This document shows, in pieces, positions 1 to 64,000 of a DNA stretch of 64,000 nucleotides. Both the position numbers and the translations under genes were made by a program. The stretch spans positions 49,414,001 to 49,478,000 of the forward strand of contig NC_043004.1 in NCBI RefSeq assembly GCF_006345805.1, written 5' to 3'. The notes under the pieces were generated by a model. The model saw nothing but the letters and a program-made list of their open reading frames with translations, ran no database searches and was not told where the DNA came from. Origin of the DNA: Octopus sinensis (lineage: Eukaryota). Numbering within the stretch: the first letter of the stretch is position 1; each line of letters starts with the position of its first letter.

Positions 1-374
1 CGGTGTCGCTTGTTTACCGGGGCTAAGCCATTCCTTACGCTGCTTCATATTGATGTACATGTACCAAGATGGAATAAAGGGGCTTTTGCTAGCTTATCTC
101 TCTGAAAAAATAGCTCCCTTTTCTGTTGAAAAAAATAAACTCGCAGAGGGGAAGTTCCAATGTCTCATTTCAATTTCATTACACCATTTATGTGGTTGTT
201 TCTGACAAGAAATTTCATTTTCATGTAAAGCAATTATATTTTGTAATCATTATCCGCAATCTACTCTCAAAACACATCACTAGCTCTACCGCTTGCAAAC
301 TTATATGTTGTATGATCATTAAAGTGCAATGACCTCCACAATAACCGGCCTTCAATTTGATTTTCCGTTCCTAG

Positions 375-480
375 GTTAATCAGAAACGTAGATTGCCATG
401 CTATTCATAAACCTTCTTGGTAATTCGATTATTTGGTGAAGGAAATACCAGCAAAGCAACTTAAACCATCCAAAGGACAG
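375..480 (+). other. Candidate non-coding 5'UTR exon of RB1CC1
   Basis: Pyrimidine-rich acceptor ttttccgttcctAG|375 and donor ggacag|GTgcgt at 480/481. Unique sequence near the CpG-richer window start. Contains a 13-aa uORF (398-439). No transcript evidence. Confidence 0.35.
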
Positions 481-634
481 GTGCGTTTGCTGGTATATAT
501 ACATAAATAAAATTAATATAAACAGCAGTTTGCAAGGTTTCACCAAAAAGGAGAATTATAATTGTCACTAAATGTGACTAGGGTGTTATAAAATATAAAC
601 AATAGTCTGCAATGTTTCACTGTTTCTAACACCC

Positions 635-722
<88 letters not shown>

Positions 723-1935
723 TAAAAGATTTTTTTAATGTTTTGTTGAATTAAACAATCATTAAGTATTTGTAATTACTGCATTACATCAATGATTTAC
801 AAATTGAAAAATACTTCTCCAGCCCCATCACCAAGAGCTTTGTGAAAATTCCCCGCCCAACTTTGTATTAACAAGAAAACAAAACAGTTTGCATCCATGT
901 AGTTCTTTCTTTACCATGGCTTCATACAAGTATTATTTCATTAATTACACCAATTTTCTTTGGCTTCTTTTCTATCCTCACCTGCCTCCCCCCCCTACCA
1001 CCACCACCATGAGAAACACTGCTTTATATGCATATTTTTGATCGTATCACTTGTATTTATGATACTATACATTATTAGATTTATACTTTTATGTGAAACT
1101 ACCAAAGATACATACTGTGTGAATAAATGTACCAGTTCTAATATTTCTCTGTGAGCCTTGACTAGCCAAGCTGGGCACCACCCTGAAGGGTTTTAGTCAC
1201 CGGTTGTCAAGCAGTGGTGGGGACAAACACAAAGATACACATATGCATGCACACACACACACACACACAATGAATTTCTTTCAGCTTGTGTTTACCAAAC
1301 CTACTCACAAGGCTTTGGTCAGCCCAGGGTTATGGAAGACACTTGCCCACACTATGGTATTGAACCTGAAGCTATGTGTTTGGGAATTAAACTTCGTACC
1401 ACACAGCCATGAAAATTAACAATCTAGTGATGTGGTGTTTATAGTTTATGTACTGCATTCCTTCCATACAGTGTGTCCTTCAACATTACGTGTCCCTTAC
1501 AGCTTTAACTCACAAACTGACAAATATCAGATACAAAATAAAAGGTGGAGGGGAATATTTTTCTCTCCCATCTCTGTATTAATGAAAGTTACTAGACTGC
1601 AGCCATGCTGGGACACCACCTTCAAGAGTTTTTAGTTAAATGAATTGACCCCAGAACTTTTTTTTTAGCCTGGCACTTACTCTGTTGGTTTCCTTTGCTG
1701 AGCCGTTAAACTAGGATATAAATACACTGGTTGTCAAGCAGTTATGGGGGACAAACACAAAGAAAGGTATGTGCACACACACACACACACACAAATGAAG
1801 GGCTTCTTTCAGCTTCTGTCTACCAAATCCACTCACGAGGTTTTGGTTGAAGATGCTTACCCAAGGTGCTATGCTGTAGGACTGAATCTGGAACCAGAGG
1901 GTTGGGAAGCAAGCTTCTTACCACACTGCCATGCC

Positions 1936-2176
1936 AGGTAGGAGAGTCCACTTTGCTGGACATTGTTGTAGAGCTGAAAAAGAGGTAATTTCTACTCTTC
2001 TCCTCTGGAAGCCATCTACTCGCAATACCAGAGGGCGCACACTCTCCTACCCTGATGTAATCTCCAGGGATACAGGCATCCAGCAACAGGACCTCCGTAA
2101 TGCCATGATGGACCGTGAAGTCTGGCGTAGCATGGTAAATTCCATTGTCTCGACCACGGTCGAACAATGATGATGA
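1936..2176 (+). mobile_element. 5'-truncated RTE-type LINE 3' end inserted into a SINE
   Basis: ORF RRVHFAGHCCRAEKEVISTLLLWKP...DLRNAMMDREVWR, (TGA)n tail, 9-bp TSD tgccatgcc at 1927-1935 and 2177-2185. Confidence 0.82.
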
Positions 2177-2775
2177 TGCCATGCCTACACCTGTAACCAT
2201 ATGATTCTTTTTTTCTTTATGATGGTGTTGGACAAGTTTAAAAGTTTAAAATCCTTTTTATCATCATTATAACATCCACTTTTCCATGCTTGCATGGATA
2301 AGATGTAATTTTCGTGAGGTGGACTTACTATGACTAGATGCCCTTCCTGTCACCAACCTTCACCTGTTTTCAAGTAAGGTAATATTTCTGGCAGTGAGCT
2401 GGCAGAATTGTTAGCGCATTGGGAAAAACGCGTTGCAACATTTCTTCTGTTTACACGTTCTGAGTTCAAATTCTGTTGAGATCAACCTTGCCTTTCATCC
2501 TTTTGAAGGTCAATAAAATAAATACCAGTTAAACATTGGGGGCTGGTTACACCAACTTACTGTTTTCCCTGAAATTGCTGGCCTTGTGCCAAAATTTGAA
2601 ACCTATATTTCTCTTTGACCAAACATGCTTTCATGGAAGATTGCAAATGCAGGACACCACTTGCCTAACAGGGACATTCGTTTACAACTATTATGTGATG
2701 TGAAGGCAAGGAGACAGTAGTGCGCTCACACATAGACATGTGTGTGTGTATATATATATATATATATAGATATAT

Positions 2776-3330
2776 ACTTCTTTTACTTGTTTCAGTCATT
2801 TGACTGCGGCCATGCTGGAGCATTGCCTTTAGCTGAACAAATCGACCCCAGGACTTATTCTTTGTAAGCCTAGTACTTATTCTATCGGCCTTTTTTGCCG
2901 AACTGCTAAGTTACAGGAAGTAAACACACCAGCATCAGTTGTCAAGCGATGTTGGAGGGACAAACACAGAAACACACACATATACACATATATATATATA
3001 TAGACGACAGGCTTCTTTCAGTCTCCATCTACCAAATCCACTCACAAGTCCTTTGTCAACCCAAGGCTACAGAAGACACTTGCCCAAGATGTCATGCTGT
3101 GGGACTGAACCTGGAACCAGGTGGTTGGTATGCAAATTACTTACCACAAAGCCACTTCTGTGCCTATATATGTATGATGGGCTTCTTTCAGTTTCAGCCT
3201 ATCAAACCCATTCATAAGGCTTTGGCTGACCTGGAGCTATAGTACAAGACACTTGTGCAGCAACACTGGGATTGAACCCCAAACCATGTCGTTGGGAAGG
3301 AGGAAGGAAACTTCTTACCATCAGCCATCT
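2776..3330 (-). mobile_element. Family A SINE plus a tandem partial duplicate
   Basis: Reverse complement of the 10140 copy, with a second head region at ~3170-3330. Confidence 0.8.
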
Positions 3331-6090
3331 CTATACCTTTTGATTTTATTAAAACGTTAATTTGTCCATCATTTTTTCAATTTTCATATCACCTGCTTCT
3401 GTGATACTGCTTTCTCTGTGTACCATGTTTCTTCTCATGATTTATTAACAATCTGCACAGGAGAGGTGAATGGAGACAAATGTAGAAATAAGTCCAGCTA
3501 TACGGTGGATGCATATTCATTGAAGTAGTGGCGAAAATTAACAAATTTTTGTCTCAGCTGTCAAAGTTAAACAGCAGATCTTATTACTCATTCTTTATCT
3601 ATCTGTCTGTCTGTCTTCTCCATCTCTTTCTTCCTCACTATCTGTACCATGTCTGAGAAGCTTTCAAGTGATTTATAAAAGAAAAATTATAGACAGTTTT
3701 AATGTTTCTATTGTTAAGCAATTTCTATCTTCTTTAAATATCACAGCTCTCTTCAGAAGCTTAATTTATTAAACAGATCATCATCATCATCATCATCATC
3801 ACTGTCGTCCTAATGAGGTAGCATTGGTCTTAAAAGAAACACATGACCAATGAAAGGAAAGGTCAGAGGGGTAAAACCATGTATTACCTGACTATTCTGA
3901 CACTGGTGTTCCATGAATGGAAAAATTTCTTTCAAATCTGCTTTAAGTCAAGAGACTTGAACAAACAGCTCCTCAAGGATTTAGGAACCATTTACGTATA
4001 TTTAATAGTTTATTGATCATTGTTTCATGTCACCTAGCTGTCTGGAATAGAGTTCAAATCACTTGGAACTATGAGTTGGTTGGTTTGGTCTTATGAAATA
4101 ACAAAGGAACATTTATGTAGTAATTTAACTTGCTAAGGATAACAGTTGACTCTCTGAAATCTCCTTCTATTTGTTCTCTTCAAAGAAGACTGCATTGAAT
4201 AGTATAGTCTGTATAAAAGAAAAGGTGGTCATGGCCAGAACATATTTTATTATAGGTCTGCTGAATCAAGGCAGACCTGGAGATAAACAACAATAATTTG
4301 ATATCATATTTAGTCTGAGATTTATCTTTATCTAACAAACATTAAATCATACTGGTTTTCCTGCTGTAGTTCATTGTCCTTCGTAAGATCCTGGTGTGTC
4401 TTAAGACTGTTTGCATCTTGATGACTTAGATCAGCTTCTGTAAATCTCAAGTTTCTTCAGATATCATTGTGGTGGTTCAGTGCGATGTTTCTGTGATGTG
4501 AAATATTTTCTTGACTGTAGCTGAATGTCAGCTGAAGCAGCATCAATTAATGATCAATATTTCTGGGTAGACAGCTACCTACCTATCTTTCACTCTGATC
4601 AAAACCTGTTACTTTAATAACTAATAACTACTGGTACAATGATTTATGTCTTTGTTCCATTGTTGTGTGTTCTTATGATGTTATATGGGGCCTTCTCACT
4701 TCCTGACCAACCACTGTTCTATGTATCATATGTCTTGGCATTATGTTGCAAAATCTCTTCAGTAAATGAACAGTTTTTGTTTTATATTCCTGTATAACTC
4801 AGCTGCCTACTAATGGAAACTCTACTTGTTAACTACGACATTATTATGGAATTTGTTGTAGTAATTGTTTGGATTTTTAAAAGACTGGGATTGCTGTTTT
4901 GTTCATACAAAATGGTATTAGAAAGTGTCAGGAAAAACACCAGAAGGAAGAAACTGGAAATAAATACAGTAAAAAAAACTCCAACAATTGTTTAATAACT
5001 GTAAATATTATATCAAATGCAGGTGGTTTAATGGCAAAAATTGTAGCATGCTGCTTTAAATGCATTATAGTATTTAGTTCTGAGTTCAAATTTCATCAAT
5101 GTCATTTTTTCTTTTTTCATCTGTCTGGGATGAATTATCAGTTACATGCTTGGTTGATTCCTTTGACAACAACTCTTTCTTTAAAAGTTTGTGGCCTTGT
5201 GTGAGAAGTCAAAATTAAATCAGATAAATGAAAACTCAGCAGTTCTGATATGTCAAGGTTTTAGTTGGAATTTAAAGATATTCTAAAATAATATGGTTGA
5301 AAAGCCTCTGCTTGACAATAAGGAATGGCTTCAGGGTGTGTTGATTTCTTCTTTTGTGTTAGGATGTTTAGCCTGAAAGACAACTGTGGTGCTCTGTTTC
5401 AAAAACAAATTGTCCAGTCTATCACACTGTGTTCTACAAAGTAATTCACCACCCTAGCTTTATAGTGTGGGTTTCAAGGAGATATTGGTTGACCTCATGT
5501 GAACCACACTGAGATATTTGACCAGCTGATTGTGTACCAGGATCTTTTCAAAGAGCTAATTGGGGCTCTACAATAACTACTGCCCTAAGTCTCCTCTGAA
5601 CCTGCTGCTGTTACCATCTATCTCATTCTCAGTTTTGTATTTGAAAACAAAGTATCATACCATTCACCCACCTGAAACTGATGGACACAGTGTGATAGTA
5701 GTCAGCTACCTCACCACTCTATATTCAGGTCCCTGATGGGTGCAGTGTAATAGTCATCCACCTCATTGCTCTCTACTCAGGCCACTGGTCAACACACACT
5801 GTGATAGTAGTCATCTACTTCATTACTCTTTGGACAGGCTAGTGGTCAACACTGTGTAATACTTGTAACTTATCCCTATTTCTGCTGTAGCCATCGGTCA
5901 ACACAATTGGTAAGTATTATAGTAAGTTACCTCAACACTGTCTCTGAGCCATTTATTACATTTAACCCACCTGATGCTCCCCTTGCTTCTATGGTACAAA
6001 CTTCTGATTGTGAAGTGATTTAAAGTAAAATTTCTCGTTAATTTGTGTTAAAAACTACCAGCTTAATAATGATAAATTGTTTTACTATAT

Positions 6091-6303
6091 TACTCTTTAC
6101 TCTTTTACTTGTTTCAGTCATTTGACTGCGGCCATGCTGGAGCACCGCCTTTAGTTGAGCAACTCAACCCCGGGACTTATTCTTTTTGTAAGCCCTGTAC
6201 TTATTCTATTGGTCTCTTTTTGCTGAACTGCTAAGTGACGGGGACGTAAACACACCAGCATCGGTTGTCAAGCAATGCTAGGGGAACAAACACAGACATA
6301 CAA

Positions 6304-6335
<32 letters not shown>

Positions 6336-6509
6336 TATATATATATATATATATATAATATATATATATATATATACATATATACAACAGGCTTCTTTCA
6401 GTTTCCGTCTACCAAATCCACTCACAAGGCATTGGTCGGCCCGGGGCTATAGCAGAAGACACTTACTCAAGATGCCACGCAGTGGGATTGAACCCGGAAC
6501 CATGCGCCT
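6091..6509 (-). mobile_element. Family A SINE inserted in a P1 MITE
   Basis: Reverse complement of the 10140 copy, with MITE sequence on both sides. Confidence 0.82.
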
Positions 6510-8058
6510 ATTCTTTATTATTTTTGAAGTTAATTTAAATAAAAAGGGTGTATTTCACCAGGAATATGGTAACAAAAGGGTTAGCCCTTTTAATACCAAG
6601 CTGCCTGAGTTTGCTCATACACAAGACTTCATATTTAATAATTTAGTCAAATTCTTAATGATAATGTTGCATTTCAGGAGGTAAATATGTCATTTTTGTT
6701 TTACAGTATTCCAAACATCACCTTAATGTACCAATATACATTTAAAAAGTTTGTAAATCATCCATGAATTATTTTCACAGTTAATTGTGGCATGTAGGCC
6801 CTCTAATTTTCTTAGAAATATGGCCATAAAAAGGTCAGCACAATCTGTTAGTTATTAGGCCAAGATAGTTCATTTATTCCTCTACCCATGCATTTTTCTC
6901 TCTGTATGCACACGCATACATGTGTGTAGTATGTGTACTGTTTACACTGTGGTTCAAACTCTTTGTATGGTTATGTGTATGTTAATGTACACATACATGC
7001 ACACAAATATTTATTCACACACATGTGAACACACACACACACATACACATTCATGCACACAACAATGACTCACTCTCCTCCTCTCTGCATTGTCATCATT
7101 GCACTGCATCATGGGAGTTATACATCTTACAATATCTATTGATCTGTTACTACTACTACTACTGCTGCTGCTGCTGTTGCAAATACTATCACCACAACCA
7201 CTATTATCACTGCTGCCAATCATATATTGATCTATATCCATGATCCTGCTACCTTTTCTATCATCATCATCACCATTGCCAACTCTACTGCTATTCCAAG
7301 TGAGCAACTGTGCAGTCACTCGACCTGCTAGAGATAGTAGCCAAGTCTCCCTCAAATCACACCATCTTATATAAAATAGACAGTGATGCAATGGGACAAT
7401 GTAGTCCCTGATGCACAGAGAAAGCAAGAGGGAATGGCTGGAATGCCTTTGATCAGGGCTGACCTAGGGTTAAACAGTAGCAAGAATTCATGGTTGTGTT
7501 AGTGGCAAGCAGCATCACTGACTCACCACCACCACCACCACCACTACTACTGCTGCTGCTGCTGCTGCTGCAAGAGCTGTCCAAGCATACCTAATGTAGA
7601 TAGGAAAACTACATTTTCTTGTCTCCCCTACTATTACTGACTGGATTTTCAAAGTTGTTTAGCCCCAGGTCAACTCTGATCCAGTAGACCTATGAACAAA
7701 GACGTTCCAACTGTGACTATTCCATCTTTTATTTTGACCTAATGTATTTAGGACAACATTATTGACAAGGCTTTTTTTTTTTTTTATAACAGTAGGGTGT
7801 ACTTTACAGGGATTTGCTTGCTATTTCTAGCAGATCAAGTGCTCTTGGATACCCTCTTCTGGGATGGTGATAGCAAGGTAGTGATAATGATGGTGGTGAT
7901 GAAAGTGGTGTGGTAGTAATGTAGTGTTTTACTCTCACATGGGTTATGTAGTACTAGCTGGTGGTGATGCTCTTATATTGGTGCAAGAATACTGTGATAC
8001 TAATGTGTACTGGAGTTGTTTTACTCTAGCATTAGTATTGTAGTGATGGCACTACTAA

Positions 8059-8288
8059 TGGTGAGCTGGCAGAAACGGTAGCACGCTGGGCGAAATGCGT
8101 AGCTGTATTTCGTCTGTCGTTACGTTCCGAGTTCAAATTCCGCCGAGGTTGACTTTGCCTTTCATCCTTTTGAGGTCGATAAATTAAGTACCAGTTATGC
8201 ACTGGGGTCGATGTAATCGACTTAATCCCTTTGTCTGTCCTTGTTTGTCCCCTCTGTGTTTAGCTCCTTGTGGGTAGTAAAGAAATAT
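8059..8288 (+). mobile_element. Family B (Nin/Deu-domain) SINE
   Basis: gagctggcagaa...gagttcaaattcc...gcctttcatccttttgaggtcgataaattaagtaccag. Same family as the 50739 copy. Others at ~2390-2605, 28470-28682 and 59835-60040. Confidence 0.83.
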
Positions 8289-9384
8289 ACTAATGGTGTG
8301 CAGTACAGTAATAACGTTAGTAGTGGTACTAACAGTAGTAGAATGTGTAGCTATGGTGCAAATAGTAGTAGATGGTATAGTAGTGGTGGCAAAAATAGTG
8401 CTCCCCCCAACTACTGTTCACAGTTTGTGGACTGTAGCTGTTGTGTTTGTGTTTGCTGTGATATTTTGGCTCCAGCCAGTAAGAAAGTCATTATATAGTC
8501 ACTCAACTTGTAAGAAACAGCAGCCTAATTTCACACAAATTACATTCTATGGACTTGAAGAAGGAAGCATAGATACAGTGGACTATGAAGCCCTACAAGA
8601 TATTAAAAGAAAAAGGTGGTCACAACTGGTGTGACTATAGGTTTTGTGCAGTCAGACTTGGGCCCAAAAACAGCAACAATGCTGTTGCTGTGGATGGAAC
8701 CGCTGTCTTCTGACAGTTCACACAGGCTGTAACTAGAATAGCTGTCTTGTCTGTCAGTCACAGCTGTATATCTTTTATGTAATTAAAAGTGCAGGTATAC
8801 AGCAGTATATGAACTATACACTATGCTGTATAGAAACAATATATATATATGTGTGTGTATATATATATGTATATTATGATAATAATAATAATATTAGGGA
8901 ATTAGTTATATATATATATGTGTGTGTGTGTATTTATGTATATTCTAAAAGACATCGTAGCTGTATAGACTGATATTTGTCTAGACAGTTATTGAGGTTG
9001 CTTTGCTGTGTTTACAGTATAGATTTATCATACATAATATATAAAAATGTCTGGAGAAAAATAAAAGCATGTGACTTTATAATTGTGTATCTGTGTCTGT
9101 AAGAGTGTGTGTGTGTGTAAACTTACAATTTTGATAGAAAATAGCAATGTATTTTTGGGGTATCTTACTCTGAAAATATTCCAACAAACCTCTATATTCT
9201 CTGCCTGTCCTCTCATTTTGATCAAATGTTGTTGTAGGCTGTATGTGTATCTGATTTCATCTGTTCTTTAATTGATGAGCTAAAATACAACCAATTTGCC
9301 ATAATATTTCAGTGGAATTCTACATAAGCAAGAATCTCCATTTGGTATTTACTGTAAACAACTCCTTTCCATTGTCAGAACTAA

Positions 9385-9423
<39 letters not shown>

Positions 9424-10139
9424 GACTTTTCCTATACTTAGGGTGGCATGTATGTCAAACCTTAGATCACTATTTCAGGTATTTAGCTGATACCTTATAT
9501 ATTACTGTGTGCAAAGTGTAATTTTGCATGATGGGAAGATATGGGCACTGAATGCAGTAGGTGTATGAATGACAGGAAGAAAGGAAGTGTGCTTGATGGT
9601 AATGTCAACATATATTATTGATGGGGCAGAAGTGACCGAAGGAAGAGAATGGGCATATGACAGGAATTGGTTACAGTGTGCAAGAAATATGTGATGCATA
9701 GAATGCATGACAGTTGGGTGAAGCAAAGATAACACTTTCCATACTACAAATGCCATATTAATGGTTAAAAGATGTATATCAGCATCTCTGGGATTTTATG
9801 GCTCTGTGAGTGATGCATATATCTACCATTGGTATTTCATAGCTATAGATAAAAGACACTTCTATGTGTCTGTGGCATGGAGAGTGTTCAATGAATCAAT
9901 TGGAAGAAGCAGGGGAAAGAAGACCAAGGAAGAAGTGGTGTTGGCTGACCTCTGGTTGCTGAGCCTCCCAAAGGAGATAAAAGACTGCGACAAGCAGTGA
10001 GGTTTTTGTAATAGAGAAGACCTCTTCAACCAGTGGATGTGAAAGTGATGGTGATTGATTAATATCTTATACATGCTACTCAATATTTTCTTCTGCAAAG
10101 TTTGCTTTACCATGACTGTTATAGGAAGTTAAAGATATA

Positions 10140-10554
10140 GGCGCAAGAGTGGCTGTGTGGTAAGTAGCTTGTTTACCAACCACATGGTTCCGGGTTCAGT
10201 CCCACTGCATGGCACCTTGGACAAGTGTCTTCAACTATAGCCTCGGGCCGACCAAAGCCTTGTGAGTGGATTTGGTAGACGGAAACTGAAAAGAAGCCCG
10301 TCGTATATATGTATGTATATATATATATATCTATCTATGCATGTGTGTGTTTGTGTATCTGTGTTTGTCCCCCTCGCATTGCTTGACAACCGATGCTGGT
10401 GTGTTTATGTCCCCGTTACTTAGCAGTTCGGCAAAAGAGACCGATAGAATAAGTACTGGGCTTACAAAAGAATAAGTCCTGGGGTCGAGTTGCTCGATTA
10501 AAGGCGGTGCTCCAGCATGGCCGCAGTCAAATGACTGAAACAAGTAAAAGAGTA
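10140..10554 (+). mobile_element. tRNA-derived CORE-like SINE (family A, similar to octopus OR-type), full length
   Basis: A box tggctgtgtgg, B box ggttcagtccc, caccttggacaagtg, internal (TA/TG)n, 3' end cagcatggccgcagtcaaatgactgaaacaagtaaaagagta. More than 12 copies in the window. Confidence 0.85.
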
Positions 10555-11479
10555 TATGCCTTCATTTAGCTGAAATAAGTAACTGAACTAGTTATTTATT
10601 TATTTATTTATTTCATTATTGAATATCTATTTTTGCATGTTGGCATGATTTAGACACAGATTTGCTATTACTTGATCCAGCTTCATCTTGGCTGGGACTC
10701 TTAACATTGTGCGATCTAATCTCATTACTTCCTCCTGCATCTCCCACAAACCTCTGTTGCTATGGTGGCTTTCTATTGACAGCATACAACAGTTGTCTTC
10801 CATTTTTCACATCACATGTCCATACCAGCCTGTCTGACTGCCTTTAATACCCAGTCTCCCCCTCTCTCATCTCTTTTAGTTCTCTCCACCATTCATACAT
10901 GTTCCACATTCAATGCTTTTCTCTCATTACTCATTGCATTTTACTCCTTTCATAGTATTCTGAACCTGTGTCATTTAAAACATTTTATTGTGTGTGTGTG
11001 TGTATGGTAGCCCATTAGTTTCATAGTTTGGGGCGCTTGAGCTAATTGTTAAATACCATAAAACTAAATATGACTATAATTTGTCAGGCTATTAATTTCA
11101 TCTTTAGAGATGAAAAATATTTTAGTATTTACATTTATAATTCGCTTTGATTGGTCTCAGCTCTTAATGTTTACTGTTTTATTACTAGATGTGTACACAG
11201 TAGTGAACTGGTTTTGAACTCGGATCATTTATTTCTAAACTAAGATAGTAATAAAGCTCTCATCCACTGGGCTACTAATGGATGTGCTATTAGTCAACAC
11301 TCTGTAGGTTGTTTAGCCATTTTGTTATATTTCTATTGAAATGTACTGCTTTTATTGACGTTAATTTTGAAAATAATGAATTTGGTGAAATAACTTGGTC
11401 ATTATTATATTAGTATTAGTATTTGAAACATAAATTAATATAAAATTTTGATGGAAAGCTTCTATTTAGATCTCTTTAA

Positions 11480-11700
11480 CCCTTTTGATACCAACCCGGC
11501 CAAAACCGCCTCTGGTTCTGTAGTACAAATGTCTTGTTTTCATAAGTATTGAATTAAAATCTTCCACCAAACCTTAGTCACAATTTATGTTCCTAACACC
11601 AGCTTAATTATTGCTAAGTTATTTTACTAAATTCTTTGTTATATTTAAAGTAATTGAAAGAAACACAGAGCATCTCAAAATAAATATGGTAACAAAAGGG
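11480..11700. mobile_element. TTAA-flanked piggyBac-type MITE (family P1), nested in an older related copy
   Basis: ttaa-CCCTTTTgatacc...ggtaacAAAAGGG-ttaa. Related copies at 12420-12626 (inverted), ~21725-21928 and ~5963-6580. Confidence 0.75.
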
Positions 11701-12419
11701 TTAAAGTATGAAGTTTGTGTCATTGTACCAAAGATGGTGTCAAGTGGTTTGAGCTAATCTCAGTACTGTGCTTATTGACTGGCCTTTTCAGCAAGCCTTT
11801 ATACTGTTTCTTTCTGTAGTTTTCCATTGTCATTTGTTGTCAACAGCTTCATTGGGTGTCAGCAACATCTGTCTTGTTTTTTCATTTGTTTTTCCATGCT
11901 TATGCTTATGAATGGATCTTCTTCAATACAGCTTCTCACTACTTGTTGCTGTCTTTTGTCATCTTCATAAAGTTCTGTAACCTGAGACCAGACTTCACTT
12001 CTCCCCATGTCTTCTCTACAGCAAGTCCCTTCTATTTGAATTATTTGTCACTTCTTTGCACATTTGTCATCCTCCCCATGTTTCACATGTCTGTACTAGC
12101 TTAGTCTTCTGTCTTGTACACTACATCTGATGCTTACTTAGTTCTTTTTCTCAGTTCATTTGTACTCCATTGTTTATATACGGTAACATTACACATCCAG
12201 TGGAGCTTCTTGCCTTATTTCTTTCCAGCCTTCACACATCATCTGCATTCACTGTACATGTTTAACTCTTTAGTGTTTAAATTGGCCATATCTGGCCAGA
12301 ATATTATCATTGTTTTATGTTCAAACTTATGAGATTCAGCCTCTCATACCTACCCTACAATGTCATTCTAAAGATAATCACATCATCAAAATCTTTTATA
12401 AATTGAAAGATTATATTAA

Positions 12420-12626
12420 CCCTTTCATTACCGAATTTATTTTGAGATGCTCTGTGTTTCTTTCAGTTATTTTAAATATAACAAAGAATTTAGTAAAATT
12501 CAGCTAGTGTTAGGAACATAAATTGTGACTAAGGTTTGGTGGAAAATTTTAATTCAAAACTTATGAAAACAAGACATTTGTACTACAGAGCCAGAGCCGG
12601 TTTCAGCCAGGTTGGTAACGAAAGGG
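12420..12626. mobile_element. piggyBac-type MITE (family P1), inverted relative to the 11480 copy
   Basis: ttaa-CCCTTTcattacc...ggtaacgAAAGGG. Internal sequence is the reverse complement of 11480-11700. Confidence 0.7.
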
Positions 12627-13275
12627 TTGAATAAGAGGGTGATGAGCATTGAAGGACACCTGCTGTTTGCTGAATTCTTCATTGAATTTGTTGATAAATC
12701 TCACTTTACTGATACAATTTTTGTGCACGGCTTGCACAACTCTTATAAGCCACTCATCTATAACTTGTTTTTAATTTTTTTATTTGTTCTTTTTTAGTGA
12801 CTACCAGGCATAATAGTCATTGACTTGGAGAGAGCCAGGTTAATGAATGCTAATGCATAGTGACTTGATCTAAGAACTTGTTGTTGCACTAGGAACAGGA
12901 TTTTACTGGTACCCTGTTTTGGTATAAATTGAAGCTGCTTTTCATCTAGGCTAATTCTTAATCAATAAGCTGGTCCAAAAGTTTGATGAGTCTGTAACTG
13001 CTTCTCTGTAATGTATCTTATTTTCTCCTGAAGAACTTGGCTGTGATGTTACTATACTAGTTGCTGGGTATGACACCATCTCGTTTTACCTGATAGGCTA
13101 GTGGTGTAAGATACAAGTCACTAGCCTGTGCCTTATTCCACTAGACAACCTCAATAACTACTCTTGATATTCATAATTTTTTTTTTATTTCAGTAACTAT
13201 CCCTCATAATTCCCTTGCTTTTCTTAGCCATGTATCATTAATGTCCACTTTGACCATGTGATTATCTTTCAATAG

Positions 13276-13317
<42 letters not shown>

Positions 13318-13444
13318 GTTCGTCCTTCGGGTTCGAAGATGACCATTGACATCATTTGGTGGAAATGCTGCTATGAGACCGGAGGTGGCTGGTGAGGCCA
13401 ATCCGGGCAAGAAAGCCCCTCCCACATATATATATATATATAGG

Positions 13445-13900
13445 CTATTGTTGTTTTACTCGGTAGATTGTACAACGTATGTGTGCGAACTGCCATGCTT
13501 CACAGCAGTGAAACATGGGCCGTGACTGCGGAGGACATGCGTAGGCTCAAAAGAAATGATGCTAGCATGATCCGCTGGATGTGTAATGTCAGTGTGCACA
13601 CACAGCAGAGTGTAAGCGCTCTGAGAGAAATATTGGACATAAGAAGCATCAGATGTAGCGTGCAAGGGAGACATTTGCGCTGGTATAGTCATGTACTACA
13701 GATGGATGAGGAGAGCTGTGTGAAGAAGTGTCACTCCCAAACAGTTGAAGGAATCTGGGGTAGATGCAGACCCAGGAAGACATGGGATGAGGTGGTGAAG
13801 CATGACCTTCGAACGTTGGGCCTCACAGAGGCAATAACGAAAGACTGAGACCTCTGGAGATATGCTATGACTGCGAAGACCCGGTAAATAAAGTGAGTTT
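13445..13900 (+). mobile_element. RTE-clade LINE fragment (C-terminal region after RT)
   Basis: YNVCVRTAMLHSSETWA...LRWYSHVLQMDEE...GRCRPRKTWDEVVKHDL motifs typical of RTE/BovB ORFs. Confidence 0.85.
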
Positions 13901-15609
13901 ACGGCTGCATCCTACACCAGTTGCACATAAGCAACCCCAGCCCATTCAAAAGTACTTTGGATAATAGGGCGACCTGCTGTGCTTGAGGAGACCTATTGAG
14001 TCAAGTACATCAACATCAAAATGAAAATCAAATGGAAACTGTAGTTGTGATGCCCGTGCTGGTAGCACGTAAAAAGCACCAACTGATTGGGGCCATTGCC
14101 AGCCTCCTCTGGCCCCTGTGCTGGTGGCCCGTAAAACGCACTCACTGCACTCAAAGTGCCGTGCAGTGAGACTGAACCCGAAACCATGGAGTTGGGAAGC
14201 AAGCTTCTTAACACACAGCCATGCTTGAATCTATAATATATATATATACATACACACACACCTACTCATCTTTTAGTCCATGACTCTTTACAAGGCCGTC
14301 TGAGACTGGTTGGAAGAAGTTATCCTCAAACTGCAGGCTTAGCCCAGATGCTTGTAGGAGAGTGGAATCCATGGTGTTAAACTTGGCAACAGGTTAAGTC
14401 CACCTCTAACCACATGGAACATGGCAAGATTTGAAGAATGCATATTACCAGGACAAATACTGCATGGCATCCAGTCTGTTATGTCATGCCCTGGATAGGT
14501 ACTTTTTTGTTAACCCCTTTGAGATTTGAACACAGAGTGCAAAGAATTAAACAAATACTGTGTAGCTTTCTATCCAATGTGCTGATGTCTCCAGTATGAT
14601 ATGATTATATAGTTTGTAGTGACAGTAAGCTTTTAATATCTTGAACTTCTAGCTCCGATTTCTGTCCTTTTCACTTGTACATCATGGAATAGCTGTTGGT
14701 TGTTACATTTTCCAAGGTAAACAGGATTGATGTTTGCAGGGGATTCGCATCAGTGGACAAAAATCTGGATGTTTTTTTTTTTGAGAGACTCTGAAATGTT
14801 TATATAAAAGAACATGTAAGGAAATCTTTAATGAGAGGAGAGGCATCTTAATCAGGGCTGGCTGAATGTATATGAAGCGTAAAAGGAAATCGTTGCTATG
14901 GATTGAAATATCTATAATTGACAGAGTCATGGTGGTAATATAGAGAAATCAAAAGCAGCAATATATACAGAGCTCATAGAAAAACCAATCAGTTATTCTT
15001 GTATTGAAATTAGATCAATAAGCATGTTGTTTCTAAAAAAAAAATCTAAAAATGTGACGTTAAGTCTACATACTTAGTGGATAAGAGTATCCCCTAATTT
15101 AGAAATATAGATACTATATACACCTCCAGGAATAAGATACTTGATGACAATCAGAAATTAAACTCATCAAAATATGGTGTAGGTGTAAATATTAAAGCAT
15201 TTTTTCTCTCTGAAGATGTGGTTGATAGTTTGAAAAATTTTAATTGTATTGTAAAAATAATCTCAGAGATTTAGACATTTAACCACAAAGCTTAAGTCTC
15301 TATAATCTTGGTTTCAGTATGACTGTTTAAAATATTAGGGTCTGAACACCCTAATATATTTACATTGTTTTGAATTAATCATGCATTATCTCATAACTTC
15401 AAGATTTTGATGATGTGATTGTTTAATTTTAGAATAACATTGAAAAGTAGGGTTGAACATAAAACTGGTTTAAACATAAAATATTTGGTCTTGATATGGA
15501 TGGTTTGAATACTAAAGATCAATTTTGAAAATAATAAAGAATTTATTGAAATAGATTTGTCAGCATTAAGCTGGTGTTTGGAATATAAATTATGAAATTT
15601 TTGTGGAAA

Positions 15610-15988
15610 GGTGCAGAAGTAGCTGTGTGGTAAGTAGCTTGCTAACCAACCACATGGTTCCGGGTTCAGTCCCACTACGTGGCACCTTGGGCAGATGTCT
15701 TCTGCTATAGCCCCGGGCCGACCAATGCCTTGTGAGTGGATTTGGTAGACGGAAACTGAAAGAAGCCTGTCGTATATATGTATATGTATGTATGTGTGTT
15801 TGTCCCCCTAGCATTGCTTGACAACCGATGCTGGTGTGTTTACGTCCCCGTCACTTAGTGGTTCGGCAAAAGAGACCGATAGAATAAGTACTGGGCTTAC
15901 AAAGAATAAGTCCCGGGGTTGATTTGCTCAACTAAAGGCGGTTCTCCAGCATGGCCGCAGTCAAATGACTGAAACAAGTAAAAGAGTA
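15610..15988 (+). mobile_element. Family A SINE
   Basis: Near-identical to the 10140 copy. Confidence 0.85.
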
Positions 15989-18436
15989 AAGTTTTCATTA
16001 TATTTTAAATCAGTGAATTTGTATCCATAGGGCTTGGGCTGGCTTGTATCAAAAGGGTCATCATGGTATACCTACAACTGCAGTGTTATTGCTAAACATT
16101 GAACACTCCATCCAGCTGTTACTTAGTGTTACACTACATTCGAAATCTAGTTGTTCTCTTTACACATCTGTACCAGTTCAGCCATCTGTTGACACCCTGC
16201 TTACTGACAATGGTCAATATTTCTGTCTTGATAGATACCTATACAAACAAGTTGCCAGGTAAAGAACAAAGCCATGCCTGCTGGTGATGTGATGTATATA
16301 AACAAGTTGGAGGAAAAGAGACTCAGTATTCTTCTTTTTCCTGATTTCAGTCATTAGATCAAGTTGATGTTGGGGCAACACATTCAAGGCATTTAATCAA
16401 TAATATTGACCCCGGTACTTTGTCTGGTACTTATTTCATTGATCTCTGAAAATGAGCCTATGTGTTTGTGTGTGCCCGATGGTTGTAAATGAGCATCATT
16501 GTCATGCAAGATTGCTCATTTTGAGTCTTCTGTGGAAAACATGTCTGGCCATGGGGGCAAATATTGCTGAGCTTCAACACAGGTAAGCATTGGTGACTGA
16601 AAGGACTTCTGGTTGTAGGAAATCTACCTCAACAGATTCTATCTGATCCATGCAAGCATGGCAAGGTGGACATTAAATGAAGATGATGGTATATATTCAT
16701 TTGTTTTATGCTCATTATGACTATTGAGACATTGTTTTACAGCGAGATGCCTTTCCTGTTGCTAACTTTTACCCTTTTACCTGTTTCACAGCCAAGAGAT
16801 CTTTTATTTCACTTGTCTTTGCAGGCGCAATGTGAGAGAATAAATTTGGTCATGGAAGTGACATTTAATATACTGCTTGTAGCCTGCAACTTATGTAGAT
16901 GTAAAGAGAAAGACATGTCGTTTAAAAATTTCTTACTTGAAAAACAGTAATGGTGAGGGTTATCAAGAGGAAGGCATCTGGTTGTAAAATTACTTGTCGC
17001 TAATAAGAATTCAGTCAACCCATACTATCATGGAAGAATGGATATAAAACAAATCACTGAAAAATCACACACACACATACACACAATATTGATTTCTGAT
17101 ATTGGCAGAAAGTTACATTTTTAGAGAAGATACAGTTCAGTGAATTCCTACCCTCACTTATTTGTAATATTTTGAATATCAGTTTGTCTCTATTGAAAGC
17201 TGACATAACCCACTGAGGAAGCCTCTACATGATCTGTCAGTCTGCTGGAAATAGCAGCCAAGTATCCTTCATATTGCACTCTATTTAATGATCACATTGT
17301 TTAATGTTGTCCTAGATATATATATATATATATATACCAATTTTGAATGAGGAGGGGTGGTCATGCTGGAATACATTTGATCATAGGTCCACAGGCTCAG
17401 GGCTCATGTAAAGCTAAACAACAACAGCAGCAGGAATTCATTTATTTATTTATTTGCATCTGTTGTTATACAAGGGGAAAGAAATGAATGAAAGGCAGAT
17501 CCCAGTTGTCCCTAAGATTTAAGTGTGACGAGGAGGTGGGTCCTGAATGATATTTTTGAAATCATAACTAACTCTGCTCTCCCTGTCAATGTAAGTGTAT
17601 ATGTGTATTGTGTGTGAGAGAGAAGAAAGAGGCTGCTTTTTTTGAACTAGCAAATCTATTGACTTTCAACTGACTAGTGGCTGTTATTCTCTGCCACTAT
17701 AGTGTCTATGTTGCTGTTAATCTATATATGCAAATTGCCAAGCCTCTGTGCTTTCATTGCTATAGCTACTGTTAATGATCAGATCTGTGTGTGTGTGTGT
17801 ATGTGTGTATGTAGGCATGTGTATGTGTTGCAATGATTCATTATGATGACAGGTTCAGTTTCAGTCGAGTTTTAGCTTCACACAATAGACACACGTCTGA
17901 CCAATCAATATCACTAAATGTGCTTTAATAATTCTATCAGTTGTTTCTTGTTTGTTTTCACCTGGAAGATGCAGAGGACAGGTGCTAAGCTACTCTCTTT
18001 GTTGAGGGATGGCTTGTTAGAGCATAAAAAGCAGTTTCTAACCACTGATCTTTATATATTATTCTGTTTTTCTAGATATTTTATCATATTTCTTACACCT
18101 TAAGCTGTGGTAGGATTACTGTGTTAGACATGTACCAATGGACCATGTAGATTTGGTGCAAGTGCCAATTTCAGTTAGGAAGGCTTGTTTGTTATCAACT
18201 ACTTTAACCATTGGTCTAGTTGTTCTATCCATTATTATTTGTTTTTCATGGTCTCAATGTATCTAATCAATCTTTCTTATGCCCATTATAACAAACAATA
18301 CTTTTTTTAGCTTCAGTGGGAACAAAATAGACAACAATGAAGCACCAAATTAAATATAAAGGGTACTGTCTCATTCTCTTACTGTCTTCATGGCCCTCAG
18401 AAATTTTGCTTTGGTTGCAATATGATATAGCTAACA

Positions 18437-18630
18437 GGCGCAGGAGTGGCTGTGTGGTAAGTAGCTTGCTAACCAACCACATGGTTCCGGGTTCAGTCCC
18501 ACTGCGTGGCATCTTGGGCAAGTGTCTTCTGCTATAGCCCCGGGCCGACCAATGCCTTGTGAGTGGATTTGGTAGACGGAAACTGAAAGAAGCCTGTCGT
18601 ATATGTATATATATGTATGTATGTATGTAT
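18437..18630 (+). mobile_element. Family A SINE, 5' half ending at the microsatellite
   Basis: Head nearly identical to the other copies. Confidence 0.8.
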
Positions 18631-19224
18631 GCTCAACTAAACATTGTTTAGTTGAGCATGGAAGATGTTGAGATATACCAGGCAAAATTTAGAGGAGTGT
18701 TTGTGCAGATTTCAAAATTTGGTCTCACTGTTAAATGACTCATGGTTATATCACATGTGGAAAGGTTTTCTGTTGAAGGTCCTTATTTTTATTTCATCTC
18801 TTAAACTGTGATAAGGAGGAAGGGACATTATCTATATATCTTGGAGGAAGATAATAAGAGAGTGGTATAAATAGTGTTAATAATGTGCCAGTTTGTAGTT
18901 TAAAGGTTAGTTGTTCTTGGAAAACAATTAGCTTATGAGCTCTACTGGGATGGATTGGTGTTTAATTAATGCCAGGATTAAGGGATGGGATACAGTAAAA
19001 TTAACAAGAGAAAAAGGTTTTAAAGAGTGTGATCATCAAGTTCAGAAGATCAGAGGGTGTTATAGAAGTGATAGGACAGTTTATTGAGGCCAATGTGTTG
19101 AATGAGTTTTTTTTGTTTTTCATTGGGAAAATTGAGTATTTAAACAACCATGATAATGTGTTGTGTATGTGAGTGCATGTGTACTTGTGTGTAATAGCCT
19201 TTTTTTTTCCAACCAGTCACCATG

Positions 19225-19404
19225 CTTGACTGCTAAATTCACAAGTTTTTCTATTCTATCTCTGTTTATCTCTCTTACTCCTGTCTGTTGAAGAGCGTAG
19301 GCTCGAAACGTAAAAGACTTTCTCACTTTCCCAACCGTCAAATACATCTGCTTGTTGTTCATATACCTGTCTTCGTCTTTTGTTTTTCTGTGAATTTCAA
19401 CTAT
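19225..19404 (+). repeat. Dispersed ~180-bp repeat carrying a hammerhead-like motif (19281-19316), copy 1
   Basis: ctgt-CTGTTGA-a-gagc(gtag)gctc-GAAA-cg-TA-aaag. Matching inverted copy at ~22890-23080. Confidence 0.6.
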
Positions 19405-19405
19405 A

Positions 19406-19859
19406 GGTGGAGGAGTGGCTATGTGGTAAGTAACTTGCTTACCAACTACATGGTTCCAGGTTCAGTCCCACTGTGTGGCACCTTGGGCAAGTGTCTTCTA
19501 CTATAGGCTCGGGCTGACCAAAGCCTTGTGAATGGATTTGGTAGACGGAAACTGAAAGAAGCCTGTCATATATATGTGTGTGTATATATATATATATATG
19601 TATGTATATATGTATGTGTATGTATATATGTATGTATGTATGTATGTTATATGTGTGTGTGTGTGTGTGTTTGTCCCTCCAACATCGCTTGACAACTGAT
19701 GCTGGTGTGTTTAAATTCCTGTAACTTAGCAGTTCGGCCAAAGAGACTGATAGAATAAGTACTAGGCTTACAAAGAATAAGTCCTGGGTTTGATTTGCTT
19801 GACTAAATGCGGTGCTCCAGCATGGCCTCAGTCAAATGACTGAAATGTGTAAAAGAGTA
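19406..19859 (+). mobile_element. Family A SINE with expanded internal microsatellite
   Basis: Collinear with the 10140 copy. Confidence 0.83.
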
Positions 19860-19867
19860 TATATACG

Positions 19868-19916
<49 letters not shown>

Positions 19917-20281
19917 GATTGGAACTTTATTCTCATATAAGCCATCAAACACAACTTGAAAGTCTCAGTCAAAACAAAATTTATATTAAATTTGATTCAC
20001 CTTTTAATATCGAGTCATGTTTCAGTAAATGTTCTGTCGATATCTTAAAATTTCTTTCCTGTCAACAAATCATCTGCTTGCCTTGTGCTTTCAAATCTGT
20101 CTGAAATATAAAAATATCTTATTAAAGAAACATTTAAGTTTGGTGACAAGAAGAGCATCTGGTTGTAAAAATTCTGCTTCAAAGACTTCCTCATATTATC
20201 ATGGAAAAACCAGCATCCAGCAAGCAAACAGTGTGTGTGTTAATATCAAATTGGAGAAAAAGAACTAAATATGGGTATATA

Positions 20282-20847
20282 TTGGGTTGTCCGGAAAGTG
20301 CGTGCCGATTTTTAAAGGAAAGAAAAAGGTCAATAAATACTTGCCATTACATTTTTAATCAACCATATATGAACCATTTTGTTGCACAGTGTGTCTCCAT
20401 CTTTCCTTTAACTTGAAAATACCCTCTTCTCAGAATTGAGGTGGTTTCATGGCAAAGAATTCATCAAGGTATCTTTTTACGTCATCCAAGGAATTGAAAT
20501 TTTTACCATTAAGACTATTCTGCAGAGACCTGAATAAATGGAAATCTGAAGGAGCAATATCTGGTGAATATGGAGGGTGGGGTAACACATCCCAACCGAG
20601 CTGCAACAATTTTTGCCTGCTTCCCAAAGCATCAAGTGCCGAAAATGAACTTTCTTATCTTCCATTTTAAAGGGTTACAAAATTAACACAGGTTATAGGA
20701 GCATAAACCTTCTTCCATGAAAAGATAGCTTAAACTGTGCTCTAAATGTAGGTGTTGTCAAATCCTATTTTATGGACTCAACCATGTTCTAAAATAAGTA
20801 GAAAGGTAAGCTACTATAAATCGGCACAAGCTTTCTGGACAACCCAA
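20282..20847 (-). mobile_element. Internally deleted mariner (Tc1/mariner) element
   Basis: ~30-bp TIRs ttgggttgtccggaaagtgcgtgccgattt / aaatcggcacaagctttctggacaacccaa, TA flanks. Minus strand joins N-terminal MEDKKVHFRHLML to C-terminal GWDVLPHPPYSPDIAPSDFHLFRSL. Confidence 0.9.
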
Positions 20848-21000
20848 TATAAAAGTTTTAATCAGTAGAAAAGTTACAAAAATGACTCATTGGCCAAAAA
20901 CTTTGTATGACATATATGTATATATCCAAGTTTTAAATATTGTCATGTTGCATCAGATAATATTCACAACTGATCCTTATATTTTTCTGTCTTCTTTCAG

Positions 21001-21285
21001 GTCTGTAAGAAGGTTCATGCAGTGTACTTGCGGCCCAAGACTGTTGACGTTGTATACAGTAGTAGCCTCTCTACTGTCGTTTGGGCTGAGTCTTGTCAGG
21101 CAGGAAAGCACCTTGCTGTCCTCTCACAGCCTGTCTTCATCGCTGACCAGTGCCCACTGTTCAGCAGCTTTCATATTTGCCGTGCATCACCTCATTTGCA
21201 GCTGTCATTCTCCTTTGTCACGTTGGACGTGTTCACTACGTTGTCCTCGTGTGGTCAGCAGCCTCCTTTCTAGTTGACTGCCACC
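21001..21285 (+). other. RB1CC1: 5'UTR portion of the first coding exon of RB1CC1
   Basis: Strong acceptor atttttctgtcttctttcAG ending at 21000, followed by unique, GC-richer sequence up to gccaccATG. Confidence 0.6.
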
Positions 21286-21353
21286 ATGTTGTATGTGTTT
21301 CTTGTTGAGTTAGGCCAGATGCTAACCATTGATACTTGCTACACCACTGAGAC
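21286..21353 (+). CDS. RB1CC1: RB1CC1/FIP200 coding exon 1 (MLYVFLVELGQMLTIDTCYTTE-), ubiquitin-like N-terminus
   Basis: Kozak gccaccATG with an in-frame TAG 15 nt upstream. Resembles the human FIP200 N-terminus MKLYVFLVNTGTTLTFDT. Donor ac|GTAAGT, phase 2. Confidence 0.92.
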
Positions 21354-21479
21354 GTAAGTATGACACATTACTCGCATCTCTTATATCGTGTCTTCACCTG
21401 TCATAAGCCTAACAGGCCTCCCAACAGGCTTCAGTTCTTCTAGCATATTTTCATACGCATTCAACAAAGTAAGAATTAA

Positions 21480-21698
21480 CCCTTTAGCATTCAGATTACT
21501 CAGATTACTCTGTCCAATGTAGTGCTTATTTATTCACATTTAATCATGCATTATCTCATAGCTTGAAGATTTCAATGATGTGATTGTTATTTTTAGAATG
21601 GTATTGTAGGGTAGCTGTGAGAGGCTGGTGCTGGCCAATTTGAATACAAAACATGTAGAATATTTGAGCCAGTTATAGCCAGTTTAATTGCTAAAGGG
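21480..21698. mobile_element. piggyBac-type MITE (family P2)
   Basis: ttaa-CCCTTTAGCA...TGCTAAAGGG-ttaa. Other copies at 27481-27700, 29708-29921 and 61280-61500. Confidence 0.78.
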
Positions 21699-22530
21699 TT
21701 AAAATGTAAAGGGACAGATATGACTAACTCTTTAGTTATCATATTCCTGTTGAAACACTGCTTTTGTTTCAGTTAATTTTTGAAATTAATGAAGAATTAG
21801 TAAAATAACTTTATAACTTTATCATGATTAAACCTTCTTAGGGAAAGTTTTCATTTAGATCCCTATAAAACAGGAAGTTTGTATCACAGAACCAAGGGTG
21901 CTCTGAGATTGGTTGATACCAAAAGGGTTAAACAAGACCTTGAATATAAGGAAGAAGGACAGCTAGAATGTTTGGGTGAGGCTTGCAAGAAGTTATGGGT
22001 ACTAACCTTCTTCTGACTCACTTAGAAACAAGCAAAGTTCATAGAAATATCATCTTCTGTGTAAATTTATTGTCAAAAGGTGACATTTTCGTAGCCTGCT
22101 GTGAGATCATATTGTGTCATGTCACATTTCCTTTGTGCACAGTGACATATATTTCCCTTCCTATGCAAATTACTGTAGTTAAGAAATTTGTTTCCTGTCC
22201 ACATGGTTTCAGGTTCAGTCTCACTGTGTGGCACTTTGGGCCTTCTGAATGGTTTGGTCAGCAGGAACTGAAAGAAACTTGTGTTGACTATATATGTGTT
22301 TGTTTACACATGGTGTAAGCTACAAGTGCTATAGTCTCATTGCTTTTTACCACCATTGATGTGTAAAATAAGAAATTCCTTATTTAAATGAGTAAGTGTA
22401 AGTGACAACAAAGTAATGGAGCTTTGTATATATTATCTATATATTTTCATGTGTGTAACATCTTAACATTCCTAAAGCTGTTTGTAAAATTATTATTAAT
22501 GATTGCCCAATGCATTGTTTATTGTTACAG

Positions 22531-22657
22531 GGTCTCTGTCCTCAAGTCTCATGTTGCCAGGTTATGTAGAATCGCTCCAGACAAACAGGTGATGTTGGTC
22601 AGTGGTGGAGTTAGTTTGGACAATAGCTGTCGTGTTGGGCACTACTGTGCTGGAACT
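22531..22657 (+). CDS. RB1CC1: RB1CC1 coding exon 2 (VSVLKSHVARLCRIAPDKQVMLVSGGVSLDNSCRVGHYCAGT)
   Basis: Acceptor ttacAG, donor GTATGT, 127 nt keeps frame. Resembles human QVLVVNGG...RVCTYSAGT. Confidence 0.93.
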
Positions 22658-22711
22658 GTATGTATTCCAATTTCTACTTTGATATATTTATAGGCAACAG
22701 TGAGAGAGAGA

Positions 22712-22742
<31 letters not shown>

Positions 22743-22889
22743 TGGTAAAAACGGTAAGATAACAAAAGAAAGAAAGACACCTCAATATTATGTAAATAGA
22801 GAAAATTTATCTGTAAAATAATATGTGACAATTATTCAATAGCCAAGATAAAACTCTGACTTTCCTTATATATATATATATATATATAT

Positions 22890-23080
22890 AGTTGGAATTT
22901 ACAAAAAAAACAAACAAAACAAAAGATGAAGACGGGTGTGTAAACAACAAACATGTATTAGTTTAATGCTCGGAAAGTGAGAAAGTATTTCATGTTTCGA
23001 GCCTACGCTCTTCAACAGAAAGGAACACAGAAATAAACAGAGAGAGAAAATAAAAAAAGTTTAGTGGCTAGCAATCAATC
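22890..23080 (-). repeat. Second copy of the hammerhead-like dispersed repeat
   Basis: Reverse complement reads cttt-CTGTTGA-a-gagcgtaggctc-GAAAC..., collinear with 19225-19404. Confidence 0.6.
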
Positions 23081-23159
23081 ATATATATACATATATGAAT
23101 GAGTAGACAAATGAAAGAAGGGCACTCAACGCATTTATTGGGAGTTACATGTATAGGCT

Positions 23160-24024
23160 AAAACAGTTTGATTCAGACTCATTGGTACTCTGAGTTTCAT
23201 GCGTGTGGCTAGTCTTTGGCCACTGGGGTCTGAATGAGAGTTTGATTGCAGAGAATCAATGTTTATTACCGGATGTTAGCCTGTGATTGGTGGAGACAGG
23301 TCATGTGGTATAGCAGTTGGATGTCAGTATTTCAGCGACAACAATTAGTTGGAAAATACTGCATGGTGAACAGGAAATCGACCCCATGGTGAACAGGAAA
23401 TCGACCCCATGGTGAACAGGAAATCAGCCCCATGGTGAACAGGAAATCGACCCTATGGTGAACAAGAAATCAGCCCCATGGTGAACAGAAAATCAACCCC
23501 ATGGTGAACAGGAAATTGACTGTGTGTTGGACAAGAAATTGGTCGTGTGGTTGTGGGGAAGTAGGAAGGGGCAGTAGGTGTGGGGGGTGTATATGTATGT
23601 ATTTACATGTATATGCCCATAATCTGCTTGCATGTATCTATTTATTTGAGTGTGTATGTGTGCTTACACATACACACTCGTATAAGTACGGATGCATACC
23701 CACTGATATATGGGCATATACATCTACATATATACTCTCACATCTACCACCCCTTTCTACTCCCCCCCCCACCACATAACCAATTTCTTTTCCACCACAT
23801 GGTCGATTTCCTGTTCACCATGTGGTATTTTCCAACTAATTGTTGTCGCTGAAATACCAGCATCAAACCGCTATACCACATGACCTTTCTCGATCAGTCT
23901 CAGGCTAACATCCAGTTATAAACATTGACTCTCTTCAATCGAACTCTCATTCAGACCCCAGTGGCCAAAGACTAGCCGCACACTTGAAACTCAGAGTACC
24001 AAGAAGTCTGTATTAAACTGTTTT
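23160..24024. repeat. ~860-bp imperfect palindrome (foldback) centred near 23663
   Basis: The reverse complement of the right arm aligns with the left arm from the ends (aaaacagttt / aaactgtttt) to the centre. Confidence 0.85.
23363..23520 (+). repeat. 23-bp minisatellite, ~7 units (atggtgaacaggaaatcgacccc)
   Basis: Units start at 23363, 23386, 23409, 23432, 23455, 23478 and 23501. Confidence 0.95.
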
Positions 24025-24933
24025 CTTGGATATAGTAATGCATCACATATTTTGGTCCTCTATCATCTCCTTCATTGGTGTTTTGAGATTGGCCTTCAAG
24101 ACATCATCCCATGTCTGCCATAGGAAAAGTACATGTAAAAGAATGAGGAAGAAATTTGGCAGTGGGTGGGAGACAGTAAAAAAGGTTTGTTTTGTTTAGA
24201 ATTGTGTCAAGAAATATACTTTAATTTAATGCTGCTCTTTGATTAAATACTGAGAGAAATTGGTAAGAGTTCAATATCAAATTCATATATCCTTCCTAAC
24301 ACACTCCTACAAAAGATATTTTTGAAATATTTTGTCATTTTCTTTGTTTTTGTTATCATGTACTTTTCCTCTAGAAGTTTTTTCAAAACCTTTTTTTTCC
24401 CGCTAGGTAAAAACATACTGACTGTGTTTACTTTTATTTGGACTTCTTCACCTTAATCCTTTAGCTCCATGTTGAGTACAGGGTGCCAATAAGAGAACTA
24501 TCTAGCTCGATATTTGGCAGTGGATTGCAGTTGGCTCTCAATGTAGCTTGTGTTGCATCATACACAATCTCCAGGAATTACTTCCTCTTACCAGGACTGG
24601 TTTCATATGTACTCTTGTTAGCTTTTCAGTAGCAATGTTTAAAATTTGATCATGTTGGGCTGCTAACCCTGTGTTTATCACCCTACTTCTTTCTCATCTG
24701 GGCTTGTTACTGGCTACGGTAGAGTTTTTAATCTGTACTAATGCCCAAGAATTATTCCAAAATGTTCAGAGCAATGGTCAGTGATGTTTGCAGCTTCCAA
24801 TAAATATGATGAAAATCCTACAACTCTACACTTGTACTGAGTCTTATTTTCTTCTCTTTCTTGTTCAACCAATTTTTTGTGTCATAACATGCATAATATA
24901 AAAAAGATGTATCCACTTTGTATTATATTGCAG

Positions 24934-25015
24934 GACACTAACCCAATCTTTGTATTCAGTAAAGTAACCATTGAAGCTAACATACCACCATCTCCCTGTA
25001 TCAACTATGGCACAG
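24934..25015 (+). CDS. RB1CC1: RB1CC1 coding exon 3 (DTNPIFVFSKVTIEANIPPSPCINYGT)
   Basis: Acceptor ttgcAG, donor GTAAA, 82 nt. Resembles human DTNPIFLFNK. Confidence 0.93.
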
Positions 25016-25159
25016 GTAAACTCATTCTCTTTATATTCTTAGTACAAGCACACACACACACCTGCTTGCATACACACACACACATTTTGCATCATCTTAA
25101 TCGTTATTTTATGTATGCTCCTTCATGCTGGCCTTGATTCCATTACAACATCTTGCCAT

Positions 25160-25592
25160 ATTCAATTCAATTCAATTTTTATTGGCTCAAAAAGCAAAAG
25201 CAAGGCCATGTAGGAGGTCAGGGAGTTATGTACAGGGAGGGTGGTCATACAAAGAGTTCAGGCCATTTCTGGTCAAGAGAGACTTTGAACCAAGCGGTTG
25301 TCGTCATCTTCACTATCTCGTCCGGCAGCTTATTCCACGGATCCGCAACCCGGACGGAGAAAGCCCCTCTCCTTCGACTGAGATAAAATCGTCGTAGATA
25401 GAGCTTTTCGGAGTGACCCCGCAGCCCACGCTCTGGAGCAGGAGTGAAGAACAGCTCTTTCGAGAGGTTACACTTTCCGCTTATGATGTTGTGAGTGAGA
25501 ATGAGATCACCACGGCAGTGTCGTTTTTCGAGAGAATAAAGGTTGAGCGTCTTCAGCCTTTCTTCATAAGACCAAGAACCATACGGGTAGCC
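25160..25592 (-). mobile_element. CR1-clade LINE 3' fragment
   Basis: Minus strand translates YEERLKTLNLYSLEKRHCRGDLILTHNII...RGHSEKL...FSVRVADPWNKLPDEIV...FKVSLD, with an (attga)n tail. Confidence 0.85.
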
Positions 25593-26338
25593 TGAAATGG
25601 TATTGCATTATTTGCTACACAGTGTTGCCTTAAGGCAGTTGCCTGGGATCCCGAAAGGTCAAGGGAGCCACTTCTGATCCATCTATGTTATGGCTTACTA
25701 TCAATAAATAAATGTTGTTTTGCCCAGGGACCTATAATGCAACTTAAACAGCTCTGCTGCTGCACAAAAAAAAAACAAAAACAGCAACCAGCTAGCTTGT
25801 TATGTATTGCATGTTATGTTCTATGACTGGATGCCCTTCTTATCACCAACTATTTTATGATATGGACTGAGTACATTTTATGTCACTAGAGAGGTTATAT
25901 ACCAGGACTGAATTGCTCCCTCTATTCTGTATTAATTTTCATTTAGTGCTACAGTCCTCTTACATTTGCATGTGTGTGCATACAATGGCCTTTCAGTTTC
26001 CATCTACCAAATCCACTCACAAGTGTTTTGTTGACCAGGAGCTTTAGTAGAAGGCGCATGGCTCAGTGGTTAGAGCGTCGAACTTACGATCATGAGGTTG
26101 TGAGTTCGAATCCCGGACCGGGCTGCGTGTTGTGTTCTTGAGCTAGACACTTTATTTCACATTGCTCCAGTTCACTAAAGATATTTGTGCGGTGGTGGAG
26201 CGATACAGGACTGTCACGTTAAGTTGCCAGTATACAACCATTCTATCGCTCCTCCACCGCTCATGTCTCTATGAGATATTTAGAAATTTAATATTTCTGA
26301 TTTTGGTGATCAGTGAATAAACTTCACTGAAAATATAT

Positions 26339-26381
<43 letters not shown>

Positions 26382-26421
26382 GAAGTCTAGACAAATATCT
26401 TCAGCTATCAGGCCTTGCTAC

Positions 26422-26467
26422 TCTAGACTGATGATGGTCAAGACCCAGAAACATGCATGTCTCTAGA
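26422..26467 (+). ncRNA. Type I hammerhead ribozyme (minimal, Penelope/retrozyme type)
   Basis: tctaga-CTGATGA-tgg(tcaagac)cca-GAAA-ca(tgca)tg-TC-tctaga. All core nucleotides present, stems I/II/III pair, GUC cleavage triplet ends at 26461. Confidence 0.88.
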
Positions 26468-26629
26468 TGCAGGCCTAGCTGTTGGGGGTGTTTGTTTCCC
26501 CTTCATAAGTATATAAGGACACAGGAAATGTGTCAAGGCCGACAGGAAGCGTCGATGCTTCCTAGGGCTAAACAGCGGTGGTGTAATTCCCTTACGGGAT
26601 TGTCACGTTAAGTTGACAGTATACAACCA

Positions 26630-26668
<39 letters not shown>

Positions 26669-27256
26669 GCGAGAGAGAAAGAGATAGGTACATACATGTA
26701 TACATACACAAAAACAAAATGTACACATGAGATATAAACTGCTTGAAACATGAAAAAAAAATCAAGAAAAAGAAAATCAGCAGTGCTCTTGAACCCTCTC
26801 ACCTGAAGACATGCAGGTACACAACTGTTGTTGGATCATGTTAATGCAAAAAGGTGTATATGTGAAACATTCTGCAATTACCAGCTGATACTAATGCACA
26901 GAGACAGTTGTAATATTTTGGATTAAAGCATGTTCATTCCATCTCCTTGTATTATAATTTTTTTTGCATGGATTCTGTAGATATTAATGGATTTCCACAT
27001 GTATATCCAGTAATAGAATTCCTGCTGTATGATAGCATATGGTAGCTGATACCCATGGAGGAGCATGGTTAAAGGTTTTTACAAAGATGATATTAAATCA
27101 TCTGAAGAAACTAGTGATAGTCTGCTTTAAGCAAATAATATTTGTAAAAAGTTTGTAAAGTAGAAGTTGTGAATATCCTTGGAAGTGGAGAAGAAATTCA
27201 TATTTCAGAGTAGCATTCTTCATTGGCACAGTTAATTTTGTATGTATATCGCATGT

Positions 27257-27292
<36 letters not shown>

Positions 27293-27336
27293 GTATCACA
27301 CCACTCTCTGACTATATCTCTCCTTTATTATTCCAG

Positions 27337-27422
27337 ACAAAGTCCTCACAGATGCCATCAGTGAAGTTGTACTTCTACCTGCCACTCATGAGACAGTTTC
27401 AGATGCTTACAAACTGGCTAAG
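27337..27422 (+). CDS. RB1CC1: RB1CC1 coding exon 4 (DKVLTDAISEVVLLPATHETVSDAYKLAK)
   Basis: Acceptor ttccAG, donor GTATC, 86 nt phase 1->0. Resembles human LMMPAVFHTVASRTQLA. Confidence 0.88.
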
Positions 27423-27480
27423 GTATCTCTGCCTTTAAATCTTTGCCATCACAAATCATCATCAATGTTCTTATCATTAA

Positions 27481-27700
27481 CCCTTTAGTATTTAGATTAT
27501 TCTATCAAATCTATTCCTTATTTATTCACATTGTTTTGAATTAATCATGTATTATCACATAACTTTGAGATTTCGATGATGTGATTGTCTATTTTTAGAA
27601 TGACATTGTAGGATAAGTGTGAGAGGCCAGATCTGTGCAGTTTGAACATAAAACATGTAGAATATTTTGGCTGGATATGGCTGGTTTGAATGTCAAAGAG
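27481..27700. mobile_element. piggyBac-type MITE (family P2)
   Basis: TTAA flanks, CCCTTTAG start, collinear with the 21480 copy. Confidence 0.72.
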
Positions 27701-28893
27701 TTAATTATTATTGCTTACATTCTTTTTATTCTCTACCCAATCTTTTCCAACACTAAGTCATACTAAGTCAAACTAAGTGACCTATGGGCTACACGATAAA
27801 AAATAATGTAATATAAACATGTTTAAGCACAAGTATATAGCAATGGATTTTATTTCTGATATTGGTGGCTATAGTTATTATTGTTTAATTCCAGGTCAGC
27901 CCTAATCAAGCAATCCTATGGATAGGTCGTTAAAGCTGTGACTATTTTGCCATTTCTATTTTTAGGCAACATGTATCTATAATCACATTATCCTATGTGC
28001 TTTTCATATTTTAATACAATAGAGTACAATTTGAGGGAGAATTGGCTGCTATTCCTAGCTGTTTGAGTGTTGTTGTAAAGGCCTTTGATGGTACCAAGTC
28101 TGTACTTACTGAGTCGGGATAATGTCAAAAGTATTCTAGATGAGTCTCCTATATTTTTCCCCTAGACAGTGTATCTAAGACCATCATATAATAAGGTATT
28201 TTCCTTTTCTAGACAGTAGTATGTAATTTAAGGAAGATTTGGCTACAATTTTTTCCAGTTTGACAGACCACGTGGAAATCTCTTTCACTGGCTTGTGTTG
28301 ACTGTAACAGTTGGTATTTGTAACTTTGTTGTTTAGCCCCAGGTCAGCCATTTCAGCCATCACTATTCCATTTTGATCCATGTTGTATGATTACAGATCA
28401 CATTATCCAACATGACCTTCCTTTCGTAAGCCAATTAGGTGTCATTTGATAGAAATTTGGCTAATTTGGGCTTCAAATTTTGGCACAAGGCCAGCAACTT
28501 TGGGTAAAGGGGTGAGTTGATTACATCGACCCCACTGCTCAATTGGTACTTATTCTATGAACCTGAAAGGATAAAAGGCAATGCTGACCTTGGCGAAATT
28601 TGAACTCAGAATGTAAAGACAGACGAAATGCTGCTAAGTATTTCACTCAACATGCTAAAGATTCTGCTAGCTCACTGCCTTAAATTTGACTAATATTACT
28701 AACAGGTTAATTGATCACAGATGTTTGTGGTGGCTTTAGTAGTTAGTATTAATAACTTTATTTGATGTTGCTATTTAACCCTAGATCTGCTCAAAGTGAT
28801 CAGGCCTATGTTTAGTAGTGTTCCAGCAGTGATGATCTCATCTTTGGCCGATCTAAAGAAGTGGTATGTACAGAGTGAAAGCTTTCAACTAGT

Positions 28894-29222
28894 CTTTTAT
28901 TGTTTACTTGTTTCAGTCATTGGACAGCAGCCATGCTAGGGCACAACCTTGAAGGGTGGCACAAGTATTTATTTCTTAAGTCTGGTACTTATTCTATTAA
29001 TCTCTTTTGCTGAACCACTAAGTCAAGCAATGGGGGAAGAGACACAAGTACATAGACACAGCACACACATGATAAGCTGCTTTCAGTTTCCATCTACCAA
29101 GTCCACTCACAAGGCTTTGGCTAGCCAAGGTCTCTAGTAGAAGGCACTTGCCCAAAGTGCTGTGCAGTAGGACTGAACTCAAAATCATGTGGTTGAGAAG
29201 CAAACTTGTTACCATACAGCCA
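28894..29222 (-). mobile_element. Family A SINE, diverged
   Basis: Reverse-complement similarity with deletions. Confidence 0.7.
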
Positions 29223-29707
29223 AATAGTTTTGTTCTGCAAGACTTTCACAATTGTATTCTTGCATACATTAATGCTTTCATCATTGGATGCTTTCGTTTG
29301 TTACAGTAGTCTGTCAAATGTAAAGTCATTAAATTTGTAAATGAAATCTTTGAGTTTCATGTCGGTAATAAATAACACCAATCTTATTAGAATGTCACTG
29401 AATTTCTGCAGGAATAGAATGACATTTCCAGAAACATGTATTTGTCTGTGTTGTGAGGTGATGGTAATGCATTGGCATTTTGGAAATAAGACAGGTGATG
29501 GTGATGTATTGGCATTTTGGAAATAAAGCAGGTTATGTTATAGACACTCGAAACATCATTGACAGTGTAGGAGTCCAGTTGTGTTAATGCTGTACAATAA
29601 TTTCTGTATTTGCAAGATAGCGTGTCATGGAAGTAATTTCATATTGATGCAATAAGCTAGGTGGAAAATGATGGTAAAATGGAGTTAGATGAGGTCTTGA
29701 TATTTAA

Positions 29708-29921
29708 CCCTTTAGCACTCAGATGACTCTGTGAAATGTAATGTTTATTTATTCACATTGTTTTGAATTAATTATGCATTATTTTGTAGCTTTAAGGTAT
29801 TAAAGACTGTATGAATGTGAATGGCATTGTAGGGAAGGCGCAAGAAGCTGGATCTGGCTAGTTTGAAGTTAAAACTGTTGGAATATTTTGGTCAGATACG
29901 GCCAGTTTAAATGTTAAAGGA
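29708..29921. mobile_element. piggyBac-type MITE (family P2)
   Basis: ttaaCCCTTTAGCA start, collinear with the 21480 copy, degenerate right end. Confidence 0.65.
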
Positions 29922-30429
29922 TTCAATCAAAATATTTAAAAAATGAAATTTTTAAAAGGAAAAAAATTAATAGATAACAAAAGCCTTAACCCTTTTACTG
30001 TGAAAATCGGATATCTTCACTCAAAATTTCATTACCCTTAACTGCAGAAAGCATTTTTTTTTAATACTATTCTAATTTCGGTTGGAATGTCAAGTTTATT
30101 GTGAGACAACATAATTTGCAGAAAACACCAATTTTATTTTTCGTTAGATATTTAACATCATAACCAAATAACCATAAAATTTAATTTCATAATTAAAAAA
30201 TTAAATAATGAAAGTATTATGTCTCGTTGATTATTTCCAAGTATTTTTTTGCCAATTCAAAAAAAAAAAAATTAAAAAGACATTTTCCTTCTATAGAATA
30301 TATATGATTATATTAGCTTTGGTATCTTTTCTCTTAGAGATGGAGTGTGCAAGAGATTTAACTGCTACTTTAAGCAGGTCAAGCAACCACATTGAGGCTC
30401 TCTCTCATTAGTATTAGCAGTTATAAGGA

Positions 30430-31110
30430 GGGGTAGAATTGATAGATTTTCAGACTGAATACTCTTAGGCATTTAGTTGCATTTCCTTCTGTTTTGAATT
30501 CAAATCCAACTGGGGACAATTTTGCTTTTCAACTTTGAAGGATTGATAAAATAATTGCCAATCAAGTACAGGGCTTAATGAAATTAAGTATACCACTCTC
30601 ACAAAATGTGTGACCTTGTGTCACTTTTGGAAATGATTACCTGTTAGGCATTAAAGGCAGTATGTGACAAGCTGGTAGAATTGTTAGCATGCCAGATTAT
30701 ATGCATAGCGATATTTCTTCTGGATTTTTATATTCTGAGTTCAGAATCTGTCAAAGTCAACTCTACCTTTTATCCTTTTGGGGTCAATAAAATAAGTTCT
30801 GGTTGAGTCCTGGGGTCAGTGTAATCAACTAGCTCCCTCCCCACAATTTCAAGCCTTGTGCCTATAGTAGAAAGAATTATTAATGTTGGTGGGTGTCAGA
30901 AATGGTAGGGTATCTGGCAAAAATGCTAGGTATGTATTTAGTTACTTCCCTTTACATTCTGAGTTTAAAAAAACTACTGAAATTCATTTTACCTTTGTCC
31001 TTCTGAGGTTCATGAAATAAGTACCAATTGAGAATAGAATTTACTTTAATTGACAATTCCTCATCTTCCCACAAAATTGCTGGGTCTGTATTGTCCTTAT
31101 GGCAAATAAA
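30430..31110 (+). repeat. Cluster of ~3 diverged family B SINEs
   Basis: Repeated gagttcaaa / ataaaataagtaccag-like cores. Confidence 0.65.
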
Positions 31111-31261
31111 TGAAACCATCACCTCCACCTTCATCATCACTGTCATTATTATTTTGGTTTCCAGCAAGTGCTTATATTATTTCTATGTTATGCTATTGAC
31201 CATGTATTTGTCTTCTTTCCTCATGACCCTCTGACCATTGACAATACCCTTCTGTTCACAG

Positions 31262-31377
31262 GAAACAGTTGAATGTGATAAGAGTCGTATGGAAGCCAGT
31301 GAACGTCTGATACATGACCAGCACTTGCAGCAGCAAGGATGGGCAGCAGCTATAGCCAATCTTGATGATCATCTGGC
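31262..31377 (+). CDS. RB1CC1: RB1CC1 coding exon 5 (ETVECDKSRMEASERLIHDQHLQQQGWAAAIANLDDHL)
   Basis: Hallmark HDQHLQQQGWAAAIANL (human HDEHLQHQGWAAIMANL). AG/GTATGT boundaries, 116 nt. Confidence 0.95.
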
Positions 31378-31963
31378 GTATGTACCATTTGTGACAGATC
31401 TCTTCTGGTTGCCCTTCACCATCTCTCTTTCAGCCTGTGATGTTGTTACTAAGTGTCCCTCCTCACTATTTTCTATTGCTATTTTGAATGAGGTACAAGC
31501 CTACTAGTTAGGATGTAGGACTCGTGATCGGAAAGCTACAGTTTTAATTCCCAGATTAAGTGGCATCTTGTGGTTTTGAGCAAAAGCACTTCATTTCATG
31601 CTACTCCAGTCCATTCTGCTGAAAATGAGTACCCACAACTGAGGGTTAATTCTGTTGGTGACAGACTGTTGTCTCATTCAGGAGTGAGTACTGTACTCTC
31701 TGTGTCAGACTGATGTCTTATTCACAAGTGAGTATTGTGTTCTCTGTGATAGCCTGGTGTATCATTCAGGAGAGATTCTTGTACTCTCTGTGATAGACAG
31801 GTGCCTTGTTCAAGAGTGAATAGTGTACTCTTGGTTGCTTATACCTCATGGAAACTAGCATAAGATATCTAACAAAGTAGTGTGATGATATCACAGGTTG
31901 AGTTTCTGAACTGTGTGATGTCACAATGCCACTTTCTGGATTCTTTCTCTTTTTCTCTTTCAG

Positions 31964-32050
31964 GTCTTTCAATAGAAGAGCAGAAAAATTCCAAAGTACC
32001 TGTAATATATTTCTAAAGACACAAGAAGAATCCCTTGAAATGTTATCAAA
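31964..32050 (+). CDS. RB1CC1: RB1CC1 coding exon 6 (SFNRRAEKFQSTCNIFLKTQEESLEMLS)
   Basis: Long polypyrimidine tract plus cAG, donor GTAAGT, 87 nt phase 2->2. Confidence 0.88.
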
Positions 32051-32269
32051 GTAAGTCTTTCCTCTTCACAATCATCTTTCTGTATCACTTACTGGTTTTG
32101 TTCTTTTTTAGGGTAACTTTATATATATCTGGGCATATATATATATGTATGTATTTTATTCACCTTACTTCGAGCTGTGCAAATACTATTGGACTGACTT
32201 GGTGCCTCAACATAAGTACCTAAGTCAACTGAATCTTAATTATAAATGTGTGTGTGTGTGTGTGTGTGC

Positions 32270-32661
32270 AGGCAGGCATGGCTGTGAGGCAAGAAGTTTG
32301 CTTCCTAACCATATGGTTCTGTGTTCCTACTGCATCGCACCTTAGGCAAGTGCCTTCTACTATAACCTTGGGCTGACCAAAGCCTTTGAGTGGATTTGGT
32401 AGACACAAGCTCAAAGAAGCCTGTTGTGTGTGTGTGTGTGTGTGCGCATATCTTTGTGTCTTTGTTCATTCCCCACCACCACCACTTGACAGGTGGTGTT
32501 GATGTGCTTAAGTTCTTATAACGTAGCAGTTCAGCAAAATAATCTGACAGAATAAGTTCCAGGCTTAAAAAATAAAAGCAACAGTCTCAGTTCATTTGGC
32601 TAAAATTCTTCAAGGCAATGATCTAGCATGGCCACAATCTAATGACTGAAACAAGTAAGAG

Positions 32662-32665
<4 letters not shown>
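32270..32665 (+). mobile_element. Family A SINE, diverged
   Basis: Head, (TG)n and 3' end recognisable. Confidence 0.72.
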
Positions 32666-32698
<33 letters not shown>

Positions 32699-32872
32699 TC
32701 ACAGTGAGCTTATGTATCTTAATTATGCTATTTTATAAATAATGATGTGCATTGCTAATGAAATAACTTTCACTTTCACATACCTTTTGTCTCTCTCCTT
32801 AACTCCACTCACTACTCACCTCCTGTTACCTCAGTCCATTAATATACACCATTGTTCTATGTTTTCTCTCAG

Positions 32873-33044
32873 TGTTCCAGGGATTTTAAGACTTCTTGGC
32901 CGTATTCCACTGTTAAACAGTCTTCAGACGTTAGTGTCCAGTCCTCTCTCACAAACTAATCCTGTTGAACCTGCTATGCTTGAAGATGTTAGTGATGGTG
33001 GTGGTCATTGTTCACCTTCATTGCTAGACTGGATATATCAACAG
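32873..33044 (+). CDS. RB1CC1: RB1CC1 coding exon 7 (VPGILRLLGRIPLLNSL...SLLDWIYQQ)
   Basis: IPLL and SLLDWI motifs conserved with FIP200. Acceptor ttctctcAG, donor GTAATT, 172 nt. Confidence 0.93.
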
Positions 33045-33065
33045 GTAATTTACTACATACACATC

Positions 33066-33098
<33 letters not shown>

Positions 33099-33390
33099 GT
33101 CTCTATGTCTCTCTTCATTTCTCACTCTACTCTCTCTTTCCACCCTAAATTATTATTACTTGTAATAAAGTAAGCTGTCTGTACATTAAACTAAGAAACC
33201 AGCTACTGTAAAGTTAAATTATCACGATAATGTGTGGCTTGCATTGATATGGAAGCTAAGATACTATAGATATAAAACTACACTCCAATTGTGTGTGGTA
33301 CTTATCACATTCCATACGTCATACTCTCTGTTGTGTGGAGTATGAGTGAAACTTCAACCACTCATTGTTTGTGTCTGTTTGTCTCCCCAG

Positions 33391-33447
33391 GACCCTCGCA
33401 GCAGTTTAGAAGATATGGTCGAGCAATGTAGAGTGATTTCTGAACAG
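33391..33447 (+). CDS. RB1CC1: RB1CC1 coding exon 8 (DPRSSLEDMVEQCRVISEQ)
   Basis: Acceptor ctccccAG, donor GTATGT, 57 nt phase 0->0. Confidence 0.9.
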
Positions 33448-33744
33448 GTATGTTATTCTTGTTGTGTACACTTTCTCCATCTCTCTCACAAACACACACA
33501 TATACAAGACATTATTTCAAATAATTAAACCATTAATTTATTTGTGCTTCCTCCTCTACCACCCAGTTCCACTCTACTATCTGTCCCCTCCACTTTACCT
33601 CAACTCTAACCACTTCAACTATCACTTTTTCTTAACTTTGCCCTACTGATTTCTCTATTCTTTTACCTTTGTGTTTCTCTCTATCTCTTTTCTCCCACCT
33701 CAACTCCCCTCTGTTGCCTCTCAACTCTCACTTCACTCTTCCAG

Positions 33745-33915
33745 ATAAGTCAGAAGAATGTAGAGAAGTTAATGCAGGAGATTGATGATATGCTCAAATT
33801 TATTGACCGTCCTGACATGAAGGAGGTGAAAGGTCTGGAGAATCGCCTCTACCAGTTGGACCACTTGATAACCAACACTCGTACCATAATGGATAAACAG
33901 ACCAAGTTCTATCAG
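33745..33915 (+). CDS. RB1CC1: RB1CC1 coding exon 9 (ISQKNVEKLMQE...MKEVKGLENRLYQLDHLI...QTKFYQ)
   Basis: MKEVKGLENRLYQLD resembles human MKAIKGLEDRLYALD. Acceptor ttccAG, donor GTAAC, 171 nt. Not in the supplied ORF track. Confidence 0.94.
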
Positions 33916-34847
33916 GTAACTCTTATGTAGTCTGGCTGTTATGATGGTAACATTAAGTGTTCAAATCCACTTCATCTTGTCTACTGTTTTTATTTCATGT
34001 TACTCACACTGAGGACATATCCACACCTAGAATATACTTAAGCCATCTGACTTGACCTGTGATACACCTATAAACATTTGTCTTAATCTGTAACATATTC
34101 ACCTTAAACAAAAACTGTCTTAGCCTGTGATATACACACTCATGCATATACACACTAACATTCACAACACACATTCTTGGAAAGAAAATGTTGTAACCTG
34201 TGGCAATATTTGACCTAAAATTCTGCTGAACACAGTTAAAGAAACTTGCTAAAAGTTTGGTGCTTGTTGTTTGTCTAATTGCAGATTGGATCTCTGACCA
34301 GGCTTCTCATGACAACAAACTCCACTTGTATTATAAAATGGGTAGTGAATAGATGTGGCTTTGGTGTGGCCCTAACCAGATAAGAACTGGGCTATTTTGA
34401 CAGGGATGGCCATGTCTATTCACTGGCTAGTTTTGGTTTCACTTTCAGCAGCTGGGTCCCTTTAGTGTACAGTGCTATTGTTCAGTGGTCAGACTAAATT
34501 ATCATATCTCAGAACTATTTTGCATTGTGTGCTTAGTCCATCAGTGATACTCTCTTGTAGGCTTTAGTGTTTTAGTAGCAACTGCTGTGAAAGTTTGAGA
34601 CATTGAGGGATATCCTGCTTCAACAAAGCAAGGACACAGGACTCTGGAAGCAAACATATAGGTTGTTATCACAGCATCACTTGGTCAGATATCAAACAAA
34701 CTATCTTTACCTGTGACATACCCACACATGCAGAGGAAACTAGTAGTGGTCTGCATTAGCAGAAAGTATTTTGTAAACAAGTTACAACAATCCATCACAC
34801 AAGTTTACATCACAGTACAACATGGACATTTACTTTCTTTTGGACAG

Positions 34848-35029
34848 AAATTTTCCAGCCAGTTAGAAACGACTAGCAGAATGGATTGTGAGTGCCTGTC
34901 GGAGTACTGGAAGAACCACAAAAAGGATCTGATGGATCTCTCCGAGGGACACAATCAAATTAAAATATTCAGGAAGAGATGCTGCAAGGCCAAAGAAGAA
35001 CTCAGTAAGAACCTCCATGTTCGCCTTCA
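34848..35029 (+). CDS. RB1CC1: RB1CC1 coding exon 10 (KFSSQLETTSR...RCCKAKEELSKNLHVRL)
   Basis: AKEELSKNLHVRL resembles human AKQELANNLHVRL. Donor ca|GTAAGT, 182 nt. Confidence 0.93.
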
Positions 35030-35264
35030 GTAAGTAGTTGACTTTCATCTCAGTTGTTTGACTTGGTCAGTAGCTAATAGGCATCAGATTTTGGTGTTGA
35101 TAATTATCCTGTAATCCAGGGTCACCTAACCATCAGATGGTGGGCCGATATTGGGTCATAGATCATTTGATTCCAGGCTGCACAGAAAGAATAAATTTTA
35201 AAATTTTATTTCTATTTTATTGACTTTTGCAGTCTGCATGGTGTTTTTACATTATATAGTTGTG

Positions 35265-35597
35265 AAGGTGCATGGCTCAGTGGTTAGAGCGCCGAGCTTA
35301 CAATCGTGAGGTTGTGAGTTTGAACCTGGACCGGGCTGTGTGTTGTGTTCTTGAGCAAGACACTTCATTTCACGTTGCTCCGGTTCACTCAGCTGTAGAA
35401 AAGAGTTGCGATGTCACAGGTGCCAAGCTATATTGGCTGGTGCCTTTCCTTTGGATAACACTGGTGTCATGGAGAGGGGAGGCCGGTATGCATGGGTGAC
35501 TGCTGGTCTTCCATAAACAGCTTTGCCTGGACTTGTACCTGGGAGGGTATTTTCTAGGTGCAATCCTACAGTCAGTCATGACCAAAGGGGGTCTCAG
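35265..35597 (+). mobile_element. tRNA-derived SINE family C (Meta/CORE-like central region)
   Basis: A box tggctcagtgg, B-box-like gagtttgaacc, gtgttcttgagcaagacact. Other copies at 26051-26176 (5' part), ~60915-61140 and ~31500-31680. Confidence 0.78.
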
Positions 35598-36299
35598 CAA
35601 TGTAATATATATGTAATAATTAAATTATGTATTAAGCACTTAATTGTTTTTATGTTATACTCATGACTCCCTGGTCTGTGGGGAAAATTGTCTTGTATGA
35701 AACTGGTCTGTAAAAAAAAGTTTGGGGACTGCTGCTGTAATCTATTGGGCCCTTGGGTCACTCCTGAAGCTTCCTCTGCTCTATCCATCTCTGTGTAATG
35801 TACCTTGTATTAGACAGTCTGATAGATCTCGATACTATACTCACATGTGGAGTTGCAATCAACTCTACTTTAATGTTGCAGAGATTTTACTACCTTGTAC
35901 TTTTTTTACAGTATAGTTGTTAAGGACTTTGGTATTTTACCTACAGACAAACATCATTTCTAGTAAGACATGAACCAGTCACTTCTCTACCAGTTGTCTG
36001 ATATTCCAGCAGTTCACGTGTGTTCTTGCAAGCTTTTGTTTATAAACTTGTCTTATAATAATTGTTTCTATTTTAAGCACATAGTCAACTCTTTTGAGGG
36101 GTGGGGCAGGGAGTTGTCAATAACATCAGTCCCTGCATTAGACTGGTGCTTTATTTTATTGACCTCTGAAGGAATAAAAGGCAGTTTGACCTTGTCTTAT
36201 AATAATGGAAATTGGAGTAGAACATTCATCTTGATTGATCTCAGTACTTGATTGGTATTTTATTACAGAAAATCTTGATGTAAGAAAGCTTCATAATAA

Positions 36300-37530
36300 C
36301 CCTTTTTACTATAGGCACAAAGCCTGAAATCTTTGGTGGAGGGGCTAGCTGATTACATCAATCCCAGTGCTCAGCTGGTACTTTTTTTATCAACTCCAAA
36401 TGAATGGAAGACCAAGTTGACCTTGGCAGAATTTGAACTCAGAGCAGAAGGATGGATGAAATGCTGCTAAGTATTTTGCTTGGCATACTAATGATTCTGC
36501 CACCTTGAATATTGGCTTCAAATTTTTGCACAAGGCCAGCAGTTTCTGGGGAGGGGTTAAGTTGATTACATTGGCCTCACTTCTTAACTGGTATTCAGTT
36601 AATCAACCCCCAATAGAATGAAAGGCAAAGTTGACCTCAGCAGAATTTGAACTTAGAACGAAGATGAAATACTGTTCAACGTGCTAATGATTCTGTCAGC
36701 TCACCACTTAAATAATAATAATAATAATAATAATGGGGGAGCATCATAGCCATGTGTTGAGAGGGATTCTTTGGGGTTTGAATGATTCACCTCTGGAAAC
36801 ATGGGTGTTTCACTCAACATCCTTAAACAACCCTTAATCAGGGACCTTTTGAGTGGGATGGGTTACTCAACCAGAAGAAAATTCTAACTGGGCCCCACCC
36901 ACAAGGTCATGCGCTGTTTATCTTGTTATGAGATCACCATGTCGCGCACATATGGTTGTGATGCATGTGCCTGGTGTACCCTTATCAGACGGGTAGTCAT
37001 GATGGGTATACTGGGCTTCGTATATTTTACCCCAGCGTCACTTTGATGGCATGCACTGCTCTCTCATTCAATAATAATAATATTAATCTTTTCTACTATA
37101 GGCACAAGGCATGAAATCTTTTGGGGAAAGGGTTAAGTTGATTACATTGATGCCAGTACTCAACTAGTACTTAATTTATTCACCCTGAAAGGATGGAAAG
37201 CAAAATCGACCTTAGTGGAATTTTAATTCTGACTGTAAAGACAGACGAAATACTGCTAAACATTTTGCCCAGTGTCTTAACAATTCTGCCAGCTCTTGCC
37301 TTCATAATAATAATGATGTTTTCAAATTTTGGCACAATGCCAGCAATTTTGAGGGAGAGGGTAAATCAATTACATTGACCCCAGTACTTAACTGATACTT
37401 ATTTATTGACCCTGAAAGGGTGAAAGGCGAAGTTGACCCTGACAGTATTTGAACTCAGAACGTAAAGATGGACGAAATGTTGCAAAGCATTTTGCCCAGT
37501 GTGCTAACGATTCTGCCAGCTCAGTGCCTT
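36300..37530 (-). repeat. Tandem cluster of ~4 family B SINEs interrupted by an (AAT)n-tailed element at ~36735-37080
   Basis: Repeated ggcacaaggcc...atttgaactcagaac units. The interrupting element has an inverted partial copy at ~52370-52620. Confidence 0.7.
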
Positions 37531-37875
37531 AAAATAATATTTCATTTACCATTAAAGCAACAGCTGAAGAAATTATAAGGACAGTAGCCGAAGCACAATA
37601 CCACAGATTTCAAGTGAGGGCACAGACAATTAAATGAACCCCAGTATTTCATTGGTAATTTAATTTACCCCTAGAGGGACGGCTGATAATTTTGGCTTTT
37701 GTGAGATTTGATTTGAAATAAAACAAGGCATATTATCTGTCTTTTCATTGATTCTGGCAATTCACCATCCTTGATGATAATGTTGAGGATAACGGTGATT
37801 GGGCATCACGTTAGATAACCCTTTAAATGTTTTTGTGATGGTTAACACGGCTGTTTACTGTTTGCTTTTGTCTAG

Positions 37876-38062
37876 ATGGGTCATGTATGTGGAGCAGCTG
37901 ATTATGGAGAAGGAGAGGAAGATAAAGATTGAGTCTGAGAAGATCAAAAGACAACGCAAACATCTGAAGATTTTACAGCAAGTGCACGATTCAGCCAAGA
38001 TGTACATTAATGCTTTGGTGGAGATAATACGTCGCAAGAACTATTCCACACAATTCCTAACT
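37876..38062 (+). CDS. RB1CC1: RB1CC1 coding exon 11 (WVMYVEQLIMEK...MYINALVEIIRRKNYSTQFLT)
   Basis: MYINALVEIIRRK resembles human MYCLAVVEVVRRK. Acceptor tctAG, donor GTAAGT, 187 nt. Confidence 0.94.
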
Positions 38063-38069
38063 GTAAGTA

Positions 38070-38124
<55 letters not shown>

Positions 38125-38520
38125 AGTAAGATTAATTTCTCAACCAATGTTGCTATCTGAGAAGTTTTGATGTGTAAACCATTACACCGTGCACAATCAC
38201 CATCACCATTTAACGTCCACTTACCAGTGTTTGCATGGGTTAGATGGAGTTTACTTTGAGGCAGATTTTCTGCTGCTGCTGGATGCTCTTCTTGTTGCCA
38301 ACTCTCACCTGTTTCCAAGTAAAGTAATATTTGCACGGACATGTTCATACAATATATTAGAAATGAAAGACACTGCTTGTATAATTGTAATACTCATTTA
38401 CAACTATCACACAATATCAAGACAAAGAGAGAGATACACGCACGCGCGCGCGCGCGCGTCAGGTATCTTTCATTTTCTGTCTAACAAGTCCACTCACTTG
38501 ATTTAGGTTGACCCAAGGCT

Positions 38521-38800
38521 AAATTTTTTCACGCTGAGAGTTGCTGAAGCAAGGAACAAACTGCCGGCATCAGTTGTTAGTTGTCGGAGCACTGCATCCT
38601 TCAAAACTTCCATGCTTTCTGAGATTCGTCAACACTACACCTGATTTCCTCCCCTCCATACACACACAAGCATGTATCTGACTCGTACATTGTTCGCTTT
38701 CCAGACATTTGTACATTACTGCATATACTTTATACGCATTTTCTGACAAGTTGTGGTGCACCTGAGCACTGTATACAATAATTTCATTATTATTATTATT
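38521..38800 (+). mobile_element. CR1/L2-like LINE 3' end nested in a family-A SINE
   Basis: NFFTLRVAEARNKLPASVVSCRSTASFK, then 3'UTR and (att)n tail. SINE sequence resumes on both sides. Confidence 0.7.
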
Positions 38801-39365
38801 TTAAAGAAGACACATACCCAAGGTGCCACACGATGGGACTGAACCTGAAACCATATAGTTTGGAAGGAAACTTCTTCCCAGACGACCACACTCATCCCTC
38901 AGGCATAGCATTACAGCATTATTTTGTACAGCCGCTACACACACTGACCAAGTCCCAACTCACCCTATGTGTTCACTGATCACTCTGCATATCACCAGCT
39001 CTACTGCCAGCTGCCCCAGAGTCTCTTGAAATCAATGTGGTTTGAATTGAACCAGTGTCTCTGAAGATGAGAAGTTAACAAAATATCCATCCGCTTCACA
39101 GCTGTATTTGCTGCATTAGGTACCAGTTATACACTGAGATCAGGCAGATTGGCTGCAGTTTGAACTTAATGGACCCACTTACTAGGGAATCAGTGGTAGC
39201 TATGCATGTCTTCTAAGGATTTCAAGATCCAGTTGGCATGGTTGGGATTGAACCTGTAAAGTTGGAGTGGCAACATATTGACTAGCAGAATTTGAACTTG
39301 TATCCAGTACCTTCTCTCTTCTATATTTTAATCAATATGAAAAGGAAAACAAAATATATATATAT

Positions 39366-39773
39366 ATACTCTTTTACTTGTTTCAGTCATTTTGACTGCG
39401 GCCATGCTGGAGCACCGCCTTTAGTCAACCAAATCGACCCCGCGACTTATTCTTTGTAAGCCCAGTACTTATTCTATCGGTCTCTTTTGCCGAACCGCTA
39501 AGTGACAGTGACGTAAACACACCAGCATCGGTTGTCAAGCAATGCTAGGGGGACAAACACTGACACACAAACATATACACACACATTTATATATATATAT
39601 ACATATATACAACAGGCTTCTTTCAGTTTCCGTCTACCAAATCCACTCACAAGGCATTGGTAGGCCCGGTGCTATAGCAGAAGACACTTGACCAAGATGC
39701 CACGCAGTGGGACTGAACCCGGAACCATGTGGTTGGTTAGCAAGCTACTTACCACACAGCCACTCCTGCGCCT
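39366..39773 (-). mobile_element. Family A SINE, young
   Basis: Near-exact reverse complement of the 15610 copy, inserted in (TA)n. Confidence 0.85.
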
Positions 39774-40216
39774 ATATATATATATACTCAATGCCAACAA
39801 ATTAATAAAGATGTAACCACTATACACACCTGAGGTGTGTAGAGAATATTTTGATGTCCATAAGATTCATCATCATCAGCATTGTTTAACGTCTGTTTTC
39901 CATGCTGGTATGGGTTAGATGGTTTGACTGAGAACTGGCAAGCTAGTAGGCTGCACCAGGCTCTAATCTGATCTGACAAGGTGTCTACAGCTGGATGCCC
40001 TTCCTAATGCCAGCCATTCTGAGAGTGTATTGGGTGCTTTATACATGTCACTGGCATTAACCACATTTGGATGGTGCTTTTTACATGCCACCAGCACAGG
40101 GAGCCAATCAGGCAGCACTGACATTGGCCACAACTACAATTTCCATTTTGATTTCAATTTTACTTGACACAGTAGGTCTTCTTAAACACAGCATATTACC
40201 CGACGATTCAAGGGTA

Positions 40217-40285
40217 CTTATTGTTATTATTATTACTATTATTATTACTATTATTATTACTATTATTATTACTATTATCATTGTT

Positions 40286-40341
<56 letters not shown>

Positions 40342-40380
40342 TGTTATTATTATCATCATTATTATTATCATTATTATTAT
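40217..40380 (+). repeat. (ATT/ACT/ATC)n microsatellite
   Basis: Directly visible; explains the poly-Ile ORFs. Confidence 0.95.
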
Positions 40381-40615
40381 GAAAGCGGTTTTTAGTCCCA
40401 GGTTATATCCAGCAGATATGACTGATGGCTTTCAATAGAGTGGGGTGAGAAAGAGATTTGACTGCTGTTTCTAGCATGTCAAGTGTCACAAATGGGTTAC
40501 TGTTGGTGCTGGTGGTAGTAACCTTGAGTAAAGTATGGTGCTGCTGTTGCTGCTGCGACTGCTGATGGTGAATGCATATTCCTCATGATATCTACTGTTG
40601 TTATTTCTGTTACAG

Positions 40616-40697
40616 TGGGCCAGAAATGTTGCCGCTACATCACATTCTCTGTATATAGGTGAACTTCAAGACAGACAGAATTTCTCAGAAACATTTA
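40616..40697 (+). CDS. RB1CC1: RB1CC1 coding exon 12 (WARNVAATSHSLYIGELQDRQNFSETF)
   Basis: Resembles human WAGALVKDGKRLYEAEKSKRESF. Acceptor ttacAG, donor GTGAGT, 82 nt. Confidence 0.9.
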
Positions 40698-41919
40698 GTG
40701 AGTAATTCCTTTTTATCTTCTCTCTTTCATTGCTGTTTATCTCTCAAGATGGTCCTCTTAATACAGCAGACATTCCTGCCATGACCATCTTATTTTTTTC
40801 TCTTCTTGGCTTTATGGTGTTACAGACTTTATTATCCAATGTATTTTTTATTAAAACAGTAAGGTGTAGTTTCTGAGAGATTTGATTACTAATTTTAGCA
40901 AATGAAATGACCATGTAGAAGCTCCCTTATTGGCTTGTTGTTGGTGAGTGAGGGCTAGTATTGTGTGTAATGAACTTGTTTACCATTTGTTGTTAGATAT
41001 TGTTGGTTTTACATGTCTTCTGACTCTGTTTTGGGAATCATTGATCATTTAGAAGTTGAATATCATCTGTTGGTCGTATGAAAGCACAAAACATATTGGT
41101 GAGGTGTGAAACGAAAACAGACTATTGATAAGAGCTCCTGTCCAAAATGTTTGTCCCTACTTTATCTCTTATCATAAGTACTGCATTGAGTGCTAGGACT
41201 CATAGAGTTGGTTACTCGATTTATTTCCCTGGTGTATGACTCAGGTCACAACATTCCCTCTGAATGAGGTGTCACTTTGTTGTAGGGTTACAGCTGACTG
41301 GACTGGAATTAAGTGTTTTGTGCAAGAGTACAACACACTGCTCAGTTAGAGTTAGTTAGGGTTGCGATTATGAGTGCAACACGCTAGCCACTGGGCCACA
41401 CATTTTCACTCTATCTCATATCACACCAATAATGGTTTTTTTGCTGGTATTTCTAATCCAGTTAACAATGACACAGACCATCACTATCTAACCTACCTAC
41501 ATTGGCTATTGCCCTTATTAACCACATAAAGCTCACCAATCTGGAGAAAACATGCAAGGTGATGAGCACTAACTTTGTACTAAATACCAAATACTAAAAA
41601 TTGACCCACTGGTTGTCTTCTGAACAGATCCTAACATTAATAGATAACTGATCTATAAACGGACACAACTGACCTTTGACTGTTTTGTTGACCATAGCTT
41701 TAGTTGCTATGTCTATTAGCTGCATAGTGTGTAAAGGGTCTTGATTGCCCCTTAATTGACCATAGCCTTATTAGCCTGTAAATATTCATGACAGATTAGT
41801 GGTCAGCAAGAAAACATTGTAATCCTAATATGAGGTCATTTAGGTTCTTTAGGTCCTTCATCCAACTGTAATCGTTACACCAGAAGCCACTGATGATTAT
41901 TTGTTTTCTTCCATTGCAG

Positions 41920-41978
41920 ATAAACATTTCATTCAGTCCCTGTTCCATGGCTTACATGATGAACCATCAAAGTTTGCT
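41920..41978 (+). CDS. RB1CC1: RB1CC1 coding exon 13 (NKHFIQSLFHGLHDEPSKFA)
   Basis: Resembles human LFRGLDSWPPSFC. Acceptor ttgcAG, donor GTAAGT, 59 nt phase 1->0. Confidence 0.9.
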
Positions 41979-43080
41979 GTAAGTCAATCAACTGTTATTT
42001 ATTGTTGTTGATGATTATATATTTTGGATCTTTCCATTTTCATCGGCAGATTGAGAAATTAATTTGTTGTAACTAAACACTTTCAAACTTCGGACACTGG
42101 TAGAATGTGTCACATAAAATATCTTTTACTCTTAATATTGTTGAGAAAAGTTTCTATTTACAAAGTTATTTCATGTTAAAGTTGTCGTATTTCGGTAATT
42201 TCAACCAATCAATGACGTGTATTCAGCTGAATAAAATTACTGCTGTTGTTTGTCAACAACAACTATCGGCGTTGTATATTTTGTTTGTCACTGTTATTTA
42301 TGACATCATTCATAACTCCAACCACTCCGTGAGTGTAGTGGGTGCTTTTTACGTGCCACCGGCACAGGTGCCAGGTGAGGCTGGCAACGGCCACGATTGG
42401 ATTGGTGCTTTTTACGTGCCACTGGCACGGAAGCCAGTCTAGGTGGCGCTGGCATCGGCCACGTTCGGATGGTGCTTTTTACGTGCCACCGGCACAGGGA
42501 TCACAACTGCAGTTTCCATTGATTTTTGATGTTGGTGTCCTTGACTTAATGGATCTCCTCAAGCACAGGGTCAAAACGGTGTTTTTTGACTTGCCACCTG
42601 CACAGGAGTCAATCCAGCAGCCCTGGCAACTGGCAAATGCAGAGCAATTTGTAAATATTTGTGTGCTGTATTTTTCAGTATACAAGTTTGCATAATATAT
42701 ATTGTAAACATGCAATGTTAAGATTCAAACATTGTCACTATCTTTCCAAATCCTGTTGCATTTTACATGGAATTTTTGGTCCTCTAAAGTTGTCTTGGTG
42801 TATAAGTCGACCTTTTTTTATTTTGGCTGTAAATTTTGGTCTGAAAAATTTGACATCTATGCTGGAAAATATGGTATATCTTTATATTTTAGCTACATAC
42901 TTTTACATTCTTTGTTCAATTCCCACTGAGGCTGGCTTTGTTTTCTCATCTTCCCAGCATCAGTAAACAATTTGATTGAGAGACAGGCCCCTGTTAGGGG
43001 TCTGTGAAACTTGAAGTTACATGGAACTGAATAGAGCTGTTTTAAATAATATATGTATACACACACGCACACAAAGATAT

Positions 43081-43430
43081 ATCATCATCATTTAATGTCC
43101 GTTGTCCATGCTGGCATGGGTCGGACAGTTTGACCAGGGCTGGTAAGTTGGGAGGCTGCATTAGACTCTAGCCTGATTTGGCATCGTTTTCTACGGCTGG
43201 ATATCCTTCCTAAGACTAACGACTCTGAGAGTGTACTGGGTGCTTTTACGTGCCACTGGCATGGGTGCCATTTGTGTGCCACCGGTATCTGCCGCGACTG
43301 CGATTTTGCTTGGCTTGATGGATCTTCTTCACAGGCATGACATAATGCCAAAGGTGTTGGTCATTGCCTCCATGAGGCTTAACACTCGAAAGGAACTCAG
43401 CACCTTGCCTCCGTGAGGGCCAATGCTCAA
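43081..43430 (-). mobile_element. RTE-associated SINE or LINE 3' end with (CAT)n tail (family D)
   Basis: Motif ccatgctggcatgggt...ctggat..ccttccta. Related copies at ~2260-2380, 16540-16690, 38200-38420, 39865-40215, 42313-42630 and 54270-54470. Confidence 0.65.
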
Positions 43431-43455
43431 TTGTTTCATATATATATATATAATA

Positions 43456-43852
43456 TCTTTTACTCTTTTGCTTGTTTCAGTCATTTGACTGCGGTCATGC
43501 TGGAGCACCACCTTTAGTCAAGCAAATCGACCCCAGGACTTATTCTTTGTAAGCCTAGTACTTATTCTATCGGTTTTTTTTGCCGAATTGCTAAGTTACG
43601 GGGATGTAAACACACCAGCATTGGTTGTCAAGCGATGTTGAGGGGACAAACAAAGACCCACAAACATATACACGCACATATACATATATATACATATATA
43701 CGACGGGCTTCTTTCAGTTTCCCTCTACCAAATCCACTCACAAGGCTTTGGTCAGCCCGAGGCTATAGTAGAAGGTGTCATGCAGTGGGACTGAACCCGG
43801 AGCCATGTGGTTGGTAAGCAAGCTACTTACCACACAGCCACTCCAATGCCTA
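43456..43852 (-). mobile_element. Family A SINE
   Basis: Reverse complement of the 10140 copy. Confidence 0.83.
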
Positions 43853-44442
43853 TATAAATAGAGCACGAATGCAGACCCCACACTTAAAAATAATATATAT
43901 ATCTTAGGTGAGTCTATAGTAAGTACAAGATTCCAGATGCTGTGCTGCAGGACTGAACCTAGCAAAATACAACTGACAGACTAAAAATTTATTTCCATTA
44001 TAATATAATATAATATAATATAATATAAGAAGATATAATATAATATAACATAACAAGTTAAAAAAACAACAAACAAATATAAAGCCAACTATTTGTTTTG
44101 ACTCACTATACTAGTGAGTTTATTAAAAAATTCACATATATCTTTTCGGTGTCAGGTGAATCATGTCTTGTTGATGACAATCACTAAACCATAGCAATGT
44201 TACCCTACTTCATTCACAGAACCACATAAAGGTTCCCTCTCCTTCCCTACTCACTGGGCCAAATCGAACTTCTACCTTTTTTTGAATCATATCAATTATT
44301 TCTCCCTATTCAGGGTGCCTTATCAACATTCCTTCATACTTAAGTCATTTCAATACTCTTCACCCTATTTATTGAGCCATGTCAATGTTCTTCTCCACCC
44401 CTGCTCACAAAACCTTATCAATGTTTCTTCTTCACCCTACAG

Positions 44443-44543
44443 ACAACCCCTCCACGTACTTTCGATCACAACATCCCAGAGATTACAAGTGATGACATTG
44501 AAAAGCTGAAAACGGCTGTTCCAGAATTAGCCAGTTCACTCGT
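44443..44543 (+). CDS. RB1CC1: RB1CC1 coding exon 14 (TTPPRTFDHNIPEITSDDIEKLKTAVPELASSL)
   Basis: Resembles human TQKPRKFDCELPDISLKDLQFL. Acceptor ctacAG, donor GTAAGT, 101 nt. Confidence 0.92.
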
Positions 44544-45099
44544 GTAAGTTTACATTGCTTTCATCTTCTTGCTGTTGTAGTTGTGTGGGTAATGTGGTGG
44601 TGATGCTGAGCAGTTTGATGCCAGGGTGTGTGTGATATGGGTCAATTGTTTGGGTTCTGCCAGCCCGTTTTGTTTTTCCTTCCCTAGCTTTTATAATTTA
44701 CTGTTGGTTGGAAGTATCTTTTACGGGGAAGGGTCAGTATCCATAATTGTTTAGTGTGTCATACACAGGCTGTCAGTGTCACTCGAAGGAAATTTTTTAA
44801 CGTTGAGTGGTTAGTGGAGTGATAGAGAGGTAGGAAGCAGTTACAAGGTGATGTAGTTCTTGGGTAGAAGGATTGTTACAATGCTTGGGTTAGTGTTAGA
44901 GGACGAAGGGGTTAGAGCAGTAGTGAAACCAAGTTTGTGTGGAGCCAGATAAATGCTTGAAACTGTGTCCCTGAGAGGTCAGTCATCCTTTAGATTTCCT
45001 GTTACTTATTTATCCACTTTTGTTAATTAATCTTCTACTGTTAATTCACTGAGAAAGACTAAATTTTTTCTTCTTCCTGTTTTTAATCCTGTTTTCCAG

Positions 45100-46720
45100 A
45101 ATGCCTCCAAAGAAAAATCTTTATAATCAACTTTGTGTGAATGTCAGTAAGCAAGTGTTTCAAGATCTTCGTAACATTTCTCCGGAGTTGGTTGAAGATA
45201 GGTTATCCTTAAAACTGACCAACAAAGAAGAGCAGAAGGAAGAAGCCAGTCAGTCAGCATCTGCCACTGATACTGCTACTGCTACATCTCAGAACATCTG
45301 TCCATTTACTATTGTCAACTCACCACATACTCAGAGTAGTGACAGTTATTGCCAAACCCTCCCCGTTGTTGATTTTGGCACGCATTCATCTGATGCAGCA
45401 GCTGTTGCCATTGATGAAGATTTTTGCATAGATAAAGAGGATTTAATGATAAAATCTGGATCTCCTGCTAAACAGGTTGGTGATACACAAGCAGGAGCCA
45501 GTGACAGCTACCGTCTCTCCTGTGACACCGATGCAGTCAGTCAGAGCGTTGAACAGAGCAGTGAGAGTGTTTCAAGTCGAAGACATCACTGGAAAGGTCA
45601 TCTGGCATCAGACACCTCTCCTGAAGTGGAAACTTCACAGGAATTCACAACAGCTGATTTTTACTTTGATGAATCTATGCCGTCGTCTATTGAAGCTCCG
45701 TTACATAAGGGGATACCAAAGGAAGACCTACAGAAGATGCTGCAGGAGAAGTGTGAACTGTCGGAGAAACTCTCTCGAGAACTGCAAGCCTGTCGTGCCA
45801 GCTTTGGTGTCACGTTAGACAAACTGAAGGCTCTTAAAAACACCACGGAACGCAGCCTGCCAGAGTTCCGGGAACAACTGTGTGAACTACATGAACTGAT
45901 GCGACAAAATCAAATTGATTTTATAAGAAATGCAAGTCATGTTGAGGAAAACCTCATGGATGCTATCCGTATGTTCAATGAGAATAAAGATAAAGAGCGT
46001 GCTGATAATTTCTTGGCTTTCCAGAAAGAACACGAAATTGCACTTCAGATGATGACTGAAAAATTGGGTAAGGCCAATGAACAGATTAAGGAGATGGAAC
46101 AAGAAAACAGTAGTCTTGAAGAGGAGCTGAGGCAGAATAAAAACCAGTGTGAGTTGCTTAGTCAAAAGATAAGTTTCTTGGAAGATGAGAAAGAGAAGAG
46201 TTTAAAGCAGTTAAGTGATAAGTGTGAGGAGATGGAGGTGAGGCTTGGTAAACAACATAGTGAGCATCAGGATCTCCTTGCACAGAAAAATGAGGAAATG
46301 TCTGAGAAAATGCAAGCTGTAGAGGAAGCAAAGCAGCTGCTGATTAAAGAACACACCGCTTCCTTAGAATCCCTGAAATTGGATTATGCAAACTTAGATG
46401 AGAAATATAAGTCGATGCAGTCCGAGTTAAATGAGGAGAAAGAGCAGGCATTACATTCACTACATAGTGAACTGTCCATCACTCATAATGCTGCCATGTC
46501 TGAGCTGAACCAAAATCTCACTTCCAAACTGACTGAGTGTGAGGCCAACTTAAAACAGACTCAAGCTGAGCTGCTAGAATACAGGCAGCTTGCTGCTCGG
46601 CCAAAACAGTGTGTTGGTCAGTGTCAGACTTCCGAATCTGTGATAAGTGTAGCTGATTTTGAGCAAAAACTCAGGGAATCCACTAGTGACTATGATACCA
46701 AACTTGAAGCTGAGAAAACG
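45100..46720 (+). CDS. RB1CC1: RB1CC1 coding exon 15: large exon with a Ser/Thr/acidic disordered region followed by a long coiled coil
   Basis: Supplied 564-aa ORF. Acceptor ttttccAG at 45099 is phase-compatible with exon 14. Donor acg|GTGAGA. 1621 nt, with heptad-rich E/K/L/Q composition as in the FIP200 coiled coil. Confidence 0.93.
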
Positions 46721-47669
46721 GTGAGAATCTGTTTACTTGCCTTCATTTTCCTTTTTGTCCCAATTTCTTTTGCTTACATGTTTTATGGTAAATAATTTCT
46801 TACCTACATTTGTGCATACATACACACACATAATTACACACTCGTGTGCACATTTACAAACCGCAATTACACACACCTACAAGCATATATGTACAAATAA
46901 TGTCTAGGATGATCTGTCTGTTCAGACTTAGGTTATTTATAACCTTAACATACATTATCAACTTAGCAGAAGATTAACCTTGACTTATACTTGGGATAAA
47001 AGATATGTTGTATATATACATGAACCCCACAAGCTATGCAACCCCTTGTTTTAATCATGTCTCAATGACAATGTATTTTATTTGTTTTTATGTGAAGAGT
47101 TTGAGAATAGTGTAAATAGAATAGATTACATTCTAATTTTAGGTTGTTTATTAAAAGTTATTTGAGATGATTCTGGAAATCTATTTAAAGTTTCAGTCAG
47201 CTGCTTCCTTGACCGGTGTCTTCCAGTTTATTAAAGTGTATCTATTTTTTAATGTTTTCTCCCTGTGATCACACACACATACACACACACACACTCTCTC
47301 TTCAATATTTTCAGTGCTGCAAATAATGTAAAAATGTTATATGTTTAGTGTAAAGACAAAAGGTCTAATGCAGAAGTATTTGTTGGTTTCTGTATTTCAG
47401 CCACCCAGAAGCACAATGTGTATTTTTTTTTTTTTTGCTAACTGGCCTTTTAATCTATTTTTACTCATTCGGGAGTTGTTTGGTTGTTAATTTTTACCTG
47501 TGAAGATGTAAAAATGATACCTCACCTCACAGTGACACTTTCATTCCTCTGTGTGATGTCTCACTTCTCTGTAACAGCGACACACGTCACTGTGATGCTG
47601 CACCTCTTTGTGACACTATCTTGTTGCATCATGATACTGATTCACTATGCTGTGACGACTCTCCATACT

Positions 47670-47750
47670 GTGTGAACTCACCACGCTGTAACGACTCACC
47701 ACGCTGTAACAACTCATCATGCTGTAACGACTCACCATGCTGTAACGACT
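47670..47750 (+). repeat. 18-bp minisatellite (ctcaccacgctgtaacga) within a degenerate ~400-bp array
   Basis: About four near-perfect units, decaying on both sides (~47500-47890). Confidence 0.75.
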
Positions 47751-49289
47751 TAGCGTTTCACTATGACTCACACTGCACTGTGACATCTCGTTACCCTATG
47801 ATACTCATTATGGCTCTGTCTCATTATTCTGTGAAGATGTGTTATCTCTGTCATGTCTCACTTCTCTCTGTGAAGCTGTCCTATCTCTCACACCTTCCTC
47901 ATTTTTAATTGAGATTGTAGATGAAAATATTTTTCCAATGTATATATATCTATTTTTGTATAATGGCAGGGATTTTAGGTATATGGCTGAGTAAACCAAA
48001 GATCAGGGTTTTATCCTTGCAGTAGTCTTTGTTGTGCTTCTAGTCAAGTTATATATTCACACCTACTAAATGCGGCTGATGTGAAATATTAGTTCCCATG
48101 TCTTAACACTTAATTCAGCCTCATATCTATAATATTTTGGCTACAATAATTTTGTTTTCACATCAGTAGAAACAGCTTGTTAACCTAGGGGTTGGGTGTT
48201 AACTGTAGAAAAGACAACTTCAGTTCGAACATTGCGTCTCCTGTTATGTTGCGACACATAGCATGCTGCCATAACTGTGCCTCAGTCTGTTTGGCTGATA
48301 ATAGATACTACATGTTACAGTTAAGTAGTTTGCACATTCAATAATTCACATGCTTATATCAAAAAATACAGAACCAGCCAACCATGTTATAACAGGGAAA
48401 AATACTTGAACTGTTGTAGCATATAAAATGAGACCAGAATACCCTTTCCTTACTCAGTCTGTAAAATCTACTCTTAGCTTACTGAGAATATTCAGTGAGT
48501 ATCTAAAACTACCAAAACCATCCTAAGTCTGTGATTCCAAAAAAGTTTCATATCAAAACTGCCATCCACATTGCCCCTCCCCTATTCAGTCAAAATAGAT
48601 GTAGGTTAGGTTCAATTTCTATTCTTTAGAGTTTCTCCTTAAATTGTTAAACCTTATTTTTCTTGGTGTTTCAATAGAGTAACACCAAGGGGTTTTCACT
48701 GAAACCCTACACATTCCACTATGTGGTTGTTTTTGTTATTGCCCAGGGCTTCTAATTCCTGCTGTAGCTGACCCCTGACTTGGCTGTGGCTAATCCAAAA
48801 GTATATCCCTCTGTTTTGTTTATTGTTATTGATGCTGGTGGCGGTGGTGGTGGTGGTGGTAGCACAGATGCAGAAGTGAGCCAGATATTTTTGTGGTATC
48901 TAGTTTGATGCCTTCCTGTTGTATGCTAAACCTGCTATGGTAGGATTTTGTCTTTCATCACTTCAGAATATCAATTAAGTACCAGTAATATATTTGGGTG
49001 AGATTTAATCTCCTTATACCTTTTTTTTTCTTTGGTAACTTAAAAAGTAAATTAATTTTTTTTTCATAATTTAGATACCCCACACCAAGTTCTTTGTGAG
49101 CTTACTCATTGTTTGGCCAGTTTCCATTCCTTGTTGGAATCATCTCACTTGATATTTTGTTGCTCTTGTTCTTGAAGAAGGCATAAATGTCACACAATTT
49201 CCTATCATAACAAAGCATTTCTGTAAATTAGCCAAGTCAAGTGTGTGTGTGTGTCTGTGAATATATATATATATATATATTTACACACA

Positions 49290-49506
49290 TGAGGTGGTAC
49301 TGAAAAGTTGCTAGCTTTAAGCGTATTGTGGAAGGCTTGGTTGGAGGCCCAAACTTCCAAGTTCTTTTACAGGGCTTACAGAAACTGAACGACTGCTGTA
49401 ATAAGTGTGTGAATCTGAGAGAAGGATATATTGAATAAAATCATAATTAACTAATCCCCCCGTATTTTCTTTCATCCAAAGCTAGAAATTTTTCAGTATC
49501 CCCTTG
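49290..49506 (+). mobile_element. Mariner-derived MITE
   Basis: Imperfect TIRs gaggtggtactgaaaagttgctagcttt / aaagctagaaatttttcagtatcccct. Internal remnant KLNDCCNKCVNLREGYIE resembles a mariner transposase C-terminus. Confidence 0.65.
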
Positions 49507-49530
49507 TATATTTGTGCATGTGTGTGAGAG

Positions 49531-49568
<38 letters not shown>

Positions 49569-49959
49569 ACTCTCATCAGTTAAATGGTAGAGTTGTCATC
49601 TGTTATTTAAACCCTGATTGAATAACTGCAAATAAAACTGCATGAAACCATTGGTATGGGATTACTGAATTCTGTTAAAAGAAATTATTTATTCATCCAT
49701 GTAGTGTTGAGCACTCGTTCTTCCAAAGTTCATCACTATCTGTCTAGCTGTATGTATATGTGTGTGTATATTTTTATAAAAGTATATTTTTGTATGTGTA
49801 CGTGTGTGCGTTTGTATATATATATATGTATATATATTTGGAGAGAAGATTTTTTCTCAAAGAATTAAGACTGAGAAAAGAACCCTTTTAGAAAGTCGAA
49901 AGACACTAACCTTTGGGAACTGATTTCATAAAATGTGTGTGGGCTTTGCTTTTATAGAT

Positions 49960-49995
49960 GTGCAAGCGCTTTCAGTTCTTAACGTTTTCAAGCAC
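49960..49995 (-). ncRNA. Minimal hammerhead-like motif (U3-A8 variant) at the 3' end of the Penelope element
   Basis: Minus strand reads gtgc-TTGAAAA-c-gtt(aag)aac-t-GAAA-gcgc-TT-gcac. 4-bp stem I, palindromic AGCGCT stem III, one mismatch at the base of stem II. Confidence 0.6.
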
Positions 49996-50738
49996 GTGTT
50001 ATTATATATAGTGAAAGTTGTTTTCAGTAAAATTGTTGTTGACTATTTCCAGTTTAGCTTCGGACTCAGAAATCTTATGAAATATTCTTCTTCTGCCTTC
50101 CGGAGAAGGCCGTTCTCTTCATTTATTTTATGAAGAGGGAAAATTGTAAATTTTCCTTGTGCACAGATGTCCAAATGATCACTACGTGGTATGCATCTAA
50201 GAGCGAGATTTTTTATTTGAAGTCTATGCACATTTACACGGTTGGTTAGTTTCATTTTTGTTTCCCCAATATAATGTTCATTGCATCGTGGGCATGTTTG
50301 TAGAATCCCAAGAACCACATTATTCTACAAACAGCCAAACGCCTTCTTCCATTTTTACACCAGTTCCCAAGTCTCCGATGCACAATCAAGGAACAACAAA
50401 TAATCAACAGCCGAAGGCAACCCCCAAATCTTAAGAAACTTCTAACCAAAGCAAGATTTGCATCAGAGAAAGAAATGATGCGAGTTACCAAATGTGGAGA
50501 CCCCCCCCCCCCGTTATGGGACATGTGATTTAATAGAACAGGGACCAACCGAAAAATTCAAGAATGGAAAAGAATTAAAGGTGGATGCAAATATAAACTG
50601 CAAATGCAAAAACCTGATATGTTGTATCACATGCCTACGATGCAACGAACATTATATTGGGGAAACAAAAATGAAACTAACCAACTGTGTAAATGTGCAT
50701 AGACTTCAAATAAAACATCTCGCTCTTAGATGCATACC

Positions 50739-50976
50739 TATACCTATTTCTTTACTACCCACAAGGGGCTAAACACAGAGAGGACAAACAAGGACAGACA
50801 AACGGATCAAGTCGATTATATCGACCCCAGTGCGCAACTGGTACTTAATTTATCGACCCCGAAAGGATGAAAGGCAAAGTCGACCTTGGCGGAATTTGAA
50901 CTCAGAACGTAACGGCAGACGAAATACGGCTATGCATTTCGCCTGGCGTGCTAACGATTCTGCCAAGCTCGCCGCC
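50739..50976 (-). mobile_element. Young Nin/Deu-domain tRNA-SINE (family B) inserted in the Penelope ORF
   Basis: Full-length copy with core gcctttcatcctttcggggtcgataaattaagtaccag. 13-bp TSD ttagatgcatacc at 50726-50738 and 50977-50989. Confidence 0.88.
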
Positions 50977-51379
50977 TTAGATGCATACCATGTAGTGATC
51001 ATTTGGACATCTGTGCACAAGGAAAATTTACAATTTTCCCCTCTTCATAAAATAAATGAAGAGAACGACCTTCTCCGGAAGGCAAAAGAAGAATATTTCA
51101 TAAGATTTCTGAGTCCGAAACTAAACCGGAAATTTAGTAAAATAACAATTTTACTGAAAACAACACTCTAAATATGTGTGTATGTGTGTGTGTATTTATA
51201 TATATATATTCACGCATACATACATACACACATATATACATATATATATATAAATAGGTGTGTGTGTGTAATTATGGGTGTTGAGTCCCCTTCATATGAA
51301 AAAGACAAAATTATAACTTAGAACTTTGATCAATAGAAAATAAAATATTTTTGAGACAGCAGTAAGTGCTGGTGTTTAT

Positions 51380-52330
51380 TAATAATAATCTACTATTCAC
51401 TGCCCCTCTTAAGTTTGAACCATTGTGCTTCTGTTGGAAATCATTATTGGTTTATTGCCAAAATTATTAAGCACTGGAACAAAAGTGTCCTTGCATTTAG
51501 TTACATCTTGTTGTTTCAGGTCAAATTCTGCTAGAGAGAATACTTTGCTTTACATCCTTCTGGTGGTTAATAAAACAGAATATCAGTGATATACTGGTGT
51601 CAATTTAATTGACTGTTTAAGGCAGTTAGCTGGCAGAATTGTTAGCATGTAAGGCAAAATGCTAAGCAGCAGCAGCAGCATTTCATCTGTGATTATGTTC
51701 TGAGTTCAAATTCCACCAAGGTCAATTTTGCCTTTCATCCTTTCAAGGTCAATAAAATAAAGTACCAGTTGAGCACTTGGGTTGATGTAATTGACCTACC
51801 CTTTCCCCAAAAATTATTGGCCTTGTGTCAAAATTTGAAACCAATTTAATTGACTGTTTAGCAGAATTGTTAGACCATTGGACAAAATGTCTTGTTCTCT
51901 TTATTGCTTTGAATCCAAATTCTACCGAGGCCAGCTTTGTCTATTCATCCTTCGAGGATCAATAAAATAAAGTAAGTACCAGTTAAGTACTGGAATTGAT
52001 TTGACTCCTCTCCCACAAAGGCAGCAAGCTAGTAGACTCATTAGCATGCTGGACAAAATGTTTAACACTATTTCTTCTGGCTTTACATTCTGAGTTCAAA
52101 TTCAACTGAGGTTGACTTTGACTTTCATCCTTTTGGGGTTGATAAAATAAGTACCAGCTGAACTCTGGCATCAATATAAGCAACTACCACTGCCACCAAA
52201 ATCTCAGGCACTGTACATATAGTAGAAAGAATTATTAAGGGAGCTGATAAAGTAAGTTGCAACGAAATGCTGTAATCAACTAGTCCTATCCCCCAGAATT
52301 TCAGGCCTTGCACCTAATATAGAAAGGATT
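51380..52330 (+). repeat. Tandem cluster of family B SINEs
   Basis: About four repeated core motifs. Confidence 0.68.
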
Positions 52331-55300
52331 ATTATCATTATCATCATCTTCATCATCAATTATTATTATTGAATGAGAGAGCAGTGTATGCCATCAATGT
52401 GACACTGGGGTACAGATATAGGAAGCTCAATATACCCATCATGACTACCCATCTGATAAGGGTACACCAGGCACATGCATGACATGGTGATCTCATGTCA
52501 AGATAAGCAGTGCATGACCTTGCAGATGGGACCCAGAATTTTCTTCAGGTTGAGTAGTCCATTCTACTCAAAAGGCCTCTGAATAAGGTTTGTTTAAAGA
52601 TGATGAATGAAACACCCATTATTATAATTTTTATTATTATTATTTATAAAATAAAAAATGGCTAAAATAGTAAAAAGGAATATAGTGGACAGTTGACCAT
52701 GAGGAGTATTTATTGTATTTACCTTAGAGGAGTGAAAAGCAAGATCGACTGTGGTTAGATTTGAACTCAGAACTGTCAGGGATAAAAGTAAGCACTTCAA
52801 TATAATTAGTATGTTGCTTCTAGTCATCTGAAGGGGCTTCCTGGAGGGTCATTTTCCATTGTTACCTGTAATATAGTGGGGGATCAGTCCACACAACTCT
52901 GCACCCCTTCCTCCACCTCCTCACATTTGCAATATGTTTATGATGTAAATTTCTGTGATATGATTGGCTGAAATATAGATTATTCTGAGAGTTGATTAGT
53001 TGTCGATCTCCCTCTCACTTGCTTTCCACTTTTTTTGTAAATTTATATCTTAATTAATTAGTAATTACTATGGAAGTATTTGATCTGAGGAGTGAATAGT
53101 TATTTATTGAGGTTGTTTGTGGGAGGGGCAGGTTTTACAATCAGGGAGGACTGCAAAGTTTATGGCGACTGTGCCCCCACCTTTTGTGTATTTTATACTA
53201 TACTACATACAGACACATTTGTAACACACACACACACTACTGCATCATTTTTGCATTTACTCAACCCAGGTGTGTACACACACCTGGGTGTGTGTTACTA
53301 CTACTAATGTTCCTCTATCATCTCTGGATAAAACTGAAGAAATTGAAACCAAAAGTCTGCTGAGATGACCCAACATCCACCTAACGAAGACATCTCAACT
53401 GACCACTGTCCATACCATCAAATGCCAGAATGGCCTTTTATTGTTGTTGCTGTTGTTACCCCAATCTCTTTGCATGTTTTTTTTTCGTTTTTGTTTTGTT
53501 TTTTTTTCTTTTAATTGAACGAGACTATATTTTGTATGTTGAGTTTAATTAAATTAAAAGTCATTCCTCGTGTAGGAATGGGTCTCAATTGCCAGCAAAC
53601 TCGTTATCTTTTGTTCTCTTTTGTTTCTTTATTTTTGTTTTAAAATTTTATTTTATTTTATTTTTTCCCTTTTTAACAATTCTTAACTTTTTTAAAATCT
53701 TATTCTAATTTACAACTGCCAAGATTGCACCTGGGTCAATGAGATTGCAATAATGAGCTGAGGTCAGGGGTTATGAGATGAAGTCAGGATTTCATCCCTT
53801 TTCTCTGCTGTCCTACTGTGTTTGTGATGAAGTCATTGGCACAATCCACCAAGCTGTGTCTGAAATCTATCTGTAGCATCTGAGTGTGAAGTCTGAAAAA
53901 CAAAAAAAGCTATCATGTAGGTACAGATGTATCTATATCTAAATAGATGCCCTGTAGTACCTGCAGTCCACATAGCTATAAAAAGATACCATGTAGTGAA
54001 TCAGTCTTCTTGCCTGTAAATAGCTACCATGAGGATGTGCAGTCCATCTAGCTCAGAATAGATACTATTTAGTGAATACAGTCCACCTAGTTGTTAGCTG
54101 TTAAGGTTTAGCTCAGTTCTGTCTGTGGTTCTGTTTCATAAAAAAAAAGCCTTGCAGCTCAGGTTTCATCTCATCATCTCACATGGCTCTAAACTGGCTA
54201 AGATGGGAATGTTATTCAAATAAGAAGAGAAAACAAAAAACCAAAAAAAAAACCTTTCATCTGTCTTTTCCATGTGCTGGCGTCACATAAGTGCTTGTCC
54301 CGGTCCCACATTAAAAACACCATCACACACTGTACAGTGGTTGGCCTTAGTAAGGGCATCCAGCCGTAGAAACCGAGCAAAATTAAACTGGAACCTGGTG
54401 CGGCTCTCCAGCTTGCCAGCTCTTGTCAAACTGTCCAACCCAAGCCAGCATGGAAAAACGGATGTTAAAGGAGGTACAGGAGGATTGGTGATGATTGGGT
54501 AGATCTACAAACTGTAACATTTACAGAATTCTTTAGTTCACTTACTCCACTGTTGTGTCATTGTGACCTCACTGTAGTTGGGTATGCAGGGCAGGGGTTG
54601 GTTCAGTGTCTGGTTCAATCCAGTATTGATGATGACAGCCATCACATGTGTACCTGTAACTGCTATCATTATTCACTATAATTCTTCCATCACACTACTG
54701 AGGTGATGTGGCATCAGACTAGATAGCTTTCCTTTTTTTTTTTTAACCTTTTTTTTTTAGGATTTAGTCAGAAGAGAAAAAGCAGGTGATAGGACAGGTG
54801 ATAGGAAGAATCAATAATTAGTAGGTTGTAGGCTAGAGGCCGGGTCCTAATATCTGCAACAATGTGGACTTTGAAAAACATTCTGAAGGCCACCTGGTGG
54901 TGTTACACCAGACCATAGAGCTGACCAGGGCAGTCAACCTTTTCCAAGAGAGCCACATGAGACTTGGCTCATCATCATGCAGACTGCTCCACTAAAAAAA
55001 AATCCATGGTCATTTTTTGTTAAGTGTGCCATTCAGAAAGTCCTATGGGTCACAAGTCACCTATGAATGGATTAAATCTGCTACCTCTCTAGGTCATAGG
55101 TTCAAGCCTTACCTATTACGTTGTGCACTGGGTATATCACATATAGCTGCATTAGCAAAGCTCCAGCTAATCCCTCCTCCACCAGCTCTACATTAATCAC
55201 TGTATTCAGTCCTTCCTTCCTTGAACATCAGTCCTCTGGAGTTCCCATCCTGCTCATATCTTTCCCACAACAATTAAAAATATAGTTTTAAAATTTTCAA

Positions 55301-56147
55301 GTATGTTAATGACATCAATCTCACCTGTCTCGGGCTTGCAAAGACACTGGGTATTGCCCTTGTCCTCTTGACCCAGCAAATAATAATAATAAAAGAAGAA
55401 AAAAAAAAATCAAAAAAGTTCCCATTACACGAAAAATATAAGGAGTTACAGGAGACGGCAAATTGTGGCAGTTGTAAAATAGAATTAGTTCTGCATGTTT
55501 ACTAATTTTTTTTTTTTTTTTGCCATTTTTTGGTGTTTTTATTAACCATGCTTCTTTCTAACTAATTAACATGGTGAATGATTGCTGCTATAAAGTTGGT
55601 GTTTTTCCTGTTGTTGTCTATCATAGTATCCAGAGAAACTGAACATCCTAATCTATTGACCAAGCTGGATCTGTCAAGTCAATGTGGGAACTTTGTGGTT
55701 GTACAGATCTTAAATAAGGAAGGACCCATTAGACATTTAATACAGAATGCAATCAAGACATACTTGTCAGGGCTAAAATATTCTTTGATCCGAGATCTGC
55801 TCAGTCAGGTCTTATCTAGAGTTAGACTCCATTTCGAGGGTGGGTCTTTTATTTGAACTCCTTACCTGGAAGTTGAAGCTTATCCATGCAGTGCTTTCTT
55901 AAGGCATGGATGCACTGGGCAGTTGCCCTGAGGCCCAATTCTGATCTATGTATGTTACGGCATGCTATCAATAAGTAAATACTAAAGTGCCAAGTGCACT
56001 GATTTCCCTGGAGGCCTATAATGCTGCTAAGGGGGTCCTGCACTAATGTTGAACAACCATTCTTCAACAAAACTGTTCTAAGAATTTTCTGAAAGTTTCT
56101 CTCTTCTCCATTAAACTCTCCTATTTAAGAACTTTAATATATTTGTA

Positions 56148-56519
56148 CTAGCACTATGACCCGGCAATGCTGGGTCATAGTGCTAGTGCATGCATATACA
56201 GCTGCGTGTGTGTGTACATACATGCGAGTACTGTCCAAATCTCCAACCAATCACATACAGCTAGCTGGCATTCAATTGGCGTATCAAGTTTCGGGCATTT
56301 TGATTGAGTTTTGGATAGAAAATTCACCAAAAATCACTTCTATTGATTTTTTAATGGCTTTGCGGGGTGACTGGGAAAATGTAAAGATGTGCACGACCAC
56401 CCTTGGACGGTTTTAAATGACCATAGAAAGTGCAAGCCCTCTAACTGAATAATTGTGGATTTGTATAAAGGACACACACGCAGATATTTTGCCGTTTATA
56501 TATATTTGTATAATATAGA
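56148..56519 (-). mobile_element. Non-autonomous Helitron-like element
   Basis: Minus strand begins TCTATATTATA... and ends ...CTAG followed by T. A 19-bp-arm hairpin lies at 56147-56187. Confidence 0.65.
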
Positions 56520-57835
56520 AATATTGTATACAAGTCTATGGGCTTCAGATGATGTTTATATAACAATCTTTCTCTCTGGAAGGCATCCCTCCAACCATCA
56601 ATTATCTTTGCTGTATTATTGTAAAAAAAAACATCAGTTGATGGTTCAATCTTGCTTAGCACCCGCTTTATGTGATGAATTGTTCACTGTTTTAATATTT
56701 AGTGAATCTCAAAATTTGTCCCTTAAATCACTAATGGCACTGCTTTACTGATTTACTGAGGCATCTTGAAAATGAGCTGGTTAATGAGTTTGGGTGATCT
56801 TGAAGTTTCATTTTGATTCTACATCTCTGAATCATGCATGCTTAGCCCCTTTAGTAAGGCCAAACCTCAGATGGTGCCCTATGACATTCAATTGGGTTGA
56901 GCTTAGGAAGACTGTTGACTCTCCTCTCCCTCTACTGTTACAGAATGTAATATTTATAACTTACCCAAGGAATTAAAACAGAATCTGTCATAAATGAGCC
57001 CTTCGCTAGTGATTATCTGTTTTAAGTAGCTCCTCATCATTACAGCCAGCATCCAAGGGTTAACTGTCAATGGAGCTGTTAGCTAGGGATCTTAACTCTC
57101 CCAAAATTAAAGGATTAATATTTTTAGAATAAAAAGAGAAAATTAGGGTTTAAAATCTGTTGGAAGGTGAAGTGGTGTGTATGTGTGCACACGTGTGTGT
57201 GTGTGTGTGATGGTGATGTGTATGTATGTGTGCTTGTGTTTTGAGAGGTGAATTGGTGTGTGTGTGAGTGTTGCTGTGTAGAGACTTTATATAAATGCAG
57301 ATATACACTGTCAATGTGAATCTGGGTACAGCTAAACGGGTTGCACTTCCCTTTTCAAAAACTTACAATCCTTTTGTGGAGAAATCAGTCAAATATGATA
57401 CTGAATACAGATGGAACTAATGTTTCCCCGCAGGACTCTAACTCCATCTTCAGTTACTCAGAGGATAACTTTAGAGAGGTTTGTTTCATGTTTTGTTAGT
57501 TACTGCAATTAATGAGTGATTCAACAATACAGTTGCCTAACTCCTCACTCAAAGACTGTTGGGCTGAAGTATGAGGCTGGTTGTATGTGGCCAGGAGGTA
57601 AGATCATAACATTAGTTAATAGATGATAGTCATGTGGTAATGTTTGTGGTTACCCAGGAGTGCAGAGTGCATTGCTGAGAGGGAGAAAAGAAACTGATAT
57701 GAGTAACTGAGAATTCTTACTGATTTATACAGACTGATTTTGGGTCAGCATAAATTTTATGAACTGGACTGTCATGTGGATTGCCATTGTGGAAATTGTC
57801 TCATGATTGGTGGGTGTAGATTGGTTAGTTGATAT

Positions 57836-58590
57836 TTGCAGATGACATGGTGCTGGTTGGCTTTCGAAAGGTACTCTCCTGCATGTACTAAACGGGCTCA
57901 CTGCCGAGTGCAGCAAGGCATGGTTGAGAATTAGTGTTGCGAAGGTTGAGACACTAGGTTCTCTCAAGAAAGTTTTCCCAGTCTACTCTGCATGTTAGTG
58001 GAACATCACTGAGACAAGTTGAGACGTTTAAGTATCTTGGAGCTATGTTCATGAGTAATAGGAAACAAGGGCTGAATTTGATGTGAGAATTGCAGGTGCT
58101 GGCACAGTAATGGACCAGCTCCAGCATGTGATTCTTGGAAGTGGAGAGATTGGTAAAAAAGTCAAACATGCTATCTTCAATTCAGTTTTCGTGCCTGTCC
58201 TTACCTATGGTCATGAAATGGACAGTAACCAACAAAGTATGATCGTGAATACAAGCAGCCAAAATGGAGTTCCTCAAAAGGATCTCTGGAGTATTGTTAT
58301 TTGGGTAGGACTCAGAGATCAGGGAGTCTCTCCAGGTCAAGCCATTGCTTGTCTGCATTGTGAGGTCACAGCTCTGTTACTATGAATGAGTCACAAATTG
58401 GTTTCTTGAAGCCAAGCCAACTTGGCAGATCTGGGGATTGATCGACAGTGAGATGGCTGGGTAATGTCCATGGTCTCAGTTGTTTGGGAATCCAGATGGG
58501 AAATGTAATGACAATTGCTCATGGTAGGATCCTATGGAGGAGATACCTGTGAACACTACCCCCATGACCCTCCCAGGAATAATGGATGGA
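57836..58590 (+). mobile_element. Degraded RTE-like LINE RT fragment
   Basis: QVETFKYLG and RIAGAG...KHAIFNSVFVPVLTYGHE motifs, with frameshifts. Confidence 0.75.
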
Positions 58591-61279
58591 GTATGAGTGT
58601 AGGGTGTTCAAAAAGGGAAGTTAGTACAGAGGATGTAGGATTCAAGGTCTTTACTCAAGAAAACAATATACATACCTGCTTAAAATGACGTTTTTAACCA
58701 AAATTAAATTGTATATGATTTAGTGTGAGATCAGCTTTTGGTCAAGTGTGGTTATTTGTGCTCCACTCCTACATTAGAACTTCTATATTGAAGATATTTT
58801 CAACAGATATCAATATAGAAACAAAGAAACCATCCCAATAAATGTGTGTGTATATTGTCAGTTTTTTCAAAGTTTGTATAAAGAATGGAATACACTGGCA
58901 GTAAGTTAAGTGGGAGAGAGAGAGAGTGAGTGAGTGTGTGTGTGTGTGTAAAAGCTGTAAATATATTTACATATTTATGTTTGACAATACATTTAGCATC
59001 ATATGTAAATATTAAACTACAGGGTGGGTTGTGCCTGCAGGATGAGATGAAAACAAACTCAAATAGTTTTCCATTCTTTACATGCTCGTAAGGAATATTT
59101 ACTTATCCTTAGAGAGAGAGAGAGAGAGAGAGAGAAGCTTATAGCTGCTAGTGAAAAATGCCATGAACAACCAGCAGTGTTTTTGTTCATCTGCAAATCA
59201 GTAGATTAATTGGCGACTGTAGATTGGGTGAAAGAGTGTATAAAGACTTGAAGCTTGACAAGTTGTTCTCCAGTAAGAATTTTGTGGTTTAATCATGGGA
59301 TCTGTTTTCATAGTGAGACTAGATGTTTATTAAACACACATGTAAATTTATTTACAACTTGTCCACAAAAACATACTGTATCATCGCTTTACTTATATCC
59401 TCTTTCATATAGTCATCCTTTGACTTTGTTTAAAGTGAAGAGGAGTCGTGCATCGTCAAACTCACTCTCTTGTCCATGACCATCTTCAATCCAGTGGTAA
59501 GACCAGGCCGAGATGACTGGGGATAGAGGTGGTTGCTGTGGTTGAAGATCAAGATGTCTCATTTGCCTTTGTCTTGCTCCAAACACTTCACAATGCATTG
59601 CTGAAGTTGCCTTCCTCTCAATTGAACCATAAAGGTTTCTTCTGCAGAGTCTGTTGGATCCAGTTTTCACATGCATGGGTAGGCAAGCCTTAATAATGCC
59701 AACGAATGCAAAAAGGAATCGATCATAATAAATGGCAAACTCAACCAAAAAACGAACCAGTATGAAGAAAGAGAAAACTTATCAAATCGTGCCATAACCA
59801 TGAACATAGCCATGATGATGATGATGATGATAATCCTTTCTACTATAGACACAAGGGCTGAAATTTAGTGGGAGGGGACTAGTTGATTACATCAACCCCA
59901 GTGCTTGACTGCTGATACTTAGTTTATCAACCCTGAAAGGATGAAAGGCAAAGTCAACCATGGTAGAATTTGAACTCAGAACATGAAAACAAACAAAATG
60001 CCACTAAGCATTTCACCCAGCGTACTAACGATCCTGCTAAACAATAACAATAACCCATAGGTGGGACTCTGACAAGTGCTACTACTCCAGATCAGACCTG
60101 GGAACAATAGTGGCCAAGACTATTTATTCCACACTCTTTATTCCTGAACCAGAGATCTACAACCAGATGCAATTTGAAGTTACATGAAGGGTATGACTTA
60201 TTAGTGAATATATATTTTTACACATACATACTTTATATGCTGTCTAGTTTTATCTTACTGAAAATAAAGAATTTCCAATGTAGACCACATTGTTTAAATT
60301 TCTAATAAATTCACTTTACAATGAAGTAAATAAAGTTTACGTAAAATATAAATTTCTCTTTTTGAATAAAATAAATTTCAAGATGACTACATGATTTTTA
60401 AATTGTGGTAGATTCATAAAATATGGAATTATGCATATAAACACATGCACAAATGAAGCCCTCTATGTGGTTTTTGACTCGCTAGAAATAACAGCCAAAT
60501 CTCCTTCATATCATTTATTGTTCTACGAAGAAAAGGAAGGAAAGAAAAACATTGGATGATGCCTCACACACTGTGTCTAAATAAAAGATGGGACAATCAC
60601 AGCTGGAAGATCTTTGATCATAGTTTATATGAGACTCAGTACCAACAGCAATGTACCCAGACCACTGCATTACATCCACTATACTGTTTGGTTTCTTCAT
60701 AAGGTAGAGAGGTATGGTATATTTTGAGAAAAGGATCTGCTGATCATACTGTGTACCCTAGATCTGTTGATCACACCATCTAGTCATTTAACCAAACACC
60801 TGTATACCATAGATCCTCTAGTCATTTACCTGACTCCCTGTGCACCATAGATCTGTTGATCAAAGCTGGCTTGGATCTACCCAATAACAATTCTAATGGA
60901 CAGTGGCAGTGAAGGTGCTTGAGCCAGGGGTTTGCACTCACAATTGTAAGATCATGGGTTCAATTCTTGGATTGGGTGGTGCATTGTGTTCTTGAGCAAG
61001 ACACTTCAGCTCATGTTGCTCTGTGATTACTGTGCACCTGTTCAGGCAGTGTTGATTTGATGAGGGGAGTAAGCTTGTAGGCAGCACAAACACTCGATCA
61101 CTATAAACAAATCCTCTATGCAGTTTGTTCAGCAGGCTTCAAGAAACTACCATTAAATTACGATGGCATACACATCCACAAATAGTGACCTTCGTGTAGT
61201 TTTGACTGGCATTTCAGGTTTAGAATGTCATCTGACATAAGTCAGTCCATGTAAGTTTTTCACCTTACAGGTCCTTTAA

Positions 61280-61500
61280 CCCTTTAGTGTTCGGATTACT
61301 CTGTTAAATGTAATATTTTTTTACTCAAATTCTTTTTAATTAATCCTGCATTATCTTATAGCTTTTGAGGTTTCAGTGATGTGATTGTTAATTTTTAGAA
61401 TGTCAGTGTAGATTAGGTGTGAGAGGCCAGTTATCACCAGTTTGAATATAAAACATATAGAATATTTGGGCTGGATATAGCCAGTTTAAACACTAAAGGG
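61280..61500. mobile_element. piggyBac-type MITE (family P2)
   Basis: ttaa-CCCTTTAGTGTT...AACACTAAAGGG-ttaa. Confidence 0.78.
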
Positions 61501-61719
61501 TTAAGTCAAAGACTAAAGAATTTTAGGTCAGGATTTCTGAGATGAAATAGCAGTAACAGTAGAACAATAGATAAAAACTACCTTAGAGTGTATATTTATA
61601 TCCCTTTACATTCTGAGTTCAAATCCTATCTAAGCTAATACTAGTTATGTATTGTTAATGACATTGTGGATTCTATAGTCACCAATATGTGAGCCTGTAT
61701 CAGAAATAATTATATTGGT

Positions 61720-63245
61720 TTTCAATTTAGGCACAAGGCCAGAAATTTTGATGGGAAAGGAGGATAGTTGATACCATTGATCCTAGTACTTGCTTGGCAC
61801 TTTATCAAACACAGGATGATGAGAGGCAAAGTTGATTTTTGAACTCAGAATGTAAAGAGTAGGAAGAAATCCTGCAAAGCATCTTGTCTAATGTTTTAAC
61901 AATTTTGCCAATCTACCATCTTGATAAACAACAAAAATTATCATCAGCGGTGGTGCCCCAGCATGGCCGCGGCCTTCGGGCTAAAACATTTTTAAGGATT
62001 TAAGGATCATCATTATTAAGGTAGCAAGCTGGCAGAACTGTTTAACATGTCAGACAAAATGCTTAGTGGCATTTTGTCCATCTTTACCCGCTGAGTTCAA
62101 ATTCCACAGCTTTGCTTTTCATTCTTTTGGGGTTGATGAAATAAGTACCAGTCTGGTACTGGAGTTGCTGTAATTGACCAGGCCCCTCCCACTCAAATTT
62201 CAAGCTTTTTGCCTAAAAATGACAGAGTTCTTAGCATGCCAAGCTGAATGCTCTGTGGCATTTCGTCTGTCTTTTATATTCTGTGTTCAGATTCTGCTGA
62301 GATGGGTTTTATCTTTCATCCTACCTGGGCCAATAAGATAAGTACCAGTTGAACACTGAAGTCATGTAATCGACTCACCCCCTCTCCGAAATTGCTGGCC
62401 TTGTGCCAAAATTTGAAACCATCATTATTATTATTGTTATTATTATTAGCATTATTATAAGGCAGCGAGCTTCCACAGTCATCCCTGCACTCGACCAAAT
62501 GTTTAGCATTTTACTCTAAGTTCAAATTTCACCAAGATTGACTTTGCTTTTTATCCTTTCGTACCAGTTGAGCACTGAGGTCAATCTAATCTATCTCCTT
62601 CCCCCAAAATTGCTGGCCTTGTGCCTGTTGTAGGAAGGATTATTATAATGGCAAGCAAGCAAAATTATTAGTGCGTTGGGCAAAATGTTTAGTGACATTT
62701 CTTTTGGCTCTTTACATTCTGAGTTCAAATTCCAACTTTGCCCTTCATCTTTTTAGGGGTTGATAAAATAAATACCAGTTAAGCATTGGAATCAATGTAG
62801 ATGATATATAATATATACTGATGTCAGAGGCAGTATAAATACTGAAAGTTAATATTTATTCCCACTTAAACGTGGATGTACTGTTAGAACAGACTATACT
62901 GTGGTAGATACCATGAGAGAAACTCTCATTTTGGTTTCCAGTGCAAATCCATATTGAAGTGGAGATAATTATTACCTCCCAATGTAATTGCCTTACGCTC
63001 ACCTCTAAAACTATTGGAAATGTGCCAAAATTTGGAACTATTATTATTGTTATTATTTTATTACTGTTGATTTAAGGCCGGGTGAAATGCTTTGTGGTAT
63101 TTTGCCCATCGCTATGTTCTGAGTTCAACTTTGCCTTTCATCATTTTGGGGTCAATAAAATAAGTACCAGTTGAACATTGGGGTCGATGTAATTGACTAA
63201 TCTCCTCCCCCAAAATTGCTGCCCTTGTGGCAAAATTTGAAACCA
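61720..63245. repeat. Cluster of family B SINEs (one - copy, then several + copies)
   Basis: Repeated cores separated by (att)n. Confidence 0.68.
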
Positions 63246-63816
63246 TTTTTATTATTATTGTTGTTGAAATATTCTGAACTATTAAGTTCACTTAAATTAC
63301 TATTTTAACTAAAATTTGATCTCTTAATCTTTGTTCCTGAGCCATTATATTTATGTCTGTAAATATTTATTTTAAAATAAATTTGCACTCATTGACCAGC
63401 ACCTCCTTCTCCACTCTCTCACTAAGTACTGTAATAAAGCATTTATCTCTACAAATGCTAGGTTATTTCTTTAGATGGGATAACAGTTGTCCAATATCAA
63501 TTTCAAAAATTAAGCAGTTTAATGGTTATTGGGAATGGTTTATGCTTGAACCCCAGAAGGCAATGTTGATTGGAAGAAGATTTGAACTGACACCAGTGTA
63601 GACAGAGCAGTGGAACCCAGCTCTGTCATTTACATCTACATACATACACTTCTCTCTCTCTTTCTTGCTATTTGTCTAATTTTTGCTACAATTCCATCTA
63701 ACTTTAACACCTTCCCCACTCTTGCTAAATCTAATTAATTTGTCTGGAAGTTTCCAGACTGCAAAATTAATCCTGTTAATGACCCCTTCATTAGAACCTC
63801 TGTTGTCCCCTCTTAG

Positions 63817-63936
63817 GCAAGGCAAGAAGAATCTTTAAAGCACCAGCAAGAGTTAAAGCAACTTCGAGCCAGTTTGGGGGCAGAATACGAAGAGAAGCTC
63901 AATGTTCAGAGGAAGTCTTTAATAGCAGAGAAACAG
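63817..63936 (+). CDS. RB1CC1: RB1CC1 coding exon 16 (ARQEESLKHQQELKQLRASLGAEYEEKLNVQRKSLIAEKQ); gene continues beyond the window
   Basis: Acceptor ccctcttAG, donor GTAGGT, 120 nt phase 0->0, coiled-coil composition, follows a 17-kb intron. Confidence 0.82.
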
Positions 63937-64000
63937 GTAGGTCAACAACTTTATATCGAACATTCGTTTTCTAAGACAAGGTAAGGATGAGTGATCTCTT

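Follow-up and report, generated by a model that had tools for sequence, protein, structure and literature searches.

A hammerhead ribozyme in a high-copy, retrozyme-like insert of an octopus RB1CC1 intron

The window analysed here, a stretch of 64,000 nucleotides of Octopus sinensis DNA, contains a non-coding insert of about 450 bases with one hammerhead ribozyme, and the locus raises the question of what kind of element this insert is and how it came there. Retrozymes are repeats that are cut by their hammerheads and accumulate as circles, with elements of the Penelope-like type (PLEs) proposed as their mobilisers, according to PMC7229834. A preliminary description of the sequence had taken the insert for a slightly-more-than-monomer insertion of a retrozyme-like family in a cephalopod.

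Setting and anatomy of the insert

One coding exon in the window shares 87% identity with RB1CC1 of Octopus bimaculoides and 69% with that of Argonauta, and from these exon identities the host is indeed a cephalopod, namely an octopodid. Two RB1CC1 exons located by tblastn (24934-25026 and 27336-27473, both on the + strand) flank the insert, which lies in the sense orientation within the intron between them. Exons of RB1CC1 (FIP200) were seen at 21286-63939 (+), most of them with about 85-100% identity to O. bimaculoides. The 5' end of the insert is at about 26179 (earlier placed at 26189), and its 3' end is near 26635. Directly upstream, on the same strand, is the head of a tRNA-derived SINE (26050-26176, +), the target, which is outside the element and ends where the insert starts. 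It is 90% identical to a second SINE copy at 35264-35389, and A and B boxes are recognisable in both copies. A pol III transcript would likely be stopped ahead of the ribozyme by the T4 run at 26301-26304. Past 26176 the public contigs carry other sequence than the window, and the continuation of the SINE is absent from the intron. At the 3' junction of the insert is a (TA)18 tract (26633-26668, +), a likely target. No target-site duplication was found, as the insert flanks tested have no common non-TA word of 5 nt or more.

The 39-bp direct repeats reported in the preliminary description (26208-26246 and 26597-26635, spacing 389) were recovered with 36 of 39 positions identical; the best 39-nt match in 30 shuffles of the 1,565-nt stretch without TA tracts was 27 of 39. 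They lengthen to 43 nt at 91%, and we regard these copies (26204-26246 and 26593-26635, both +) as a terminal redundancy of 39-43 nt, of which the second copy is the 3' end of the insertion. The unit length is 389 nt, or 340 nt without the TA tract. Behind the first copy come the 3' part of the family unit (26247-26332, +), which has three short hairpins and is high-copy to about 26300-26315, a (TA)25 tract (26333-26381, +), which is either internal to the unit or the junction of two pieces, a predicted ribozyme-bearing rod of 145 nt (26371-26515, +), and a hairpin cluster (26516-26596, +), which is the highest-copy region of the family. The rod is made of helices 26371-85/26501-15 and 26389-405/26481-97, followed by stem I of a type I hammerhead (26410-26476, +) with the predicted cut after 26461. 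The small hairpins noticed earlier are present at 26518-34, 26544-63, 26588-99 and 26602-18, and none of 200 shuffles folded as low as 26500-26635 (z = -3.7). The insert was also said to have no ORF, in agreement with a longest stop-free stretch of at most 58 codons in six frames.

A 17-bp inverted repeat (26189-26205 / 26244-26260) had been included in the unit, with the first direct repeat as its loop. The inverted repeat exists, with 16 of 17 positions matching, and it lengthens to 27 nt at 81% (26179-26205 / 26244-26270); the fold of 26179-26272 has z = -6.1, with 0 of 200 shuffles as low. The first direct repeat is placed as described, but it overlaps the right arm by 3 nt. What did not hold is the membership of the inverted repeat in the unit. 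In the DNA-type run X1, family depth in the bin 26181-26207 is about 55-fold below that in the next bin, and the left arm is therefore placed outside the common unit. This 5' fragment (26179-26205, -) is a reverse copy of 26244-26270, and three of the five mismatches between the arms are at positions where a listed family allele would pair. Judging from the sequence, the left arm is most likely an inversion made at the insertion of this locus. A different account, in which the direct repeat reaches a shared GCGGTGGTG, was rejected; this 9-mer follows from the family helix of 26575-83 with 26252-60, and an inversion fits the left arm better.

The hammerhead ribozyme and the predicted fold

The hammerhead stood up as one canonical type I motif with a full core, namely CUGAUGA at 26428-34, GAAA at 26448-51 and GUC at 26459-61. 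It is the sole full type I pattern in the window on both strands, and such a pattern occurred in one of 100 shuffled windows. The Rfam search gave no matches at the gathering threshold, and none of the 26 rows obtained with E up to 10 was a hammerhead family. A second core-like match at 57422-57453 was rejected, as it fails the stem test. In this copy, 20 of the 21 listed hammerhead pairs are formed in three helices, with helix I open. Stem I has 6 bp (26422-27 / 26462-67); beyond it are a 3-by-1 internal loop and eight further pairs. Stem III (26451-60) is palindromic over its 10 nt and can pair with a second copy along its whole length. Stem II (26435-47) has three pairs and a U-C mismatch here. 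A G at 26438, found in about 98% or more of the depth in all four runs aligned, restores the fourth pair; the change at this position is peculiar to this copy and costs stem II one pair. With the family allele, stem II has 4 bp and a 5-nt loop ending in A. The known tertiary contact is compatible with the U at position 1.7 and with the A that ends loop 2. The Sm-alpha hammerhead of Schistosoma mansoni is alike in its 6-bp stem I with internal loop, its U at 1.7 and its CAA..A-type loop 2 ending in A; its flanking sequence differs. A conserved reverse Hoogsteen pair in hammerheads is mentioned in PMC6155905. The family-allele geometry, with helix I of 6 bp, helix II of 4 bp (3 bp in this copy) and a short palindromic helix III, corresponds to the definition of canonical metazoan motifs given in PMC4209133.

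The circular fold of the unit has 67% of its bases paired and z = -7.3, with none of 40 shuffles as low. On the ribozyme strand, the two basal helices of the rod contain 25 Watson-Crick, 7 G-U and no A-C pairs; one of the G-U pairs occurs in this copy alone, and for two more, part or most of the family has Watson-Crick pairs. In the modelled fold, this asymmetry of G-U without A-C points to selection on the + strand RNA. Variants were covered for 40 of 92 rows, of which 18 lie inside the element and 17 could be placed on the predicted fold. Seven of these family alleles keep a pair, six are unpaired and four break one, which is a count of compatibility and not of covariation. Two of the four pair-breaking alleles fall within stem II, a region in which the fold of minimum energy differs from the hammerhead. 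The allele at 26438 restores a hammerhead pair, and that at 26435 breaks one unless 26447, which is not among the listed variants, co-varies. For this copy, an inactive alternative fold is more stable than the hammerhead fold by 5.8 kcal/mol. With its single ribozyme and a broken stem II pair, this copy is predicted to release no circle and to cut RB1CC1 pre-mRNA weakly at most. With one ribozyme only, and a weakened one, it probably has no activity and is tolerated by the host intron.

Copies and joints of the unit in public contigs

Among 24 listed runs, 20, from four organisms, contain part of the stretch; none contains half of it, and none of the runs containing part is recorded as RNA. 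Contigs of four runs from three organisms, the DNA-type X1, X4 and X7 and the presumed RNA run X9, were aligned at 80% likeness. A multi-copy family, as the preliminary description had supposed, was found in the three organisms, and a single-copy unit is contradicted by summed depths of 1e5-1e6. These depths were reached over 26208-26315 and 26505-26612 in X1 and X4, where single-locus contigs have depths of 26-60. A rough conversion gives about 1e4 copies at the peak, with the ribozyme at a few hundred, depth not being copy number. The family allele of stem II is carried by 30-64 contigs per DNA run.

The coverage of the unit is uneven. In X1, X4 and X7 the peak exceeds the depth at 26435 by a factor of 28-38, a ratio that is soft, as the depth of the ribozyme half may be lowered by its greater divergence. 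Depth drops at about 26300-26315 and recovers only from about 26397. The largest step, 4- to 6-fold, coincides with the foot of the rod (about 26505-26515) and may be sharpened by private changes at 26496, 26505 and 26509 and by the variable TA run. Coverage of the ribozyme half is thus about 30-fold below that of the 3' half, so that the majority of family copies are probably without the ribozyme and 3' parts dominate. A family of intact tandem monomers is disfavoured by the same 28-38-fold lower coverage. In X9 the element is covered with a DNA-like profile and an element/SINE ratio of 0.014 versus 0.037-0.11, these contigs showing neither expression level nor circles. A 24-nt family pattern had no matches in metagenome, prokaryote and viral collections, and the hammerhead pattern had none in metagenomes.

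Fifteen of 16 joints were examined; rows at both TA tracts were dropped, so that the monomer-closing junction is outside these data. Four of the 15 go back by 357-386 nt, from 26574-26593 to 26208-26229, and the landing points of go-back joints (26204-26229) are in the first copy of the terminal redundancy; one of the four is also present in X9. Most of these joints need not leave the direct repeat. The joint 26585 -> 26229 (X4), with 31 letters on its shorter side, extends at least 13 nt beyond it, and the family depth over 26247-26315 corresponds to the direct repeat followed by the segment from 26247. From this joint and this depth, we read the direct repeats as the overlap of a permuted unit. 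A further joint, 26266 -> 26421 (X4, one contig), has the order of the window, 3' part and then ribozyme, at another locus. Inversions within the element account for three of the 15 joints. A contig with two hammerheads was not seen in the four runs, in which TA-tract junctions were masked; head-to-tail joints are present at other loci. The preliminary interpretation stands in part: the direct repeats behave as the overlap of a permuted unit, with passages from 265xx to 262xx elsewhere, and ribozyme-less 3' parts dominate the family. In X1, a joint 26463 -> 26601 exits two bases past the predicted cut and re-enters at the repeat; it is on a single contig with a side of 22 and may be due to chance.

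Origin of the insertion and comparison with known elements

We consider it fairly probable that the insert is a decayed, slightly-over-monomer non-LTR retrozyme of a high-copy family, placed by a Penelope-like reverse transcriptase (RT). A source locus of tandem units would be transcribed, and its hammerheads are predicted to cut after GUC, aided by the palindromic stem III, through which two units would pair with each other. The released unit would be about 340-390 nt long, and a host ligase may close it into a circle. A Penelope RT/GIY-YIG protein would nick a TA-rich target and initiate inside the RNA. Copying from the 3' end at ~26632, through the ribozyme and for one full turn with about 43 nt more, would give the direct repeats, for which the template could equally be a circle or an uncut multimer. 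A terminal template switch would add the 27-nt inverted piece, and the target SINE would lose its 3' part. As suggested by the depth, most events may stop early near the foot of the rod and give ribozyme-less copies of about 190 nt.

The insertion marks, a 5' inversion and TA targets, are Penelope-like. PLE insertions are described with partial tandems, with 5' inverted copies and with microsatellites as targets (PMC8557442), and the insert has a partial tandem, a 5' inverted piece and a microsatellite target. The protein of one PLE nicks AT-rich DNA and initiates reverse transcription inside its RNA, with ribozyme cleavage dispensable in the assay (PMC11167929). In O. vulgaris, PLEs occupy 6.83% of the genome, with 31 recently active families (PMC13282606). 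The GIY-YIG Penelope remnant that had been noticed in the window is real: at about 50017-51171 are two C-terminal pieces of GIY-YIG, inverted to each other, and a SINE interrupts them at about 50745-50973. Its match in Pfam alone is weak (E 0.032), and a full scan with the GIY-YIG piece gave 462 relatives at E up to 0.001. Ten long relatives were scanned; all ten have a C-terminal GIY-YIG and four have RVT_1, in the canonical PLE order. A word-based search for longer GIY-YIG relatives gave none among 39 candidates, and no hammerhead was found beside the remnant. Between the DNA of the remnant and that of the unit there are only short, non-significant matches, the best at E 0.047 in the flank of the remnant, and no shared terminal motif. 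Because no significant DNA similarity links the two, the presence of the remnant shows only co-occurrence with the unit.

Retrozymes are a known kind of element, found in corals, mussels, amphibians and many other animals, and the insert falls within their size and coding definition of a non-coding 150-450 bp unit with a type I hammerhead. The closest known relatives in kind are the non-LTR retrozymes of mussels; those of Mytilus galloprovincialis have repeats of 350-390 bp (Cervera and de la Pena 2020, PMC7229834). Shared features are the type I hammerhead, a unit of similar length (340-390 nt here), many copies, co-occurrence with PLEs, strong self-pairing and no ORF, LTR, PBS or PPT seen. 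A target-site duplication of more than 4 bp is optional in metazoan retrozymes (PMC7229834). The octopus locus differs in its one ribozyme, in the TA tract inside the apparent unit and in the dominance of ribozyme-less 3' parts. In addition, loops 1 and 2 look canonical in the octopus insert, whereas the mussel motifs described are without most tertiary nucleotides. Li, Clavereau and Pollet (2026, 10.64898/2026.07.22.740005) treat retrozyme monomers as non-autonomous PLE derivatives with a proposed origin from pseudo-LTRs (pLTRs), from 31 vertebrates, three insects and one anthozoan, with no mollusc. Their retrozymes are similarly dispersed as solo monomers, many of them intronic, but the octopus copy falls outside their 'active' definition of two consecutive complete ribozymes. 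No cephalopod retrozyme was found in the literature searched, whose scope excluded most subscription papers and the supplement of PMC7229834, which may list cephalopod repeats. In the portions used, the review PMC7761336 does not mention octopus or cephalopods, and the cephalopod repeat paper PMC8967140 does not mention a ribozyme. If the retrozyme reading is confirmed, cephalopods are added to the hosts of retrozymes and a large octopus repeat family is identified as ribozyme-derived. Its many copy ends could be used to test which retrotransposon mobilises animal retrozymes, and the circle as template.

The unusual point of the family is its apparent excess of ribozyme-less progeny. We offer tentatively, as possible rather than probable, a wider proposal that this major octopus repeat is a retrozyme with mainly ribozyme-less progeny. 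The Penelope RT would start at a fixed internal site and usually stall at the foot of the 145-nt rod, giving on the order of 10,000 SINE-like 190-nt copies versus a few hundred ribozyme-bearing ones, and rare read-through on a circular template would give the over-monomer copies. If this is true, copy ends would map the start and stall sites of the Penelope RT in vivo, and octopus tissues would hold abundant small circular RNA.

It is unlikely, but deserves weight, that the unit is the pLTR of an autonomous Penelope-like family and the locus a truncated terminal fragment, with no independent small RNA. The pLTRs of PLEs share with the insert a type I hammerhead with palindromic helix III, a partial tandem, a 5' inverted piece and an AT-rich or microsatellite target (PMC4209133, PMC8557442, PMC11167929). 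The 3'-heavy, 5'-tapering depth and the inversions are PLE marks as well, and Li et al. (2026) relate retrozymes to pLTRs. Three long contigs extend 285-544 nt upstream of 26397-26405 with unlike sequence that could be an ORF. However, the insert differs from PLE pLTRs in having no attached RT/GIY-YIG ORF; such an ORF is absent from the insert locus, and the insert has no flanking ORF. An ATG at the start of stem II is 28 nt ahead of the cut, compared with 26 nt in an anole element, but its frame stops after 10 codons, in stem I. The hammerhead is canonical and not minimal; helix I has 6 bp and helix II 4 bp in the octopus family, versus 4-5 and 7-8 bp in the minimal motifs of Schistosoma PLEs (PMC4209133). 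The long basal rod with its G-U pairs also fits a small structured RNA.

Similarly improbable is a composite, in which a ribozyme-less 3' piece (26204-26332) and a ribozyme piece (about 26371-26632) were inserted separately at the TA tract, so that 389 nt is not a natural unit. This would account for the depth drop at about 26300-26315 and the rise only from about 26397, where several contigs end or diverge. Each piece ends in a TA tract, and nesting is expected from the preference for TA together with about 1e4 copies, a rough figure. On the other hand, the joint 26266 -> 26421 in X4 has the same order at another locus, a helix, partly low-complexity, joins the last part of the TA tract to 26501-26515, and the spacing agrees with known monomer sizes. 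A host-kept intronic ribozyme regulating RB1CC1 is very improbable: the sense orientation in the RB1CC1 intron and the intronic hammerheads of amniotes (PMC6155905) would suit it, but the insert interrupts a SINE, is one of a high-copy family and is missing a pair of stem II which about 98% of that family retains.

Several other repeats were observed in the window. The 3' end of a LINE-type RT ORF was recognised by eye at 25245-25607 (-), without a Pfam match. C-terminal LINE fragments, also found by eye and presumably RTE-like, are at 13444-13848, 1886-2170 and 58062-58385 (all +). A repeat family of roughly 420 bp has at least eight copies with 75-95% identity (2750-3175, 6095-6504, 10135-10580, 15609-16014, 18436-18632, 19402-19893, 39354-39783 and 43438-43860), and a second family of about 200-230 bp has many copies in the window. 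A minisatellite with a 23-bp unit in 6.9 copies, which has an inverted duplicate of 242 bp at 88% identity, is at 23160-23539 and 23783-24024.

Follow-up and report, generated by a model that had tools for sequence, protein, structure and literature searches.

A type I hammerhead motif in an octopus RB1CC1 intron lies in a dispersed mini-element probably copied by Penelope machinery

The window analysed here is the whole 64,000-nt stretch of Octopus sinensis DNA (contig NC_043004.1). It carries the gene RB1CC1, whose identity as given in the earlier note was borne out by an 87% match to the Octopus bimaculoides protein. The hammerhead motif lies, as that note had it, in intron 3, between coding exons 3 and 4 and on the same strand as the exons; this intron is 2.3 kb long. 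The insertion that carries the motif adjoins a 3′-truncated SINE-like repeat, putatively a tRNA-derived SINE.

24934-25015, plus strand: RB1CC1 coding exon 3 (borders approximate)
26050-26173, plus strand: SINE-like repeat, 3′-truncated, 90% to a longer copy at 35264-35389
26422-26427 and 26462-26467, plus strand: stem I, 6 bp
26428-26434, plus strand: CUGAUGA core
26435-26447, plus strand: stem II, with ugg/cca at 26435-26437 and 26445-26447
26438, plus strand: G26438T, a change private to this copy, with the fourth stem II pair lost (all 29 of the closest copies have G)
26448-26451, plus strand: GAAA
26451-26460, plus strand: short palindromic stem III, with A-U, C-G and A-U pairs around UGCA
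26461, plus strand: C of GUC, after which the cut is predicted
27337-27422, plus strand: RB1CC1 coding exon 4 (borders approximate)

A type I hammerhead was verified at 26422..26467 (+), with every part at the coordinates given for it earlier. The core has C3 U4 G5 A6 N7 G8 A9 and G12 A13 A14, together with the A15.1-U16.1 pair and H17 between three helices, and helix I is open. A generic type I descriptor had this motif as its single match in the 64-kb window. A strict descriptor (stem I of at least 6, stem II of at least 3 and stem III of at least 3 pairs) gave no match on either strand of 60 order-3 Markov copies of the window, and a looser rule gave five; the type I hammerhead in the RB1CC1 intron is not due to chance. 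The comparison with Rfam hammerhead models proposed in the earlier note gave no support, as none of these models matched at E<=10 in searches of a 5-kb and a 101-nt stretch, and whatever else matched was an AT repeat or a chance similarity, scoring far under the gathering thresholds.

In a later RB1CC1 intron, a broken Penelope-type element was seen at 49836-51170, composed of an inverted terminal piece and a GIY-YIG end with a short repeat between them. Inside the inverted piece, on the minus strand at 49960-49995, lies a second hammerhead-like motif, which combines a core of the U3-A8 variant with GCGC in stem III, is antisense to RB1CC1 and is without a stable fold.

The 130-nt hairpin described earlier at 26378-26508 was confirmed by folding (-59 kcal/mol, z -6.5, equalled by none of 200 shuffles). 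Its long extension of stem I exists, but the cagcta region pairs in another register than the one proposed, and the minimum-energy fold of the hairpin leaves the catalytic core unformed. As the extent of the feature, the hairpin proved too small, being only the middle of a larger repeat at 26174-26635, the parts of which are given below.

26174-26635: whole insertion, a short inverted piece followed by one unit and a further 43 nt, with (TA)n at the end
26174-26205, minus strand: inverted 5′ piece, the first half of the tail with the outer part missing
26204-26635, plus strand: sense part, one unit (389 nt) and a 43-nt direct repeat
26245-26300, plus strand: 57-nt tail of the unit
26378-26508, plus strand: long imperfect hairpin extending stem I, part of the repeat unit, with compensatory changes among copies
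26397-26411, plus strand: stretch in the 5′ arm of the hairpin that is duplicated as target around LINE or ORF1-only inserts in other copies of the family; empty here

The unit is a non-coding repeat of about 360 nt (359 nt in locus L025) with a GC content of 0.41. A search of the genome (G000) returned 2,635 candidate places, the best 40 of which scored 93-96% identical, and a 27-mer 3′ of the motif had 528 exact matches against none for its reversed control. The unit in the window is longer than that in L025 because of a longer internal TA run. The 43-nt direct repeat (26204-46 equals 26593-635) makes the copy exceed one unit, so that its tail is internal, and its right end is the end without tail, followed by (TA)n. 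Nine of 131 segments were longer than one unit, the longest having 1.5 units. Several short hairpins (z -3.6) were observed in the 3′ third of the unit (26509-26635 in the window), just before the no-tail end; this third may be what a helper protein recognises. Contigs of four runs, which we guess to be of RNA origin, contained many variants of the family, mostly of the 3′ part, in a form in which strand, ends and locus are unreadable.

At least four further families of hammerhead mini-elements of about 345-360 nt, each with its own stem III palindrome, were also seen (L111-L131, L136, L146, L153-L156, L160 and L238-L240). They are 62-77% like the window family in alignable stretches. Three copies of an unrelated hammerhead family occur in L031 (L031:578-2248).

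Conservation of the fold was assessed in 51 copies similar to the hairpin, out of 59 listed, eight near-duplicates or end-damaged copies being excluded. Changes on both sides were found in 17 of the 46 hairpin pairs, compared with 6.7 +/- 1.9 in shuffles, none of 500 of which reached as many, in a control that ignores relatedness. The covariation expected for stems I to III was present in stem I (4 of 6 pairs) and stem II (3 of 4), but stem III is invariant within the family; its palindrome differs in sequence between related families. Core positions 3 and 8 switch jointly, being C-G in 95, U-A in 15, U-G in 6 and C-A in 1 of 117 motif hits, a set chosen for pairing in which some loci overlap. 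Both the joint switch and the changing palindrome have been described for Penelope hammerheads (PMC4209133). Position 4 of the core is C in 16 of the 51 copies, and 24 copies have a mismatch at the first pair of stem II; to judge from these sequences, both the C and the mismatches count against full activity of the family.

Insertion anatomy was studied in 79 loci taken around the first 100 of the 528 27-mer matches, so that selection was by a motif situated 140 nt 3′ of the predicted cut; with L031 and L032 excluded for their long inserts, 77 remained. An inverted 5′ junction, as in the window copy, was found in 47 of the 77. Among these 47, the 57-nt tail stands at one outer end only in 42, and the flanks are microsatellite in 28; an AT-rich direct repeat of 6-14 nt was found in 18 of the remaining 19. 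The same pattern of inverted 5′ piece and tail is reported for Penelope-like elements (PMC8557442, PMC11167929), where the tail has been attributed to reverse transcription beginning at two internal sites (PMC11167929). The tail reported for those elements is 30-40 nt, and that of the unit is longer. AT-rich or microsatellite targets and a partial tandem forming a pseudo-LTR, both characteristic of Penelope elements, were found for the unit. Moreover, an intact Penelope-type family in the same genome, encoding RVT_1 and GIY-YIG domains, ends in the same two ways and is flanked by (TA)n. No autonomous Penelope family similar to the unit was found among 32 loci from one query (best E 0.087), so the helper is inferred rather than found. 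The GIY-YIG fragment of the window, used as a query for the helper, led to Penelope families of which none resembled the unit. Taken together, copy number, insertion anatomy and covariation support the link to Penelope elements and retrozymes made in the earlier note.

Two further observations concern Penelope-type sequences. The young family at L192-L208 (e.g. L192:930-3941, minus strand) has copies up to 99% identical and an open frame of 705 aa; its hammerhead-like motif has GCAA instead of GAAA in all 26 copies listed, and may be a dead or non-canonical motif in a recently spread family. In L215, an inverted pair of the unit has a decayed Penelope ORF (L215:2245-4054) at a distance of 1.9 kb.

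We consider it highly probable that the unit is a non-autonomous mini-element copied by Penelope reverse transcriptase and endonuclease, of which the RB1CC1 copy is a likely inert passenger. Tandem or read-through transcripts of source copies would be bound by the Penelope protein, which would nick AT-rich DNA and begin to reverse-transcribe from two fixed positions separated by 57 nt, whence the tail and no-tail ends. The template would be uncleaved or re-ligated (circular) RNA, since copies cross the cut site and 5′ truncation points do not pile up there (3 of 131 5′ ends at positions 0-2 of the cut). The hammerhead of a source copy probably cuts weakly, either as a dimer through its palindromic stem III or with help from the protein. 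The RB1CC1 copy would act as a monomer with a weakened stem II, and the pre-mRNA most likely stays intact.

The same anatomy could also belong to a true retrozyme, in which source copies self-cleave well to give a circular RNA of about 360 nt; cleavage of the intronic copy, in trans or through dimers, would then be occasional and would serve no function for the host. At 359 nt and 41% GC the unit resembles the mussel retrozymes of 350-390 nt, and with one type I hammerhead it lies within the retrozyme range of 150-450 nt and low GC. Its monomer folds strongly as a circle (z -6.3), two molecules can pair through the 10-nt palindrome (-13.3 kcal/mol, computed), copies longer than the unit occur, and in L240 a related family shows a pair of complete hammerheads at a spacing of 361 nt. 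Against this, no head-to-tail pair of complete hammerheads of the window family, and hence none of the tandem arrays of retrozymes, was seen in the loci retrieved, and the long copies could just as well have arisen from tandem transcripts left uncleaved, which are the main template in the system of PMC11167929. An apparent tandem pair in L225 turned out to be a different motif and not of the window family. The two readings overlap, the sole difference being the level of ribozyme activity, and we regard efficient self-cleavage of the retrozyme kind as possible, if somewhat unlikely.

For the RB1CC1 copy itself, the earlier note had proposed co-transcriptional cutting of the FIP200 pre-mRNA. A co-opted copy of this kind, tuning FIP200 output, would agree with the sense orientation in a 2.3-kb intron, with the core nucleotides, all of which are intact, and with the long stable stem I. 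However, the copy is a young member of a large dispersed family, and has seven private changes in 258 nt (2.7%) relative to the majority of the 29 closest copies, three of which break or weaken hairpin pairs. G26438T abolishes the fourth pair of stem II, so the 3-bp stem II seen earlier is indeed present in the window copy, but as a damaged version of the 4-bp stem of the family; elsewhere in the hairpin, one pair is broken by G26408T and another weakened by C26496T. The core is buried in the minimum-energy fold, and adopting the active fold costs 6.1 kcal/mol in the window copy versus 3.65 in three family-type copies, in a secondary-structure model without tertiary contacts. A partner is lacking as well, no second complete hammerhead being found in the copy's own insertion or, by descriptor, in the 64-kb window. 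In place of the single locus typical of a host-co-opted intronic ribozyme, we found a high-copy repeat with private changes that break pairs.

Published activities point the same way: single minimal Penelope hammerheads did not cleave in vitro (PMC4209133), and the Penelope hammerhead of the anole needed its protein, with no reads ending at the cut site in the data reported (PMC11167929). Hammerheads of mussel retrozymes cleaved slowly (PMC7229834), and weak activity of the window copy may accordingly remain. Given the 2.7% divergence, the lost stem II pair and the lack of a second complete hammerhead nearby, cutting of the pre-mRNA is predicted to be unlikely. The copy in the RB1CC1 intron is thus likely to be an inert passenger and regulation of FIP200 by it is unlikely; we hold the co-opted ribozyme to be a very improbable reading of the locus.

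In L031 and L032, a 1.65-kb insert lies immediately 5′ of the hammerhead core. It encodes one protein of about 440 aa with a CCHC knuckle, and there are 15,219 candidate places for this insert in the genome. Its 3′ end reads AATAAAGA, and duplications, many of them 9-23 nt long, stand on either side of it. The idea that this stretch is part of the unit or an intron was rejected, for it has flanking duplications of 14-19 nt in these two loci and occurs at other sites. The same 3′ end, AATAAAGA, is shared by a two-ORF LINE with APE, RT and zf-RVT domains, and the ORF1-only protein is 26-28% identical to ORF1 of this LINE. The domains are those of Tx1-type LINEs, ORF1 having RNA-binding folds and a CCHC knuckle and ORF2 an APE, an RT and a C-terminal zinc finger; the LINE may accordingly belong to the Tx1 clade, although no named Tx1 element was among 43 hits. 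A comparison of the ORF1-only protein with 7,998 candidates close to it in length gave no relatives at E<=0.001. Its structural model was poor (pLDDT 48) and was matched weakly by Foldseek to proteins with tandem RRMs (best E 3e-4), and Atlas leads were CCHC and ZCCHC3-like clusters at 0.91-0.92. The ORF1-only element can be likened, as a non-autonomous partner, to the HAL1 ('half-L1') elements.

The position of these elements relative to the core is nearly fixed. From 40 LINE loci, three of them without an end, 24 of 37 3′ ends lay 32-37 nt before a hammerhead core by one automatic rule; four others were followed by another LINE, and nine were classed as 'other', three of which were decayed units by eye. 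From 92 ORF1-only ends, 32 were followed by another element and set aside, and 34 of the 60 non-tandem ends lay 19-38 nt before a core. The background was 75 of 20,000 random stretches of the window (0.4%), and both fractions are inflated because the samples were drawn as the best matches to query copies that themselves lie beside hammerheads.

Since 3′ ends of the LINE and ORF1-only elements adjoin the unit in most of the sampled loci, the unit might be thought a SINE-like passenger of this neighbouring L1/Tx1-like LINE. The unit, however, ends without the AATAAAGA end of the LINE and shows the Penelope tail/no-tail pattern instead; the LINE sits inside the unit, between duplicated target sites, and in loci chosen by the unit motif the insert is present in only 5 of 79 (L031, L032, L039, L041 and L103). 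The end structure of the unit largely refutes the passenger reading, to which we give next to no credence.

Repeated independent insertion of the LINE and ORF1-only elements is supported by the sequences, because the paired duplications match within a copy and differ between families. The order in L154 (LINE, duplication, ORF1-only element, the same duplication, hammerhead) supports it, as does the remnant of another family's target kept in L032. The LINE in L255 belongs to a subfamily whose usual target is resembled by the first bases of the U2 gene that it adjoins, which is further support. Composites co-amplified by Penelope machinery do occur (an inverted composite in L121).

Several other arrangements of these elements were observed. 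In L255, a full U2 snRNA gene (L255:710-903; Rfam 183.6 bits) follows directly after the LINE 3′ end. The youngest ORF1-only subfamily (L140-L145, L149, L151, L158 and L173) forms head-to-tail arrays of 2-6 copies with a spacing of 1.7 kb; it has many intact frames of 434-445 aa, and stands mostly beside a different short repeat without a hammerhead core or Rfam match. In L136, L155, L156 and L169, an ORF1-only element lies between two complete hammerheads of the same strand about 2.1 kb apart.

A system of three layers can be imagined, in which Penelope spreads mini-elements of about 350 nt, the LINE and ORF1-only elements dock upstream of the core, and flanking hammerheads release a protein-coding, possibly circular retrozyme that rides on the Penelope RT; we put this forward as a speculation that is unlikely to hold.

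For RB1CC1, the insertion is most likely without importance. The Penelope signature on a repeat of retrozyme size gives genomic support to the published guess that animal retrozymes are driven by Penelope elements, and the octopus unit offers a defined RNA for trials with purified Penelope protein. The near-fixed distance of the LINE to the core in widely differing repeats raises the question of how an APE endonuclease follows a changing target.

The closest known relatives of the motif are the minimal hammerheads in Penelope pseudo-LTRs (PMC4209133). As described there, these are type I with a short palindromic helix III and an extra base before a G-C pair in stem II, have the U3-A8 core variant (here in related families), and occur as many dispersed single copies, with opposite-strand pairs a few hundred bases apart. 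Unlike the elements of PMC4209133, the octopus unit has no RT/GIY-YIG ORF and wraps directly from the tail to the start of the unit; its stem I of 6 bp continues into the 130-nt hairpin, and its stem II has 3-4 bp rather than 7-8.

The 350-390-nt retrozymes of Mytilus galloprovincialis (PMC7229834, PMC7761336) are likewise non-coding, about 360 nt long and under 45% in GC, with one type I hammerhead per highly self-paired unit and copies of more than a unit. They are tandem multimers in these accounts, whereas the octopus unit is mostly truncated, inverted and dispersed. Penelope elements have been named as likely helpers of animal retrozymes (PMC7761336); according to that source, the repeats carry no motif pointing to a helper, in contrast to the octopus unit, whose ends carry the Penelope tail signature. 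MRC1 of Chlamydomonas (PMC8557442) is similarly non-coding, with partial tandems forming pseudo-LTRs. Elements of this type resemble an autonomous family at the 3′ end, and no such partner was found for the octopus unit among the 32 Penelope loci; most Chlamys elements are described in the same source as being without canonical hammerheads.

We found no description of these families in the literature on octopus hammerheads or on a hammerhead repeat as LINE target, although repeat libraries (Repbase, Dfam) may hold them. A 2026 octopus repeat annotation (PMC13282606) reports L1-Tx1 and Penelope families, and the word 'ribozyme' is absent from its main text as far as available. LINEs of the Tx1 clade are reported to target transposons and U2, such as Tx1L in Tx1D, Tx1-Mar in Mariner-N4 and Keno in U2 snRNA genes (PMC4494074). 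Like these, the octopus element is an APE-RT-zf LINE that occupies a constant position within another repeat, is bordered by target-site duplications and occurs in tandem piles. It differs from those in PMC4494074 in its target, a hammerhead hairpin whose 5′ arm takes the insert in several families that are 62-77% alike where alignable. The motif class is already known, and the octopus family with the LINE upon it represents a modest variant of it.
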